Positions 1-64,000 of a stretch of 64,000 nt of DNA are shown piece by piece. The stretch spans positions 224,001 to 288,000 of the forward strand of contig CAWAWS010000007.1 in the NCBI GenBank assembly GCA_963785725.1. Direction: 5' to 3'. This stretch comes from an uncultured delta proteobacterium. Lineage in GTDB: Bacteria > Myxococcota_A > Polyangia > Palsa-1104. The first letter of the stretch is position 1. Every line of letters begins with the position of its first letter. The translations under genes were made by a program, and so were the position numbers. The notes under the pieces are model-generated. The model worked only from the letters and a program-made list of their open reading frames with translations, ran no database searches and was not told the origin of the DNA.

Positions 1-178
1 CGGCGAGCGGCGTGTCGAAGACGCGCTCGGCGCCGAACTCCTCGTACAGCCCGCTCGTGGCGCGGAAGACGCCGCCGAACTTGCCTACGTCCTCGCCGAG
101 CACGACGACGCGCGGATCTTTGCGCATCTGCAAGCGGAGCGCGTCGTTGACGGCCTGAATGATGTTCCAAACGGGCAT
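1..178 (-). CDS. 2-oxoacid (pyruvate/branched-chain) dehydrogenase E1 beta subunit, N-terminal part (runs off window)
   Basis: Manual translation from ATG at 178: [41 protein letters not shown]...[18 protein letters not shown] and DTP motifs; directly follows E1 alpha. Confidence 0.93.
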
Positions 179-181
179 TCG

Positions 182-1369
182 CTAATGTCCTCCGTGACCC
201 GGTTTGGCGCGCGGCAACGCCAGCAGCTCCGCCTTTTGCTCGACGAGATGCGGCGGCAGCTCGGCGAAGACGTCGTCGAACAGCGTGTCGACATCGGGAT
301 TCTCGAGCTCGCCCGCCTGCTTTACCGCGACGGCAATCTCGTCCGTCAATTCGCCGACGAGCCGCTCGTGCAGCGCCTCGTTCCAGATGCCGCGCTGCTC
401 GAGGTGACGCCGCCAGCGCTCGAGCGGATCGTTCTGTTCCCACTTCTTCGGCTCGGCCGCGTCGCGATAGGCCGCCTGATCGTCCGCCGACGAATGCTCG
501 CCGCGACGATAGGTGACCGCTTCGATCAACGTCGGTCCGTGTCCGGCGCGCGCGCGCGCGACCGCGTCCTGCATGACCGCGATGACGGCGAGCAGATCGT
601 TGCCGTCGACGCGAATGCCCGGCATGCCGTACGCGTGCGCCTTGACGGCGATCGTCTTGGCGGCCGTCTGCTGGCTGCCCGGCGTCGAGATGGCCCAGCC
701 GTTGTTGCGGCAGAAGAAGATGCACGGCGCCTTGAAGACGTTGGCGAAGTTGAGCCCGACATGAAACTGCCCGGTCGAGGTCGCGCCTTCGCCGAAGTAG
801 ACGAGCGCGAGGTCGTCCTTCTTGGCGATCTTGGCGCCCATCGCCATGCCCGTCGCTTGCGGAATCTGTGTCCCGACCGGCGACGAGATCGACACGATAT
901 TCAGCCAATTAGCCGAGTGATGCACCGGCATCTGGCGACCTTTGATGGGATCGGCCGCGTTGCCGAACAGCTGATTGGTGTACTGCTCGATGCTGTAGCC
1001 GCGCCAAAAGAACACGCCCGGCTCGCGATACGACGGGAAGATCCAGTCGCGCGCCTCGAGCGCGTAGGCGCCGCCGAAGTGCGTGGCCTCTTCTCCCGTC
1101 GACGACATGTAAAAGCCGAGCCGGCCTTGGCGCTGCAGCTTCATCATGCGGTCGTCGACGAGCCGCACTTGCAGCATGCCGCGATAGAGCGCGAGCGCGG
1201 CCACGTCCGGCACGCTGGGCGCATCGGCGCCGGGACGAATCGAGCCGTCGTCCATAAGCAGCGAGAACAGCGGGGAATCTTCGCGATTCTCGGTGGCGCT
1301 CGGCGCTGGCTGTCCCTTCACCCGCATCGGCTCATTCCAGTCATGCCGTCGCGGTAGTAACTGCTCCAT
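182..1369 (-). CDS. 2-oxoacid (pyruvate/2-oxoisovalerate) dehydrogenase E1 alpha subunit, TPP-dependent
   Basis: LQRQGR, YRE, GRQMPVH, GEGATS...NN TPP motif, HSSADD loop; start could be a slightly downstream Met. Confidence 0.92.
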   Translation of the reverse strand: MEQLLPRRHDWNEPMRVKGQPAPSATENREDSPLFSLLMDDGSIRPGADAPSVPDVAALALYRGMLQVRLVDDRMMKLQRQGRLGFYMSSTGEEATHFGGAYALEARDWIFPSYREPGVFFWRGYSIEQYTNQLFGNAADPIKGRQMPVHHSANWLNIVSISSPVGTQIPQATGMAMGAKIAKKDDLALVYFGEGATSTGQFHVGLNFANVFKAPCIFFCRNNGWAISTPGSQQTAAKTIAVKAHAYGMPGIRVDGNDLLAVIAVMQDAVARARAGHGPTLIEAVTYRRGEHSSADDQAAYRDAAEPKKWEQNDPLERWRRHLEQRGIWNEALHERLVGELTDEIAVAVKQAGELENPDVDTLFDDVFAELPPHLVEQKAELLALPRAKPGHGGH

Positions 1370-1419
1370 AGTCTTAAGTCAAGGCGACAAGCGCCGATAA
1401 AGATTGCGCATTGCGTTAG

Positions 1420-2110
1420 CTACGGCGACGGGTAGCAAGTCGCGTCGAGGAGCTCGGGACGATACTCGAAATGCATGGTGTCGAAGTGGCTCCAGCGACC
1501 GCCCCAAATGAATCCTTCGGCCTCGAACGCGTCGACGATCGCCTGCGGGATCTGGTTGCGCCAGCCGTTCTTCTCCCAGCGCCAGTAGTTGCTCAGCGCC
1601 GGGTTGATGTCGATGGCGATGCCCCACGAGTGCGCGCTCGGCCGATCGGTGCCGGCGATGTTGCGCTCGTTGAGCGTGCCGCCGAGCTTCGCCAGAAACG
1701 GGCGCAGCGTGGGGTCGGCTTCCTGCGCCTTTTGCAGCCGCGCCGCGACGCGCGCGAACGCCGGCGCCGCGCGCTCGTGCACTTGCGCTTTGTGGCCGAG
1801 AAAATCGACCCGAACAATTCCTGTCTTGGGGCCGCGCTTGGGATACGCCGCGCGCAAGAGCGGATCGAGCCGCACGCGACCGGGATCCCAATCGGCGACG
1901 GTCACGGGCGCGATCGGTCCCGGCTGATAGCGCTGCAGGAACAGGTCGGCGACGTCGGGATGCTCGAGCCGCTCGTCGGCCGTCTTCGTCAGCCCGTCGT
2001 GCAGTGGGAGCTTGGTGCCGTCGGGCAGCTGCAGCGCGTCCGGCAGCGCGGTCACGCCGTAATAGCGCGCCAGACAGGCGAGCGGCGCCGGGATCGTCGC
2101 CTCATTCACG
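1420..2110 (-). CDS. M15 family metallopeptidase (D-Ala-D-Ala/L-Ala-D-Glu type)
   Basis: SAHSWGIAIDIN and WGGRWSHFDTMHFEYRPEL motifs; start uncertain (ORF track extends to 2163). Confidence 0.85.
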
Positions 2111-2161
2111 ACGCCGGGAAGCAAAAGCCAGCCGCGCAGTATCAATGATATCGTGACCACC

Positions 2162-3160
2162 ATGAGCCGTGCCCTCGTCGTTGCGTGTGCGCTGGGCTTT
2201 ACGACTGCCGCGGCGCGCGCGGAGCAACCTTATACGCCGGCGCCGGTGGAATCCGTGCCCGGCTATTTCGCGCTGCCGATGCCGTGCAAGATCAGCGAAG
2301 GCAACGAGCGGCAAGTCGTCGAGTGCAAAGATCAGCTGCTCGAGAAGAAGTCGCTGCGCGAGCTGTCGATCGCGCGCAATACGATCTACGCGCGTTACGG
2401 CTGGGACGGCTATCGCAAGCCGTGGCTGCGCGAGTATTTCCACGCGCAGCCGTGGTTCAAGCCGAACCCGAAGTTCAGCTACAAGCAGCTGAGCGACTTC
2501 GATCGCAAGAACGCGCACTTCATCGGCGTACGCGAGCAGTCGCTGGGCTCGACGGAGCTGTATCACATGCGCGACGACATCTACGCGCATTACGGCCGCA
2601 TCTGGGACGACTTGCCGGAGTGGACGCTCAAGAACGGCAAGGTCGTGCGCGCGTGCGATCGGCCGGACGACATCGACCCGAGCGCCGGTTACAACGACGA
2701 GGATCAGCCGAGCCGGCAGTGCGAGTACCTGCAGACGAAGTGGTACAAGCCGAACAAGCACTATTCGCCCGATCAGATCTCGGCCACCGACAAGATCGAG
2801 CTCGGCCTCATCGCGCGGGCGATGGGCGAGTTCGCGCTCGACGAGCAGGCGCGCGGCAAGAGCGAGGCGTCACTCGATCGGCTGCTGACGCTGACCGAGC
2901 TCCGGCAGCTGTCGTTGCGCGATCTGCGGCTCCTGCGCAACACGATCTACGCGCGCCGCGGTCGCCCGTTCAAGTCCGAGGTCATTCGCGATCACTTCAA
3001 GGGCATGGATTGGTACAAGGCTCGCGCCGACTACAACGACAAGCTGTTGAGCGCCAATGACGTCCGCAACATCGGCCTCATCAAGACCGTCGAGAACGAG
3101 CTGGGCGGGCCGCTCACCGACGAGGATTGGCTGACCGAGCCAGTCAGCGACGGCGCTTGA
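2162..3160 (+). CDS. Secreted YARHG-domain protein with three YARHG-like motifs
   Basis: Signal peptide; RNTIYARYG, RDDIYAHYG, RNTIYARRG; TATCGT -10-like box 7 nt before ATG 2162. Confidence 0.82.
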   Translation: MSRALVVACALGFTTAAARAEQPYTPAPVESVPGYFALPMPCKISEGNERQVVECKDQLLEKKSLRELSIARNTIYARYGWDGYRKPWLREYFHAQPWFKPNPKFSYKQLSDFDRKNAHFIGVREQSLGSTELYHMRDDIYAHYGRIWDDLPEWTLKNGKVVRACDRPDDIDPSAGYNDEDQPSRQCEYLQTKWYKPNKHYSPDQISATDKIELGLIARAMGEFALDEQARGKSEASLDRLLTLTELRQLSLRDLRLLRNTIYARRGRPFKSEVIRDHFKGMDWYKARADYNDKLLSANDVRNIGLIKTVENELGGPLTDEDWLTEPVSDGA

Positions 3161-3196
3161 TGAGCGCCAACCGCTCCGTGTGAGCGGCTCGTGAAG

Positions 3197-4111
3197 TCAG
3201 CGTAAGCGAAGGCGATCGCCGTCGCCTGCATGTTCGATCGTCACGTCGCTGCCGAGATCGTGCGACAGCTGCAGGAGGAGCGCGGTCAAGCCGGGGTCGT
3301 GCGCGCGGCGCGGCGGCTGGCCGAGGCCGGCCACGAGCGGCGTCAGCGTGACGTCACGCGCGGCGCCGTCGCCGTCGAGCGCGAAGTCGAGCATGACGGC
3401 GTCGCTGACGTCGGTGCACGCGCAGCCGAAGGCGAAGTTGCCGAGCGAGTAGGCGATGACGGCGCGGCCGCGGCGTTCGATCCCTTGCGCCGTGTGCGGG
3501 CCGTGGCCGATGACGGCGCTGGCGCCGGCGTCGACGAGCCGCGCGGCCAAGCGGCGCTGGGCGTCGTCGGGCACGTAGAGGCCGGTGTGACCCCAATGCA
3601 GCGACACGAGCGTCGGTCGCGCGGCGTGCGCGACGGCGGCGACGAGCGCGTCGGCCGCGGCGTCATCCAGCGGCGCCTCGGGCGCGAATTGGCGGGTGAT
3701 GATGGTGACGCGCCGGCCGCGCCGAACGATGACGGCGTCGCGGCTTTCGTAAGCCGCGGCGACGCCGGCTCGGGCGAGCGCGCGCACGGTGTCGTCGCGG
3801 CCGGCGGCGCCCTGGTCGAGCGCGTGATTGTTGGCGAGCGCCACGACATCGACGCGCTCACGCAGCCACTCGGCACGCTCGGGCGCAAACACAAAGCAAT
3901 CGTCGGCGCCCGAGCCGACCGACCGGCGCGTCGTCAGCGGGCCTTCCAGGTTCACGAAACGAACGTCACCGACGAGTAGGCGTTCGGCGAACGGCGACGT
4001 CGTCAACGTCGGGCCCAGCTGCACGTCGCCCGCGGCCGCGACGTGCAGCGGCTTGGCCGCGCAACCGGCGACGGCGAGCGCCATCGTGCAGGCGATCGAT
4101 GCTATGGTCAC
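3197..4111 (-). CDS. CapA family (PGA_cap) metallophosphoesterase-fold lipoprotein
   Basis: AAGDV, NLEGP, LANNHALDQG, SLHWG, GHGPH, YSLGNF motifs; lipobox-like VAGC; start 4111 (GTG) or 4084 (ATG). Confidence 0.85.
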   Translation of the reverse strand: MTIASIACTMALAVAGCAAKPLHVAAAGDVQLGPTLTTSPFAERLLVGDVRFVNLEGPLTTRRSVGSGADDCFVFAPERAEWLRERVDVVALANNHALDQGAAGRDDTVRALARAGVAAAYESRDAVIVRRGRRVTIITRQFAPEAPLDDAAADALVAAVAHAARPTLVSLHWGHTGLYVPDDAQRRLAARLVDAGASAVIGHGPHTAQGIERRGRAVIAYSLGNFAFGCACTDVSDAVMLDFALDGDGAARDVTLTPLVAGLGQPPRRAHDPGLTALLLQLSHDLGSDVTIEHAGDGDRLRLR

Positions 4112-4117
4112 GACGCG

Positions 4118-4693
4118 ATGGAGCTCATCGTTCTCGGCTTGGTCGCCGGCATCGGCTTCGCGTCCTACGCGCTCTGGCAAAAGGCGCGCAAGGACGAGGG
4201 CGAGGCGTTGACCGCCGAGAAGAAGCGGCTGCAAGCGCCCGCCGATCGCTCGCCGACGACGATGCAAGTGGGCGACGTCGTCCAGCACCTCGGCAGCGAC
4301 TTCGTCGTCGAGGGCATCGTCACCTTCAGCGAAGACGGCCACGGCGCGCGGCTCTATCGCATGTTCGACGGCGGCGGCGAGCGCTTCTTGTTCGCCAAGC
4401 CCGGCGGCGGCGACCCGCTCTTGCTCGGCCCGGCGGTCATCGCCATCGACGGCGACCCGCCCGAAGCGCTCAGCCACGACGGCGGTGCCTACCGCTTGAC
4501 CGCGCGCATGCAGGGCTCGGCCATCCGCGTCGGTCAGCTCGGCGCGCGCAAGCCGGGCGACAAAGCGCGCCTCTTCGAATACGCCGGTCCCGGCCCGGCG
4601 CGGCTCCTCCTCGTCGACTGGGGCGAGCGCGTCGAAGCCTTCGCCGGCGAGCGCATCTTGACCCACGCGCTCGACATCCTCCCCGGCCGCTGA
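4118..4693 (+). CDS. Membrane-anchored protein, DUF4178-like
   Basis: N-terminal TM helix MELIVLGLVAG..., then 'MQVGDVVQHLGSDFVVEG' pattern. Confidence 0.55.
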   Translation: MELIVLGLVAGIGFASYALWQKARKDEGEALTAEKKRLQAPADRSPTTMQVGDVVQHLGSDFVVEGIVTFSEDGHGARLYRMFDGGGERFLFAKPGGGDPLLLGPAVIAIDGDPPEALSHDGGAYRLTARMQGSAIRVGQLGARKPGDKARLFEYAGPGPARLLLVDWGERVEAFAGERILTHALDILPGR

Positions 4694-4699
4694 CGTCCG

Positions 4700-5215
4700 T
4701 CAGCGCGGCCGGTTGGGTCCGCCGACGAGATGCAGCTCCAGCTCGTTGTAAGCCTGGGTCAGCGACATCGTCAGCTGCGTCGCCGTCTTGTGCTTCTGCG
4801 GATTGCCGATGTGCAGGTCGGGATGATATTTGCGCATCAGCCGGCGAAACGACGTCTTCACCTCGGCAAACGGCGCGCCGTACGGCGTCTCCAGCTGCGC
4901 ATAGAGCTCGCGCAGCCGCTTGTCCGAGGGCCCGAAGCCGAACCCGAACGACGGCGGGATCTTCCGCTGTTGCTGCTGCTGCCGCGGTGGCGGCGCCGTG
5001 CCGTTGGCCGCGCCGCGCGCCCGGGCCGTGTCGGCCGCGCGCTGCGCCGCCGCGCGCTCTTCGTCCTCGCGCCGCCGGCGCTCGCGCCGCCGCTGCAGCT
5101 CGGCCTCGAGCTCGTCGTCGCTCAAGTCGCCGATCGACGTCTCGCCGCCCGCCTTGTCGAGCAGCGCGTTCAAATTCGAGCGCGCCAGATCGAAGATGCG
5201 CTTGCTCAAGCTCAT
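4700..5215 (-). CDS. J-domain (DnaJ-like) protein with N-terminal coiled coil
   Basis: C-terminal RRLMRKYHPD motif; ATGA overlap with upstream PilZ gene. Confidence 0.85.
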   Translation of the reverse strand: MSLSKRIFDLARSNLNALLDKAGGETSIGDLSDDELEAELQRRRERRRREDEERAAAQRAADTARARGAANGTAPPPRQQQQQRKIPPSFGFGFGPSDKRLRELYAQLETPYGAPFAEVKTSFRRLMRKYHPDLHIGNPQKHKTATQLTMSLTQAYNELELHLVGGPNRPR

Positions 5216-5576
5216 CGGCGCGAGCTCGCAGCCGACGACATCGTCACCGTCGTGCGCTCGATGCGCTCTTTGACCGCCCGGCCGATCAGCTTGACCGACT
5301 CCGGCGACAGCCCGCGAAACGCGACGCCCATGCCGAGCGGCCGCTGACTGCAGCGCACCACCTCGCCCGCCGCCTCGACGACGTGCAGCTCGTCGAGGAT
5401 CAGGCTGAACTTCAAATTCACCCGCGTCCCCACCGGCAGCGGATCCTTGGACTTGATGAACACGCCCGTCGACGAGATATCGGCCACATACTCGTTGATG
5501 TACGCTTCCACCGGCGCGAACTCCTCGTTGATGGGTACGCGCCTCGCCCGCGGAATCTGCCTCGGCGGGGACTCTT

Positions 5577-5580
<4 letters not shown>
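5212..5580 (-). CDS. Stand-alone PilZ domain protein (myxobacterial TIGR02266-like)
   Basis: RQIPR (RxxxR), DISSTG, GVFI...PLPVGTRV, GEVVR..GMGVAF; GTGA overlap with rng stop. Confidence 0.85.
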
Positions 5581-7146
<1,566 letters not shown>

Positions 7147-7310
7147 GTTTCATCCAATCTCTAGAAGCAGAGTCTATGCAAAAAGTTTCGCGCCCCATCG
7201 TGAATCAGGACTCGGATGTCAGAGCGATCGGAGGGCGCAACCGTGATCGCCCTATTCGGGTAACACGTTAAGCCGCGTCGAACAAGCGTTTTACCGTCTT
7301 CGCCGTAGGG

Positions 7311-7326
7311 TGGCACATGCGTTGCT
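7311..7326 (+). promoter_or_regulatory. sigma54 (-24/-12) promoter
   Basis: TGGCACATGCGTTGCT matches TGGCAC-N5-TTGCW with exact GG/GC spacing. Confidence 0.72.
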
Positions 7327-7336
7327 CTACACCCTG

Positions 7337-7501
7337 GCAATTGCAGCTTCGTTCGGGCGTTATTCTCGACTAACTCCGCCCGGGCGTAAGCGAATTCTTA
7401 GCCGCAGTCGCGTAGCAGCAACCTGCGATCTATTTCCTAGTTTGCTTTCTAGTTTGGGAGCCCTGGCGGGTCGGACCACTCGCCGGGGCTCACTCATTTT
7501 T
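7337..7501 (+). ncRNA. Candidate structured small RNA
   Basis: No ATG between sigma54 promoter and terminator; stem-loops at ~7347-7391, ~7408-7428 and 7458-7491. Confidence 0.5.
7458..7501 (+). terminator. Rho-independent terminator-like hairpin
   Basis: GAGCCCTGGCG...CGCCGGGGCTC followed by ACTCATTTTT. Confidence 0.6.
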
Positions 7502-7544
7502 GGGGCTCGCGTTTGTGCCGCGGCTTGATAAGGTCCGCGGCCAC

Positions 7545-8513
7545 ATGCGAATCCTTCTGACTGGCGCGACCGGCTTTGTGGGCTCGCACGTGGCGCGGGC
7601 ATTGGTGGCGGCGGGGCATCAGGTTCGCGCGCTGGCGCGGCCGACGTCTTCGCGGGCGCTGCTCGACGACGTGCCCGAGCTCGAGTGGGTGACCGGCGAC
7701 GTCATGGACTCGCCGTCGCTGACGGCGGCCGTGCGCGATCGCGAGGCGGTGGTGCACGCGGCGGCGGTCGTCGGCTTCTCGCCGCGCGCGGCCGAGCGGC
7801 AGCGCGCCATCAACGTCGAAGGCACGCGCCGCCTCATCGACGCGGCCAAAGCGGCGGGCGTGCAGCGCTTCGTGCACACGTCGTCGGTGTCGGCGGTCGG
7901 CAAGACGCCCGAAGGCTCGATCTCCGACGAGACGGCGCGCTACGACTGGCCGCCGGGCATGCCCTACAACGAGACCAAGCGCGACTCCGAGCGGCTGGTG
8001 CAGAAGACCGAAGGGCTGACGACGATCTGCTTGAGCCCGGCCTTGGTGTTCGGCCCCGGCGACGTCTTCAAGCGCACGCTGGGCCTGTTTCGGCTGGTGA
8101 AGTGGGGCCTATTGCCGGTCGTGCCGCCGGGCGGAACGACGATCTGCGACGTGCGCGACGTGGCCGAAGCGCACGTGAGCGCGCTGACGCAGGGAGAATC
8201 GGGCCAGCGCTACATTCTCGGCGGTCCGCACCTGACGTTCCGCCAGCTGGCGACGACGGTGGCGGAAGTGACCGGCGGGGCGCGGCCGTTGGCGGCGTTG
8301 CCGGCGAGCGTCGTGCACGCCGTCGAGGTGCCGCTGGCGGCGATCGGGCGCTTCTTGCCGCTGCCCGTCGGCGTCGGCACGCTCGAATATCTGACGAACT
8401 TCGGCTATTACGCGTCGGCGAAGGCGGAAGCGGCGCTCGGCTATCGCACGCGCGCCGCCGCCGAGACGCTCGCCGATTCCGCGCGCTGGTACGGCGCGCA
8501 AGGCGTGCTGTAA
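7545..8513 (+). CDS. NAD-dependent epimerase/dehydratase (extended SDR, HpnA/dihydroflavonol reductase-like)
   Basis: TGATGFVG, HAAA, HTSS, YNETK (YxxxK). Confidence 0.88.
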   Translation: MRILLTGATGFVGSHVARALVAAGHQVRALARPTSSRALLDDVPELEWVTGDVMDSPSLTAAVRDREAVVHAAAVVGFSPRAAERQRAINVEGTRRLIDAAKAAGVQRFVHTSSVSAVGKTPEGSISDETARYDWPPGMPYNETKRDSERLVQKTEGLTTICLSPALVFGPGDVFKRTLGLFRLVKWGLLPVVPPGGTTICDVRDVAEAHVSALTQGESGQRYILGGPHLTFRQLATTVAEVTGGARPLAALPASVVHAVEVPLAAIGRFLPLPVGVGTLEYLTNFGYYASAKAEAALGYRTRAAAETLADSARWYGAQGVL

Positions 8514-8514
8514 A

Positions 8515-8961
8515 TCAGTGGCTTTGGCCGAGGCGCGTCAGTAGGACGAGCGCGCCCGACACGAGCGCGACGGCGATGCCGCTGAACAGCACGTCGTGCG
8601 GATCGGCGTGCGTCTCGAGACGCTCGAGGAACGACACCGCCATCGCCAAGATCACGATGCCGGCCACCTTCGCCTTCAGCGCGTCGAGGTCGCGAATGAC
8701 GAGCCAGCTCGGCAGCGCGATGTCGCCGATGAACAGCTCGTAGAGCCCGAGCGCGAAGATGAGCAGGCCCGACGCGATCAAGAACGCGTCCATGACGGCG
8801 ACGAGCGCGACCGCCATGCTGTCGACTTCGCCGTGGAGGAGCAGGAAGAGCACGGCGACCGTCTTGTAGCTGCCCCAGCCGAAAGCGGCCAGCGCGGCCA
8901 CGAGGCCGAAGACGACGCCGATGAGGGCGATGTAGCGAACAGAGGCGATGACGCGTCCCAT
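8515..8961 (-). CDS. YqhA/UPF0114 family membrane protein
   Basis: Four TM segments; D.FLI...IFALGLYELFI, WLVI.DLD.LKAK pattern. Confidence 0.8.
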   Translation of the reverse strand: MGRVIASVRYIALIGVVFGLVAALAAFGWGSYKTVAVLFLLLHGEVDSMAVALVAVMDAFLIASGLLIFALGLYELFIGDIALPSWLVIRDLDALKAKVAGIVILAMAVSFLERLETHADPHDVLFSGIAVALVSGALVLLTRLGQSH

Positions 8962-9031
8962 GCGCGTTCAGCCTAAGCTTGGATTGTGGCGGGGGCTACT
9001 TTCGCGGGCGGATGTTTCGGGAATCGCGGGA

Positions 9032-10843
9032 TTACTTGCGCAGCGAGACGTAGCCGGCGCCGATGGACGCCAGCGCGTTCATCGCCAGCCAGATCGCCGG
9101 AATGGCGACGGTGCCGGCGATGAGCGCGAACGCCAAGTGCGCGCCGACGCCGAGCGCGAAGCCGGCCGCGATGCGCCGTCCGCGCGTCGAGCCGTAGAGC
9201 AGCAGCATCGCCGACAGCGGCGCCAGCGCCGAATGGAACAGCCACGCACCGGGCGTGCCGAGGACCGCCGGCTCCCACGCCGGGAAGCCGTGCGCCAAGA
9301 TCGCGGCCGCCGGCAGGTGAATCAGCTGCGGCAAGAAGAAGAGACCGCTGGCGCCGACGACGAGCGCGCCGAAGCCGCCCGCGCCAAGACCCAGCGCCAG
9401 CATGCCCAACCGACGCAGCCGCAGCATGAGGAGCGCCGCCAGACCGAGCGCGCCCGCCAACTCCAGCCCGCCGTAACCGAGCTGCGCCTTCTTGACCGCC
9501 GCCGCCGCGTCGACGATGCCGGCGCCGTAGCGGTTCTGCTTGTCCTTGGGCGCGATCTTCGGCTGCCGCGCCGTGTCCTTCAGGATCTTCTCGACCGCGT
9601 CCGGATCGGTCACGCCCTGTCCGACGACGAGCGCGGCCACGCCGGCGATGTGCGGCGACGCCATCGACGTGCCCATGAACCACAAGTAGTCGTTCCGCGA
9701 GATGTCGCCGGGGACGATCGTGTTCTGCAGGACGCCGTCGGGCTGACCGTCGCCGTTCTGGTCGACGCGGGTGTTGCCGCCCGGCGCCGCGATGTCGATC
9801 TCTTTGCCCCAGTTCGAGTAGAAGGTCGTCGTCTCGTCGAACTGCGTGGAGGCGACGGCGATGGCGTGCGGATAGGCCGCCGGGTAGCTGACCTTGCCGC
9901 GGCCGTCGTTGCCGGCGGCGCAGACGACGACGACGCCTTTGTCGTGCGCGTATTTGACGGCTTTGGCGAGCACCGACGAGGCCATCGGACCGCCGAGCGA
10001 CATGTTGATGACCTTGGCGCCGTGATCGGCGGCCCAGCGGATGCCGTTGGCGATGCCGCTCACCGAGCCCGAGCCGCGCGCCGAGAGCACCTTGATCGGC
10101 ATGATCTTGGCGTGGAACGCGACGCCGGCGACGCCGATGCCGTTGTGCGTCGACTGCGCGATGGTGCCCGCGACGTGCGTGCCGTGGCCGTGATCGTCGG
10201 CGGCGTTGGCGGTGTCGTTGACGAAGTTCCAGCCGCCGATGATCTGTCCGTCGGCGAGATCGGGCACCTTGGCGACGCCGGTGTCGATGACGGCGACGAT
10301 GACGCCGTCGCCCTGCGCCGCTTTCCAGGTGTCGACCATGTGGATCTGGTGCAAGTGCCACTGCTGGTTGAAGCGCGGATCGTTGGGGAAGTCCTTGTGC
10401 TGCACGACGTTGTCGCCGTCGGCGATGGCTTCGTCGGCGGCGTCGAGCGCGTCCTCGGGCAGGCCGTAGACGAACTCGAAGTCGGCGGCCTCGACGTCGC
10501 TGTTGGCGCGCAGCGTGGCCAAGACGCGCGCGGCGTCGCCGGTCGCGACGGTGTAGATCTCGTTGACGTCGACTTCGCTCTTGGCGGCCGGCGTGAAGGT
10601 CACGCCCAGCTGCTTACCGAGCGCCGCGATGCGGTCGTGCGGCTCGTCGTCGCGGAAGTCGACGACCAGCTCGCCCGGAATGGCGTTGGCAGCGCCTTCG
10701 TCGTCGAGCTGCGCGACGGGGACGACGTCAGTGTGGTTGGACGTTAGGGCCTGGTCTCGTCCGCGGCGCGATCGCCACACGAGCGCCAAGCCGACGAGGA
10801 TCAACAGCACGATCAGACGCGTGGTGCGGGTCTTCTTGAGCAC
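9032..10843 (-). CDS. S8 (subtilisin-like) serine peptidase with C-terminal multi-TM region
   Basis: VIDTG, HGTHVAG, GTSMASP triad; AAGN; GGAGG SD; hydrophobic C-terminus. Confidence 0.92.
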   Translation of the reverse strand: MLKKTRTTRLIVLLILVGLALVWRSRRGRDQALTSNHTDVVPVAQLDDEGAANAIPGELVVDFRDDEPHDRIAALGKQLGVTFTPAAKSEVDVNEIYTVATGDAARVLATLRANSDVEAADFEFVYGLPEDALDAADEAIADGDNVVQHKDFPNDPRFNQQWHLHQIHMVDTWKAAQGDGVIVAVIDTGVAKVPDLADGQIIGGWNFVNDTANAADDHGHGTHVAGTIAQSTHNGIGVAGVAFHAKIMPIKVLSARGSGSVSGIANGIRWAADHGAKVINMSLGGPMASSVLAKAVKYAHDKGVVVVCAAGNDGRGKVSYPAAYPHAIAVASTQFDETTTFYSNWGKEIDIAAPGGNTRVDQNGDGQPDGVLQNTIVPGDISRNDYLWFMGTSMASPHIAGVAALVVGQGVTDPDAVEKILKDTARQPKIAPKDKQNRYGAGIVDAAAAVKKAQLGYGGLELAGALGLAALLMLRLRRLGMLALGLGAGGFGALVVGASGLFFLPQLIHLPAAAILAHGFPAWEPAVLGTPGAWLFHSALAPLSAMLLLYGSTRGRRIAAGFALGVGAHLAFALIAGTVAIPAIWLAMNALASIGAGYVSLRK

Positions 10844-10933
10844 GACAGGCCTCCGCTATCTCGATTATATACGCCGTTTCCCAGCCGCGCCTCCCCCATT
10901 TGGCTGGTTTGGAGAGGCATGGCGCACGTTTGC

Positions 10934-12317
10934 CTACAAAAGGACGCGTTCGTCGTCTTCTACGAGCAGATCTTCATTGATGACCTCGGCGTCGCGCAGG
11001 CGCTCCTCGGTCAAGGTCTCGAAGAAGGCGCGCAGCTCGGGCAGCGCCGCCATCAGTCGCTCGAAGTATTCGCGCGCCAAGAAGAGCACGGTCGACTGGC
11101 GAGCGGCGCGCACGGTGGCCATCGCCGGCGTGCCGCGCACGAGGGCGATCTCGCCGAAGACGTCGCCGGTGCGCAAGGTCGCCAGCGTCGTCTCGAAGGG
11201 CTCGTCGCCTTGGACGACCTCGACTTCGCCCGACAGCACGACGTAGAGGCCGCGACCGGGATCGCCCTCGCGGATGAGCTCGGTGCCGGGCGCCACATCG
11301 TGGCCGGTGAAGCGGCGCGCCAAGTCCACGCGCTGCGGCGGCGAAAACGGGCGGAACAGCGGCGACGTCGCCAGCAGGTTCTTGAGCAGCCGCTCGCGCG
11401 TGAAGCGGTCGAGCGCCTCGGCCAGCTGCGGCAGCTCCTCGGCTGCGGCCCGTAGCGCGTCGGCGCCGAGCTCGAGCAGATCGGCCTCGCCCACCACCTC
11501 CACCGACGCGGCGCGCGGCTGCGCGGCGACCAACGCCAGCTCGCCGAAGATGGCGCCTTCGCCGAGCCGCGCCAGCTCCGTCTGCTTGCCGAGCGCGTCG
11601 CTGTTGTAGACGCGAACGTGGCCGGCCGCGACGAGGAAGAAGCTCGTGCCCGGCTCGCCTTCGCGGACGACGGCCTCGCCGTGATGCAGAGCGGGTCACG
11701 CGCACCGTCGACAACACGCGGGCGAAGGCGGCCGGCTGCAGCTCCGACAAGAGCGGCACGGGCGGAAACAGCGCCGGGAATTCGTTCAGGCTCGTCGTCG
11801 ACGACGCGACTTCGGCGGCCGATTGCGCGGCGGCCGCAGGATCGGCTTCGTCGGTCATGACCGGCGCCGGCACGTCGGTCGCGGGATCGGGCGGCGCCAA
11901 GCGTCCGCCGCGACCGCCCGGCTCTTCACCCGCGGCACGGCGTTTCCCGTCTACGGCCGGATCCTCGCTGGCGGGCCGGCGACGATTGTCGACGATCTTG
12001 GGCGAGCCGAGGCCGTACAGCTGCGCCAGCGACTCCTGCAGCGCGACGACGTCGGCGCCGAGCGAGTGCAACGCTTGCGCAGCCACGAGCGCGTGTAACG
12101 GTCGGCCGCCTTGTAGATCGTAGAAGGCCACGGCCGCGTAGACGCGCCGCGCCAGATCGTGCTGCCGTGCGGTCACGCACAGGTCGGCCACTTTCATGCG
12201 CGCATCGAGGTCGGACGGCACCGCGCGCAAGATCGCCTCGTACAGCCGGAAGGCGCGGCCGAGGTCGCCCAGCACCAGGTAACGCAACGCTTGAGTCTTG
12301 AGCTCGACGAGCTGCAT
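10934..12317 (-). CDS. Tandem cyclic-nucleotide-binding domain protein with N-terminal TPR-like region, apparent +1 frameshift near 11690
   Basis: Two cNMP folds (REGEPG..FGELALV; REGDPG..FGEIALV) split over two frames; span 3n+1. Confidence 0.8.
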
Positions 12318-12378
12318 GCGCTGCAGGATATTCGAATTCGCGTCCGTCTGGAAAAGTCGGATATACTGCGGACGCCGA

Positions 12379-13632
12379 ATGTCCGCGAAGAAGACGTGCG
12401 TCTCCTGCGGCAAGCAGATCCCGAGCGTCGCGCTCGTGTGCGTCTTCTGCTCGGCCGCGCAGCCGGAAGCCTCCGCCAGCGACACGGCGACGGCACCGCA
12501 AGCGGCCGCAGCAACCGACGCCGCGCCGACGGTCGAGATCGCCTCGTCGTCTAATTCCGGGCGTCATCACACCGACCCGACGCTGCTCGGGATCCGCGCC
12601 GAAGACGTGCGCGCGATGGCCGCGGCGCAAGCGGCCGAGGCGGCTGCGGCGCCGTCGAGCAACGGCACGCCGGCTGCGGTACGACCGACGGCGGCGATGG
12701 CGGCGGTCGTCCTGCCCGAGCCCGAGGTCGCGGCCGAAGCGCCGGCGCGGGTCGATGCCGGCGCCGGCCAAACGATCACGATCGACGAAGAGACGCCGGC
12801 GACGGCCGTCGACTCCGAGCCCAGCCAGCCGACGATCGATCCGGTGCCGCTGCCGATCACGCGCCGCTCGCCGGTCTACGTCGGTGAGCCGTGGGCCGGG
12901 CTCGGTCGCGTCATCATGGGCATCGGCGGCGCCGTCCTGGTCGCGCTCTTTTTCTGTCCCTGGCATGGCGTGTCCTCGTGGCAGCTCTTGGAGACGCTGG
13001 CGGGCGCCGATTTCGTGCGTCAGCTGTTCTATTTGACCGGCGGCATCGTGCTCTTGGCGACCGCGATCTTGCCGCTGCCGTTCCTGTTCCGCGCCGGCGT
13101 CGGCACCTTCGTGGCCGCGCTGCCGGTGCTGCTCGGCGCCAACGGTGTCCTCGACGGCTGGCGCGGCGTCGTCGCGGCGCTCGCCGTGCTCGGCCTGCCG
13201 GCGACGCATCTGTTGCGTTCGCGGGCGCGCGCTTCGTCGCTGGCGCGCCTGTTGGTCATGGCCGCCGTCGCTGCCGTCGTGCTGCTTTATCTGGCGCCGA
13301 TGTCGTCGGTGGTGCCGATCGTGTTCGTCATCAAGATGATCTGCTCGGGCTCGCTCGGCTACGCGGTGCTGGGCCTGTTCGTGCTCATTCCGCTCTTGTT
13401 CGCGGGCCTGTCGCTGCTCGGCGTCATGGGTCGCGATCTGACGGAGATCGGCGTGCTCTTGTCGGTGCTGATCTTGCTCTGGGCGCCGGTGACGGTGGCC
13501 TTGCGCGGGCTCATGATCGACGACGGCACGCAGCTGTATGTCGCGCTGGCGCTGTTGTGGGCGTCGGCGACGGCGGCTTTGTCGCTGGCGCAGCTCCTGT
13601 CGGTCGCGGCGGCGCGCGCGCAGAGCTCGTGA
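12379..13632 (+). CDS. Zinc-ribbon, Pro/Ala-linker, multi-pass membrane protein
   Basis: CVSC...CVFC, low-complexity linker, ~8 hydrophobic helices. Confidence 0.7.
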   Translation: MSAKKTCVSCGKQIPSVALVCVFCSAAQPEASASDTATAPQAAAATDAAPTVEIASSSNSGRHHTDPTLLGIRAEDVRAMAAAQAAEAAAAPSSNGTPAAVRPTAAMAAVVLPEPEVAAEAPARVDAGAGQTITIDEETPATAVDSEPSQPTIDPVPLPITRRSPVYVGEPWAGLGRVIMGIGGAVLVALFFCPWHGVSSWQLLETLAGADFVRQLFYLTGGIVLLATAILPLPFLFRAGVGTFVAALPVLLGANGVLDGWRGVVAALAVLGLPATHLLRSRARASSLARLLVMAAVAAVVLLYLAPMSSVVPIVFVIKMICSGSLGYAVLGLFVLIPLLFAGLSLLGVMGRDLTEIGVLLSVLILLWAPVTVALRGLMIDDGTQLYVALALLWASATAALSLAQLLSVAAARAQSS

Positions 13633-14260
13633 TCGTCGGCCGCTCCGTCGAGGGGCGCGCCATCGAGGCGGTCGACCTCGGCTCCGGCGACGTGGGCGCG
13701 CTCGTCTTCGGCGCCATCCACGGCGACGAGCCGGGCGCGGCCGAGCTGTGCCACCGCTTCGTCAATCGGTTGCGGCGCGGGTCGCCGCCGGCGCGGACGA
13801 TCGTCGTGCCCGTCGCCAACCCCGACGGGCTCGTGCGCGCGACCAAGAACAACGCCCACGACGTCGATCTCAACCGCAATTTCCCGGCGCAGAACTGGGT
13901 GCGCGAGCATAAGCCGGGCTACGATCCGGGCGCGCAGCCGCTGTCGGAGCCGGAGTCGCAGGCGCTGGCCGCGCTCATCGAACGCCTACAGCCGCGCGTG
14001 CTCGTGGCCGTGCATCAGCCGCTGCACTGCGTGAACTGGGACGGTCCGGGGCAGGCGCTGGCCGAGGAGATGGCGCGCTTGTCGGGCTATCCCGCCGTCG
14101 CCAGCGTCGGCTATCCGACGCCGGGCTCGTTCGGGTCGCGCTACGGCGTCGACGAGCAGCGCGTCGTCATCACGCTCGAGCTGCCGCGCCCGGTGCTCGA
14201 CGCCGATTGGGAGACGTGCCAGGCCGCGCTCCTCTACGCGGCCGCTTATCGCGCCGGACC

Positions 14261-14264
<4 letters not shown>
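13629..14264 (+). CDS. mpaA: M14 zinc carboxypeptidase, murein peptide amidase A-like
   Basis: GRSVEGR, IHGDE, NPDG, VDLNRNFP, SEPES, GYPTPGSFG, ITLEL; GTGA overlap. Confidence 0.8.
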
Positions 14265-15646
<1,382 letters not shown>

Positions 15647-15742
15647 TGACGCGCTGCAGAACGACAAGTTACAAAGATCTTACGCTCCGCACACGCACTC
15701 GACTCCGCGCCTGCCGTAATTAGATGGTGCCGGAGGTGGATT

Positions 15743-15871
15743 ATGCGATTTTGGGCGGACTACACATTGGGGCTGGCGATCGTCTTGTTTCATCTCGTCG
15801 CGATCTCGCTGCGCGGCGAAGAGCTGCAGCTGTCCGAGCACAGCGACGTGCTCGACCCCTCCGAAGCTTAA
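15743..15871 (+). CDS. Putative 42-aa small membrane protein
   Basis: GGAGGT SD before ATG; MRFWADYTLGLAIVLFHLVAISLRGEELQLSEHSDVLDPSEA*. Confidence 0.5.
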   Translation: MRFWADYTLGLAIVLFHLVAISLRGEELQLSEHSDVLDPSEA

Positions 15872-16731
15872 AACCCTAGGAATGGACGGCCGCGGCCGAC
15901 GGCGCGGGCTTCGGCGATGCGCACGCGGACGCGGCTACAGGCGCCGCTGACGGCTTCGCGCATGGGGGTGCCGAACGCCAAGCGGCAGGCGATCTCCGAC
16001 GCCAGCGCACAGCCGGTGCCGTGCGGCGTGACGCCTTCGACGCGCTCGCCGCGGATGATCTCCTGACCTTCTTCGTCGACGAGCACATCGAACATCTCGT
16101 GCGTCGTGTGCGGCAAGTGGCCGCCTTTGGCGAGCACGGCGCGCGGTCCGAACGTGCGCAAACGACGCGCGGACTCGGCCATCGCGTCCGGATCTTCGGC
16201 GACGTGACGCGCGGTCAAGACGGCCAGCTCGTCGAGGTTGGGCGTCACGACCGTCGCCATCGCCAACAGCGGCGCCAGCGCTTGCATGGCGTTGCCTTCG
16301 AGCAGCGGGATGCCGCGCGTCGCCTTCAACACCGGGTCGACGACGATGGGCACGTGGCTCTCGGCCAGGCGGCGCAGGGCCTTGGCGACGGCCGTGGCCA
16401 TCTCGGCGTTGCCGAGCATGCCGATCTTGACGCCGCGAATCTCGAAGTCGTCGACGAGGCGCGCGATCTGGTTCGACACCATCGAGACGTCGGCCGGATG
16501 CATCCACGAGCACATGACCGAGTCCTGCTCGGTGAGCGCGGTCACGATGCCGGCGACGTGAAAGCCATGCTGCATCACGACGTGCGCGTCGGCGAGGATG
16601 CCGGCGCCGCCCGATGGATCGAGCCCGGCGATGACCAAGACCGACGCCTGCTGCACCGGTCCGCGGACGATGCGCCGCGTATCGGACGGCGCCATCTCTT
16701 CCCAGGCGCCGGGCGCGTTCGGCTCTCGCAT
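15868..16731 (-). CDS. thiD: Hydroxymethylpyrimidine/phosphomethylpyrimidine kinase
   Basis: IAGLDPSGGAGILAD, VKIGML, VVDPV, TPNLDE, KGGH, HGTGC; start approximate. Confidence 0.9.
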   Translation of the reverse strand: MREPNAPGAWEEMAPSDTRRIVRGPVQQASVLVIAGLDPSGGAGILADAHVVMQHGFHVAGIVTALTEQDSVMCSWMHPADVSMVSNQIARLVDDFEIRGVKIGMLGNAEMATAVAKALRRLAESHVPIVVDPVLKATRGIPLLEGNAMQALAPLLAMATVVTPNLDELAVLTARHVAEDPDAMAESARRLRTFGPRAVLAKGGHLPHTTHEMFDVLVDEEGQEIIRGERVEGVTPHGTGCALASEIACRLAFGTPMREAVSGACSRVRVRIAEARAVGRGRPFLGF

Positions 16732-16858
16732 CACCTGTCTTCGCCTGGGCGCATTGGGTCCCGAGTCTAACATCGAGTAACCGCGAGCGGAACGCGTGAT
16801 GGGGGTCATTTCCGCGCCGGGCCGGAAGGCCGCATTCTGTGTTAAAATGCTGGCTTCG

Positions 16859-17487
16859 ATGGGTTCCTCGCGCCGTACGGCGGTCCTATTCGCTCTTCTC
16901 CTCGTCAGCGGCGCGGCGCGTGCGCAGTCCCAGGACGACCTGGCGCGGGCCAAGACCCATTACGAGGCCGGCCACGCGCTCTACAACTTGGGTAATTACA
17001 CGGAAGCGCAGCGCGAGTTCGCGGCCGGCTACCAGCTGGTGCCGCGGCCGGGCTTCTTGCTGAACCTGGGACAGTGCGCGCGCAAGCTGGGGAATTTGCA
17101 GCACGCCAAAGAGATGTATCAGCGCTTCTTGGGCGCGGTGCCGGCCAATGATCCGCAGCGCGTCGAGGCGACTCAGGTGTTGGCCGAGCTCGACAAGCAG
17201 CTGGCCGAGCAGCCGGTCGTGACGCCGACGCCGCCCGAGGTCAAGCCGGCCGTGGCGCATCCGGTCGCGCCCGAAGCGACGACGCCGGCGATCGTCACGC
17301 CGGCGGCGCTGTCGTTGACGGCGTCGCCGCCGCCGCGCAAGTCGTGGATCAAGCGCAACTGGTGGGTCATTCCCGTCGGTGCGGTCGTCGTCGGCGTGGG
17401 CGTCGGGCTCGGCGTTTACTACGGCACCAAGCCGGCCGGCGCGTGCAAGAGCGGTGACTTAGCCTGTTGGAACTTGTCGAATCCGCA

Positions 17488-17491
<4 letters not shown>
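16859..17491 (+). CDS. Secreted TPR protein with C-terminal membrane anchor
   Basis: Signal peptide, TPR pattern, WWVIPVGAVVVG TM segment. Confidence 0.75.
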
Positions 17492-19035
<1,544 letters not shown>

Positions 19036-19046
19036 GCGCGCTCGCT

Positions 19047-19829
19047 TCAGCCGCGCGTCAGGTGAATCGAGCCGCCGCCGGTGCGCATGTCGAGCGAGCC
19101 GGCGCTGCCGTCGCCGATGCGGCCGCGAAAGCTCTGGCGATCTTGGTCGGGCTGCAACCCGAAGTCGTTGTTGGCGCTGCCGCCGCCGGTCTCGGCGTCG
19201 ACGTTCAAGCGGCTGTCGCCGGGAATGCAGACGTGGATGCTGCCGCCGCCGGTCTCGACTTTGTTGCGGCCGGAGAGCGTGCCGTCCACCTTGATGCCGC
19301 CGCCGCCGGTCTCGATGTCGATGCTGCCGGCGATGTGACGCGCCTCCACGCTGCCGCCGCCGGTGCGCAACCGCAAGTCGCCGCGCGAATCGGCGATGAG
19401 GATGGAGCCGCCGCCGGTCTCGACGTGGATGCCGCCGGAAAAGCCGGTGGCGTCGACCTGGCCGCCGCCGGTGCGCACGTCAATCTTGGCGTCGGCGGGC
19501 GCAGTGATGCGGAAGTCGACGCTGCGGCCGTTGTTGCCCCAGTCGTGCGCCTGTTTGTAGTGGATGACGACTTTGTTGCCGTCGAGGCGGGCGCCGGCGT
19601 CGAGCTTGCGCGCCTCGTCGTCGCTGTTGGCTTTGCGCTCGGCCTCGACGCGCACGACGCCGGCCGGGCCGGTCACGAGGGTGACGCCGCCGCCGTCGCT
19701 GGCGACGTTGATGACGCTGTGCGCGCCGACCTTGAACTCGTCCTTGGTGACGACCGTCGAGTGCGCGGCGGCGACGGCGCTGAGGCCGAGGCTCATGGTG
19801 ACGATCGAGAAAAGCGGAATCTGGCGCAT
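19047..19829 (-). CDS. DUF4097-like beta-strand repeat secreted protein
   Basis: Repeated (R/E)TGGG(S/G/Q) units, signal peptide, AGGAG SD. Confidence 0.8.
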   Translation of the reverse strand: MRQIPLFSIVTMSLGLSAVAAAHSTVVTKDEFKVGAHSVINVASDGGGVTLVTGPAGVVRVEAERKANSDDEARKLDAGARLDGNKVVIHYKQAHDWGNNGRSVDFRITAPADAKIDVRTGGGQVDATGFSGGIHVETGGGSILIADSRGDLRLRTGGGSVEARHIAGSIDIETGGGGIKVDGTLSGRNKVETGGGSIHVCIPGDSRLNVDAETGGGSANNDFGLQPDQDRQSFRGRIGDGSAGSLDMRTGGGSIHLTRG

Positions 19830-19845
19830 GCGCGGCTCCTTTAGA

Positions 19846-20874
19846 ATGGCTGCCTCCGGTCGTGACCGGGCGCGGGCGCTGGTTTCAGCGTTTTTGCTGC
19901 TGGCGGTGCCGACCGTCGCCGCCGCGGACCCGGTGACGCTGCGCATGTCGACGATCGCGCCCGTCGGCAGCGGCTGGGCGCGCGAGCTGGCCGCCTTCGC
20001 GCGCGACGTCGAGGCCTCCACCGACGGCAGCGTCCGCGTCAAAGTCTACTACGGCGGGATCGCCGGCGACGAGTTCGAGGTCCTCGAACGCATCAAGCGC
20101 GATCAGCTCGACGGCGCCATCGGCTCGGAGATGTGCGTGCGCGTCGCGCCGTCGATGCGGGTGACGCGTATCGTCGGCATGTTCGCCAGCCGCGAGGAGT
20201 CGGCCTACGTCGTGACGCGGTTGAAGCCGCTGCTCGACCAGGAGTTCCTGCGCGCCGGCTTCATCAACCTGGGCGAAGCGACGCTCGGCCCCGAAGTGCT
20301 GTTCACACGCACGCCGGTGCACGACATGGCGGAGCTGCGGCGGCTCAAGCTGTGGATCTGGGACCTCGACGGCGCGCTGGCGACGCAATCGGAGGCGCTC
20401 GGGCTGCACGTGCAAGCCGCGCCCATCGAAAAGGCGGCGCGCCTCTACGACGAGCGCGCCGTCGACGGGTTCATCGCGATTCCGACGGGCGCGCTGGCGT
20501 TTCAGTGGTCGGCGCAAGTTCGCTATCTGGAGACGCTGCGCCTGAGCTATCGCAACGGCTGCCTCATCTATTCGAGCCGCGCCTTCGACGCGCTCGGCAT
20601 CGAGCAGCAGCGCATCGTGCGCTCGGCGGCGGCCAAGCTGCGGGCGCGCATCGACGACTTGAGCGCGCGCCAAGACGACGCGCTGCTCGGCGGCCTGTTG
20701 GCGCGCCAAGGCCTGTCGGCAGTGCCGGTGAGCGAGCAGTTTCGCTTCGAGTTCTTCGACGCCGCGCGCGACACGCGACAGCGGCTGGGCGCGAAGGTCG
20801 TGTCCGCGCAGCTGCTCGATCAAGTGCTCAGCTGGCTGGCCGACTATCGCGCCGAGCATCAACGGCCGCAATGA
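19846..20874 (+). CDS. dctP: TRAP transporter substrate-binding protein (DctP-like)
   Basis: STIAPVGSGW, TDGSVRVKVYYGGIAGDE, QLDG motifs. Confidence 0.8.
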   Translation: MAASGRDRARALVSAFLLLAVPTVAAADPVTLRMSTIAPVGSGWARELAAFARDVEASTDGSVRVKVYYGGIAGDEFEVLERIKRDQLDGAIGSEMCVRVAPSMRVTRIVGMFASREESAYVVTRLKPLLDQEFLRAGFINLGEATLGPEVLFTRTPVHDMAELRRLKLWIWDLDGALATQSEALGLHVQAAPIEKAARLYDERAVDGFIAIPTGALAFQWSAQVRYLETLRLSYRNGCLIYSSRAFDALGIEQQRIVRSAAAKLRARIDDLSARQDDALLGGLLARQGLSAVPVSEQFRFEFFDAARDTRQRLGAKVVSAQLLDQVLSWLADYRAEHQRPQ

Positions 20875-20892
20875 CGCGGCTATAATGGTCGC

Positions 20893-21219
20893 ATGCGTAA
20901 CCTAATCTTCGGTCTCTTCGTGCTCGCCGGCTGTGGTCAGAGCGTGGCCGACAAATGCAGCTCGGTGAACGACCAGGTCGCCCAGATCATCGCGTTGGCG
21001 CAGACCTGCACGACCGCCTCCGATTGCGTGACGGTCACCGGCACCTGCGCCGAGGCGGATCAGTGCGGCGTCACCGTCAACATGGCCAACGCCGCCAAGC
21101 TCAGGCCGCTCGACGCCGATTGGACCGTCGACGGCTGCAGTCAGGGCACCGGCTGCACGCAGTGTCCCGAGCCGGTCACGCCGGTGGCCTGCACCAACGG
21201 CGTCTGCACCGGCGGCTAA
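20893..21219 (+). CDS. Cys-rich lipoprotein
   Basis: LAGC lipobox, multiple Cys; TATAAT 6 nt upstream of ATG. Confidence 0.7.
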   Translation: MRNLIFGLFVLAGCGQSVADKCSSVNDQVAQIIALAQTCTTASDCVTVTGTCAEADQCGVTVNMANAAKLRPLDADWTVDGCSQGTGCTQCPEPVTPVACTNGVCTGG

Positions 21220-21228
21220 ACGACGCGC

Positions 21229-22140
21229 ATGCGCGTGCATTACCAGCTGCTGGAGACGCTGCTCGAGCTCGAACGCGCGCCGTCGTTCGCCGCCGCGGCC
21301 GCGACGCTGCGCGTGAGCACGTCGGCGGTGAGCCAGCGGCTGCAGCAGCTCGAGCATCAGCTCGGGTTCGCGCTCTTCGAGCGCTTCGGGCGGCGCAATC
21401 GCATGACGCAAGCGGGCCGCGAGCTGTGCGCGACGGTGCGCGAGAGCTTCCAGCAGATCGACGAGAGCGTCGCCAAGATGCGCGGCGACGACGTCGAAGC
21501 GCGCGGCAAAGTGCGCATCGGCGGCCCCATCATCTTCTCGCGCATGTGGCTGCGACCGCGCTTGGCCATCCTGAAGAAGCGCTATCCGCTCATCATCCCC
21601 GACGTCACGTATCACTTGGCGTGGCGGCTGACCGAGCAGCTGGTCAGCGGCGAGGTCGACCTCTGCATCATCGCCGGGCCGGTCGAGAACGAGGCGCTCG
21701 AGTCGCGGCTCATCTACACCGAGGAGTTCGTGTGCGTCGCCTCGCCCGGCTACCTCGCCGCGCACGGCACGCCGCGCACGCTCGAGGACTTCGCCAGCCG
21801 CCCCTTCATCATCTACGACGTCGACTCGTGGATGCTGCGGCCTTGGTGGCGCGCAAAATTTGGCCAACGCGCACAGCTACCCACCAAGCACGCCGGCCGC
21901 ATCAGCAACCTCGATGAGATGTTGGCGCTCACCGAAGCCGGCGTCGCGCTGTGTGTGCTGCCCAGCTTCTTCGTCGACGACGCGCTGGCGCGGCGGTCGG
22001 TCGTGCTCGTCGAGCCGGCGCGTCCGGGCGATAAGCCGGTGCGCCGCGCGCTCTTTCCCATTCACCTCGCGTGGCGCCGCTCCATGACGGAGACGGCTCG
22101 TTTGCGCAGCGTTCGCGAGTTTCTCCTCGCCGAGCTGTAG
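21229..22140 (+). CDS. LysR family transcriptional regulator
   Basis: SFAAAA..L.VSTSAVSQRLQQLE..LG..LFER HTH, substrate-binding domain. Confidence 0.92.
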   Translation: MRVHYQLLETLLELERAPSFAAAAATLRVSTSAVSQRLQQLEHQLGFALFERFGRRNRMTQAGRELCATVRESFQQIDESVAKMRGDDVEARGKVRIGGPIIFSRMWLRPRLAILKKRYPLIIPDVTYHLAWRLTEQLVSGEVDLCIIAGPVENEALESRLIYTEEFVCVASPGYLAAHGTPRTLEDFASRPFIIYDVDSWMLRPWWRAKFGQRAQLPTKHAGRISNLDEMLALTEAGVALCVLPSFFVDDALARRSVVLVEPARPGDKPVRRALFPIHLAWRRSMTETARLRSVREFLLAEL

Positions 22141-22195
22141 CTTGGTATCGATGGTCGCTCGCTCCGGCTCGGTCGCAGGTTTGGCTACCGCTTTC

Positions 22196-22210
22196 TTAAG
22201 CCACGCTTAA
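22196..22210. promoter_or_regulatory. Palindromic LysR-type T-N11-A site upstream of efflux operon
   Basis: TTAAG-CCACG-CTTAA centred ~66 nt before ATG 22269. Confidence 0.55.
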
Positions 22211-22268
22211 CAGTATCGTCAGATCTTCGCGGCTGACTGCTGAATCGCAGTTCTCTATGTTGGGGTGC

Positions 22269-22475
22269 ATGAAGCCCGCGGCCATGGCCCGTTCGTCACA
22301 CGAGCTCTTGGAAGAGCTGGCGCAGCTCGCACAGGCGGCCGAGGACGAATTCGGTGAATTGAAGCTGTGCACCGAAGAGCTGGGCCAGCGCATCCGACAC
22401 TTGCGGGCCATGGTGGCAGTCGTGCAAAAGCGCGTCGATCGCGTCGACGGTGTCGACATCATCAAAGGGGAGTAA
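22269..22475 (+). CDS. Small coiled-coil protein leading the RND operon
   Basis: Heptad-like sequence; TATGTT box 7 nt before ATG; 3' end supplies GGAG SD for the permease. Confidence 0.5.
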   Translation: MKPAAMARSSHELLEELAQLAQAAEDEFGELKLCTEELGQRIRHLRAMVAVVQKRVDRVDGVDIIKGE

Positions 22476-22478
22476 GCC

Positions 22479-25400
22479 GTGTGGATCGTCAAGCTGGCGC
22501 TACGCCGGCCCTACACCTTCGTCGTCGCCTCGATGCTCATCGTGCTGCTCGGAGTCCTCACGATCCTGCGCATGCCCACGGACATCTTCCCCACGATCGA
22601 CATTCCGGTCATCGCGGTGTGCTGGGTCTACACCGGCATTTCGCCGGAGGAGATGGAAGAGCGCATCGTCAGTAACTACGAGCGCGCGCTGACGACGACG
22701 GTCAACGACATCGAGCATATCGAGAGCAACTCGCTCTCGGGCATCTCGGTCGTGAAGATCTATTTCCAGCCGGGCGCGAATATCGACGGAGCGACGGCGC
22801 AAGTCACGGCCATCTCGCAGGCGGTGTTGAAGCAGATGCCGCCCGGGATGACGCCGCCGCTCATCATGCAATACAGCGCGTCGAACGTGCCGGTCTTGCA
22901 AGCGTCGGTGTCGAGCGAGACGCTCGGCGAGCAGGCGCTGCTCGACCTGTCGATGAACTTCTTGCGCGGTGGTCTCGCCGTCGTGCAAGGCGCGCAGATT
23001 CCGTATCCGTTCGGCGGAAAACAGCGCATCGTCATGGTCGACATCGATCCTGACAAGCTCTACGCCTGGGGAATTTCGCCGCAGGATGTCTCCGACGCGA
23101 TCAGCGCGCAGAACCTCATCATCCCCGCGGGCACGGCCAAGATGGGCGACCGCGAATACGCCGTGCGCCTCAACAGCAGCCCCGATCTCGTCGAAGCCTT
23201 CAACGCGCTGCCGATCAAGACGGTGCGCGGCACGACCGTCTACATGCGCGACGTCGCGCACGTGCGCGACGGCTTCTCACCGCAGACGTCGATGGTCCAC
23301 GTCGACGGTAAGAAAGGCGTGCTCGTACCGATTCGGAAGTCCGGCGGCGCCTCGACGCTCGACATCGTGGCGCGCGTGCGCGCGGCGCTGCCGGGAATCT
23401 TGGCGACGTTGCCCAAAGAGTTCCAGCTGACGCTGCTCTTCGATCAGTCGGTGTTCGTGCGCGGCGCGGTCACCGGCGTCGTGCGTGAAGCGGCCATCGC
23501 CGCCGGCTTGACGGGACTTTTGATCCTCTTGTTCTTGGGCAGCTGGCGCTCGACGATCATCGTCCTCGTCTCGATCCCGCTGTCGATCTTGGTGTCGATC
23601 ATCATCCTCGGTTGGCTCGGGCAGACGATGAACACGATGACGCTGGGAGGGCTGGCGCTGGCCGTCGGCATCCTGGTCGACGACGCCACGGTCGAGATCG
23701 AGAACGTCCACCGCAACATCGGCATGCGCAAGACGTTGGTGCGCTCGATCCTCGACGGCGCGCAGCAGATCGCCGTGCCCGCGTTCGTGTCGACCACGTG
23801 TATCTGCATCGTCTTCGTGCCGGTCGTGTTCATCTCGGGCGCGGCCAAGTCGCTGTTCACGCCGCTGGCGATGAGCGTCGTCTTCGCCATGATGACGTCG
23901 TATCTGCTGTCGCGCACGATCGTGCCGACGATGATGAACTTCCTGCTCGTCAAAGAGGCGGCGTCGCATGACCAGCCGCCCAAGACGCGCTTCGAGCATT
24001 TTCACGTCGCCTTCAACCGCAAGTTCGCGCAGCTGCAGCGCGCGTACGGCACGCTCTTGGCCGGCGTGCTCGCCAATCGCCGCCTCTTCTTCGGCGGCTT
24101 CGGCGTGTTCGTCATCTTGTCGCTCGGGCTGCTCGGGCTCGTCGGGCGCGACTTCTTCCCGGCGACCGACGCCGGCCAGATCAAGCTGCACGTGCGCGCG
24201 CCGGCCGGGACGCGCATCGAAGAGACCGAGCGCATCTTCGCGTCGGTGGAGAATACGATTCGCCAGGACATTCCGGCGCACGACCTGGCCAACGTCATCG
24301 ACAACATCGGCTTGCCGATCTCGAGCATCAACACGGCGCTCGGCGATCCGTCGATGATCTCGTCGGCCGACGGCGAAATCCTCATCTCGCTCAAGGAAGA
24401 CCACCGGCCGACGGCCGAATACATTCGCAAGCTGCGCGCCGACTTGAAGAAGAGCTTTCCCTCGATCGGCTTCTTCTTCCTCGCCGCCGACATCTCGACG
24501 CAGGTGTTGAACTTCGGGCTCTCGGCGCCGATCGACATTCAGCTGGCGGGACCGCTGCCGAATCAGCCGGCGAACCAGGAGATCGGCAAGAAGCTGCGCG
24601 ATCAAGTGGCGCTCATTCCCGGCGCCGTCGACGTGCACTTGCATCAGGTGGTCGCGGCGCCGGAGCTGCACGTCAACGTCGACCGCGCGATGGCCGATCA
24701 GCTCGGCTTCTCGCAGCGCGACGTCGCCAACGACCTGTTGGTGACGTTGGCGTCGAGCACGCAGGTGCAGCCCAGCTTTTGGCTCGATACGAAGAAAGGC
24801 GTGCAATACAACGTCGCGGTGCAGACGCCGCAGTACCGGATCGACTCCATCCCGTCGTTTCAGCGCACGCCGATCACCAAGGGCACGACGAGCCAGCTGC
24901 TCGGCAACATGGCGACGATCGATCGCGGCGTCAGCCCCGCGAACATCACGCACTACAACGTCATGCGCACGGTCGACGTGCTCGCCAGCGTCGACGGCAC
25001 CGATCTCGGCACCGTCGCCGACAAGGTGCAGAAGCTCGTCGACGACATCAAGCCCAAGCTGCCGCGCGGCACGAGCATCCTCATTCGCGGCCAAGTGCAG
25101 AGCATGAACGCGTCGTTCCGCGGCCTCAGCCTCGGCATCGTCTTCGCCATCATCCTCGTCTATTTGCTGATGGTCGTGAACTTCCAGTCGTGGCTCGACC
25201 CGTTCATCATCCTGATGGCGCTTCCGGGCGCGCTCTCGGGCATCGCCTGGATGCTGTATTTGACCGGCACGACGCTCAGCGTGCCGTCGCTGATGGGCGC
25301 CATCATGTGCATCGGCGTCGCCACCGCCAACAGCATCTTGCTCATCACGTTCGCCAACGAGCAGCGCGAGCTCGGCTACGACGCGCACGACGCCGCGCTC

Positions 25401-25712
25401 TTGGCTGGCATGACGCGCCTGCGGCCGGTCATGATGACGGCGCTGGCGATGATCATCGGCATGCTGCCGATGTCGCTCGGTCTCGGCGAAGGCGGCGAGC
25501 AGAACGCGCCGCTCGGTCGCGCCGTCATCGGCGGTCTCGGCGTCGCCACCATCGCCACCTTGTTCTTCGTCCCGGCGGTCTACGCTTCGTTGCGCAAGAA
25601 GGCCGTCGTGCGCTCGGAGACGCAGCGCGAGCTCGACGAGGATGACGCCATCGAAGCCGCCGGCGGGCATCGCAAGCCGCCTTCCATCACCACTCCCGAG
25701 GTCGCCAAGTGA
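22479..25712 (+). CDS. RND efflux permease (AcrB/AcrD/AcrF family)
   Basis: 1077 aa; GILVDDATV, RLRPVMMTALAM, APLGRAVIGG. Confidence 0.95.
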   Translation: MWIVKLALRRPYTFVVASMLIVLLGVLTILRMPTDIFPTIDIPVIAVCWVYTGISPEEMEERIVSNYERALTTTVNDIEHIESNSLSGISVVKIYFQPGANIDGATAQVTAISQAVLKQMPPGMTPPLIMQYSASNVPVLQASVSSETLGEQALLDLSMNFLRGGLAVVQGAQIPYPFGGKQRIVMVDIDPDKLYAWGISPQDVSDAISAQNLIIPAGTAKMGDREYAVRLNSSPDLVEAFNALPIKTVRGTTVYMRDVAHVRDGFSPQTSMVHVDGKKGVLVPIRKSGGASTLDIVARVRAALPGILATLPKEFQLTLLFDQSVFVRGAVTGVVREAAIAAGLTGLLILLFLGSWRSTIIVLVSIPLSILVSIIILGWLGQTMNTMTLGGLALAVGILVDDATVEIENVHRNIGMRKTLVRSILDGAQQIAVPAFVSTTCICIVFVPVVFISGAAKSLFTPLAMSVVFAMMTSYLLSRTIVPTMMNFLLVKEAASHDQPPKTRFEHFHVAFNRKFAQLQRAYGTLLAGVLANRRLFFGGFGVFVILSLGLLGLVGRDFFPATDAGQIKLHVRAPAGTRIEETERIFASVENTIRQDIPAHDLANVIDNIGLPISSINTALGDPSMISSADGEILISLKEDHRPTAEYIRKLRADLKKSFPSIGFFFLAADISTQVLNFGLSAPIDIQLAGPLPNQPANQEIGKKLRDQVALIPGAVDVHLHQVVAAPELHVNVDRAMADQLGFSQRDVANDLLVTLASSTQVQPSFWLDTKKGVQYNVAVQTPQYRIDSIPSFQRTPITKGTTSQLLGNMATIDRGVSPANITHYNVMRTVDVLASVDGTDLGTVADKVQKLVDDIKPKLPRGTSILIRGQVQSMNASFRGLSLGIVFAIILVYLLMVVNFQSWLDPFIILMALPGALSGIAWMLYLTGTTLSVPSLMGAIMCIGVATANSILLITFANEQRELGYDAHDAALLAGMTRLRPVMMTALAMIIGMLPMSLGLGEGGEQNAPLGRAVIGGLGVATIATLFFVPAVYASLRKKAVVRSETQRELDEDDAIEAAGGHRKPPSITTPEVAK

Positions 25713-27016
25713 AGAGTTTGCCGAAGCAGGAAGCCGAGAGCGCCGAGCAGCCGTATCGCGCGCCCAAGAAGCCGGAAGCGCACGCGCACGCCGAAGAGAC
25801 GTTGGAGCTGCCGGCGGCGCCGAATCCGAAGCCGGGGACGTTGGCCAAGATCATCTTCGGCGTCATCGTGCTGGTGGCGATCGGCTTCGTCGCCGGTCTC
25901 TTGCCGAAGCTGCATCAGCGCGCGAGCTTGAACGAAGAGGCGGTCACGCTGGCGACGGAGAAGCTGCGCGTGCAAGTGGCGCATCCGAGGCAGTCGGACA
26001 AGCTGACCAAGACGACGCTGCCGGGCACGGTGAGCGCGCTGCGCGAAGCGGTCATTTATGCGCGCACGAGCGGCTATTTGAAGCAGCGCAACGTCGACAT
26101 CGGCGACAAGGTGAAGACGGGGCAGCTGTTGGCGCTGCTGGAGACGCCCGAAGTCGACGAGCAGCTCGGGCAGGCCAAGGCGACGCTGGAGCAGTCGAAG
26201 GCGGCGCGCGAGCAGGTCAAGACGAACCTCGAGTTCGCGCGCATCAGCTTGGAGCGCATTCGTCCGCTGACGCCGGCCGGCGTGGCGTCGCGGCAGGACT
26301 TGGATCAGCGCGAGGCCGCGCATCAGGCGGAGGAGGCGAACTTGCGCGCCGCCGACGCCGCCATCGCCGCCAATCAGGCCAACGTGCGCCGCTTGGTCGA
26401 GCTGCAGAACTTCTCGCACGTCGTGGCGCCGTTCGACGGCACGATCACGGCCCGCAACGTCGACGTGGGCGCGCTCATCACCGCCGGCAACGGCACGGGC
26501 CAGGCGCTGTTCACGCTGGCGGCGTCCGATCCGGTGCGCGTGTTCGTCTCGGTGCCGCAGAGCTTGTCGTCGACGATTCACGCCGGCGATCTGGCGACGC
26601 TGGAAGTGCGCGAGTTCCCCAACCGTAAATTCGCCGGCAAGATCACGCGCGACGCCGCCGCCATCGACGTTCGTTCGCGCACGCTGCTCACCGAAGTGCA
26701 GATTCCGAACAAAGACGGCGCGCTCTTGCCGGGCATGTACGCCAACGTGACGTTCGAGGCGACGCAGCCGCATCCGTCGCTGATGCTCGACGTCAGCACG
26801 CTCATTCAGACGGGCGACGGCACGCAGGTCGCGGTCGTCGGCAAGGACGGCACGCTGCACCTTGCGCCCATCGTCATCGAGCAGGATTTGGGCGCCAAGA
26901 TCGCCATCTCGAGCGGCGTCACCGCCGAGGATCGCGTGGTCCTCAACGCCAACGGCGACCTCCGCGAAGGCCTGGCCGTCGACGCCATTGACGCTCCGGT
27001 CGCTCCAGGTAAGTAA
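25709..27016 (+). CDS. RND periplasmic adaptor (membrane fusion protein)
   Basis: TM, VDIGDKVKTGQLL, coiled coil, APFDGTI, LLPGMY. Confidence 0.93.
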   Translation: MKSLPKQEAESAEQPYRAPKKPEAHAHAEETLELPAAPNPKPGTLAKIIFGVIVLVAIGFVAGLLPKLHQRASLNEEAVTLATEKLRVQVAHPRQSDKLTKTTLPGTVSALREAVIYARTSGYLKQRNVDIGDKVKTGQLLALLETPEVDEQLGQAKATLEQSKAAREQVKTNLEFARISLERIRPLTPAGVASRQDLDQREAAHQAEEANLRAADAAIAANQANVRRLVELQNFSHVVAPFDGTITARNVDVGALITAGNGTGQALFTLAASDPVRVFVSVPQSLSSTIHAGDLATLEVREFPNRKFAGKITRDAAAIDVRSRTLLTEVQIPNKDGALLPGMYANVTFEATQPHPSLMLDVSTLIQTGDGTQVAVVGKDGTLHLAPIVIEQDLGAKIAISSGVTAEDRVVLNANGDLREGLAVDAIDAPVAPGK

Positions 27017-27019
27017 CCC

Positions 27020-28348
27020 ATGCGCACAGCTTCGTTCTCTTTAGTCCTGGTGCTCGTCGGCGCTACGACGAGCCATGCCGCCGACAACACCACCATTCCC
27101 GCCGTGACCTCCACCGACACGACGGTTCCGCCGGTGCCCACCGACGCGCCCGAGCGCGTCTCGTTCGACGTCGCCGTGCAGCGGGCGCTGGCGCGCAACC
27201 CGCAGGTGCTCATCGCGCAGGCGGAGGTCAAGCGCGCCTGGTCGCTGCTGGAAGAGGCGCGCGCGCCGTCGCTGCCGAGCCTGTCGGCGCTCGGCTATTA
27301 CCAGCGCATCGAGGGCAACCGCGGCGCGTCGGGCGTCACCGTCTTGCACGACAACGAGCTCTACGGCGCGCTCAACGTGTCGATGGCGCTGCTGGCGCCG
27401 GCGCAGTGGGCCGCGTGGGCGCACTCGCGCGACAACGTCGAGGTCGCGCGCTTGTCGGCGGCCGACGTGCGCCGCAAGCTGGCCGTCGCCGTCGCGCATA
27501 CCTACCTGACGATCGTGGCGCAGCATCGCGTCATCGACGTGCAGGAGCGAGCGCGCGAGAACGCGCAGGCGCACCTCGATTACACGCACGCGCGGTTCGT
27601 CGGTGGCGTCGGCCCGCAGCTCGACGAGACGCGCGCCGCGCAGGAGCTCGACGCCGACGTCTCGCAGCTCGAGGTCACCTACGGCCAGATCGTGCTGCAG
27701 CAAGAGGCGCTCGGCGTCTTGCTCGGCGTCAATCGCCCGGTCGACTCCGAGCTCGACGTGACGCTGGAGGCGCCGCCGCAGCTCGACGAGGCGCTCGGCG
27801 ATTCGCGCAAGTTGCGCACCGATCTGCGGCTGTCCGAGGAGCGGCTCGTGGCCAGCCAGCACCGCGTGCGCGACGACTACACCGACTATTTGCCGTCGAT
27901 CGTCGGCAGCTTCACGCCGTTCCTGTATACGCCGTCGACGACGTCGGAGCCGGGCAAAGGGTTCGTCGGTTTGTTGTCGTTGAACCTGCCGCTCTATGAC
28001 GGCGGGCTGCGTTACGGCCAGGCGCACGAGCGAGCGGCGTTGCGCGACGAGGCGCAGATCGATCACGAAGGCGTCGCGCGGCAGGTGGCGAGCGATGTGC
28101 GCGCGTCGTATGTCGAGCTGAACCGCGCGCTGCGATCGTTCGAGGCGGCGCGGTCGTCGGCGCGGCGGGCGCAGGCGGCGTTGGCGATGACGAATCAGGC
28201 GTACAAGGCGGGCGCGACGACGAATATCGAGGTCATCGACGCGGAGACGCGGGCGCGTGATGCGGATACGGCGGCGGCGCAGGCGGAGGATGCGGCGAGG
28301 CAGGCGACGATTGACCTGTTGGCGGCTAGCGGGAGGTTTCCGCGGTAG
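27020..28348 (+). CDS. TolC family outer membrane factor
   Basis: Signal peptide, ALARNP, LPLYDGG, YKAGATTNIEVIDA. Confidence 0.9.
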   Translation: MRTASFSLVLVLVGATTSHAADNTTIPAVTSTDTTVPPVPTDAPERVSFDVAVQRALARNPQVLIAQAEVKRAWSLLEEARAPSLPSLSALGYYQRIEGNRGASGVTVLHDNELYGALNVSMALLAPAQWAAWAHSRDNVEVARLSAADVRRKLAVAVAHTYLTIVAQHRVIDVQERARENAQAHLDYTHARFVGGVGPQLDETRAAQELDADVSQLEVTYGQIVLQQEALGVLLGVNRPVDSELDVTLEAPPQLDEALGDSRKLRTDLRLSEERLVASQHRVRDDYTDYLPSIVGSFTPFLYTPSTTSEPGKGFVGLLSLNLPLYDGGLRYGQAHERAALRDEAQIDHEGVARQVASDVRASYVELNRALRSFEAARSSARRAQAALAMTNQAYKAGATTNIEVIDAETRARDADTAAAQAEDAARQATIDLLAASGRFPR

Positions 28349-28354
28349 GTGGTG

Positions 28355-28638
28355 TTGCGCTGCTCGCGCGGAGGCCAAGTCACGCGGGGCGGTGCGGTGG
28401 GCGCGGGTCCTGTCATCGCGAGCATCTTGTCCGTGCTCGTCTGCGCGCGCTGTTCTAGGCGGGCGGCGCTTTCGCTTCCGAGGTTGTGGTGTGAGGAGGG
28501 TGGTGCGTGATCGTGGGGCGCTCCGCCTGCGCGCGGACAAGAAGCTCGCGACGCCACCCGCGTGACGGGTCCGAGTCCCGCGTGGCTTGGCGGGGGTCTG
28601 TGGGGCAGACGATGACTGGCGGAACACGCCCCTGGACG
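28355..28638 (+). repeat. 284-bp structured repeat, copy 1
   Basis: Reverse complement of 29369-29652 with ~8 mismatches counted by eye. Confidence 0.92.
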
Positions 28639-28754
28639 AGCCCCTTTCGACGACTGGCGGGGCAGCCTTGGATGGCGGAACAGCCTTGGGCGAGCGGCGG
28701 AGCACGCTTGGGCGCGCGGTGGAGTTGGCTGGGTTGCGACGAGCGGCGGTCGCG

Positions 28755-29255
28755 TTAGGACAGTTGCTTGAGCATCGTGGCGGCGTCGGAGACTTCGAAC
28801 TTGTTGCCTTCTTCGATGTTCAGCTGCTTGACGATGCCGTCGTCGACGAGCAGGGAGAACCGCTTCATGCGCACGCCCATGCCGTGGCCGCTCAGGTCGA
28901 TGTCGAGGCCGAGCTTCTTGGCGAAGTCGGCGCTGCCGTCGCCGAGGAAGCGGACCTTGCCGATGCCCTTTTCGTCGCGACCCCAGGCGGCCATGACGAA
29001 GCCGTCATTGACCGAGACGCACCAGACTTCGTCGATGCCTTTGGCCTTGAGCGCGTCGCGTTCGGCGATGTAACCGGGGACATGCTTGGCCGAGCAGGTC
29101 GGCGTGTAGGCGCCGGGAAGCCCGAAGATGACGACGCGCTTGCCCTTGGTCGCCTCGGTGACCGACACCGGCTTCGGGCTCAACGGACAAGCCTCGCCAA
29201 ACTCGGTGGACTCGAACAACGTAGCCTCGGCAATCCGATCTCCCACTTTGATCAT
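28755..29255 (-). CDS. Peroxiredoxin (Prx5-like)
   Basis: PGAYTPTCSAKHVPG, SVNDGFVMAAW; AGGAG SD before ATG 29255. Confidence 0.92.
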   Translation of the reverse strand: MIKVGDRIAEATLFESTEFGEACPLSPKPVSVTEATKGKRVVIFGLPGAYTPTCSAKHVPGYIAERDALKAKGIDEVWCVSVNDGFVMAAWGRDEKGIGKVRFLGDGSADFAKKLGLDIDLSGHGMGVRMKRFSLLVDDGIVKQLNIEEGNKFEVSDAATMLKQLS

Positions 29256-29368
29256 TGGCTTCTCCTTGTGCCTTTCCATAAGTCATCCCCACGCCCCATA
29301 TCCACCTGATTCTTCCAAATCCGTGCGCAGCGCGCCGTTCCTCGCCAACGCGTGCGTTTCCTGTCACG

Positions 29369-29652
29369 CGTCCAGGGGCGCGTTCTGCCAGTCATCGTCT
29401 GCCCCACAGACCCCCGCCAAGCCACGCGGGACTCGGACCCATCCCGCGGGTGGCGTCGTGAGCTTCTTGTCCGCGCGCAGGCGGAGCGCCCCACGATCAC
29501 GCACCACCCTCCTCACACCACAACCTCAGAAGCGAAAGCGCCACCCGCCTAGAACAGCGCGCGCAGACGAGCACGGACAAGATGCTCGCGATGACAGGAC
29601 CCGCGCCCACCGCACCACCCCGCGTGACTTGGCCTCCGCGCGAGCAGCGCAA
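29369..29652 (-). repeat. 284-bp structured repeat, copy 2 (inverted)
   Basis: Inverted near-identical copy of 28355-28638; terminal TTGCGCTGCTCGCG duplicated at 29656-29669. Confidence 0.92.
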
Positions 29653-29675
29653 ACTCGCGAGCAGCGCAACCCCGC

Positions 29676-30839
29676 CTACTCGAACGCCGCCAACCCCGTA
29701 ATGTCCTGCCCCACGATCAACGTGTGAATATGATCGGTGCCTTCGTACGTGAACACCGACTCCAAATTACACATATGGCGTCCCGACTGATACTCGTCGG
29801 TGACGCCGTTGGCGCCCAACAGATCGCGCGCATCCCGCGCCACGTTGCGCGCCATCTTCACGTTGTTGCGCTTGGCCAACGAGACCTGCTGCGGCCGCGC
29901 CTTGTGCGACTCCTTCAGCTTCCCCAACCGCCACGACAGCAGCTGCGCCTTGGTGATCTCCTGCACCATATTGACGAGCTTGTCCTGCACCAGCTGGTAA
30001 CCGGCGATGGGCCGTTTGAACTGCACGCGGTCCTTCGTGTATCGGAGCGCCTCGTCGTAACACGCCATCGCCGCGCCAATTGCGCCCCAGGAAATGCCGT
30101 AGCGCGCCTGGCTCAAGCATGACAACGGGCCCTTCAACCCGGTGACGCCGGGCAGGAAGCTGTCGAGCGGCACCGCGCAGTCTTCCATGATGAGCTCGCT
30201 CGTCACCGAGGCGCGCAGGCTGAACTTGCCCTCGATGTCGCGCGTCGAGAAGCCGGGCGTGCCGCGCTCGACGAGAAAGCCGCGCACGCCGTCGTCCGTG
30301 CGCGCCCACACGAGCGCCACGTCGGCCAAGCCGCCCGAGGTAATCCAACGCTTTTCGCCGTTGAGCACCCACTTGTCGCCGACGCGCTTGGCGTTGGTGC
30401 GCAAGTCGCTCGGGTTCGACCCGAAGTCGGGCTCGGTCAGGCCGAAGCAGCCGATGGCTTCACCGCGCGCCATCTTGGGCAGCCAGCGGTCCTTCTGCGC
30501 GTCCGAGCCGTAGGCGTGGATCGGATACATGACCAGCGAGCTCTGCACCGACGCGAAGCTGCGAAAGCCCGAGTCACAGCGCTCGAGCTCCTGGTTGATG
30601 AGGCCATACGCGATCGGCCCCAAGCCCGCGCAGCCGTAGCCTTCCAAGGACGCGCCGAGCGCGCCCATCTCGCCGAGGCGACGCGGCAGCTCCTTCGGAA
30701 ACGTGCCGGCGCGGAAGTGTTTGGCGACGATGGGCATGAGCTCGTCGTCGACGAAGCGGCGGAAGGTGTCGCGCACCAGGCGCTCGTCGTCGGTGAGCAG
30801 CTCGTCGAGCGCGAAATAATCGAGTCCGGAAAACGGCAT
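29676..30839 (-). CDS. gcdH: Acyl-CoA dehydrogenase, glutaryl-CoA dehydrogenase-like
   Basis: SVQSSLVMYPI, GCFGLTEPDFGS, KFSLRASVT, TYEGT..IH.LI.G. Confidence 0.85.
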   Translation of the reverse strand: MPFSGLDYFALDELLTDDERLVRDTFRRFVDDELMPIVAKHFRAGTFPKELPRRLGEMGALGASLEGYGCAGLGPIAYGLINQELERCDSGFRSFASVQSSLVMYPIHAYGSDAQKDRWLPKMARGEAIGCFGLTEPDFGSNPSDLRTNAKRVGDKWVLNGEKRWITSGGLADVALVWARTDDGVRGFLVERGTPGFSTRDIEGKFSLRASVTSELIMEDCAVPLDSFLPGVTGLKGPLSCLSQARYGISWGAIGAAMACYDEALRYTKDRVQFKRPIAGYQLVQDKLVNMVQEITKAQLLSWRLGKLKESHKARPQQVSLAKRNNVKMARNVARDARDLLGANGVTDEYQSGRHMCNLESVFTYEGTDHIHTLIVGQDITGLAAFE

Positions 30840-30869
30840 GCGATCTGCTTATCACATATACTTTCGAGC

Positions 30870-33050
30870 GTGCTTCGTCTCGTAGGTGTGATGGTGCTGG
30901 GCCTATGGATGGTGACGGCGGCGCTGTCGGCGTCGGCGGCGGCCAAGCCCAAGCCCAAGCCGGCGGCGGGCAAGCCGCGCTCGTCGGCGCCGACCGGCCG
31001 GCCAGCCGCGCCGGCGAGCGCGGTCGAGCGGCTCGGCCGCGGCTACAAGCTGTTCCTCGAGGGTGAATACGAAGCCGCGGTGCGCGAGCTCAAGCCCATC
31101 GATCCCAAGTCGATGCACGCGCCCGACTACGTCTTGTATCTGCTGGCGACGTCCGAGCTGCTCACGGGCGAGCCCAAAGCGGCGCGCGCGCACTTTGCGC
31201 AGCTGGCGCTGTTGCCGTCGCGCTTCACCGTGCTGGCGCGGTGGCGCATGGCCGATTGCGACTGGGACGCGGGCGACTTCGAGACGGCGCGCAAAGAGTA
31301 CGAAGCGGCGCTGCCGTCGGCGAACGACCTGGTCGATCCGGCGTTGGCGCGCTTCCGCATCGCCGAGGCGTTGGCCAAGAAAGGTCAGACGGCGGCGGCG
31401 CTGGCGATGTATCGCAAGGTCTACGTCGGTGAGCCGCTGCATCCGCTGGCGGACGTGGCGATGACGCGCCTCACCGACGGCAAAGCGGCGCCGATCACGC
31501 CCGAAGAGCGCATCGCGCGCGCCAAGAGCATGACCGCCGATCGCGCCTGGCCGCGCGCGCTCGAGGAGCTGGCGCTCGTGCCCGCCGACGTGCCGCAAGC
31601 GACGCGCGACGAAGCCGACTACTGGTTCGGCATGACCAAGTTCAAGATGCGCCGCGACTACGACCAAGCGGCGCAGAAGCTGCTCGGCCTGTGGCAGCGC
31701 CTGCCCGGCGACGAGCGCAAAGCCGACGCGCTCTTTCACGGCGCGCGCGCCTGGTCCCGCGCCGACCGCGACGACGAAGGCCAAAAGGGCTACCGCGAGC
31801 TGGTCGCGCGCTTCCCGCGCTCGAAGTCGGCGGCCGAGGCGTCGTTCTTGATCGGCTGGCTCGACTTCAACCGCGGCAAATACAAAGAGGCGATCCCCGA
31901 GCTCGAAGAGACGCTGAAGCGCTACGGCTCGTCGCAGTTCAACGATGATTCGCGCTGGTATCTCGGCTTTTCGCGCTGGCTGTCGGGCGACGTCAAAGGC
32001 GCGCTCGCCGACTTCGAGACCTTGAGCCGCATGTCGGGCCCGCTCGCCGGCGGCAAAGGCGCCTATTGGCGCGGCCGCGCGCTCGATTCGTTGTCGCGCA
32101 CCGACGAGGCCAAGAGCGTGTGGCGCGCGCTCGTGACCGAGTATCCGTTCTCGTATTACGCGCTGCAGGCGCGCTTGCGGCTGAAGGAAAAAGGCGTCGA
32201 CGTCGGTCAATTCGGCGACGGCCCGCGCGGCACGGCGCCGCCGCTCGCCGCCGTCGACGCGAAGCTGTCGTCCGATCCGCTGCTCCAGCGCGTCGACGAG
32301 CTGCTCGCTGCCGGCCTCACCGTCGAAGCCGGCCTCGAGCTGCGTCGCGGCGAAGGCGAGCTCATGAAGCGCTACGGCGCGGCGCGAGCGCTCCCGCTCC
32401 TGTTCGATCGTTATCTGCGCGGCGACAACTTCAATCGCCCGCATTCGCTCGCGGAGTCCTACTCGGGCGCGGCGCTGCGCCTCGACCCGCAGCGTGACGA
32501 CGAGGCGCGCAAGTGGTGGGAGATCGTCTATCCGCGCGCCTACCGGCAGCACGTCGAGAAGTACGCGGCGACCGGTGACAACCCGCCCTATTATCTTTAT
32601 ACGATCATGCAGAAGGAGTCGGCTTACAACCCGCATGACGTGTCCTACGCCGACGCCATCGGCCTCTTGCAGATGATTCCGCCGACGAGCCGACGCGTGG
32701 CTCTGCGCATCGAAGCCGCTTATACCGACGACGTCTTATATGATCCCGAAGGTAATATTCGTTTCGGCGCCTGGTATATCGGCCATTTGTTACAGAAGTT
32801 CAAAGGCCAGATCGCGCTCGGCGCCGGCAGCTACAACGCCGGTCCGCGCGCGATGATGAAGTGGGTCAAGCTCTACGGCGCTCGCCCGCTCGACGAATTC
32901 ATCGAGCTGACGCCCTATACGCAGACGCGCGAATACATGAAGAAGGTGCTCGACATCTATTCGCGTTATGTCTGGCTCTACGACAAGAAGGATTATTTGC
33001 CCGATAATAAAATCGATACTGCATTTCTCGAAAACGATATCGATTACTGA
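30870..33050 (+). CDS. Soluble lytic transglycosylase with TPR region (Slt-like)
   Basis: IMQKES, AIGLLQMIP, SYNAG, TREY motifs; signal peptide; start approximate. Confidence 0.88.
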   Translation: MLRLVGVMVLGLWMVTAALSASAAAKPKPKPAAGKPRSSAPTGRPAAPASAVERLGRGYKLFLEGEYEAAVRELKPIDPKSMHAPDYVLYLLATSELLTGEPKAARAHFAQLALLPSRFTVLARWRMADCDWDAGDFETARKEYEAALPSANDLVDPALARFRIAEALAKKGQTAAALAMYRKVYVGEPLHPLADVAMTRLTDGKAAPITPEERIARAKSMTADRAWPRALEELALVPADVPQATRDEADYWFGMTKFKMRRDYDQAAQKLLGLWQRLPGDERKADALFHGARAWSRADRDDEGQKGYRELVARFPRSKSAAEASFLIGWLDFNRGKYKEAIPELEETLKRYGSSQFNDDSRWYLGFSRWLSGDVKGALADFETLSRMSGPLAGGKGAYWRGRALDSLSRTDEAKSVWRALVTEYPFSYYALQARLRLKEKGVDVGQFGDGPRGTAPPLAAVDAKLSSDPLLQRVDELLAAGLTVEAGLELRRGEGELMKRYGAARALPLLFDRYLRGDNFNRPHSLAESYSGAALRLDPQRDDEARKWWEIVYPRAYRQHVEKYAATGDNPPYYLYTIMQKESAYNPHDVSYADAIGLLQMIPPTSRRVALRIEAAYTDDVLYDPEGNIRFGAWYIGHLLQKFKGQIALGAGSYNAGPRAMMKWVKLYGARPLDEFIELTPYTQTREYMKKVLDIYSRYVWLYDKKDYLPDNKIDTAFLENDIDY

Positions 33051-33796
33051 TGGAATGGAATCCGGCACAATACGGTAAGTTCGGCGACGCGCGCCGCCAG
33101 CCGTTCGTCGACCTCCTGGCGCTCATCGGCGCGCCGTCGGGCATACGCGCCGTCGATCTCGGCTGCGGCCCCGGCAACCTCACGCGTGAGCTGGCCGACG
33201 CGCTGCCGCACTCGGACGTCGTCGGCATCGACTCGTCGGCCGAGATGCTGACGGTCGCCGCCGCGCTGGCGCGACCCGGGCTGCGCTTCGAGCTCGGTCG
33301 CATCGAAGACTTCGCGGCCGCGGGCCCGGACGGTGACGCCTACGACCTCGTGTTCTCCAACGCCGCGCTGCACTGGCTGCCCGATCACGCGCACCTCTTG
33401 CCCGGTTTGTGGTCGCGCGTCAAAGCCGGCGGGCAAATCGCCGTGCAGCTGCCCGCCGACGACTTCAACCCGATGCGTCAGATCTTCGCCGACGCCGCCG
33501 GCTGGCGCCATGCCATGGGCTCGCTCGACATCAGCGCCTACGCCGAGATCCTCTTCGCGCTCGGCGCCCGCGATATCACGGTGTTCGAGAAGATCTACCC
33601 GCATGTGCTGCCCGACGCCGACGCCGTCCTGGAATGGGCGCGCGGCACCGCGCTGTTACCCTATCTCGAAAGGCTGCCGCCCGCGCAACGCCAACCCTAT
33701 CTCGACGAGGTGCGGCGCCGGCTGCAGCTCGAATATTCGCGCCGACCGGTCTTCTTTCCCTTTCGGCGCATCATCTTTCACGCGCGACGTGCGTAG
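33050..33796 (+). CDS. tam: Trans-aconitate 2-methyltransferase-like SAM methyltransferase
   Basis: WNPAQY, DLGCGPGN, FSNAALHWLPDH, GTALLPY, FPFRRIIF. Confidence 0.82.
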   Translation: MEWNPAQYGKFGDARRQPFVDLLALIGAPSGIRAVDLGCGPGNLTRELADALPHSDVVGIDSSAEMLTVAAALARPGLRFELGRIEDFAAAGPDGDAYDLVFSNAALHWLPDHAHLLPGLWSRVKAGGQIAVQLPADDFNPMRQIFADAAGWRHAMGSLDISAYAEILFALGARDITVFEKIYPHVLPDADAVLEWARGTALLPYLERLPPAQRQPYLDEVRRRLQLEYSRRPVFFPFRRIIFHARRA

Positions 33797-33814
33797 AATG
33801 TAGGAGGAGGAGCC

Positions 33815-34030
33815 ATGGCCAAGTTCAAAGGCAAAGTGGTGCGCTCGGATCTCGAAGGCGGCTTCTGGACGCTCGTCGCCGACGACGGCGAGACCTACAA
33901 GCTCGAAGGTGGCGACGCCACGCTGCTCAAAGTTGGCGTCAAAGCCGAGGTCGAAGGCAACGTCGAGCAGGCGATGGGCATCGGCTTCGGCGCGCCCGTG
34001 CTGAGCGTCAAGAAGTTCAAAATCATATGA
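33815..34030 (+). CDS. Small conserved-looking beta-rich protein (DUF5818-like)
   Basis: GGAGGAG SD; DLEGGFWTL..DDGETYKL pattern. Confidence 0.7.
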   Translation: MAKFKGKVVRSDLEGGFWTLVADDGETYKLEGGDATLLKVGVKAEVEGNVEQAMGIGFGAPVLSVKKFKII

Positions 34031-34064
34031 TAGGCTGCGCGCGTCAACAGCGACGGAGAACGCG

Positions 34065-34592
34065 ATGAAGTTCGAGCTCAAGCATTCGTTCGATGCCTCG
34101 GTCGACGCGGTATTGGACGCGATGATCGATCCGGCCTATCCCGAGTTCATGAAGTCGCACATGAAGCTGATGAGCGACATCAAGCCCATCGATCGCAAGC
34201 AGGACGGCGATCGCTTGTCGTGGCGCATCCGCTGTGTGCCGGTGCCGATGATCAAGAAGGTCGGGCCGAAAGAGGTGCCGCCCGAGGCGCTGGCGTTCGT
34301 TCAGGAGTCGACGATCGACCGCGCGGCCAAGCGCATCGCGTTCAAGAACGTGGCCGAGCATCGCCAGGTCTTGAAGCACCTGGAGAACTCGGGCAGCTTC
34401 ACGTTCCGCGACGTCGGCGGTCGCACCGAGCGCACGATCGGCGGCGAGCTCAAGGTCGTCAACCTGCCGTTCCTGCTCAAGCCGCTGGCGGTCATCGCCG
34501 AGCGGCTGATCTACTCGAACGCCGAAGATCTCTTGAACGAAGAGGCCAAGGTGTTCGGCGAATTCTTGAAGTCGCGCAAGCCCGCCGCGTAA
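34065..34592 (+). CDS. DUF2505/SRPBCC-like protein
   Basis: MKFELKHSF start, START-like layout, GGAG SD. Confidence 0.65.
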   Translation: MKFELKHSFDASVDAVLDAMIDPAYPEFMKSHMKLMSDIKPIDRKQDGDRLSWRIRCVPVPMIKKVGPKEVPPEALAFVQESTIDRAAKRIAFKNVAEHRQVLKHLENSGSFTFRDVGGRTERTIGGELKVVNLPFLLKPLAVIAERLIYSNAEDLLNEEAKVFGEFLKSRKPAA

Positions 34593-34711
34593 TTTCCGCT
34601 CCAAACGACCCGCGCGTCCCGCACGAAGCTGCTTCGTCGGACGCGTCGGCGCGCGCGCAAGATTCACGACAGAAATCGATGAGGAAGAGAAGGGCGGAAG
34701 CGCGCTGCGAC

Positions 34712-36307
34712 TTACTGCGTGGCCTTCTGGCCGTCGTGCAAGTTGTCGGCGCCGGCCGAGACGACGATGTCGCCGCCGCTCAAGCCGCTGCCGATGAGCG
34801 CCTCCGAGCCGTCGCGGTCGACGACGCTGACGTTGCGCTGGTGCACGGCGCCGTCGGCCAAGACGTAGACGACGTCGCCGGTCTCGCGATGCGTCAGCGC
34901 CGTCGCCGGCACCGGCACGACGTTCGGCACGCGCTGCTTCACCAGCCGCACGGCGTCGCCCGCCTTGACCGTCGTCTCTTCCGGCAGCTCGACAGTCACG
35001 GTGCCGTCGACGATCTTGGCCACGCGACCGCTGATCGGTGCGCCGCCGAGCGCCGGCTGCAACTGCGCCACTTCGCCCGGCTTCAGCGCCGCCGCGTCCG
35101 CACCCAGCTTGAGCTCGGCGATGGCGTGCTTGTCGGCCAGCTTCAACACCGGATCGCCCGGCTTGGCGTCGCTGCCCGCCTGCGCCAAGACCTGCGCGAC
35201 GGTACCCGCGCCCGGCGCGATCAGCCGCACCTTGGCCGCGCGCGCCTCGAGCTCCGCCATCAGCTTCTTCTTCTCGGCGACTTTGCCTTCCGCCGCCGCG
35301 GTCGCGCCGGCATCGCCCTTGGCCTTCGCCGTCGCCAGCTGCTTCTCGTAAAAGGACGCGCGATCTTTGACGTCCGCGAGCTCCTTCTCGATCTTGGCGT
35401 ACGACTCCAGCGTCGCCAGCGGCATGCCCGCTTTGGCTTCCGTGCCCGCGGCCACGACGTCGCTGACTTTGCCCGCTTCGCCGAACGACAGCGTCTGCCC
35501 TTCGGACTTGCGCACCGTCGCCGTCGCGTCATACAGCCGCACGACTTCGCGCGGCGTCGCGACGACCGTCGCCACCTTCGCCGTCGTGCCGCTCATGAAC
35601 TTGATGTAGGCGACGATCGCCGCCACCACCAGCAGCACCAAGAACAGAATCAGCAGCGAGCCCGCGCTCGACTTCGACGCCTTCGGCTCGGCGCGCGCGA
35701 CCGCGCCCGTCGTCATCTCGTCGTGCACGCGCGGCGTGTTCGCTTGCGGCGGCGTCGGCGCCGGCGGCAACGCCTTCGGCTCCGGCTCCTTGGCGACGAC
35801 CGCCGGCGTCAGCGGCCGCACCGGCGGCGACGGCTCCGGCTCGTCGTGCTCGTCCGGCGCGTCGGGCTCGGAGTCGGCGTCGTTCGTCGGCAGCTCGGTG
35901 ACCATCGACGGCGTCGCCGCGAACTCGTCATCGTCCGCGTGGTCGACCGGCGTCGCCGCTTTCGCGCCCGCGCCGTTCGCCGGCGACGGGGCTTCGCCCA
36001 TCATCGTCCGCGCGTCCGGCGCCGCCCGCTGCGGCTCGCCGTCGAGCTCGAAGAACCCGAGGTCGCGCAGCTTGGCGGCGAAGTTCTCGAGGTCGGACGG
36101 GCTCGGGTGAATGCCCAGCCGTTCGCGTGCCCACGAGGCCACTTCGTCGAAGGGACGCCGGCCATCCATGCGCTCGGCGATCAACCACTCGAAGTCGTAC
36201 AGCCGCATGCGCGCGCCCGACTTCGGGTCGCTCACGTCGAAATATTTGACGCCCTGTTCTTCGGTCGGCGTCGCACTCAAATCGGGTCGGATCCGCGGCG
36301 TGCTCAT
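34712..36307 (-). CDS. Membrane-fusion (HlyD/RND adaptor-like) protein with N-terminal PqqD-like domain and Pro-rich linker
   Basis: YFDVSDPKSG...MDG...LRDLGFF N-terminus; TM; coiled coil; LIAPGAGTV; VPATAL, GLSGGD.VV; TGATG overlap with mglA. Confidence 0.7.
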   Translation of the reverse strand: MSTPRIRPDLSATPTEEQGVKYFDVSDPKSGARMRLYDFEWLIAERMDGRRPFDEVASWARERLGIHPSPSDLENFAAKLRDLGFFELDGEPQRAAPDARTMMGEAPSPANGAGAKAATPVDHADDDEFAATPSMVTELPTNDADSEPDAPDEHDEPEPSPPVRPLTPAVVAKEPEPKALPPAPTPPQANTPRVHDEMTTGAVARAEPKASKSSAGSLLILFLVLLVVAAIVAYIKFMSGTTAKVATVVATPREVVRLYDATATVRKSEGQTLSFGEAGKVSDVVAAGTEAKAGMPLATLESYAKIEKELADVKDRASFYEKQLATAKAKGDAGATAAAEGKVAEKKKLMAELEARAAKVRLIAPGAGTVAQVLAQAGSDAKPGDPVLKLADKHAIAELKLGADAAALKPGEVAQLQPALGGAPISGRVAKIVDGTVTVELPEETTVKAGDAVRLVKQRVPNVVPVPATALTHRETGDVVYVLADGAVHQRNVSVVDRDGSEALIGSGLSGGDIVVSAGADNLHDGQKATQ

Positions 36308-36894
36308 CACCCGCCTCGCTTGAGCTCCGTCAACACCAGCTTGGCGACCGACTTCAGCGTATCGAAGACGCCCACGCCCGTGGTGGCGACGGCCTCGAAC
36401 TCGGGCACGTTCGTCGGATTGAGCACTTTCTTCAGCTCGTCCATCGGCGCGGAGTTCGGCAAATCTCGCTTGTTGTACTGCACGCAATACGGAATCTTAT
36501 CGAGGTCGTAACCCTGGTCTTGCAGGTTTACGCGCAAGTTATCGAGCGATTCGATATTCGCTTCCATACGCTCGATCTGCGAATCAGCAACGAATACGAC
36601 ACCATCCACGCCTTTCAAGATCAGCTTGCGGCTGGCGTCGTAAAAGACCTGACCGGGCACCGTGTACAGGTGGAAGCGCGTCTTGAATCCGCGAATTTCG
36701 CCCAGTGAAAGCGGCAAAAAGTCGAAGAACAAGGTGCGCTCGGTCTCCGTGGCCAGGGAGATCATCTTCCCTTTCGCCTCGGGATTGGTCTTGTTGTAGA
36801 TGTACTGCAAGTTGGTCGTCTTCCCGCACAGGCCAGGCCCGTAGTAGACGATCTTGCAGTTGATTTCGCGGGAGCTGTAATTGATGAAGCTCAT
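36307..36894 (-). CDS. mglA: Gliding-motility small GTPase MglA
   Basis: [48 protein letters not shown]. Confidence 0.98.
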
Positions 36895-36912
36895 CGAAGC
36901 GGTCGGCCCCCG

Positions 36913-37395
36913 TCAGTCGTTGAACAGGTTGTCGATGTCGTCGTCGGAGATCTCTCCGAGCACCGGCGGGACGTTCCCGCTCGACATCTTCTTCACCAGC
37001 GCGTCGAAGACCTTGGTCAGCTCTTCCGAGGCCTTCTTGACTCGCAATCGCACCAAACCCAGCGACGAGCGCGTGTCGAAAAGAACGACCAAGATCGCGC
37101 GCTGCGCCACCAAAGACAGGTGGATGTTGGTCTTTTCACCTTCGTGAAATTGGCCGCTGAATTCCTTCTCCGCCAATAGCTTGGCGATGCCTCCGGTCGC
37201 GGCGACGTTACCCGCGAACAGCGACGACAGCGACGTCACGTCGAGGTGCTCGGTATTGCCGGCCCGGGCAATTTCCTGCCCGTCCTTGTTGATCACGAGA
37301 ATGGCGATCGAGTTCGAGTCTCGCTGGAGCCGATCGCAGATCACTTGGATCTGCTGCTGCTCCTCCTCGAACATAACGACCTGGGGCGTACCCAT
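36913..37395 (-). CDS. mglB: MglB roadblock-domain GTPase-activating protein
   Basis: GNVAATGG, EFSGQFHEGEK, SSLGLVRLRVKKA, ISDDDIDNLF; upstream of mglA. Confidence 0.96.
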   Translation of the reverse strand: MGTPQVVMFEEEQQQIQVICDRLQRDSNSIAILVINKDGQEIARAGNTEHLDVTSLSSLFAGNVAATGGIAKLLAEKEFSGQFHEGEKTNIHLSLVAQRAILVVLFDTRSSLGLVRLRVKKASEELTKVFDALVKKMSSGNVPPVLGEISDDDIDNLFND

Positions 37396-37532
37396 CGCGG
37401 GGGCTCTCCTGTGAGCGGTCGTCCTTTGTTATCAGATTGGCCACGAATAATCAATCGGTGGCTACAACTGGCGTCGATTGCGGTGGCCTGGCTACACGCC
37501 TTCGTTGCCTACATTTCCCGACGAGAACGAGG

Positions 37533-38126
37533 TTACATCTCGCGGCGGGCTTCGAGCGCGCGCGCGATCGTGACGCCGTCGGCGTACTCGAGCTCGCCGC
37601 CGACCGCCAAGCCGGACGCGATGCGCGTGACTTTGACGCCGAGCGGCCGCAGCACCTTGGCCAGATAGAGCGCCGTCGCTTCGCCTTCGACGTTCGGTGA
37701 CGTCGCTACGATCAGCTCGCGCAGCTCATTGGACGCCACCCGCGCGAGCAGCTCCTTGATGCGCAAATCGTCGGGCCCGATGCCTTCGAGCGGCGACAAC
37801 ACGCCGTGCAGCACGTGATAACGCCCGCGAAATCCGCCGGTGCGCTCGATCGCGTACAGGTCCGGCGGCGTCGCCACGACCGCGACCAGCCCGGCGTCTC
37901 GCCGCACGTCGCTGCACAGGCCGCAGGGATCGTGCTCGGTCAAGTTCATGCACACCGAGCAGAGCCGGATCTTCTCTTTGACCTCGACCAGCGCATGCGC
38001 CAGATCGCGCGCATATTCGGCCGGCGCGCGCAGCACGTGGAACGCCAGCCGCGACGCCGTCTTCTCGCCGATCCCGGGCAGCTTCGCCAGCTCGCGAATC
38101 AGCCGTCCGATGGGATCCGTCGCCAA
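37533..38126 (-). CDS. recR: Recombination mediator RecR
   Basis: LPGIGEKTA HhH, C4 zinc finger, YHVLHG, EGEATA, LEYAD. Confidence 0.97.
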   Translation of the reverse strand: MATDPIGRLIRELAKLPGIGEKTASRLAFHVLRAPAEYARDLAHALVEVKEKIRLCSVCMNLTEHDPCGLCSDVRRDAGLVAVVATPPDLYAIERTGGFRGRYHVLHGVLSPLEGIGPDDLRIKELLARVASNELRELIVATSPNVEGEATALYLAKVLRPLGVKVTRIASGLAVGGELEYADGVTIARALEARREM

Positions 38127-38135
38127 AGTCGCGCC

Positions 38136-38483
38136 TTAAAACAGGCCCGGAATGTTCATGCCGCCGGTCACCGACTGCATGGCGCCCGCTTGCAGCTCCT
38201 GCGCTTTGCCGATCGCCTGATTGATGGCCGCGATGATCAGATCCTGCAGCATCGACGGATCTTTCGGATCGATGCAGGCCGGATCGATCTTGAGCGCGCG
38301 CACTTCGAGGCCGCCCGTGATCGTGACCGTCACCATGCCGCCGCCCGCCGAAGCCTCGACCGTCTTCGACTTGGCCTCGTCTTGCGCCTTCAGCATCTGC
38401 TCTTGCAGCTGCTGCGCTTGCTGCATCATGGCGCCGAGATCGAAGCCGCCACCGCCGGGAAATCCGCCGTCATTCTCACTCAT
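38136..38483 (-). CDS. ybaB: YbaB/EbfC nucleoid-associated protein
   Basis: SAGGGMVTV, LQDLIIAAINQA, IPGLF; dnaX-ybaB-recR order. Confidence 0.95.
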   Translation of the reverse strand: MSENDGGFPGGGGFDLGAMMQQAQQLQEQMLKAQDEAKSKTVEASAGGGMVTVTITGGLEVRALKIDPACIDPKDPSMLQDLIIAAINQAIGKAQELQAGAMQSVTGGMNIPGLF

Positions 38484-38571
38484 TGGCCCACCTTCCGGCG
38501 AGCCGACGAGGAAGACGAGCGGTCCGCTGGCCCGACGGGCCGGACGCTCACCTTCGCTCGCTCACGCTCGC

Positions 38572-40351
38572 TCATTGGTTCTTCTCCACGTCGTCGACCA
38601 CCGGTTCGCGCCAGTTGCCACCGAAGCGCGCGTCGAGCCCTTTGCGCGCCGGGTGCTCGAGCGCCTCACGCCGTCGCTGCTCGCGATCTTCGTCGATCTT
38701 GCGCTCTTCGACTTCGATCATCGTCTCGGTCGCCGCCGCCGGCATGCCTTCGGCCGCGCCGACGATGATCTCGATCGCCAGATCTTCGCCTGTCGTCTTC
38801 TTGATGGCGGCGCGCAGCTGCGGCAAGCGCTCGCGCAGTCGATTGGCCGCAAAATCGCTATCGAAGCCGAGCGACAGATGCACCGCGTCGCGCGCCAACA
38901 GCCTCGACTGCGCGATATCACACAAGAAGGGGTCGATATTGATGACCGCTTCCAGCAGCTCGGTGAAGTTCGCCGGCGCCTTTTGTTTCGTCGGCGCCGG
39001 CTTGGCGGCAACCGGTGGCGGCGCTGGCGGCGCGAAGTCCGCGACGTCGGGCGCGCCGTAATCCGGCATGTCATTCGGTGGCGGCGGCGCGGCATTGACT
39101 GCCGGCGCCGGTCGCGACGGCGGCGCCGCCTGCGCGACCGCCGCGCGCGATCCGCCGCCCGCGCCACCACTTCCCGACGGCGGCGACGCCGCCGGCACGC
39201 CCTTTTCCACGCGCGATTCGAGGGCCTCCAGCTTCGCCAGCAGCGCGCCGATCGGCTCCAGCGGCTCGACGCGCGTCAACGCGATCAAGCCCACTTCGAG
39301 CACGTAGCGCGGCACCGGCGACTTGGCGACCTCCTCGGCGATCTTCGCGCAGCGCTCGAACAGCAGCTCCGGCAGGCCGTTCGGCGCCGCCTTGACCGTC
39401 GCCGCCAGCGCCTCGAGCTCCGACGGCGAGCCCTCGACGAGCGCGCTCGCGTCCGGCAGCGCCGCGACGACGACGAGATCGCGCAAGTGGCCGAGCAGCG
39501 CCTGCGCCAGCTGCGACAGATCCTGGCCGCGCGCGAACGCCGCATCGACGAGCGTCAAGCGCCGCCGCCGCGTTCTTGCCGAGGATCGCCTGCCCCAGCT
39601 TGTCGAGCAGCGTGCGATCGGCGACGCCGAGCGTCTCGGCCGCGCCCGCCTCGGTCAACCCCGTCGGCGACGACGCGATCACTTGATCGAGCAGCGACAG
39701 CGCGTCACGCACCGAGCCGCCCGACTCGCGCGTGATCAGCGACAGCGCGTTCTTCTCGAACGGCAGCTGTTCCGTCGTCAAAATCTGCGTCAGATGCTCG
39801 GCGATGCGCCGCTGCGGCACGAGCTTGAAGTCGTAGCGCTGCACGCGCGAGAGAATCGTCGCCGGCAGCTTGTGCGGATCGGTGGTCGCGAAGACGAAGA
39901 TCGCGTGCGGCGGCGGCTCTTCCAGCGTCTTCAGGAGCGCATTCCACGCGCCCGACGAGAGCATGTGCACTTCGTCGAGGATGTAGACTTTCTTCTTGCC
40001 GCGCACCGGCGCGTAGCGAATCGCGTCGCGCAGCTCGCGGATGTTGTCGACGCCGTTGTTGGACGCGGCGTCGATCTCTTGCACGTCGACGCTGGAGCCG
40101 TTGGTGATTTCGCGGCAGGCGTCACAGACGTTGCACGGCGTGGCCGTCGGCGCGTTCACGCACGACAAGCACTTGGCGAGGATGCGCGCCGCCGTCGTCT
40201 TGCCGACACCGCGAGCGCCCGTGAACAAAAACGCGTGATGCAGCCGCCCGGCCGCGATCGCGTTCTGCAGGGTCTGAGTGACGTGCTCTTGTCCGACGAT
40301 TTCGTCGAACGTCTGCGGGCGATACTTGCGTGCGAGGACCAAATAGGACAT
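38572..40351 (-). CDS. dnaX: DNA polymerase III subunit gamma/tau, apparent +1 frameshift near 39559
   Basis: LARKYRP, GARGVGKTT, EIDAAS, DEVHML, LLKTLEEPP; continuation in 38572-39558 frame; span 3n+1. Confidence 0.93.
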
Positions 40352-40413
40352 GTCGCGCGTCGCTCCGCCGTCGCGGCCAGCAAACCGCTCAGGTAGCAGA
40401 TGGAACGAAAAAA

Positions 40414-40499
40414 GGTGGCTCCGGGCACCCGCGCCGCTAACTACCGTTGCTCCCTTCCGGGCCTGGCGGGGTTCGTCGGCATTGCGTCGCCCAGAGCCA
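40414..40499 (-). ncRNA. ffs: Signal recognition particle (4.5S) RNA
   Basis: Minus strand CCGCCAGGCCCGGAAGGGAGCAACGG domain IV motif in a closed hairpin, upstream of dnaX. Confidence 0.93.
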
Positions 40500-40578
40500 A
40501 AACTGGTCTACCACAAATCCAAAGCCGCAAACGATGTAGCACACTTCTCGTTACGGCCAAGCGATCCGTTGAAACTTA

Positions 40579-40667
<89 letters not shown>

Positions 40668-40745
40668 AACAAACTTGTGCGGCGCCACCAACCGCGACTT
40701 CCTCTGCTCTGCTCTGATTCCGTCGGAGGGAGAGGTTGGAGCGGA

Positions 40746-40848
40746 GGGTTTGGGCCCCGCGCGCAGTTCCGCAGGAGTTGTTTTTCGTGTTCGCGCAGCG
40801 AACGCGAAAAACGGCTCCGAGGACTGTTTGAGCACGGGGCCCAAACCC
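40746..40848. repeat. ~100-nt imperfect palindrome between tRNA-Ser genes
   Basis: GGGTTTGGGCCCCG...TTTTTCGTGTTCGC-GCA-GCGAACGCGAAAAA...CGGGGCCCAAACCC. Confidence 0.75.
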
Positions 40849-40858
40849 GGAGCGACAG

Positions 40859-40947
40859 CGGAGAGGGAGGGATTCGAACCCCCGGTACCCTTGCGGGTAC
40901 ACCTGATTTCGAATCAGGCGCAATCGACCGGACTCTGCCACCTCTCC
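40859..40947 (-). tRNA. tRNA-Ser(CGA)
   Basis: Anticodon arm CCTGA-TTCGAAA-TCAGG, long variable arm. Confidence 0.95.
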
Positions 40948-40990
40948 AGGTGGTGCGAACGCAAAATACGGCGTCGAAACCGTACGAAAA

Positions 40991-41461
40991 TCAACTCGAT
41001 CGCTTGCGTAACTGGGCGAAGAAGTCGGTCAGCAGGGCGCCACATTCGGCTGCCAACGCGCTCTGCTCGACGACAACTTGGTGGTTCAAGCGGGGATCTT
41101 CCAAGAGGCGGTAGAGCGTTCGTACCGCGCCGGCCTTCGGGTTGTCACAGCCGAAGACGACCCTGTCGATGCGGGCGTTGACGATCGCGCCCGCGCACAT
41201 CGGACAGGGCTCTTGCGTCACATACAGCGTGGCGCCGACCAAGCGCCAACCGGCGACGGCTTTGGCCGCCTCGCGGATGGCGATGAGCTCCGCGTGTGCC
41301 GTCGGATCGGCGGCACTTTCACGGCGATTTCCGCCGCGACCCAAGACGACTCCGTCGACCACGATCACGGCGCCGACGGGCACTTCGCCCATCTCCGCCG
41401 CCGTCTTGGCCTCGGCGATCGCCAACTGCATGAGCTGCTCTTCTACAGGTACAAGCGTCAT
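40991..41461 (-). CDS. tadA: tRNA adenosine(34) deaminase
   Basis: GEVPVGAV, DPTAHAE, EPCPMCAGA, NPKAGA, LNH. Confidence 0.95.
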   Translation of the reverse strand: MTLVPVEEQLMQLAIAEAKTAAEMGEVPVGAVIVVDGVVLGRGGNRRESAADPTAHAELIAIREAAKAVAGWRLVGATLYVTQEPCPMCAGAIVNARIDRVVFGCDNPKAGAVRTLYRLLEDPRLNHQVVVEQSALAAECGALLTDFFAQLRKRSS

Positions 41462-41474
41462 TTTCGAACTGCGG

Positions 41475-41548
41475 CGCAGCCAGAAGGATTCGAACCTCCG
41501 ACCCTCGGTTCCGTAGACCGATGCTCTATCCAGCTGAGCTATGGCTGC
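41475..41548 (-). tRNA. tRNA-Arg(ACG)
   Basis: TAGCTCAGCTGGATAGAGC D arm; TCGGT-CTACGGA-ACCGA anticodon arm. Confidence 0.95.
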
Positions 41549-41575
41549 ATAATCTAATGCTTATTTTATTACCAG

Positions 41576-41662
41576 CGGAGAGGGAGGGATTCGAACCCTC
41601 GATACAGTTTCCCGTATGCCGCCTTAGCAAGGCGGTGCCTTCGGCCACTCGGCCACCTCTCC
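41576..41662 (-). tRNA. tRNA-Ser(GCT)
   Basis: CCGCC-TTGCTAA-GGCGG anticodon arm, long variable arm. Confidence 0.95.
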
Positions 41663-41702
41663 GATGAATGCTCGCGCATGTCGCTATTCGATTGTCAGAC
41701 CG

Positions 41703-41785
41703 CGGAGGGAGAGGGATTCGAACCCCCGGGACTTTCATCCAGCGGTTTTCAAGACCGCCGCCTTAAACCGCTCGGCCATCCCTCC
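41703..41785 (-). tRNA. tRNA-Ser(TGA)
   Basis: GCGGT-CTTGAAA-ACCGC anticodon arm, long variable arm. Confidence 0.95.
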
Positions 41786-41907
41786 AGTAGCAAAACGGAT
41801 GGACTCCATAACAAGAGCTTGGGCGGTTGTAAAGCGGATTCTGGCACCGCGCCAGCTAGGCATAACGTGGTATTCTGACGCGCGCCTTCCGGGTGCCCGA
41901 GACCTCC

Positions 41908-44900
41908 ATGAAGATCACCTGCGAGCGCTGCAGCGCTCAGTACGACCTCGACGAAAGCCGGATTCCCCCGTCGGGGATGATGATGAAGTGTCCGGCCTGC
42001 TTGCACTCTTTCGCCGTGCGACGGCAGAGCAGCTCGGGCATGCCCGCCGTGCCGCCGGCGCCGGTCGTGCAAAATCCGCCGCCGCGCCGCCGCGAGATCG
42101 AGGTCTCGACGTTCGGCGAGGATGAAGGGCCGACGGTCCTGCCGCCGCCGACGCCGGGCATGATCGCGCTCGACGATCCGGATGCGATCGATCTACCCGC
42201 ACCCAAAGAAGATTTCATCGATCTGCCGGCGCCCAAAGAGCGCTCGCGCAAGCCGTCGATCCCGCCGCCGCGGCAACGGACGTCGTCGATCCCGCCGCCG
42301 TCGCGCCCGAAAGTGCCGACGCCGGCGCCGTTCGAGAACGATCACACCTACGACGAGACGGCGTTTCCGTCGGGGCCGCTGCCGGGTTTGGGGCCGGACG
42401 AGATCGATCTGCCGGCGCCCGTCGATCCAGGTCGGCGGCAGGACATCGTCGATCTGCCGGCGCCGAAGTCGGGCACGTCGCGGCCGCTGTCGTTGGCGGA
42501 CGAGAACATCGATCTGGCCGAGCTGCCGGCGCCGAAAGAGCGCGGCCATCAGGTGGGCATCTCGCTCGACGCGCCCGATCCCGAAGATTTGGAGCTGCAC
42601 GACTCGTTGAGCTTGGGCGCGCCGGAGCTGGAGCTGGACGCGATCGACGTCGTGGCGCCGCGCGACGATCGCCCCGAGCTGCCGGCGCCGAAGCACGAAG
42701 TGCTCGATGTGGCGCCGCGCCAAGAGACGCTCGATGTCGCGCCGCGCTTGGAGACGCAGGACGTGGCGCCGCGCAAGGACGCCTTCGAGGTGGCGCCGCG
42801 GCCGGCGAAGGCGCCCGAGCCGGCCGCCGAACGACCGCGACAGTCGCAGCCGCGCCTGACCAAAGCGCAGGCGGCCAAGGTCAAAGCCGCCGAATCCACC
42901 GACGATGAGCCGCGTCGTCGCTGGCCGCGGGTCGTGGCGGCGCTCGGCGGCGTCGTGCTCTTGCTCGGCGGCGTCGGCGTCGCGCTCGGCGTGTTCACCG
43001 GGTTCGGGCAGAAGCTCTTGCGCGGCGGCTCGTCGGCACGGCAGGAGCAGCAGCTCAACGTCGCGCGCAATCAGATGACCGACGACACCTTGGGCGCCTA
43101 TCGCAAGGCGGCGGCGGCGATGAAGTCGCTGCTCGAGGTCGACCCGACGGCGTTCGAAGCGGGCGCGCTGGCGGCGCAAGCGGAGTTGGGCGCGGCCCAT
43201 CTCGGCGTCGCGGCCGAGCTGCGTAACGCCGACGCGCAGCTGGCCAAGCTCACCGACGAAAAAGCGGCGCAGCTGCCGGATGTGTTGAAGGCGCGCGCGC
43301 TGCGCTCGTCGGTGGCGGGCGCGTATCCCGACGCGCGCAACAAGCTCGGCGCGGTGTTGGCCAAGGCGCCGGCGGACTCGGCGGCGCTGGTCTATTTGGG
43401 CTGGACCGAGCTGGCCGCGGGCGATCCGGCGGCGGCCGACAAGGCGTTCGCGAAGGCGCTCGCCGCCGAGGCGTCGCGGGCGCAGGCGTTGTACGGCGAC
43501 GCCGTGGCCAAAGAGCGGCTGGGCGACGTCAAAGGCGCGGGCGAGCTGTATCAGCGCGCGCAGGCACGGTCGCCGCTGCACCTGGGCGCGGCGGTCGGCT
43601 TGGCGCGCACGACGAAGCCGCCGGCGGAAGCGCAAGCGGCCGTCGAGGAGCTGATCAAGGCGCGCACGGCGACGGCGGCGCCGCGCGAATTGGCGGACGC
43701 GTGGGCGACGGTCGGCGTGCTGGCCGAGAAGGCCGGGCGTCATGACGAAGCCGAAGATCGGCTGAAGCGCGCGCTGGCGCTCGACGCCGATCATGCGATC
43801 GCGCGCGTGGCCTTGGCCAACGTGCAGTGCGAGCTCAAGCGTTGCGCCGATGCCGTGGCGCCGATGGAGAAATTGGTGGCCGCGCAGCCGAAGAACGTCG
43901 AAGCGAAGCTGGCGTTGGCGCAGGCGCAGCTCGGCACCGGCGCCATCGCCGACGCGGCGGCGACGTTGGGCGCGGCGGCGACGCTGGCGCCGAAGTCGGC
44001 CGACGTGCTCTTCGGGCAGGCGCGCTTGGCGTTGGCGCAGCCGAAGATCGATCGTGAAGGTGCGCTGGCGAAGCTGAAGGACGCGATCGCCGCCGATCCC
44101 AAGCTGATTCCGGCGTACATCACGGAGTCGACGACGCTGGGCGCGCTCGGTCGCGACGACGACGCCGTCGCCGCGCTGCAAGCGGCCGAGAAGCAGGCCG
44201 CCGACAGCGCCGAGCTGATGACGCAGCTCGGGGACGCCTATTTGACGCTGGGCAAGCCGGTGGAGGCGGAGATGCGTTATCGCGCGGCGCTGTCGAAGCA
44301 GCCGGACGCGCGACCGGCGCGCATGGCGTTGGGCGCGGCGCTCGAGGCCGAGAACAAGCTCGACGACGCGCGCGCCGAATACGAGCATGTGGCCCAGGAT
44401 GACGCGCAATATCCGGGCGTGACCGAGCGGCTGGCGCGTTTGGCCGCCAAACAGGGGCACAAGACGGAAGCGGCGCAGCTTTACGACAACGCGCTCAAAG
44501 AGGGCGTGCCGACGGCGGCGCTGCGTTTGGCGGCGGCGCAGCTGTTCTTGGATCCGGCGATCAATCGTCGCGACGACGCGCTGAAGCTGGCCGAGTCGGT
44601 GACGGCCGAGGACGATCGCTCGGCGCCGGCGCACCTCGTCGTGGCGCGGGCGCAGCTCGAGGCCGGTCGGCCCGATGACGCCTTGCCCGAGGCGCGGCGC
44701 GCGGCGACGCTGGCCGACCTGCCCGAGGCGCACTTCATTTTGGGCAAGGTGTTGGAGTCGATGTCCAAGCTCGATCAGGCGATCAACGAGTACGGCTTGG
44801 CGCGGCGACCGCCCGTGGAAGCCGAGGCGTCGCTCGGTCGCGCGCGCATCTTGGTGCGCATGGGCGCGACGAAGGATGCCTTGACCGAGCTCACGGCGTT

Positions 44901-45294
44901 GGCCAAGGATCCCAAGCTGCGCGCGCCGGCGCTGCTCTTGAGCGGCGATTGTTATGCCGATTTGCAGCAAGCCGATCGCGCGCGTCACGCGTACGAAGAC
45001 GCCGTGCGCGCGGCGCCGAACTCGGGTGACGCGGCGTTCAAGCTGGGCCGCGCGTTCCACGACGCCGGCCGCCGCCACGACGCCATCATGCAGCTCGAGC
45101 GCGCCGTGAAGCTCGACGGCGACAAGGCGAGCTGGGCCGCCGAAGCCGACCTCTTGCTCGGCGACGCCCATCGCGAAGGTCACGAGAACGACGCGGCCGT
45201 GCGCGCCTACAAGCGCTACCTCGAGATCGCGCCGGCGAGCGCGCCCGAGCGGGTCGAAGTGCAGAAGCACATCGCAGTGCTCGGAGGTAATTAG
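41908..45294 (+). CDS. Zinc-ribbon (MJ0042-type), repeat linker, TM and TPR protein
   Basis: CERC...CPAC, DLPAPK repeats, TM helix, long TPR array. Confidence 0.85.
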   Translation: MKITCERCSAQYDLDESRIPPSGMMMKCPACLHSFAVRRQSSSGMPAVPPAPVVQNPPPRRREIEVSTFGEDEGPTVLPPPTPGMIALDDPDAIDLPAPKEDFIDLPAPKERSRKPSIPPPRQRTSSIPPPSRPKVPTPAPFENDHTYDETAFPSGPLPGLGPDEIDLPAPVDPGRRQDIVDLPAPKSGTSRPLSLADENIDLAELPAPKERGHQVGISLDAPDPEDLELHDSLSLGAPELELDAIDVVAPRDDRPELPAPKHEVLDVAPRQETLDVAPRLETQDVAPRKDAFEVAPRPAKAPEPAAERPRQSQPRLTKAQAAKVKAAESTDDEPRRRWPRVVAALGGVVLLLGGVGVALGVFTGFGQKLLRGGSSARQEQQLNVARNQMTDDTLGAYRKAAAAMKSLLEVDPTAFEAGALAAQAELGAAHLGVAAELRNADAQLAKLTDEKAAQLPDVLKARALRSSVAGAYPDARNKLGAVLAKAPADSAALVYLGWTELAAGDPAAADKAFAKALAAEASRAQALYGDAVAKERLGDVKGAGELYQRAQARSPLHLGAAVGLARTTKPPAEAQAAVEELIKARTATAAPRELADAWATVGVLAEKAGRHDEAEDRLKRALALDADHAIARVALANVQCELKRCADAVAPMEKLVAAQPKNVEAKLALAQAQLGTGAIADAAATLGAAATLAPKSADVLFGQARLALAQPKIDREGALAKLKDAIAADPKLIPAYITESTTLGALGRDDDAVAALQAAEKQAADSAELMTQLGDAYLTLGKPVEAEMRYRAALSKQPDARPARMALGAALEAENKLDDARAEYEHVAQDDAQYPGVTERLARLAAKQGHKTEAAQLYDNALKEGVPTAALRLAAAQLFLDPAINRRDDALKLAESVTAEDDRSAPAHLVVARAQLEAGRPDDALPEARRAATLADLPEAHFILGKVLESMSKLDQAINEYGLARRPPVEAEASLGRARILVRMGATKDALTELTALAKDPKLRAPALLLSGDCYADLQQADRARHAYEDAVRAAPNSGDAAFKLGRAFHDAGRRHDAIMQLERAVKLDGDKASWAAEADLLLGDAHREGHENDAAVRAYKRYLEIAPASAPERVEVQKHIAVLGGN

Positions 45295-45297
45295 TCG

Positions 45298-47025
45298 ATG
45301 GATCTGCCAATCGATCTGGCGGCGACGCTGCGCAAGGTGAAGCGGGCGGCGCGCATGGCGCGTTCGGGCGCGCGCATCTTCCGCAACGCCGGGCTCGACG
45401 AGACGCTGACGCTCAATACGCTCTGGGCCGTCGGCAAAGTGGCGCGCGAAGCCAGCGACGGCGTGCGCGGCATGACGATGGTGGCGCGGCTGCACGCGTT
45501 CGCCGATCCGCTGCGACCGGCGCTGGTGTGCGGCGACGAGCGGCTGAATTTCGGCGAGCTCAACGAGCGCATCAACCAGCTGACCCACGGGCTGCACGCG
45601 CTCGGCATCGGGCCCGGCGAGCGCATCGCGGCGTTCATGCACAACGGCAACGAATACGTCGAGCTGAACGCGGCCTTGCAAGCGGTCGGCGGGCAGAACG
45701 TGCAGATCAGCTATCGGCTGAAAGCGGGCGAAGTCGCCTATATCCTCGAGAATTCGCGGGCGCGCGCCATGCTGTTTCACGGCGATCTGGTCGCTATCGT
45801 CGAGGAGGCGCTGGCGATCTGCGCGGCCAAAGGGCTGCCGATCGTGCGCGAGCGCTGTATCGCCGTCGACGGTGCGCCCGGCTTTCGCAGCTTCGACGAG
45901 CTGCTCGCGGCCGGCGATCCGACGACGCCGGCGCGCGTCGACGGCGGCGGCTACGGCGGCATCATGATCTACACGTCGGGCACGACCGGCCGCGCCAAAG
46001 GCGCCTCGCGCGACTTCAAGACGATGGGCCTCGAGCCGGTGCTCGACTTCATCTCGCGCTTTCCGCTGCGGCGCGACGAGCGCCATCTGGTCGTCTGTCC
46101 GCTCTATCATTCGATGGCGCCGGCGTTCGTCATCATGACGGTCATCGTCGGTGGCTGTTGCGTCATCTTGCGTGGGTTCGAGCCGCATGAAGTCCTGCGC
46201 ACGATCGAAAAAGAGCGCATCACGTCGATGTTGGTGGTGCCGACGATGTTGTCGCGCTTGATGGCGCTGTCGCCGGCCGAGCTGCGCGCGCACGATACGT
46301 CGTCGCTGCGCTGGATCATGTCGGGCGCGGCGCCGCTGCCGACCGAGCTGGCGCGGCGCGTGGAGGACACGTTCGGCCCCGTGCTCTACAACTTCTACGG
46401 CTCGACGGAGACGGCGCTGGTGTCGCTGGCGCTGCCGGGCGAGCACACGGCGCGGCCGGGCACCGTCGGCCGGCTCATCGGCGGCAACGAGCTGCGCATC
46501 CTCGACGGCGAAGGCCGTGAAGTCGGCGACGGCGAAGTGGGCGAGATCTACGTGCGCAACGACATGCTGATGGACGGCTATTACGGCAACAAAGAGGCCA
46601 CCGATCAGGCGATGCGCGAGGGCTTCTTGAGCGTCGGCGACCTCGGTTATCGCGACAAAGATGGCTACATTTACTTGGCCGACCGTAAAACGGACATGGT
46701 CATTTCCGGTGGCGTGAACATCTATCCGTGGGAGATCGAGCAGCGGCTGCACGAGCATCCGGCGGTGCACGAGGCGGCGGTCGTGGGCGTGCCCGACGTC
46801 GAATGGGGCGAGTCGCTGGCGGCGTTCGTCGTCTTGCGCGCCGGACAGTCGGCGACGGGCGACGAGCTGTCGCAGTGGGTGCGCGAGGCGCTGGCCGACT
46901 ACAAGCGGCCGCGGCGTTATGCGTTCGTCGACAGCTTGCCGCGCAATCCGACGGGGAAGATCTTGAAGCGCGAGCTCAAGGCCAGCCTGGCGCAGCAGAA
47001 CGAAGACAGCGCGGTATCGGCGTGA
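45298..47025 (+). CDS. AMP-dependent acyl-CoA synthetase
   Basis: YTSGTTGRAKG, YGSTE, GDLG, DMVISGGVN, LPRNPTGKILK. Confidence 0.93.
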   Translation: MDLPIDLAATLRKVKRAARMARSGARIFRNAGLDETLTLNTLWAVGKVAREASDGVRGMTMVARLHAFADPLRPALVCGDERLNFGELNERINQLTHGLHALGIGPGERIAAFMHNGNEYVELNAALQAVGGQNVQISYRLKAGEVAYILENSRARAMLFHGDLVAIVEEALAICAAKGLPIVRERCIAVDGAPGFRSFDELLAAGDPTTPARVDGGGYGGIMIYTSGTTGRAKGASRDFKTMGLEPVLDFISRFPLRRDERHLVVCPLYHSMAPAFVIMTVIVGGCCVILRGFEPHEVLRTIEKERITSMLVVPTMLSRLMALSPAELRAHDTSSLRWIMSGAAPLPTELARRVEDTFGPVLYNFYGSTETALVSLALPGEHTARPGTVGRLIGGNELRILDGEGREVGDGEVGEIYVRNDMLMDGYYGNKEATDQAMREGFLSVGDLGYRDKDGYIYLADRKTDMVISGGVNIYPWEIEQRLHEHPAVHEAAVVGVPDVEWGESLAAFVVLRAGQSATGDELSQWVREALADYKRPRRYAFVDSLPRNPTGKILKRELKASLAQQNEDSAVSA

Positions 47026-48686
47026 AGCGCGCGCTATTGGCGCTGTTGGCGCTGGCGACGACGGCGGCGAGCGCGCACGCCGAGCCGTTCGACAAGCTGC
47101 CCGAAGGCGCGCTGGCCTATGCCGCGGCGCGGCCGATCGTCGTCATCAACACGCTGCAGCGGCTGGGGATCGATCAGCTGCCGGCGGTGCAGCGGCTGAA
47201 GAAGCAGCTGGGCGGCATCGATCCGTTCAACCCGATCATCCTGGCGGCGCCGGGCATCGACATCAACGCGCCGCTGGTGGCGTCGCTGTTCGAGAACGTG
47301 CCCGGCTTCGGGATGCACTCGCGGATCGTGGCGCAGCTGCGTGACAAGGCGACGTTCAACACGTTCATCATGGGCGTCATCGCCAGCGGGCAGCTGCCGT
47401 TGACGGCGGCGCCGGGCATCAAGGACGCGGTCGGCATGGCGACTTTGTCGCCGAACTCGGTGTGCGTCTTGCGCATCATCGGCAACGAGGCGCTGCTCGA
47501 CGAAGTCGAAGTCGAGAACAAGAAGGCGCCGGCGGCGGCCGAGATCGCGCGTCGTTTCCCGGCGACGCCGGCGCGCAAGGTCGTCGTGACGCGCGGCGCG
47601 CGCAAGCTGTTGTCGGCCGACGCGGCGGCGGCGATCTATGTCGACGCGCGCAAGCTCGATCCGATGTTCACGCACATCGCCGCCGACGACCTGCGCGTCG
47701 CCTTGGCGGCGGCGACGACGACCGCCGAGCGCGCGGAGGTCGCGACCCGGCATCGCGCGCGCGACAAAGCGTGCGCGGCCTGGCGCCACGCGCCGACGAT
47801 GTTCGACGACGTGGCGCTGGCGCTCGACGCCAAGCCCGACGCGCTGACGCTGACCTGGGCGTGGGGCACGCAAGGCGGCGCGCCGCTCGGCGGGCTCAAG
47901 CTCACCGCGGTCGACGACGGGATCCTCGACGGTCAAGCCTTGGCGCAGTCGGGCGCGGGCATGTTGGCGCTCTACGCGGCCAGCCTGGCGCCGTTCAACG
48001 CGCTCAAGCACACCGGTGTCTTCGCGACGTCCGATTCGCTGACGCAAGCCGCCGACGGCTGCGAGACCGATTCCGGCGTGCTGTTGATGCTGCGCTCGTG
48101 GCCGTTGGCGCTGGGGACGTTGGCGAGCACCACGCCGCCACCCGGCTCACCGCTGACGATGCTCAAGCAGAGCCTGGCGACGCTGCGCAATGTCGTCATC
48201 GGCCTGCGCGACTTCAGCGCCAGCGGTCCGCGGCTGGCGGCCGCGGCCAGCTTCGATGCCAGCGCGCGCGGCTCGTTCGAGCTGATGTTGGCGGCCTTCG
48301 GCGGCGGCTCGGGCGTCGCCGGTCCCGTCGGCAAGCGCGCGCCCACGATCTACTCGCTGAAGATGCCGGATTCTTCGCGTCCGGCGTTCGCCGTCGGGCT
48401 CGAGAATGTCGCCGGCGGACGGTTCGGGCTCGCCGTCGCCGATTCCGATGAGTCGCTCAAATGGGCCTATAAAGCCGGTGACAGCGCGGCCAAGACGGAG
48501 CATCCGCCGCTGGCTCGGCTGAGCGCCGACGCGTCGCTGTTGAGCCGGCTCGGCCCCATCTTCAATGCGTCTTCGGGGGAGCAGGCGATGCTCGACCTGC
48601 TGGCGCGCTTGCGTCGCGTCGACGGCGCGCTGACGGCGGAAGGCGATCTCCTCAGCCTGACGCTGCACGCGCCCTTGAAACCCTAG
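47022..48686 (+). CDS. Hypothetical secreted protein
   Basis: GTGA overlap start, signal peptide ending AHA, host-like codon usage. Confidence 0.65.
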   Translation: MKRALLALLALATTAASAHAEPFDKLPEGALAYAAARPIVVINTLQRLGIDQLPAVQRLKKQLGGIDPFNPIILAAPGIDINAPLVASLFENVPGFGMHSRIVAQLRDKATFNTFIMGVIASGQLPLTAAPGIKDAVGMATLSPNSVCVLRIIGNEALLDEVEVENKKAPAAAEIARRFPATPARKVVVTRGARKLLSADAAAAIYVDARKLDPMFTHIAADDLRVALAAATTTAERAEVATRHRARDKACAAWRHAPTMFDDVALALDAKPDALTLTWAWGTQGGAPLGGLKLTAVDDGILDGQALAQSGAGMLALYAASLAPFNALKHTGVFATSDSLTQAADGCETDSGVLLMLRSWPLALGTLASTTPPPGSPLTMLKQSLATLRNVVIGLRDFSASGPRLAAAASFDASARGSFELMLAAFGGGSGVAGPVGKRAPTIYSLKMPDSSRPAFAVGLENVAGGRFGLAVADSDESLKWAYKAGDSAAKTEHPPLARLSADASLLSRLGPIFNASSGEQAMLDLLARLRRVDGALTAEGDLLSLTLHAPLKP

Positions 48687-48692
48687 TCGCGC

Positions 48693-50635
<1,943 letters not shown>

Positions 50636-50648
<13 letters not shown>

Positions 50649-51466
50649 TGGATGGCGCCGCCGGCGAACATCGCGTCGCGGAAGCCGATCTCGGCCGTCA
50701 CGGCGAGATGCGCGACGGGATAGAAGCGGAAGCCGACGAGCAAGTTGACGACGCCCATCACCGGCGGCTTGCTGCCCGACGCGTGGAACGACGGCGTCTG
50801 GGTCGTGTCGTCGCCGCCGCGCGTGGCGTTGAGGCGGCCTTGCAGCGTCGGGTCGCTCTTGTTGATGGGGCCGACGTTGAGCGGATAGCACTGCGACGGA
50901 TCTCTGGCGTGCGCCGCGCAGCCGGGCGAGTTGTCGTTGATGACGCTGACCGTGCCGGGAACCCAGCCGATGCCGAGACCGCCGCCGTAACGCAGCTCGA
51001 ACCAGTCGGTGAACTTGTGGTAGCCGATGAATGCGACGTCGGCGGACAAGAGGCCGAGGCCGCGGAACTGGACGTAGTGCGTATCGAGCGTCGGATCGTG
51101 ACCGGCGCCGAGGTAGTTGCCCGAGCCGACGTTGAAGACGCTGTAGTCGATCGAGGTGACGACGTCGTAGCCATTGTGGCGGTAGATGAACTCGCCGCCG
51201 ACGCCGTAGCCGCTCATCGACGTGCCCGTGTTGTGGCCGAGGTACGGCTGCAACATGAGGTGCGTGACGAAGAGCCCGCGCATGTGGGCGCCGAGCTGGT
51301 ATTTGCCGAGATCGGCCTTCGGCTCGTCGTCTTTGTCGACGGTGGAGGCGTTGGCGTCGATCTTCATCGCGCCGCCGCCGGGCGGAGCCGGCTCGTCCGA
51401 TTGCGCGTGGGCGACGACGGGAGCGACGAGGAAAAATGCAAATAAGGAATAAGCCAGGCAACGCAT
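50636..51466 (-). CDS. Hypothetical outer-membrane beta-barrel-like protein
   Basis: Signal peptide (AHA), amphipathic beta strands, terminal YLF. Confidence 0.65.
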
Positions 51467-51556
51467 GGCGCGCATCTTAGTCACAGCGCGACGAGCAATG
51501 GTACCTGTTCAGTCGATCAGCGAAAACGCCGCGCTTTGCTTACATGCTGGGACACT

Positions 51557-52252
51557 TCAGCGGGCCCCGCGTGTTTCGAGCGCATTTCGAGCGCATTCGG
51601 CGACGCCGGGATCGGAATCGGCCAGGCGCGCTTTGAGCGCGGCGCGAATGGCGGGCGTGTCGAGCAGGGGAAAGTCGGTCTCGAACGCGGCGGTCGCGTA
51701 CCAGCGGACGTCGGCGTCGGCGTCTTTGGTGAGGCGCAAGAGGGCGGCGACGGCGCGGCGGGTGGCGTCGTCCTCGCTGTCGCCGTCATCGTCGCTGGCT
51801 TGGTCGCGGCTGGCGGTGACGAGGAGCGCGCAGCCGGGCAAATAGTGGGCGACGAGGTAGCGGACAAGCACGTCGCGGTCGCCGGCGAGCGCCAACAGCG
51901 CGTCGAGGGCACGCGGCCGGCCTTGCCAGCCGATGGCGCGGACGAGCTCGTGGCGCTCCTCGCTCGACGAGGGCGCCGACGCCAGGCGCGGGAGCAAGAG
52001 GTCGAGCGTGCGGTCGGCGAAGGGGCGATCGTCGCCGCCGAGCGCCTCGAGGATGCGCAGGCCGAGGCGGCGCTGCGGCCATTCGGCGGCGGCGACGAGG
52101 GCGGTGGCGTGCGCGAACACGTCCTCGGTCGCGCGGTCGTGCAGCGCGACGAGGGCGGCGCGATCTTCGGCGGCGTCGTCGTCACCGGCGGCGGCTTGCG
52201 CGGCGAGGGCGCGATCGATCAGCGTCTGCGTGGCGGGCGGTTCGTCGGGCAT
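51557..52252 (-). CDS. HEAT repeat protein
   Basis: D.DVLVR, DADADVRWYA, DSDPGVAECA repeats. Confidence 0.7.
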   Translation of the reverse strand: MPDEPPATQTLIDRALAAQAAAGDDDAAEDRAALVALHDRATEDVFAHATALVAAAEWPQRRLGLRILEALGGDDRPFADRTLDLLLPRLASAPSSSEERHELVRAIGWQGRPRALDALLALAGDRDVLVRYLVAHYLPGCALLVTASRDQASDDDGDSEDDATRRAVAALLRLTKDADADVRWYATAAFETDFPLLDTPAIRAALKARLADSDPGVAECARNALETRGAR

Positions 52253-52518
52253 GGCGCGGGCGAATGTAGCACCAGCGGCGTGCGGCTGACGGGACGGAGC
52301 CGGGGCTGCCGTGCTGGCGTCGGCCGCGGTCGAGCGGTTGCCGGCTTGGCTCGAGCTGGCGGGCGCCCGGTGGGCGCGGCCAGCTCGAGCTCCGTCGCGC
52401 CGGCCAGCGGCGGATCGGGCCGCGCCGGTGGAAGGCTTATCGCGGGCTTGGTCTCGCAGCGCCGACGTTCGCCCCCAAGCGCAACGTCGAGACGAGTAAG
52501 CGTTCGCGCGTCGCCGCT

Positions 52519-53940
<1,422 letters not shown>

Positions 53941-53998
53941 CTGGCCATTATACGCCGAGCGAACCGCCTTCTCGACGAGCGCGAGCTAGCACTAGATG

Positions 53999-55485
53999 CA
54001 ATGCCGTTCGGATAAGGTGGAGCGTCGGCGAGGTCATGGTGCCGGTTTGGGGCGCTTGCGGTTGTAGCTGGACATCTTGATCTTCACTTCCCGAGGCAGA
54101 ACGCGGCCTGTGCGACGCTCGGGGAGCACCAAAAGCCTGAGCCGACGGGCCAACTCGTCGAGCTGTTTGGGGATGGCGCCCGGCGGCGAGTTCGAGCACC
54201 AGATCCACTCATCTCGAATGAGATCGAGCGCGTTGATGAAGCTGATGCGCGTGGGCGCCACTCCAACCTCGTCGGCCACGCGCTCGATCTCCAAGCGGAT
54301 CAGGTTGTACGCCAGCGCGATCCCCCAGAGCTCTTGTCTGATTCCCGCTGGCGTTCGACTCCGAATGCACTCTTCTCGCGCCAGCAAGTGCGTCTTGACC
54401 TCGTCGTAGGCGAGCTCGATTTCCCAGCGCTCATGGTAGAGCTCGATGACCTCGTCCGCTGGATATTGCTCGGCGTCTACCAGCGACGTCAGCAGCGTCG
54501 ATGGACGGAAGCCGCGGCGTTGATAGCGGACCGCACGCAGGCTGACTGTCGCGGGCAGCTCGGGCGTCTCCTTTCGCGCTTCTCGCGATAGTGGGATTTC
54601 GACTAGATGATCGCCTTTGCCGAGCATCTTTACGATCTTCACCGGAGTCCGCGACTTGAGGCGCGTCAGGAAGTGCTTCTCTTTGCCGCTGGCCCGAAGT
54701 TGAACCAGCGACGGCAACGGTGCACCTCGGTCGACCAGCGTCAACGAATGTTCGGGCACTTCGCGCCACAGCTCATTGGCGAGCGTCACTTCGCCGGTCG
54801 CGTAGCTCGCGAAACGAAAGGCCGAGAGGATATGCGAACGCGCGGCCATCAGCCCGACGATACGAACCATCGGATAACCGCTCATCCCGTGTTGAGCACC
54901 CGCGGATTGTCCGCCGAATTCTGCGCGGTTATCGACGGAGTCAGGCACACGTAAAGTCGTGCCGTCGTATACGTAAACGCTCAGCTCGCGCCATCGATGG
55001 CGCTCGGCGCTGCGCGCCGACCATTCGGCAGCGGTGGAATGGAACAAATAGGCGAGAGGCTCCTCGCCGAGTCGCTGGCGAGCCTCGGCGATCGCGCTTT
55101 TAGCCACCAGCCTTCCCGTCGCGCTGGGCAGACACAGGTCCAGGCTCGCGACGACGCGTTCGATGGCGCGATTGCGAAACAGCGCCATGCCCAGGACAAT
55201 CCACAGCACCTGCACGGCCGGCAGCCGTCGCTTGCGCAGCGTTGCGACGCCGGTTGCGGCCAGTGCCTCTTCAAGCTGCACCGGGTTGAGGTGGCGGGTG
55301 AAATTCTCGAACGAATCCGGCGTCGCTCGGACTGCCGTGTACTGTAGGGCGCCTTCGAGTAGCATGCGATTGCACCAGGGATGATCGCTGAATCCTGATC
55401 TCCTCAGCGCCGCGCGCTACTTTCTGCGGAGCGCTATTCAAAAACCCCGCAGCGACGATCACTTGCAGCTATCCGATCGGCATTG
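53999..55485 (-). mobile_element. IS4 family insertion sequence, complete
   Basis: TIRs CAATGCCG(T/A)TCGGATA at both ends; direct repeat GCACTAGATG at 53989-53998 and 55486-55495. Confidence 0.93.
54034..55365 (-). CDS. IS4 family DDE transposase
   Basis: LRKRRLP, ARQRLG, YDGT, VDRG, YHERWEIELAYDEVK (Y-R-E-K signature). Confidence 0.95.
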   Translation of the reverse strand: MLLEGALQYTAVRATPDSFENFTRHLNPVQLEEALAATGVATLRKRRLPAVQVLWIVLGMALFRNRAIERVVASLDLCLPSATGRLVAKSAIAEARQRLGEEPLAYLFHSTAAEWSARSAERHRWRELSVYVYDGTTLRVPDSVDNRAEFGGQSAGAQHGMSGYPMVRIVGLMAARSHILSAFRFASYATGEVTLANELWREVPEHSLTLVDRGAPLPSLVQLRASGKEKHFLTRLKSRTPVKIVKMLGKGDHLVEIPLSREARKETPELPATVSLRAVRYQRRGFRPSTLLTSLVDAEQYPADEVIELYHERWEIELAYDEVKTHLLAREECIRSRTPAGIRQELWGIALAYNLIRLEIERVADEVGVAPTRISFINALDLIRDEWIWCSNSPPGAIPKQLDELARRLRLLVLPERRTGRVLPREVKIKMSSYNRKRPKPAP

Positions 55486-55488
55486 GCA

Positions 55489-56862
55489 CTAGATGCGGAT
55501 CTCTTTCCAGGCGCCTTGCGCGAACTTCCAGCCCATCAGCGTGCACAGCAACAAGATGTACGCGAAGGCGCCCATCCACACGCCGAGAACGCCCCAGCCG
55601 AGGAAGATGCCGAAGAAGTAGGCGACCGGAATCAAGCAGAAGAAGTGCAGGCCAAACTCGACGAACATCACGTACTTGGTGTTGCCGGCGCCGAACAACG
55701 CCTGCGTCAACACCAGCGCCGAGAGCACGAACGGCAACAAGAGGCCGCAGATGCGCATGATCGGGATGGCGACGGCGATGACCGCTTCGTCCTTGGTGAA
55801 CACGTGCAGCACGACGCTCGGGAACAGGCAGACCAGCGCGCCGATGACGAGCGTCATGTACACGCCGATCTTGACCGCTTCCCAGCCGTAGCGTTCGGCC
55901 AAGTCGTACTTCTTGGCGCCCATCGACTGGCTGACCAGCGTCGCCGTCGCCGTTCCGTAAGCCATGCAGCCGGTGAAGAACGCCATCAAGATGATGATGA
56001 TCTGCTGCGTGGCCGAGGCGAACAGCGGCCCTTGATGCGCGTTGTCGTCGAGGATGCCGACGATCTTGTAGAACACGCCGAAGCCCGACATGACGAACGC
56101 CGTCGCCAGCGCCGACGGCGCCGACAGCTTGATGAGCTCCCACTGCTGCGCGCCGATCAAGTTGCCCGCGCGGTAGCAATGATAGGTGGTGCGATAAGCG
56201 GGACGCAGCGTCCAGGCGACCATCATGAATAGGCCGATGTAGGAGCTGATCATCGACGCGATGCCCGAGCCTTCCATGCCGAGTCGCGGGCAGCCGAGCA
56301 GGCCGAAGATCATGATGACGTTCAAGACGAAGTTGATGAGGTTCATGACGATGGCGACGCCCATGAACACGCGCGTGCGGCCGAGCCCGTCGAACCAGCT
56401 CTTGTAAGCCATCGTCACGACCATGGCGAACACGCCCGCCATGCGCCATTGCAGGTAAGGCACGCCCAAGCGCACTTCGTCGGGCACGTGATGGATCAGC
56501 CGAAACAGCGACGGCGCGAAGAACCAGCCGAGCACCGACGCGATCGCCGACGTCACGATGGCGACCATGAGCGCGTTGGCGAGCACTTGACCGGCGCGCG
56601 CGTGGTCGTCTTCGCCGAGGCGCCGCGCCGTCATCGCCTGGGTGCCGACCGAAATCGCCGCCAGCGCGCCGCCGACCGCCCAAAAGAGGTTGAGCGCCGG
56701 CCCGAGCGCGGCCTGACCCGGGATCGAGTCGCTCGCCGGCAGCCGCCCGATGAGGATGTGGTCGACCCAGTTGATGAGCGTCTGCGAGACCATCGCGATG
56801 ACGACCGGAACGGCGAGCGAGCCGAGTCTGCGTGCGAGCGCGCGGTCGATGCGAAGGTTCAT
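55489..56862 (-). CDS. MATE family efflux transporter
   Basis: ~12 TM, two-fold repeat, LGCPRLGMEGSGIAS, QALFGAGNTK. Confidence 0.9.
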   Translation of the reverse strand: MNLRIDRALARRLGSLAVPVVIAMVSQTLINWVDHILIGRLPASDSIPGQAALGPALNLFWAVGGALAAISVGTQAMTARRLGEDDHARAGQVLANALMVAIVTSAIASVLGWFFAPSLFRLIHHVPDEVRLGVPYLQWRMAGVFAMVVTMAYKSWFDGLGRTRVFMGVAIVMNLINFVLNVIMIFGLLGCPRLGMEGSGIASMISSYIGLFMMVAWTLRPAYRTTYHCYRAGNLIGAQQWELIKLSAPSALATAFVMSGFGVFYKIVGILDDNAHQGPLFASATQQIIIILMAFFTGCMAYGTATATLVSQSMGAKKYDLAERYGWEAVKIGVYMTLVIGALVCLFPSVVLHVFTKDEAVIAVAIPIMRICGLLLPFVLSALVLTQALFGAGNTKYVMFVEFGLHFFCLIPVAYFFGIFLGWGVLGVWMGAFAYILLLCTLMGWKFAQGAWKEIRI

Positions 56863-56965
56863 CGGGAACCGGTGTTCTAGCCTACTCGCCCGTGTGGTTC
56901 AAGTTGGCACGCTTACGGCGAGCCTGAAGATTGACACGCCGCGACGGTGGGTCTAGCTTTCGCGC

Positions 56966-57664
56966 ATGATACGCGCCCACCTCGGCTTGCCGGCGCTGCT
57001 CCTGATCGCGCTCGCGACCGGTTGCCCAGCGAAATATCCCAAGTGTTCGCAGGATAAGGACTGTCACGCCAAGGAATACTGCGTCCACGAGCAGTGTCAG
57101 CAGTGCCGCGGCGACAGCGACTGCCCCAGCGGCCAAAAGTGCAACGCCGGCCGCTGCGAGGCGCCCGAGCCGGTGTCGATGGCCTGCAGCGACGACAGCC
57201 AGTGCCCGGCCGGGCAGTCGTGCATCGGCGGCGCCTGCGCGGCCTGCACGTCCGACTCGCAGTGCGGCGCCGGCGGCAAGTGCAACGCCGGCCGCTGCGC
57301 GCGCGCCTCGTCCGATAGCGGCAACGACGGCAGCACGCAAGGCAACGGCTGCACGCTCGAGACGGTCTACTTCGACTTCAACGAGTCGGCGCTCACGACC
57401 GAGGCCACCGGCGCCATCGATCGCGACGCCGACTGCCTCAAGAAGGGCACGAAACCGGCGACGCTGACCGGCCGCACCGACACGCGCGGCACCGAAGAGT
57501 ACAACCTGGCCTTGAGCGACAAGCGCGCGCAATCGGTCAAGGATCGGCTGACGCGCATGGGCGTGTCGGCGGCGTTGAAGACGGTGGCGCGCGGCGAGAT
57601 GGACGCCAGCGGCACGGATGAAGCAGGCTGGGCCAAAGATCGCCGGGTGGACGTGACATGGTGA
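56966..57664 (+). CDS. OmpA/Pal-family lipoprotein with Cys-rich repeats
   Basis: ATGC lipobox, CxxDxxC repeats, VYFDFN, TDTRGTEEYNLALS.KRA, DRRV. Confidence 0.88.
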   Translation: MIRAHLGLPALLLIALATGCPAKYPKCSQDKDCHAKEYCVHEQCQQCRGDSDCPSGQKCNAGRCEAPEPVSMACSDDSQCPAGQSCIGGACAACTSDSQCGAGGKCNAGRCARASSDSGNDGSTQGNGCTLETVYFDFNESALTTEATGAIDRDADCLKKGTKPATLTGRTDTRGTEEYNLALSDKRAQSVKDRLTRMGVSAALKTVARGEMDASGTDEAGWAKDRRVDVTW

Positions 57665-58497
57665 GCGACACGATGATGATGCGACGTGCGGGTGCGCTGG
57701 TTCTATTGTCGACGGTTTCGGGCTGCTTCGCGTTCGTGACCAAAGAGGAAGGCAAGGAGCTCAAGCAGCAGATCGACGACGTCAAGCAGATGTCGGCCAA
57801 GAACGAAGTGCGCGCCGGCGAGCTGGCGGCCGAGCTCGACTCGCAGCTCAAGCGGCTGCGCGGCGTGGTCGACGAAGCGACGAAAGTCGTGACGCGCAAC
57901 TCCGCCGACGTCGGGCAGACCGTCGAGAAGCTGCAGACCGATTTGGCGCAGCTGACCGGGCGCATCGACGACATCCAGCATGCGCAAGACGCGCTGACGA
58001 AGCAGTTCCAGGACTATCGCGCGGCGACGGAGACGAAGCTGGAGCAGCTCGTCAACGAGTCGGCTGCGACCAAGACGCCGCCGATTCCGACGACGCCGGA
58101 CGCGCTCTACGCCGAGGCCGAGACGCGGCTGCAGGCGCAGCAGGGACCGGACGCGCGCCGGCTGTTCAACGCGTTCGTCGCGAAATATCCCAACGATCCG
58201 CGCGCGCCCAAGGCGCAATTTCAGATCGGCGAGTCGTTCTGGAGCGAGAAGCGCTACTCGAACGCGATCGGCGAGTACAGCAAGGTCGTCGACAACTATC
58301 CCAAGAGCGACATGAAGCCCGAGGCGATGTACAAGAACGGGCTGGCGTTCTACGCGCTCAAATACTGCACCGACGCGCGCATCTACTTCACCGAGCTGTT
58401 GCGGCTCTATCCGAAGACGAAGTGGAAGAAAGACGTCGCCGACGAGCTGCGCAAGCTGGCGAAGGACCTGAAGAACCGGAACGTCTGCACGTCGTGA
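57661..58497 (+). CDS. cpoB: Tol-Pal system CpoB/YbgF-like TPR lipoprotein
   Basis: VSGC lipobox, coiled coil, TPRs with YP motifs; follows pal-like gene. Confidence 0.8.
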   Translation: MSDTMMMRRAGALVLLSTVSGCFAFVTKEEGKELKQQIDDVKQMSAKNEVRAGELAAELDSQLKRLRGVVDEATKVVTRNSADVGQTVEKLQTDLAQLTGRIDDIQHAQDALTKQFQDYRAATETKLEQLVNESAATKTPPIPTTPDALYAEAETRLQAQQGPDARRLFNAFVAKYPNDPRAPKAQFQIGESFWSEKRYSNAIGEYSKVVDNYPKSDMKPEAMYKNGLAFYALKYCTDARIYFTELLRLYPKTKWKKDVADELRKLAKDLKNRNVCTS

Positions 58498-58796
58498 CCG
58501 ACGCCGACGACCGGCGCTTCGTCAACAATCCGTTCGCGCAGGCGCTGCATCCGCCGCGCCGCAAGCGCTCGACGATCGCCTGGATCGCATTGATTTTGGT
58601 CTCGATTTTCGGCGCGGTCGTGATGTCGGCGGCGTTCGTGTTGCCGCTCGTCTTCGGCTACGGCCTCTTGGTCGGCGGCGTACGCGGGCACCACCCGGGC
58701 ATGTTGGCCGCCGGCATCATCGTCGCGCTCGTGTACGCGGCGGCGCTGCGCGGTGCCGTGCGCAGCTGGCTCGGCCGGCGGAAGCGCGCGTCATGA
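58494..58796 (+). CDS. Small membrane protein
   Basis: Hydrophobic helices; GTGA and ATGA overlaps with neighbours. Confidence 0.6.
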   Translation: MTDADDRRFVNNPFAQALHPPRRKRSTIAWIALILVSIFGAVVMSAAFVLPLVFGYGLLVGGVRGHHPGMLAAGIIVALVYAAALRGAVRSWLGRRKRAS

Positions 58797-59428
58797 TCGC
58801 GCTGCGCGGCCTGTACGGCATGATCGATCTGCCGGCTGGCGACGGCGGGGCAGATCGTGCGGCCGAGGCGACGCGGCTGGCGTCCGAGCTGCTCGATGGC
58901 GGCGCTTGCGTGCTGCAGCTGCGCATGAAGGACGCGAGCGGCGCCGAGCTGTACGCGGTCGCGCAGCGGTTGCAGCGGCTGTGTCGTCAGCAGAACGTGC
59001 CGTTCATCGTCAACGATCGGCTCGATGTCGCGCTGGCGGCGGCCGCCGACGGCGTGCATCTCGGGCAGGACGATCTGCCGCTGGCCGCCGCGCGTCCGCT
59101 CGTGCCGGCCGGCTTCGTCATCGGCATTTCGACGCATAACGAGGCGCAGGCGCGCGCCGCCATCGCCGGCGGCGCCGACTATCTCGGCTTCGGCCCCTGC
59201 TTTCCGACGCACACGAAGCGCAATCCCGATCCCGTCGTGGGGCTCGAGCGGCTGGCGTTCGTGAGCGGCTTGGGCGCGCCCGTCGTTGCCATCGGCGGCA
59301 TTACGCTCGATACGATCGCCGCCGTCGCCGCCACCGGCGTCGCCGCTGCCGCCGTCATCCGCGCCGTCAACACCGCGCCCGACGTCGTCGTTGCCGCCGC
59401 CCGCGTCACCGCGGCCTTCGCCCGCTAG
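58793..59428 (+). CDS. thiE: Thiamine phosphate synthase
   Basis: QLRMK, IVNDRLDVA, GVHLGQDD, GISTH, FPT.TK, VAIGGI. Confidence 0.95.
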   Translation: MIALRGLYGMIDLPAGDGGADRAAEATRLASELLDGGACVLQLRMKDASGAELYAVAQRLQRLCRQQNVPFIVNDRLDVALAAAADGVHLGQDDLPLAAARPLVPAGFVIGISTHNEAQARAAIAGGADYLGFGPCFPTHTKRNPDPVVGLERLAFVSGLGAPVVAIGGITLDTIAAVAATGVAAAAVIRAVNTAPDVVVAAARVTAAFAR

Positions 59429-59511
59429 GGGCCTGTTCTCAATCAGCTCCCGTCGCCAAGCTGGCGGCGGGCCGCGTCTGCCGCGTTGCTTCTCGTAAGC
59501 CTGAGCGCTCG

Positions 59512-59880
59512 TCAGCTGGCGCGGCGGCGAATCATTCCTGCCAACATCGTATCGACGCGCGTCAGCTGTGCCGTCAACGACGCCCGCAGCTCGGGCGGCA
59601 GCACGTTGTGCAGGTGCGCGACTTCGACGCAGCTCATCGCCTCGCTGCAGTAGCTGCGCGCGGCCTGAAAGTAGCGCCGCTGATCGCCGCGCTGCGCCTG
59701 CGCCGCGCCGGCCGCGATCTCCGTCAGCAGGCTCGTCATCGCCGTCGCCATGCGCTCGGGCATGCCACCGGCGACGTTCGCCCACAAGCGGCGATGATCG
59801 ATCGTCAGCTGCGCGACCGCTTTGGCGACCTGATAGACCTCGAGCTGCTGGAACGCGAACCGTTGCTTCAACGTCGGCAT
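59512..59880 (-). CDS. Four-helix-bundle protein (23S rRNA IVP/TIGR02436-like)
   Basis: FQQLEVYQ.A, S...EIA.G, RYF..AR..C.E pattern; GGAGG SD. Confidence 0.75.
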   Translation of the reverse strand: MPTLKQRFAFQQLEVYQVAKAVAQLTIDHRRLWANVAGGMPERMATAMTSLLTEIAAGAAQAQRGDQRRYFQAARSYCSEAMSCVEVAHLHNVLPPELRASLTAQLTRVDTMLAGMIRRRAS

Positions 59881-60381
59881 ACGCCGGCCTCCCTCTCGAT
59901 CCAGCGTGCCATGGCGCGCCGTCGAGAGCGAACGATTCAATGAGCTGCCGCCTTCTTTGTCGCGTACGCGCCGTTCGTCGCGTCCGCCGAGGGGCTTACC
60001 ACTGGAGCTGTCGCTGTCGTTTACGCTGGTTCATTGTGTGCCTCCGCTGATGGTACCGGCGCTGATGCGCACCGGCGCGCCGGACGTCGAGTCGCTTCCC
60101 CCCGGCGCGACTCGTCCCGTCCGGCGCTGCCGGCGATCACCGGTGAACGCCGCTCGCCCGTGCGCGCCGAAGCTGCCCCCCGACAGCCGGCACTGCTCCG
60201 ATGTGAGTGAAACGTTCATGGAGGAGTTATCGGCGAAGGCGAAAAAGAGTTGCGCGGTGCCCGAAAAAAAGTCGCCGGTTTCACGGTTGGGGCTCGCCCT
60301 TCCTTGCGCCGGCAGGCGAGGGCGAGCGCCGGGGAGGCTCACGGGTCGTCGCGCTTTTCACATGCTATGCTCCGAGCCGCA

Positions 60382-62408
<2,027 letters not shown>

Positions 62409-62412
<4 letters not shown>

Positions 62413-63248
62413 GCACAATCGAGTCGGCGAAGCCGAAAGCGGTCGAGTACATTCACGGCTATTCCGCGGCGGAAGCGGAGCGGCTGATCACGCAGGCGGA
62501 GTTCTTGGCGCCGTGGGTCTTCGACGGCATCGCGCTCGACCATGTCGCGACGCTGCTCGAAGTCGGTGTCGGCGTCGGCGCCGAGACGCGGCTGATCCGG
62601 CAGCGCTGGCCGCGACTGCGCGTCGTCGGCGTCGACATCTCCGACGGGCAATTGGCGCACGCGCGGCGCGTCTTGGCCGACGACGTGGCGTCGGGCGCGG
62701 TCGAGCTGGTGCGCGCGCCGGCGACGGAGACGCCGTTGACGAACGCGTCGGCGGACGCGGCGTTCGTGTGCTGGCTGCTCGAGCACGTCAACGATCCCGA
62801 GGCGGTGTTGCGCGAGTGTGCGCGCGTCGTCAAGCCGGGCGGGACGGTCTACGTGACCGAGGTCTACGACGCGAGCTTGACGCTGGAGCCGCGGCACGCG
62901 CCGATCGAGCGTTATTGGGCGGCGTTTCTCGCGTTGCAGCAGGCGGCGGGCGGGCATCCGAACATCGGCGCGCGGTTGCCGTCGTTGGCGGCGGCGGCGG
63001 GGCTCGAGGTCGTGAGCCATCGCTTCTTGCCGGTGCTGGGCGACGCGCGCGATGCCGACGATCGGCGCGGCAAGCTGCGCTATTTCCGCGCGCTCCTGCA
63101 GTCGGCCGAGCCGCAGCTGCGCGCGGCCGAGGCGTTCGACGCCGCCGAGCTGCCGGCGGTGTGGGCGGCGTTCGACGCGATCGAAGCCGATGCCGATGCG
63201 ATCGTTTGCTACACGATGGCGAAGCTCGAAGCGCGCGTCCGTCCCTAG
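62409..63248 (+). CDS. Class I SAM-dependent methyltransferase
   Basis: [31 protein letters not shown]. Confidence 0.87.
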
Positions 63249-63341
63249 CTCGCCGATTCCGAAAGTGACTTGCCCCACGCGTTGCGCCGATTTGCGCGCG
63301 CGGGCGTGAAGAAATGGCGCGACGACTCGTCGCAAGACGAG

Positions 63342-64000
63342 ATGCGACTTCAGCTGGTGATGATCGGCCTGACGCTGGCGGCGAGCGCGGGTTGCGGCGG
63401 GAGCACGACGCCGCCCGATGCCTACTACCCGCCGTGCAGCGCCGCGAGCGAACAATGTCTCGACCACCTGCAGCTCGCGCCCGGGCTGGGGCTGCCGTTC
63501 TATCGAAACTTCGCGCTGACCACGGCGAACCCGGCCATCACCGAAGCGGTCATCGTGATTCACGGCCTCAGTCGCGATGCCGGTCATTACTTTCAGACGC
63601 TGCAAGGCGCGGCGGCGCAGGCGGGAATCGACGAGCAGACGCTGATCGTCGCGCCCCACTTTCAATGCGACGGCGATCCGATCGCGAGCGGCGACGCGCG
63701 CTGGCTGTGCGACGGCGCCGAGAATTGGGCGCATGGAGGGCGCGACGAGTCGGACTCGGCCGCGGCCGTCTATTCGTTCGGCGCGCTCGATCGATTGGTC
63801 GCGGCCGCGGCCGATCGTTCGCGGTTTCCCAACCTGCAGCGCATCGTCGTGACGGGGCTGTCGGCCGGCGGGCAGATGACGCAGCGGTATGCGGCGCTGA
63901 ACGCGATCGATCCCGGTGTCGGGGTTCCCGTCGAATATGTCGTGCTCAGCCCGTCGTCGTATCTGTACTTCGACGACGATCGGCTGGCCGATGGCGCCAC
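63342..64000 (+). CDS. Alpha/beta hydrolase lipoprotein (partial, runs off window)
   Basis: Manual translation: SAGC lipobox, VIHG, GLSAGG nucleophile elbow, SPSSYLYF. Confidence 0.8.
   Translation, partial: MRLQLVMIGLTLAASAGCGGSTTPPDAYYPPCSAASEQCLDHLQLAPGLGLPFYRNFALTTANPAITEAVIVIHGLSRDAGHYFQTLQGAAAQAGIDEQTLIVAPHFQCDGDPIASGDARWLCDGAENWAHGGRDESDSAAAVYSFGALDRLVAAAADRSRFPNLQRIVVTGLSAGGQMTQRYAALNAIDPGVGVPVEYVVLSPSSYLYFDDDRLADGA

Follow-up and report, generated by a model that had tools for sequence, protein, structure and literature searches.

A predicted, conserved sigma54-type small RNA gene divergent from the RNase E/G gene in a myxobacterial class

Does the short interval between an RNase gene and an epimerase gene of an uncultured delta proteobacterium hold a small RNA gene of its own and, if so, what might this RNA do? 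The interval lies in a stretch of 64,000 nucleotides (contig CAWAWS010000007.1, positions 224,001 to 288,000; here called the window), for which the original prediction had proposed a stand-alone, sigma54-dependent and intrinsically terminated RNA. The exact -24/-12 element named there, TGGCAC-ATGCG-TTGCT, is present on the plus strand at 7311–7326 and is conserved in 48 homologs. TGGCAC-N5-TTGCW occurs a single time in the window, compared to 0.03 occurrences expected from shuffles, and 54 of the 60 sites of this pattern in the genome fall outside predicted genes, which according to our own gene calls make up about 81% of the genome. From a predicted +1 near 7337, a non-coding RNA of about 166 nt would extend to 7502 on the same strand. 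As had been stated for some 160 nt, there is no ATG between this +1 and the terminator. The inner reading frames of the predicted RNA show no conservation among homologs, and an 80-aa frame on the minus strand across it was discarded as it is interrupted in relatives by frame shifts, gaps or stops. The gene is present as a single copy in the assembly.

As a whole, the RNA folds with a z-score of -2.5 (5 of 200 shuffles were equally good). Hairpin 1 (7346–7391) contains the 14-bp stem of the original prediction, with 7346–7359 pairing to 7377–7391 within the minimum-energy fold. By itself it reaches only z -1.4. Its conserved core, GGGCG-YUA-loop-UAMNNC-CGCCC, was found in 30 copies in 28 of 48 RNAs, against 0.7% in shuffles; besides the GGGCG/CGCCC stem it has an inner loop of the 1-by-4 type and two U-A pairs that never vary. 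One 348-nt RNA (L027, G015:C264:25664-25844) carries three copies in tandem. Covariation, suggested at the outset as a check, is indeed seen for hairpin 1: among 24 aligned copies both sides change at five of nine pairs, and the 22 cells with both-side changes are reached by 0 of 500 shuffles and are above the slid controls, where it should be noted that the copies were picked for pairing and the test therefore leans towards structure. A model of this hairpin returned 16 hits in 14 of 141 genomes, mostly training sequences and all at the locus divergent from rng. Hairpin 2 (7403–7427), conserved within the genus only, also exists, but not in the proposed pairing TCGCGTAG/CTGCGA, as relatives keep the register that closes the loop GUAGCA. 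After a U-rich stretch (7431–7457) the RNA ends, as foreseen, with a GC-rich hairpin and a U tail (7458–7501). The stem of this intrinsic terminator (7458–7491) has a z-score of -4.7 and shows compensatory changes at four pairs in one relative. The RNA length in the 48 homologs ranges from 90 to 424 nt, with 13 terminators placed by hand.

Rfam was searched over 6500–8500 with E-values up to 10 and gave no match over the element; 13 homolog loci gave none at the gathering score. The RNA thus belongs to no Rfam family found, and a literature search, mainly among freely readable papers, yielded no description of it. Three metatranscriptome runs shared 5–6% of words; their contigs gave no cover over 7305–7652 and are uninformative for this locus.

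A search by DNA found the region in four of four congeners. Within the order, 31 of 33 readable genomes have the unit of promoter, RNA and terminator upstream of rng. The two exceptions are G009 (80% complete, rpoN present) and the reduced genome G018 (2.3 Mb, 97% complete), from which rpoN and the element are jointly absent. G018 has furthermore lost RapZ and possesses two CsrA genes. Beyond the order, the 20 best rng matches were opened (39 weaker ones were left unopened). The unit was found in 13 of them, belonging to seven families, and was absent beside rng at six f13 loci and one f60 locus; one locus is truncated by a contig end. Of 80 titled genome records, six have the promoter and enhancer upstream of rng, five of them titled Polyangia or Myxococcales and one Proteobacteria only; no Geobacteraceae or other deltaproteobacterial record of this set has the two together. 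In a metagenome scan, four of 119 stretches contained true homologs, of which three were used. Viral matches to the hairpin core were dismissed as chance (81 matches, of which five had a longer stem; promoter and stem never occurred in the same match). Since kin are not independent, all these counts are descriptions rather than tests. Promoter, enhancer, hairpin and terminator are nevertheless conserved across families, so that a lack of conservation in relatives, named at the outset as an argument against the gene, was not observed.

The next gene on the plus strand codes for an NAD-dependent epimerase/dehydratase (7545–8513) and lies outside the unit. It directly follows the RNA in the window, at three of five congener loci and in two other genera, as would be expected if the RNA were no more than a 5' UTR or an attenuator belonging to the epimerase gene, or else a by-product of a promoter whose job is the repression of rng. 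We consider this very improbable. In many relatives the epimerase gene is replaced or has other genes between it and the RNA, and of the 38 homologs whose downstream gene could be classified, 28 have it in convergent orientation (a further 10 were unclassified), which rules out a 5' UTR role for the family. Moreover, the covarying hairpin, together with the strand-specific repeats described below, argues for selection on the RNA itself. An extended -10-like element, TGnTAAGGT at 7526–7534, is located 11 nt ahead of the epimerase start and suggests a separate short-leader promoter for this gene. Judged by its sequence, the window thus very likely holds a real and conserved small RNA gene of the sigma54 type, predicted to belong to a family absent from Rfam, and the idea of a stand-alone gene is supported by the variable and mostly convergent gene downstream, by the conservation of its elements in different families and by the loss of both rpoN and the element in G018.

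On its other side the RNA gene is divergent from rng (5577–7146, minus strand), assigned to the RNase E/G family by Pfam and NCBIfam and, with a single tblastn locus, the only gene of this family in the assembly. Relative to three congeners, rng is split by a one-base insertion near 6390–6406, and its open frames comprise 521–617 aa in 10 family relatives. The rpoN gene of the same assembly is likewise split by a frameshift (G000:C20:359480-359960, G000 being the window's own genome). With both genes split and rng intact in relatives, the two frameshifts are probably assembly errors.

Two palindromes, both within the predicted rng leader, form a putative enhancer. Site 1 (7177–7190) is an imperfect palindrome of the form TG(A/C)A-N6-T(G/T)CR; site 2 (7208–7221), the predicted activator site, has the form TGAC-N6-GTCA (here GGAC-TCGGAT-GTCA). 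In 42 of 48 homologs their centres are separated by 30–32 bp (26–37 being the range searched), which we liken to the three-turn spacing known for the NtrC sites at glnAp2. Site 1 scores 9 or more in 23 of 48 homologs on this side of site 2, and in one of 48 on the mirror side. The spacing between the sites is fixed and the distance to the rng start varies from 4 to 58 nt. Since site 1 keeps its distance to site 2 rather than to the start codon, we do not prefer to read it as a U-tract like that of Synechocystis rne, which serves in RNase autoregulation (PMC10989929). From site 2 to the promoter, the distances form 10 clusters with a period of 10.7–11 bp (R 0.74–0.86; Rayleigh p about 0.005 at 10.7, for 32 loci, a mis-picked site at L043 being omitted and the period chosen after scanning).

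Between enhancer and sigma54 promoter lies a predicted sigma70-type promoter of rng (7257–7285, minus strand; -35 TTGTTC, 17 bp, extended -10 TGnTA), which is present in 44 of 48 homologs. Of 18 genomes without the RNA gene, 11 retain its -10 part at a distance of 13–41 nt to the start of rng. A tentative IHF-like box (7280–7292) overlaps the rng -35 element; scored against the IHF consensus, it has three mismatches here and one to four in homologs. Since the predicted rng leader contains both palindromes and the loop would enclose the promoter of rng, activation of the RNA would be expected to hinder, and so to lower, rng transcription.

The combination of site 2 and sigma54 promoter is not confined to the vicinity of rng. 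In its strict form the pattern was found in 56 of 201 genomes of the class, compared to 0 for the reversed control; the window's own genome fails it. Forty-nine such loci were opened. Of these, 25 are the RNA divergent from rng, three are repeat RNAs elsewhere, five precede a CRP-family gene, and 16 mostly precede exported-looking proteins or are unclear. One of the latter is located directly behind an FHA-GAF activator gene; the palindrome may therefore serve a family of activators. The three repeat RNAs elsewhere (L355, L375, L377) combine promoter, site 2 and repeats without the conserved hairpin. Searching with nothing but the repeat pattern led to two further loci, both in family f21 (L498, L501), and these have site 2 as well as a terminator. 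Altogether, members with site 2, promoter and repeats but no rng nearby occur in families f4, f13, f15 and f21. A search with promoter plus repeats as pattern gave six matches against five in its control and is unusable as a count, hence only opened loci were used. The CRP-family gene at the five loci mentioned (L361-L364, L366; three congeners and two other families) lies between thiG and an alanine racemase gene, and in G000 this place retains the promoter, not the palindrome. Intergenic CTTGAC...GTCAA repeat arrays occur several times in G000 (contigs C4, C14, C16 and C29). Another observation concerns a gene (L502, G000:C7:826706-827407) whose product has an FHA-like domain at its C-terminus and a very conserved domain of 50 aa at its N-terminus; of 61 genomes of the class, 56 have this gene.

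The two sigma54 activators announced for the window are indeed encoded there, at 14207–15646 and 52519–53940, the nearest one 7 kb from the RNA. Of the two, only the former is found near the locus in some relatives. It stays there in five of 14, along with its whole gene block, and this linkage does not single it out as the activator of the RNA.

What the RNA bodies share throughout the family is, by word counts, the repeated word RCUURR/UAGYUU. In 32 dereplicated RNAs RCUURR occurs 54 times against 14.5 in shuffles (10 on the reverse strand), and UAGYUU, which is also strand-specific, 26 times against 4.7, with z-scores of 9–11. In 20 held-out RNAs, which were not used in finding the repeat, 36 occurrences compare to 8.6. 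The copy number varies from 0 to 6 per RNA, the spacing is variable, the flanks are poorly conserved, and the words are located largely in linkers and the tail. Their positions are predicted to be unpaired at about the same rate as the rest (0.445 versus 0.43), while YUAR positions reach 0.57 versus 0.42. GGA is depleted (49 versus 67 expected). The RNA of the window contains no exact RCUURR. It has the genus form UAGUUUG twice within its U-rich stretch; the tandem word of the original prediction (CUAGUUUG) was thus confirmed, as CTAGTTTG at 7437–7444 and 7449–7456. The five closest relatives have one copy of CTAGTTTG each, so that the second copy represents an 11-nt insertion in the genome of the window.

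In the UTRs of this genome the word shows no strand bias (upstream, 100 sense versus 101 antisense; downstream, 52 versus 53), hence no mRNA target set is visible. In five of five genomes of the genus, an outer-membrane-protein-like gene has GCUUAG/GCUUGG words in its 3' UTR, immediately after the stop codon (L285, G000:C16:257138-257195, minus strand, and L326-L329; not in G010). Possibly this cluster is a natural site of the same factor, or part of a 3'-derived RNA. A comparable cluster lies behind a lipoprotein-like gene (G000:C7 near 807090), and towards the end of the same contig there are AT-rich repeat arrays of the GGCTTA/TTAGG type (near 929400-929800, minus strand). The leader of ihfA has three words in the window's genome; they are not kept at 39 other loci, and ihfA was rejected as a target.

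Comparison of the homologous sequences brings out the promoter, the paired and phased palindromes, the hairpin, the repeats and the independence from the downstream gene. We favour, with a probability of roughly 0.5, that the RNA acts as a sigma54-induced decoy which binds several copies of an RNA-binding protein. An enhancer-binding protein would occupy the two palindromes and loop to the sigma54 polymerase, the signal-induced RNA would accumulate and titrate the protein off its mRNA sites, and since activation would lower rng transcription, the RNA would go up while the nuclease goes down. The variable copy number, the loose flanks and the survival of the words without the hairpin favour a protein-binding word over a seed. 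Further support comes from the triplication of hairpin 1 in G015, from the doubling of its own word in the window's genome, from the joint occurrence of promoter, site 2 and repeats at loci remote from rng, and from the pairing searches described below, in which no conserved target emerged. Multi-site or decoy RNAs are known in CsrB/C, CrcZ and GlmY (PMC13501541). As to the partner, Hfq was not found in five of five genomes tested, nor CsrA in G000 (88% complete) or G049. RRM proteins exist in 42 of 42 genomes; they were rejected as partner, the leaders of RRM genes being without word clusters. RapZ is present in four of five genomes tested and absent in the one without the RNA gene. However, RapZ adjoins rpoN and its loss together with rpoN would be expected anyway. 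Apart from the missing Hfq and CsrA, several points weigh against the decoy: the words are predicted to be no more exposed than other positions, they lack a strand bias in the UTRs, the RNA of the window has no exact RCUURR, and in NrsZ repeated words of a sigma54 RNA can act by pairing (PMC4253122).

Less probable is a base-pairing regulator with redundant seeds, the repeated words or a processed module of which would pair with mRNA sites. The model for this is NrsZ, which is driven by RpoN, has repeated stem-loops varying in number and needs a loop word for its function (PMC4253122); Pxr is believed to act without Hfq (PMC5684412). In some lineages a module with CUCCUCC would pair with ribosome-binding sites. 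This word occurs 20 times in the 32 RNAs against 0.6 expected, although it is absent from the RNA of the window and from most of its order. In several families (L048-L050, L258, L260-L269, L275) an extra module consists of such CUCCUCC runs and, behind them, a hairpin formed by CACACCGG/CCGGUGUG; it is anti-Shine-Dalgarno-like and faintly resembles the C-rich part of Pxr. The predicted pairings themselves speak against such a role: the tails of the RNAs pair with the start region of rng no better than shuffles (one of 32 at z -2 or lower), and the best partner of the window's tail, an FHA-domain gene (-31.9 versus -27.6 to -30.5 shuffled), holds in one of 20 genome pairs, namely the one used to pick it, the whole-genome search having been made in the window's genome only. 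For the U-rich segment, originally considered a possible seed, no conserved target was found; we rather see in it one of several repeated sites whose number varies.

The neighbouring nuclease itself could be the partner. The repeats would then be cutting or binding sites for RNase E/G, and the RNA an abundant decoy substrate induced by an activator that blocks rng, two effects that would jointly slow the decay of mRNA. The linkage to rng in many families, the position of the enhancer within its leader and the fact that rng is the sole RNase E/G gene would all suit this idea, yet overlapping promoter elements alone could account for the linkage, and at least four families have members of the RNA family that possess this enhancer and the repeats but are not neighbours of rng. 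The mycobacterial RNase E motif RR/CNU (PMC10641625) accommodates AG-CUU, GG-CUU and GA-CUU, and RRCNU is enriched in held-out RNAs (101 versus 62); this motif overlaps the enriched word and hence gives no independent evidence, and being a mycobacterial preference it may not be that of the enzyme here. For RN/WUU, the motif of Salmonella, there is no enrichment (94 versus 95). RNase E of Salmonella cuts right behind stop codons (PMC10503654), and the 3' UTR with words at this very position in all five genomes of the genus would agree with a cleavage site. On balance we hold the nuclease to be an unlikely partner. Equally doubtful is the two-armed switch to which it would lead, in which an activator in the rng leader shuts transcription of the nuclease and at the same time induces, from the opposite strand, an RNA of cleavage sites that ties up the enzyme.

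CrcZ is sigma54-driven, and GlmY has a sigma54 promoter. With CrcZ and CsrB/CsrC (PMC13501541) the family shares many copies of one short word per RNA. Their words, however, are A-rich CA motifs or GGA, whereas the repeats here are U-rich and GGA is depleted, and their partners Hfq and CsrA were those not found in the five genomes, and in G000 and G049, respectively. GlmY is, in the same source, a decoy for RapZ, an adaptor of RNase E, and thus a decoy RNA tied to RNase E action; there is no Rfam match to GlmY/GlmZ here and no GlmZ-like twin of the hairpin in the genomes searched. NrsZ of Pseudomonas is similar in its dependence on RpoN and an activator and in repeated modules that vary in number among species. 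It differs in repeating ACAGGCAG in its loops and in being processed into modules (PMC4253122), and it has no sequence or Rfam match here.

In design the RNA is comparable to Pxr (RF01812) of Myxococcus xanthus and the Cystobacterineae, likewise myxobacterial, with a predicted sigma54 promoter, an upstream enhancer, several stem-loops, an intrinsic terminator and no Hfq (PMC5684412, PMC5568312, PMC10217877). As had been anticipated, there is no sequence match: RF01812 remained unmatched over 6500–8500 and at 13 homolog loci. Pxr has 108 nt and, judged from primers (PMC5568312), a C-run in its first hairpin, and sits directly downstream of pxrR/nla19, whereas the RNA of the window has YUA..UAM hairpins and RCUURR repeats in its family, no C-run, and is flanked by rng, which it faces, and the epimerase gene. 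With a similar design but failing in sequence, loop and synteny, the RNA is not Pxr. Given the C-rich module in some relatives, a distant part may be shared. RF01812 was found in 0 of 151 genomes of a phylum sample and a primer-derived Pxr motif in 0 of 401. A positive control was lacking in these searches, and the genome-wide ones with RF01812 covered the candidates only in part, so that they permit no conclusion on Myxococcus itself.

In the literature searched, Pxr is the sole characterised myxobacterial small RNA. The locus described here would add to it a sigma54 RNA family that is deeply conserved, spread over many families of a myxobacterial class and marked by a sharp repeated word. 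The repeat RNA could be used as bait for an RNA-binding regulator in a group without Hfq and often without CsrA, and the defined enhancer as a handle for finding the activator. Furthermore, the arrangement makes it possible to test whether sigma54 signalling is coupled to the amount of the main endoribonuclease. If the two-armed switch were true, it would represent a dedicated RNA inhibitor of RNase E/G, and a signal would control how strongly bulk mRNA decay is braked in myxobacteria.
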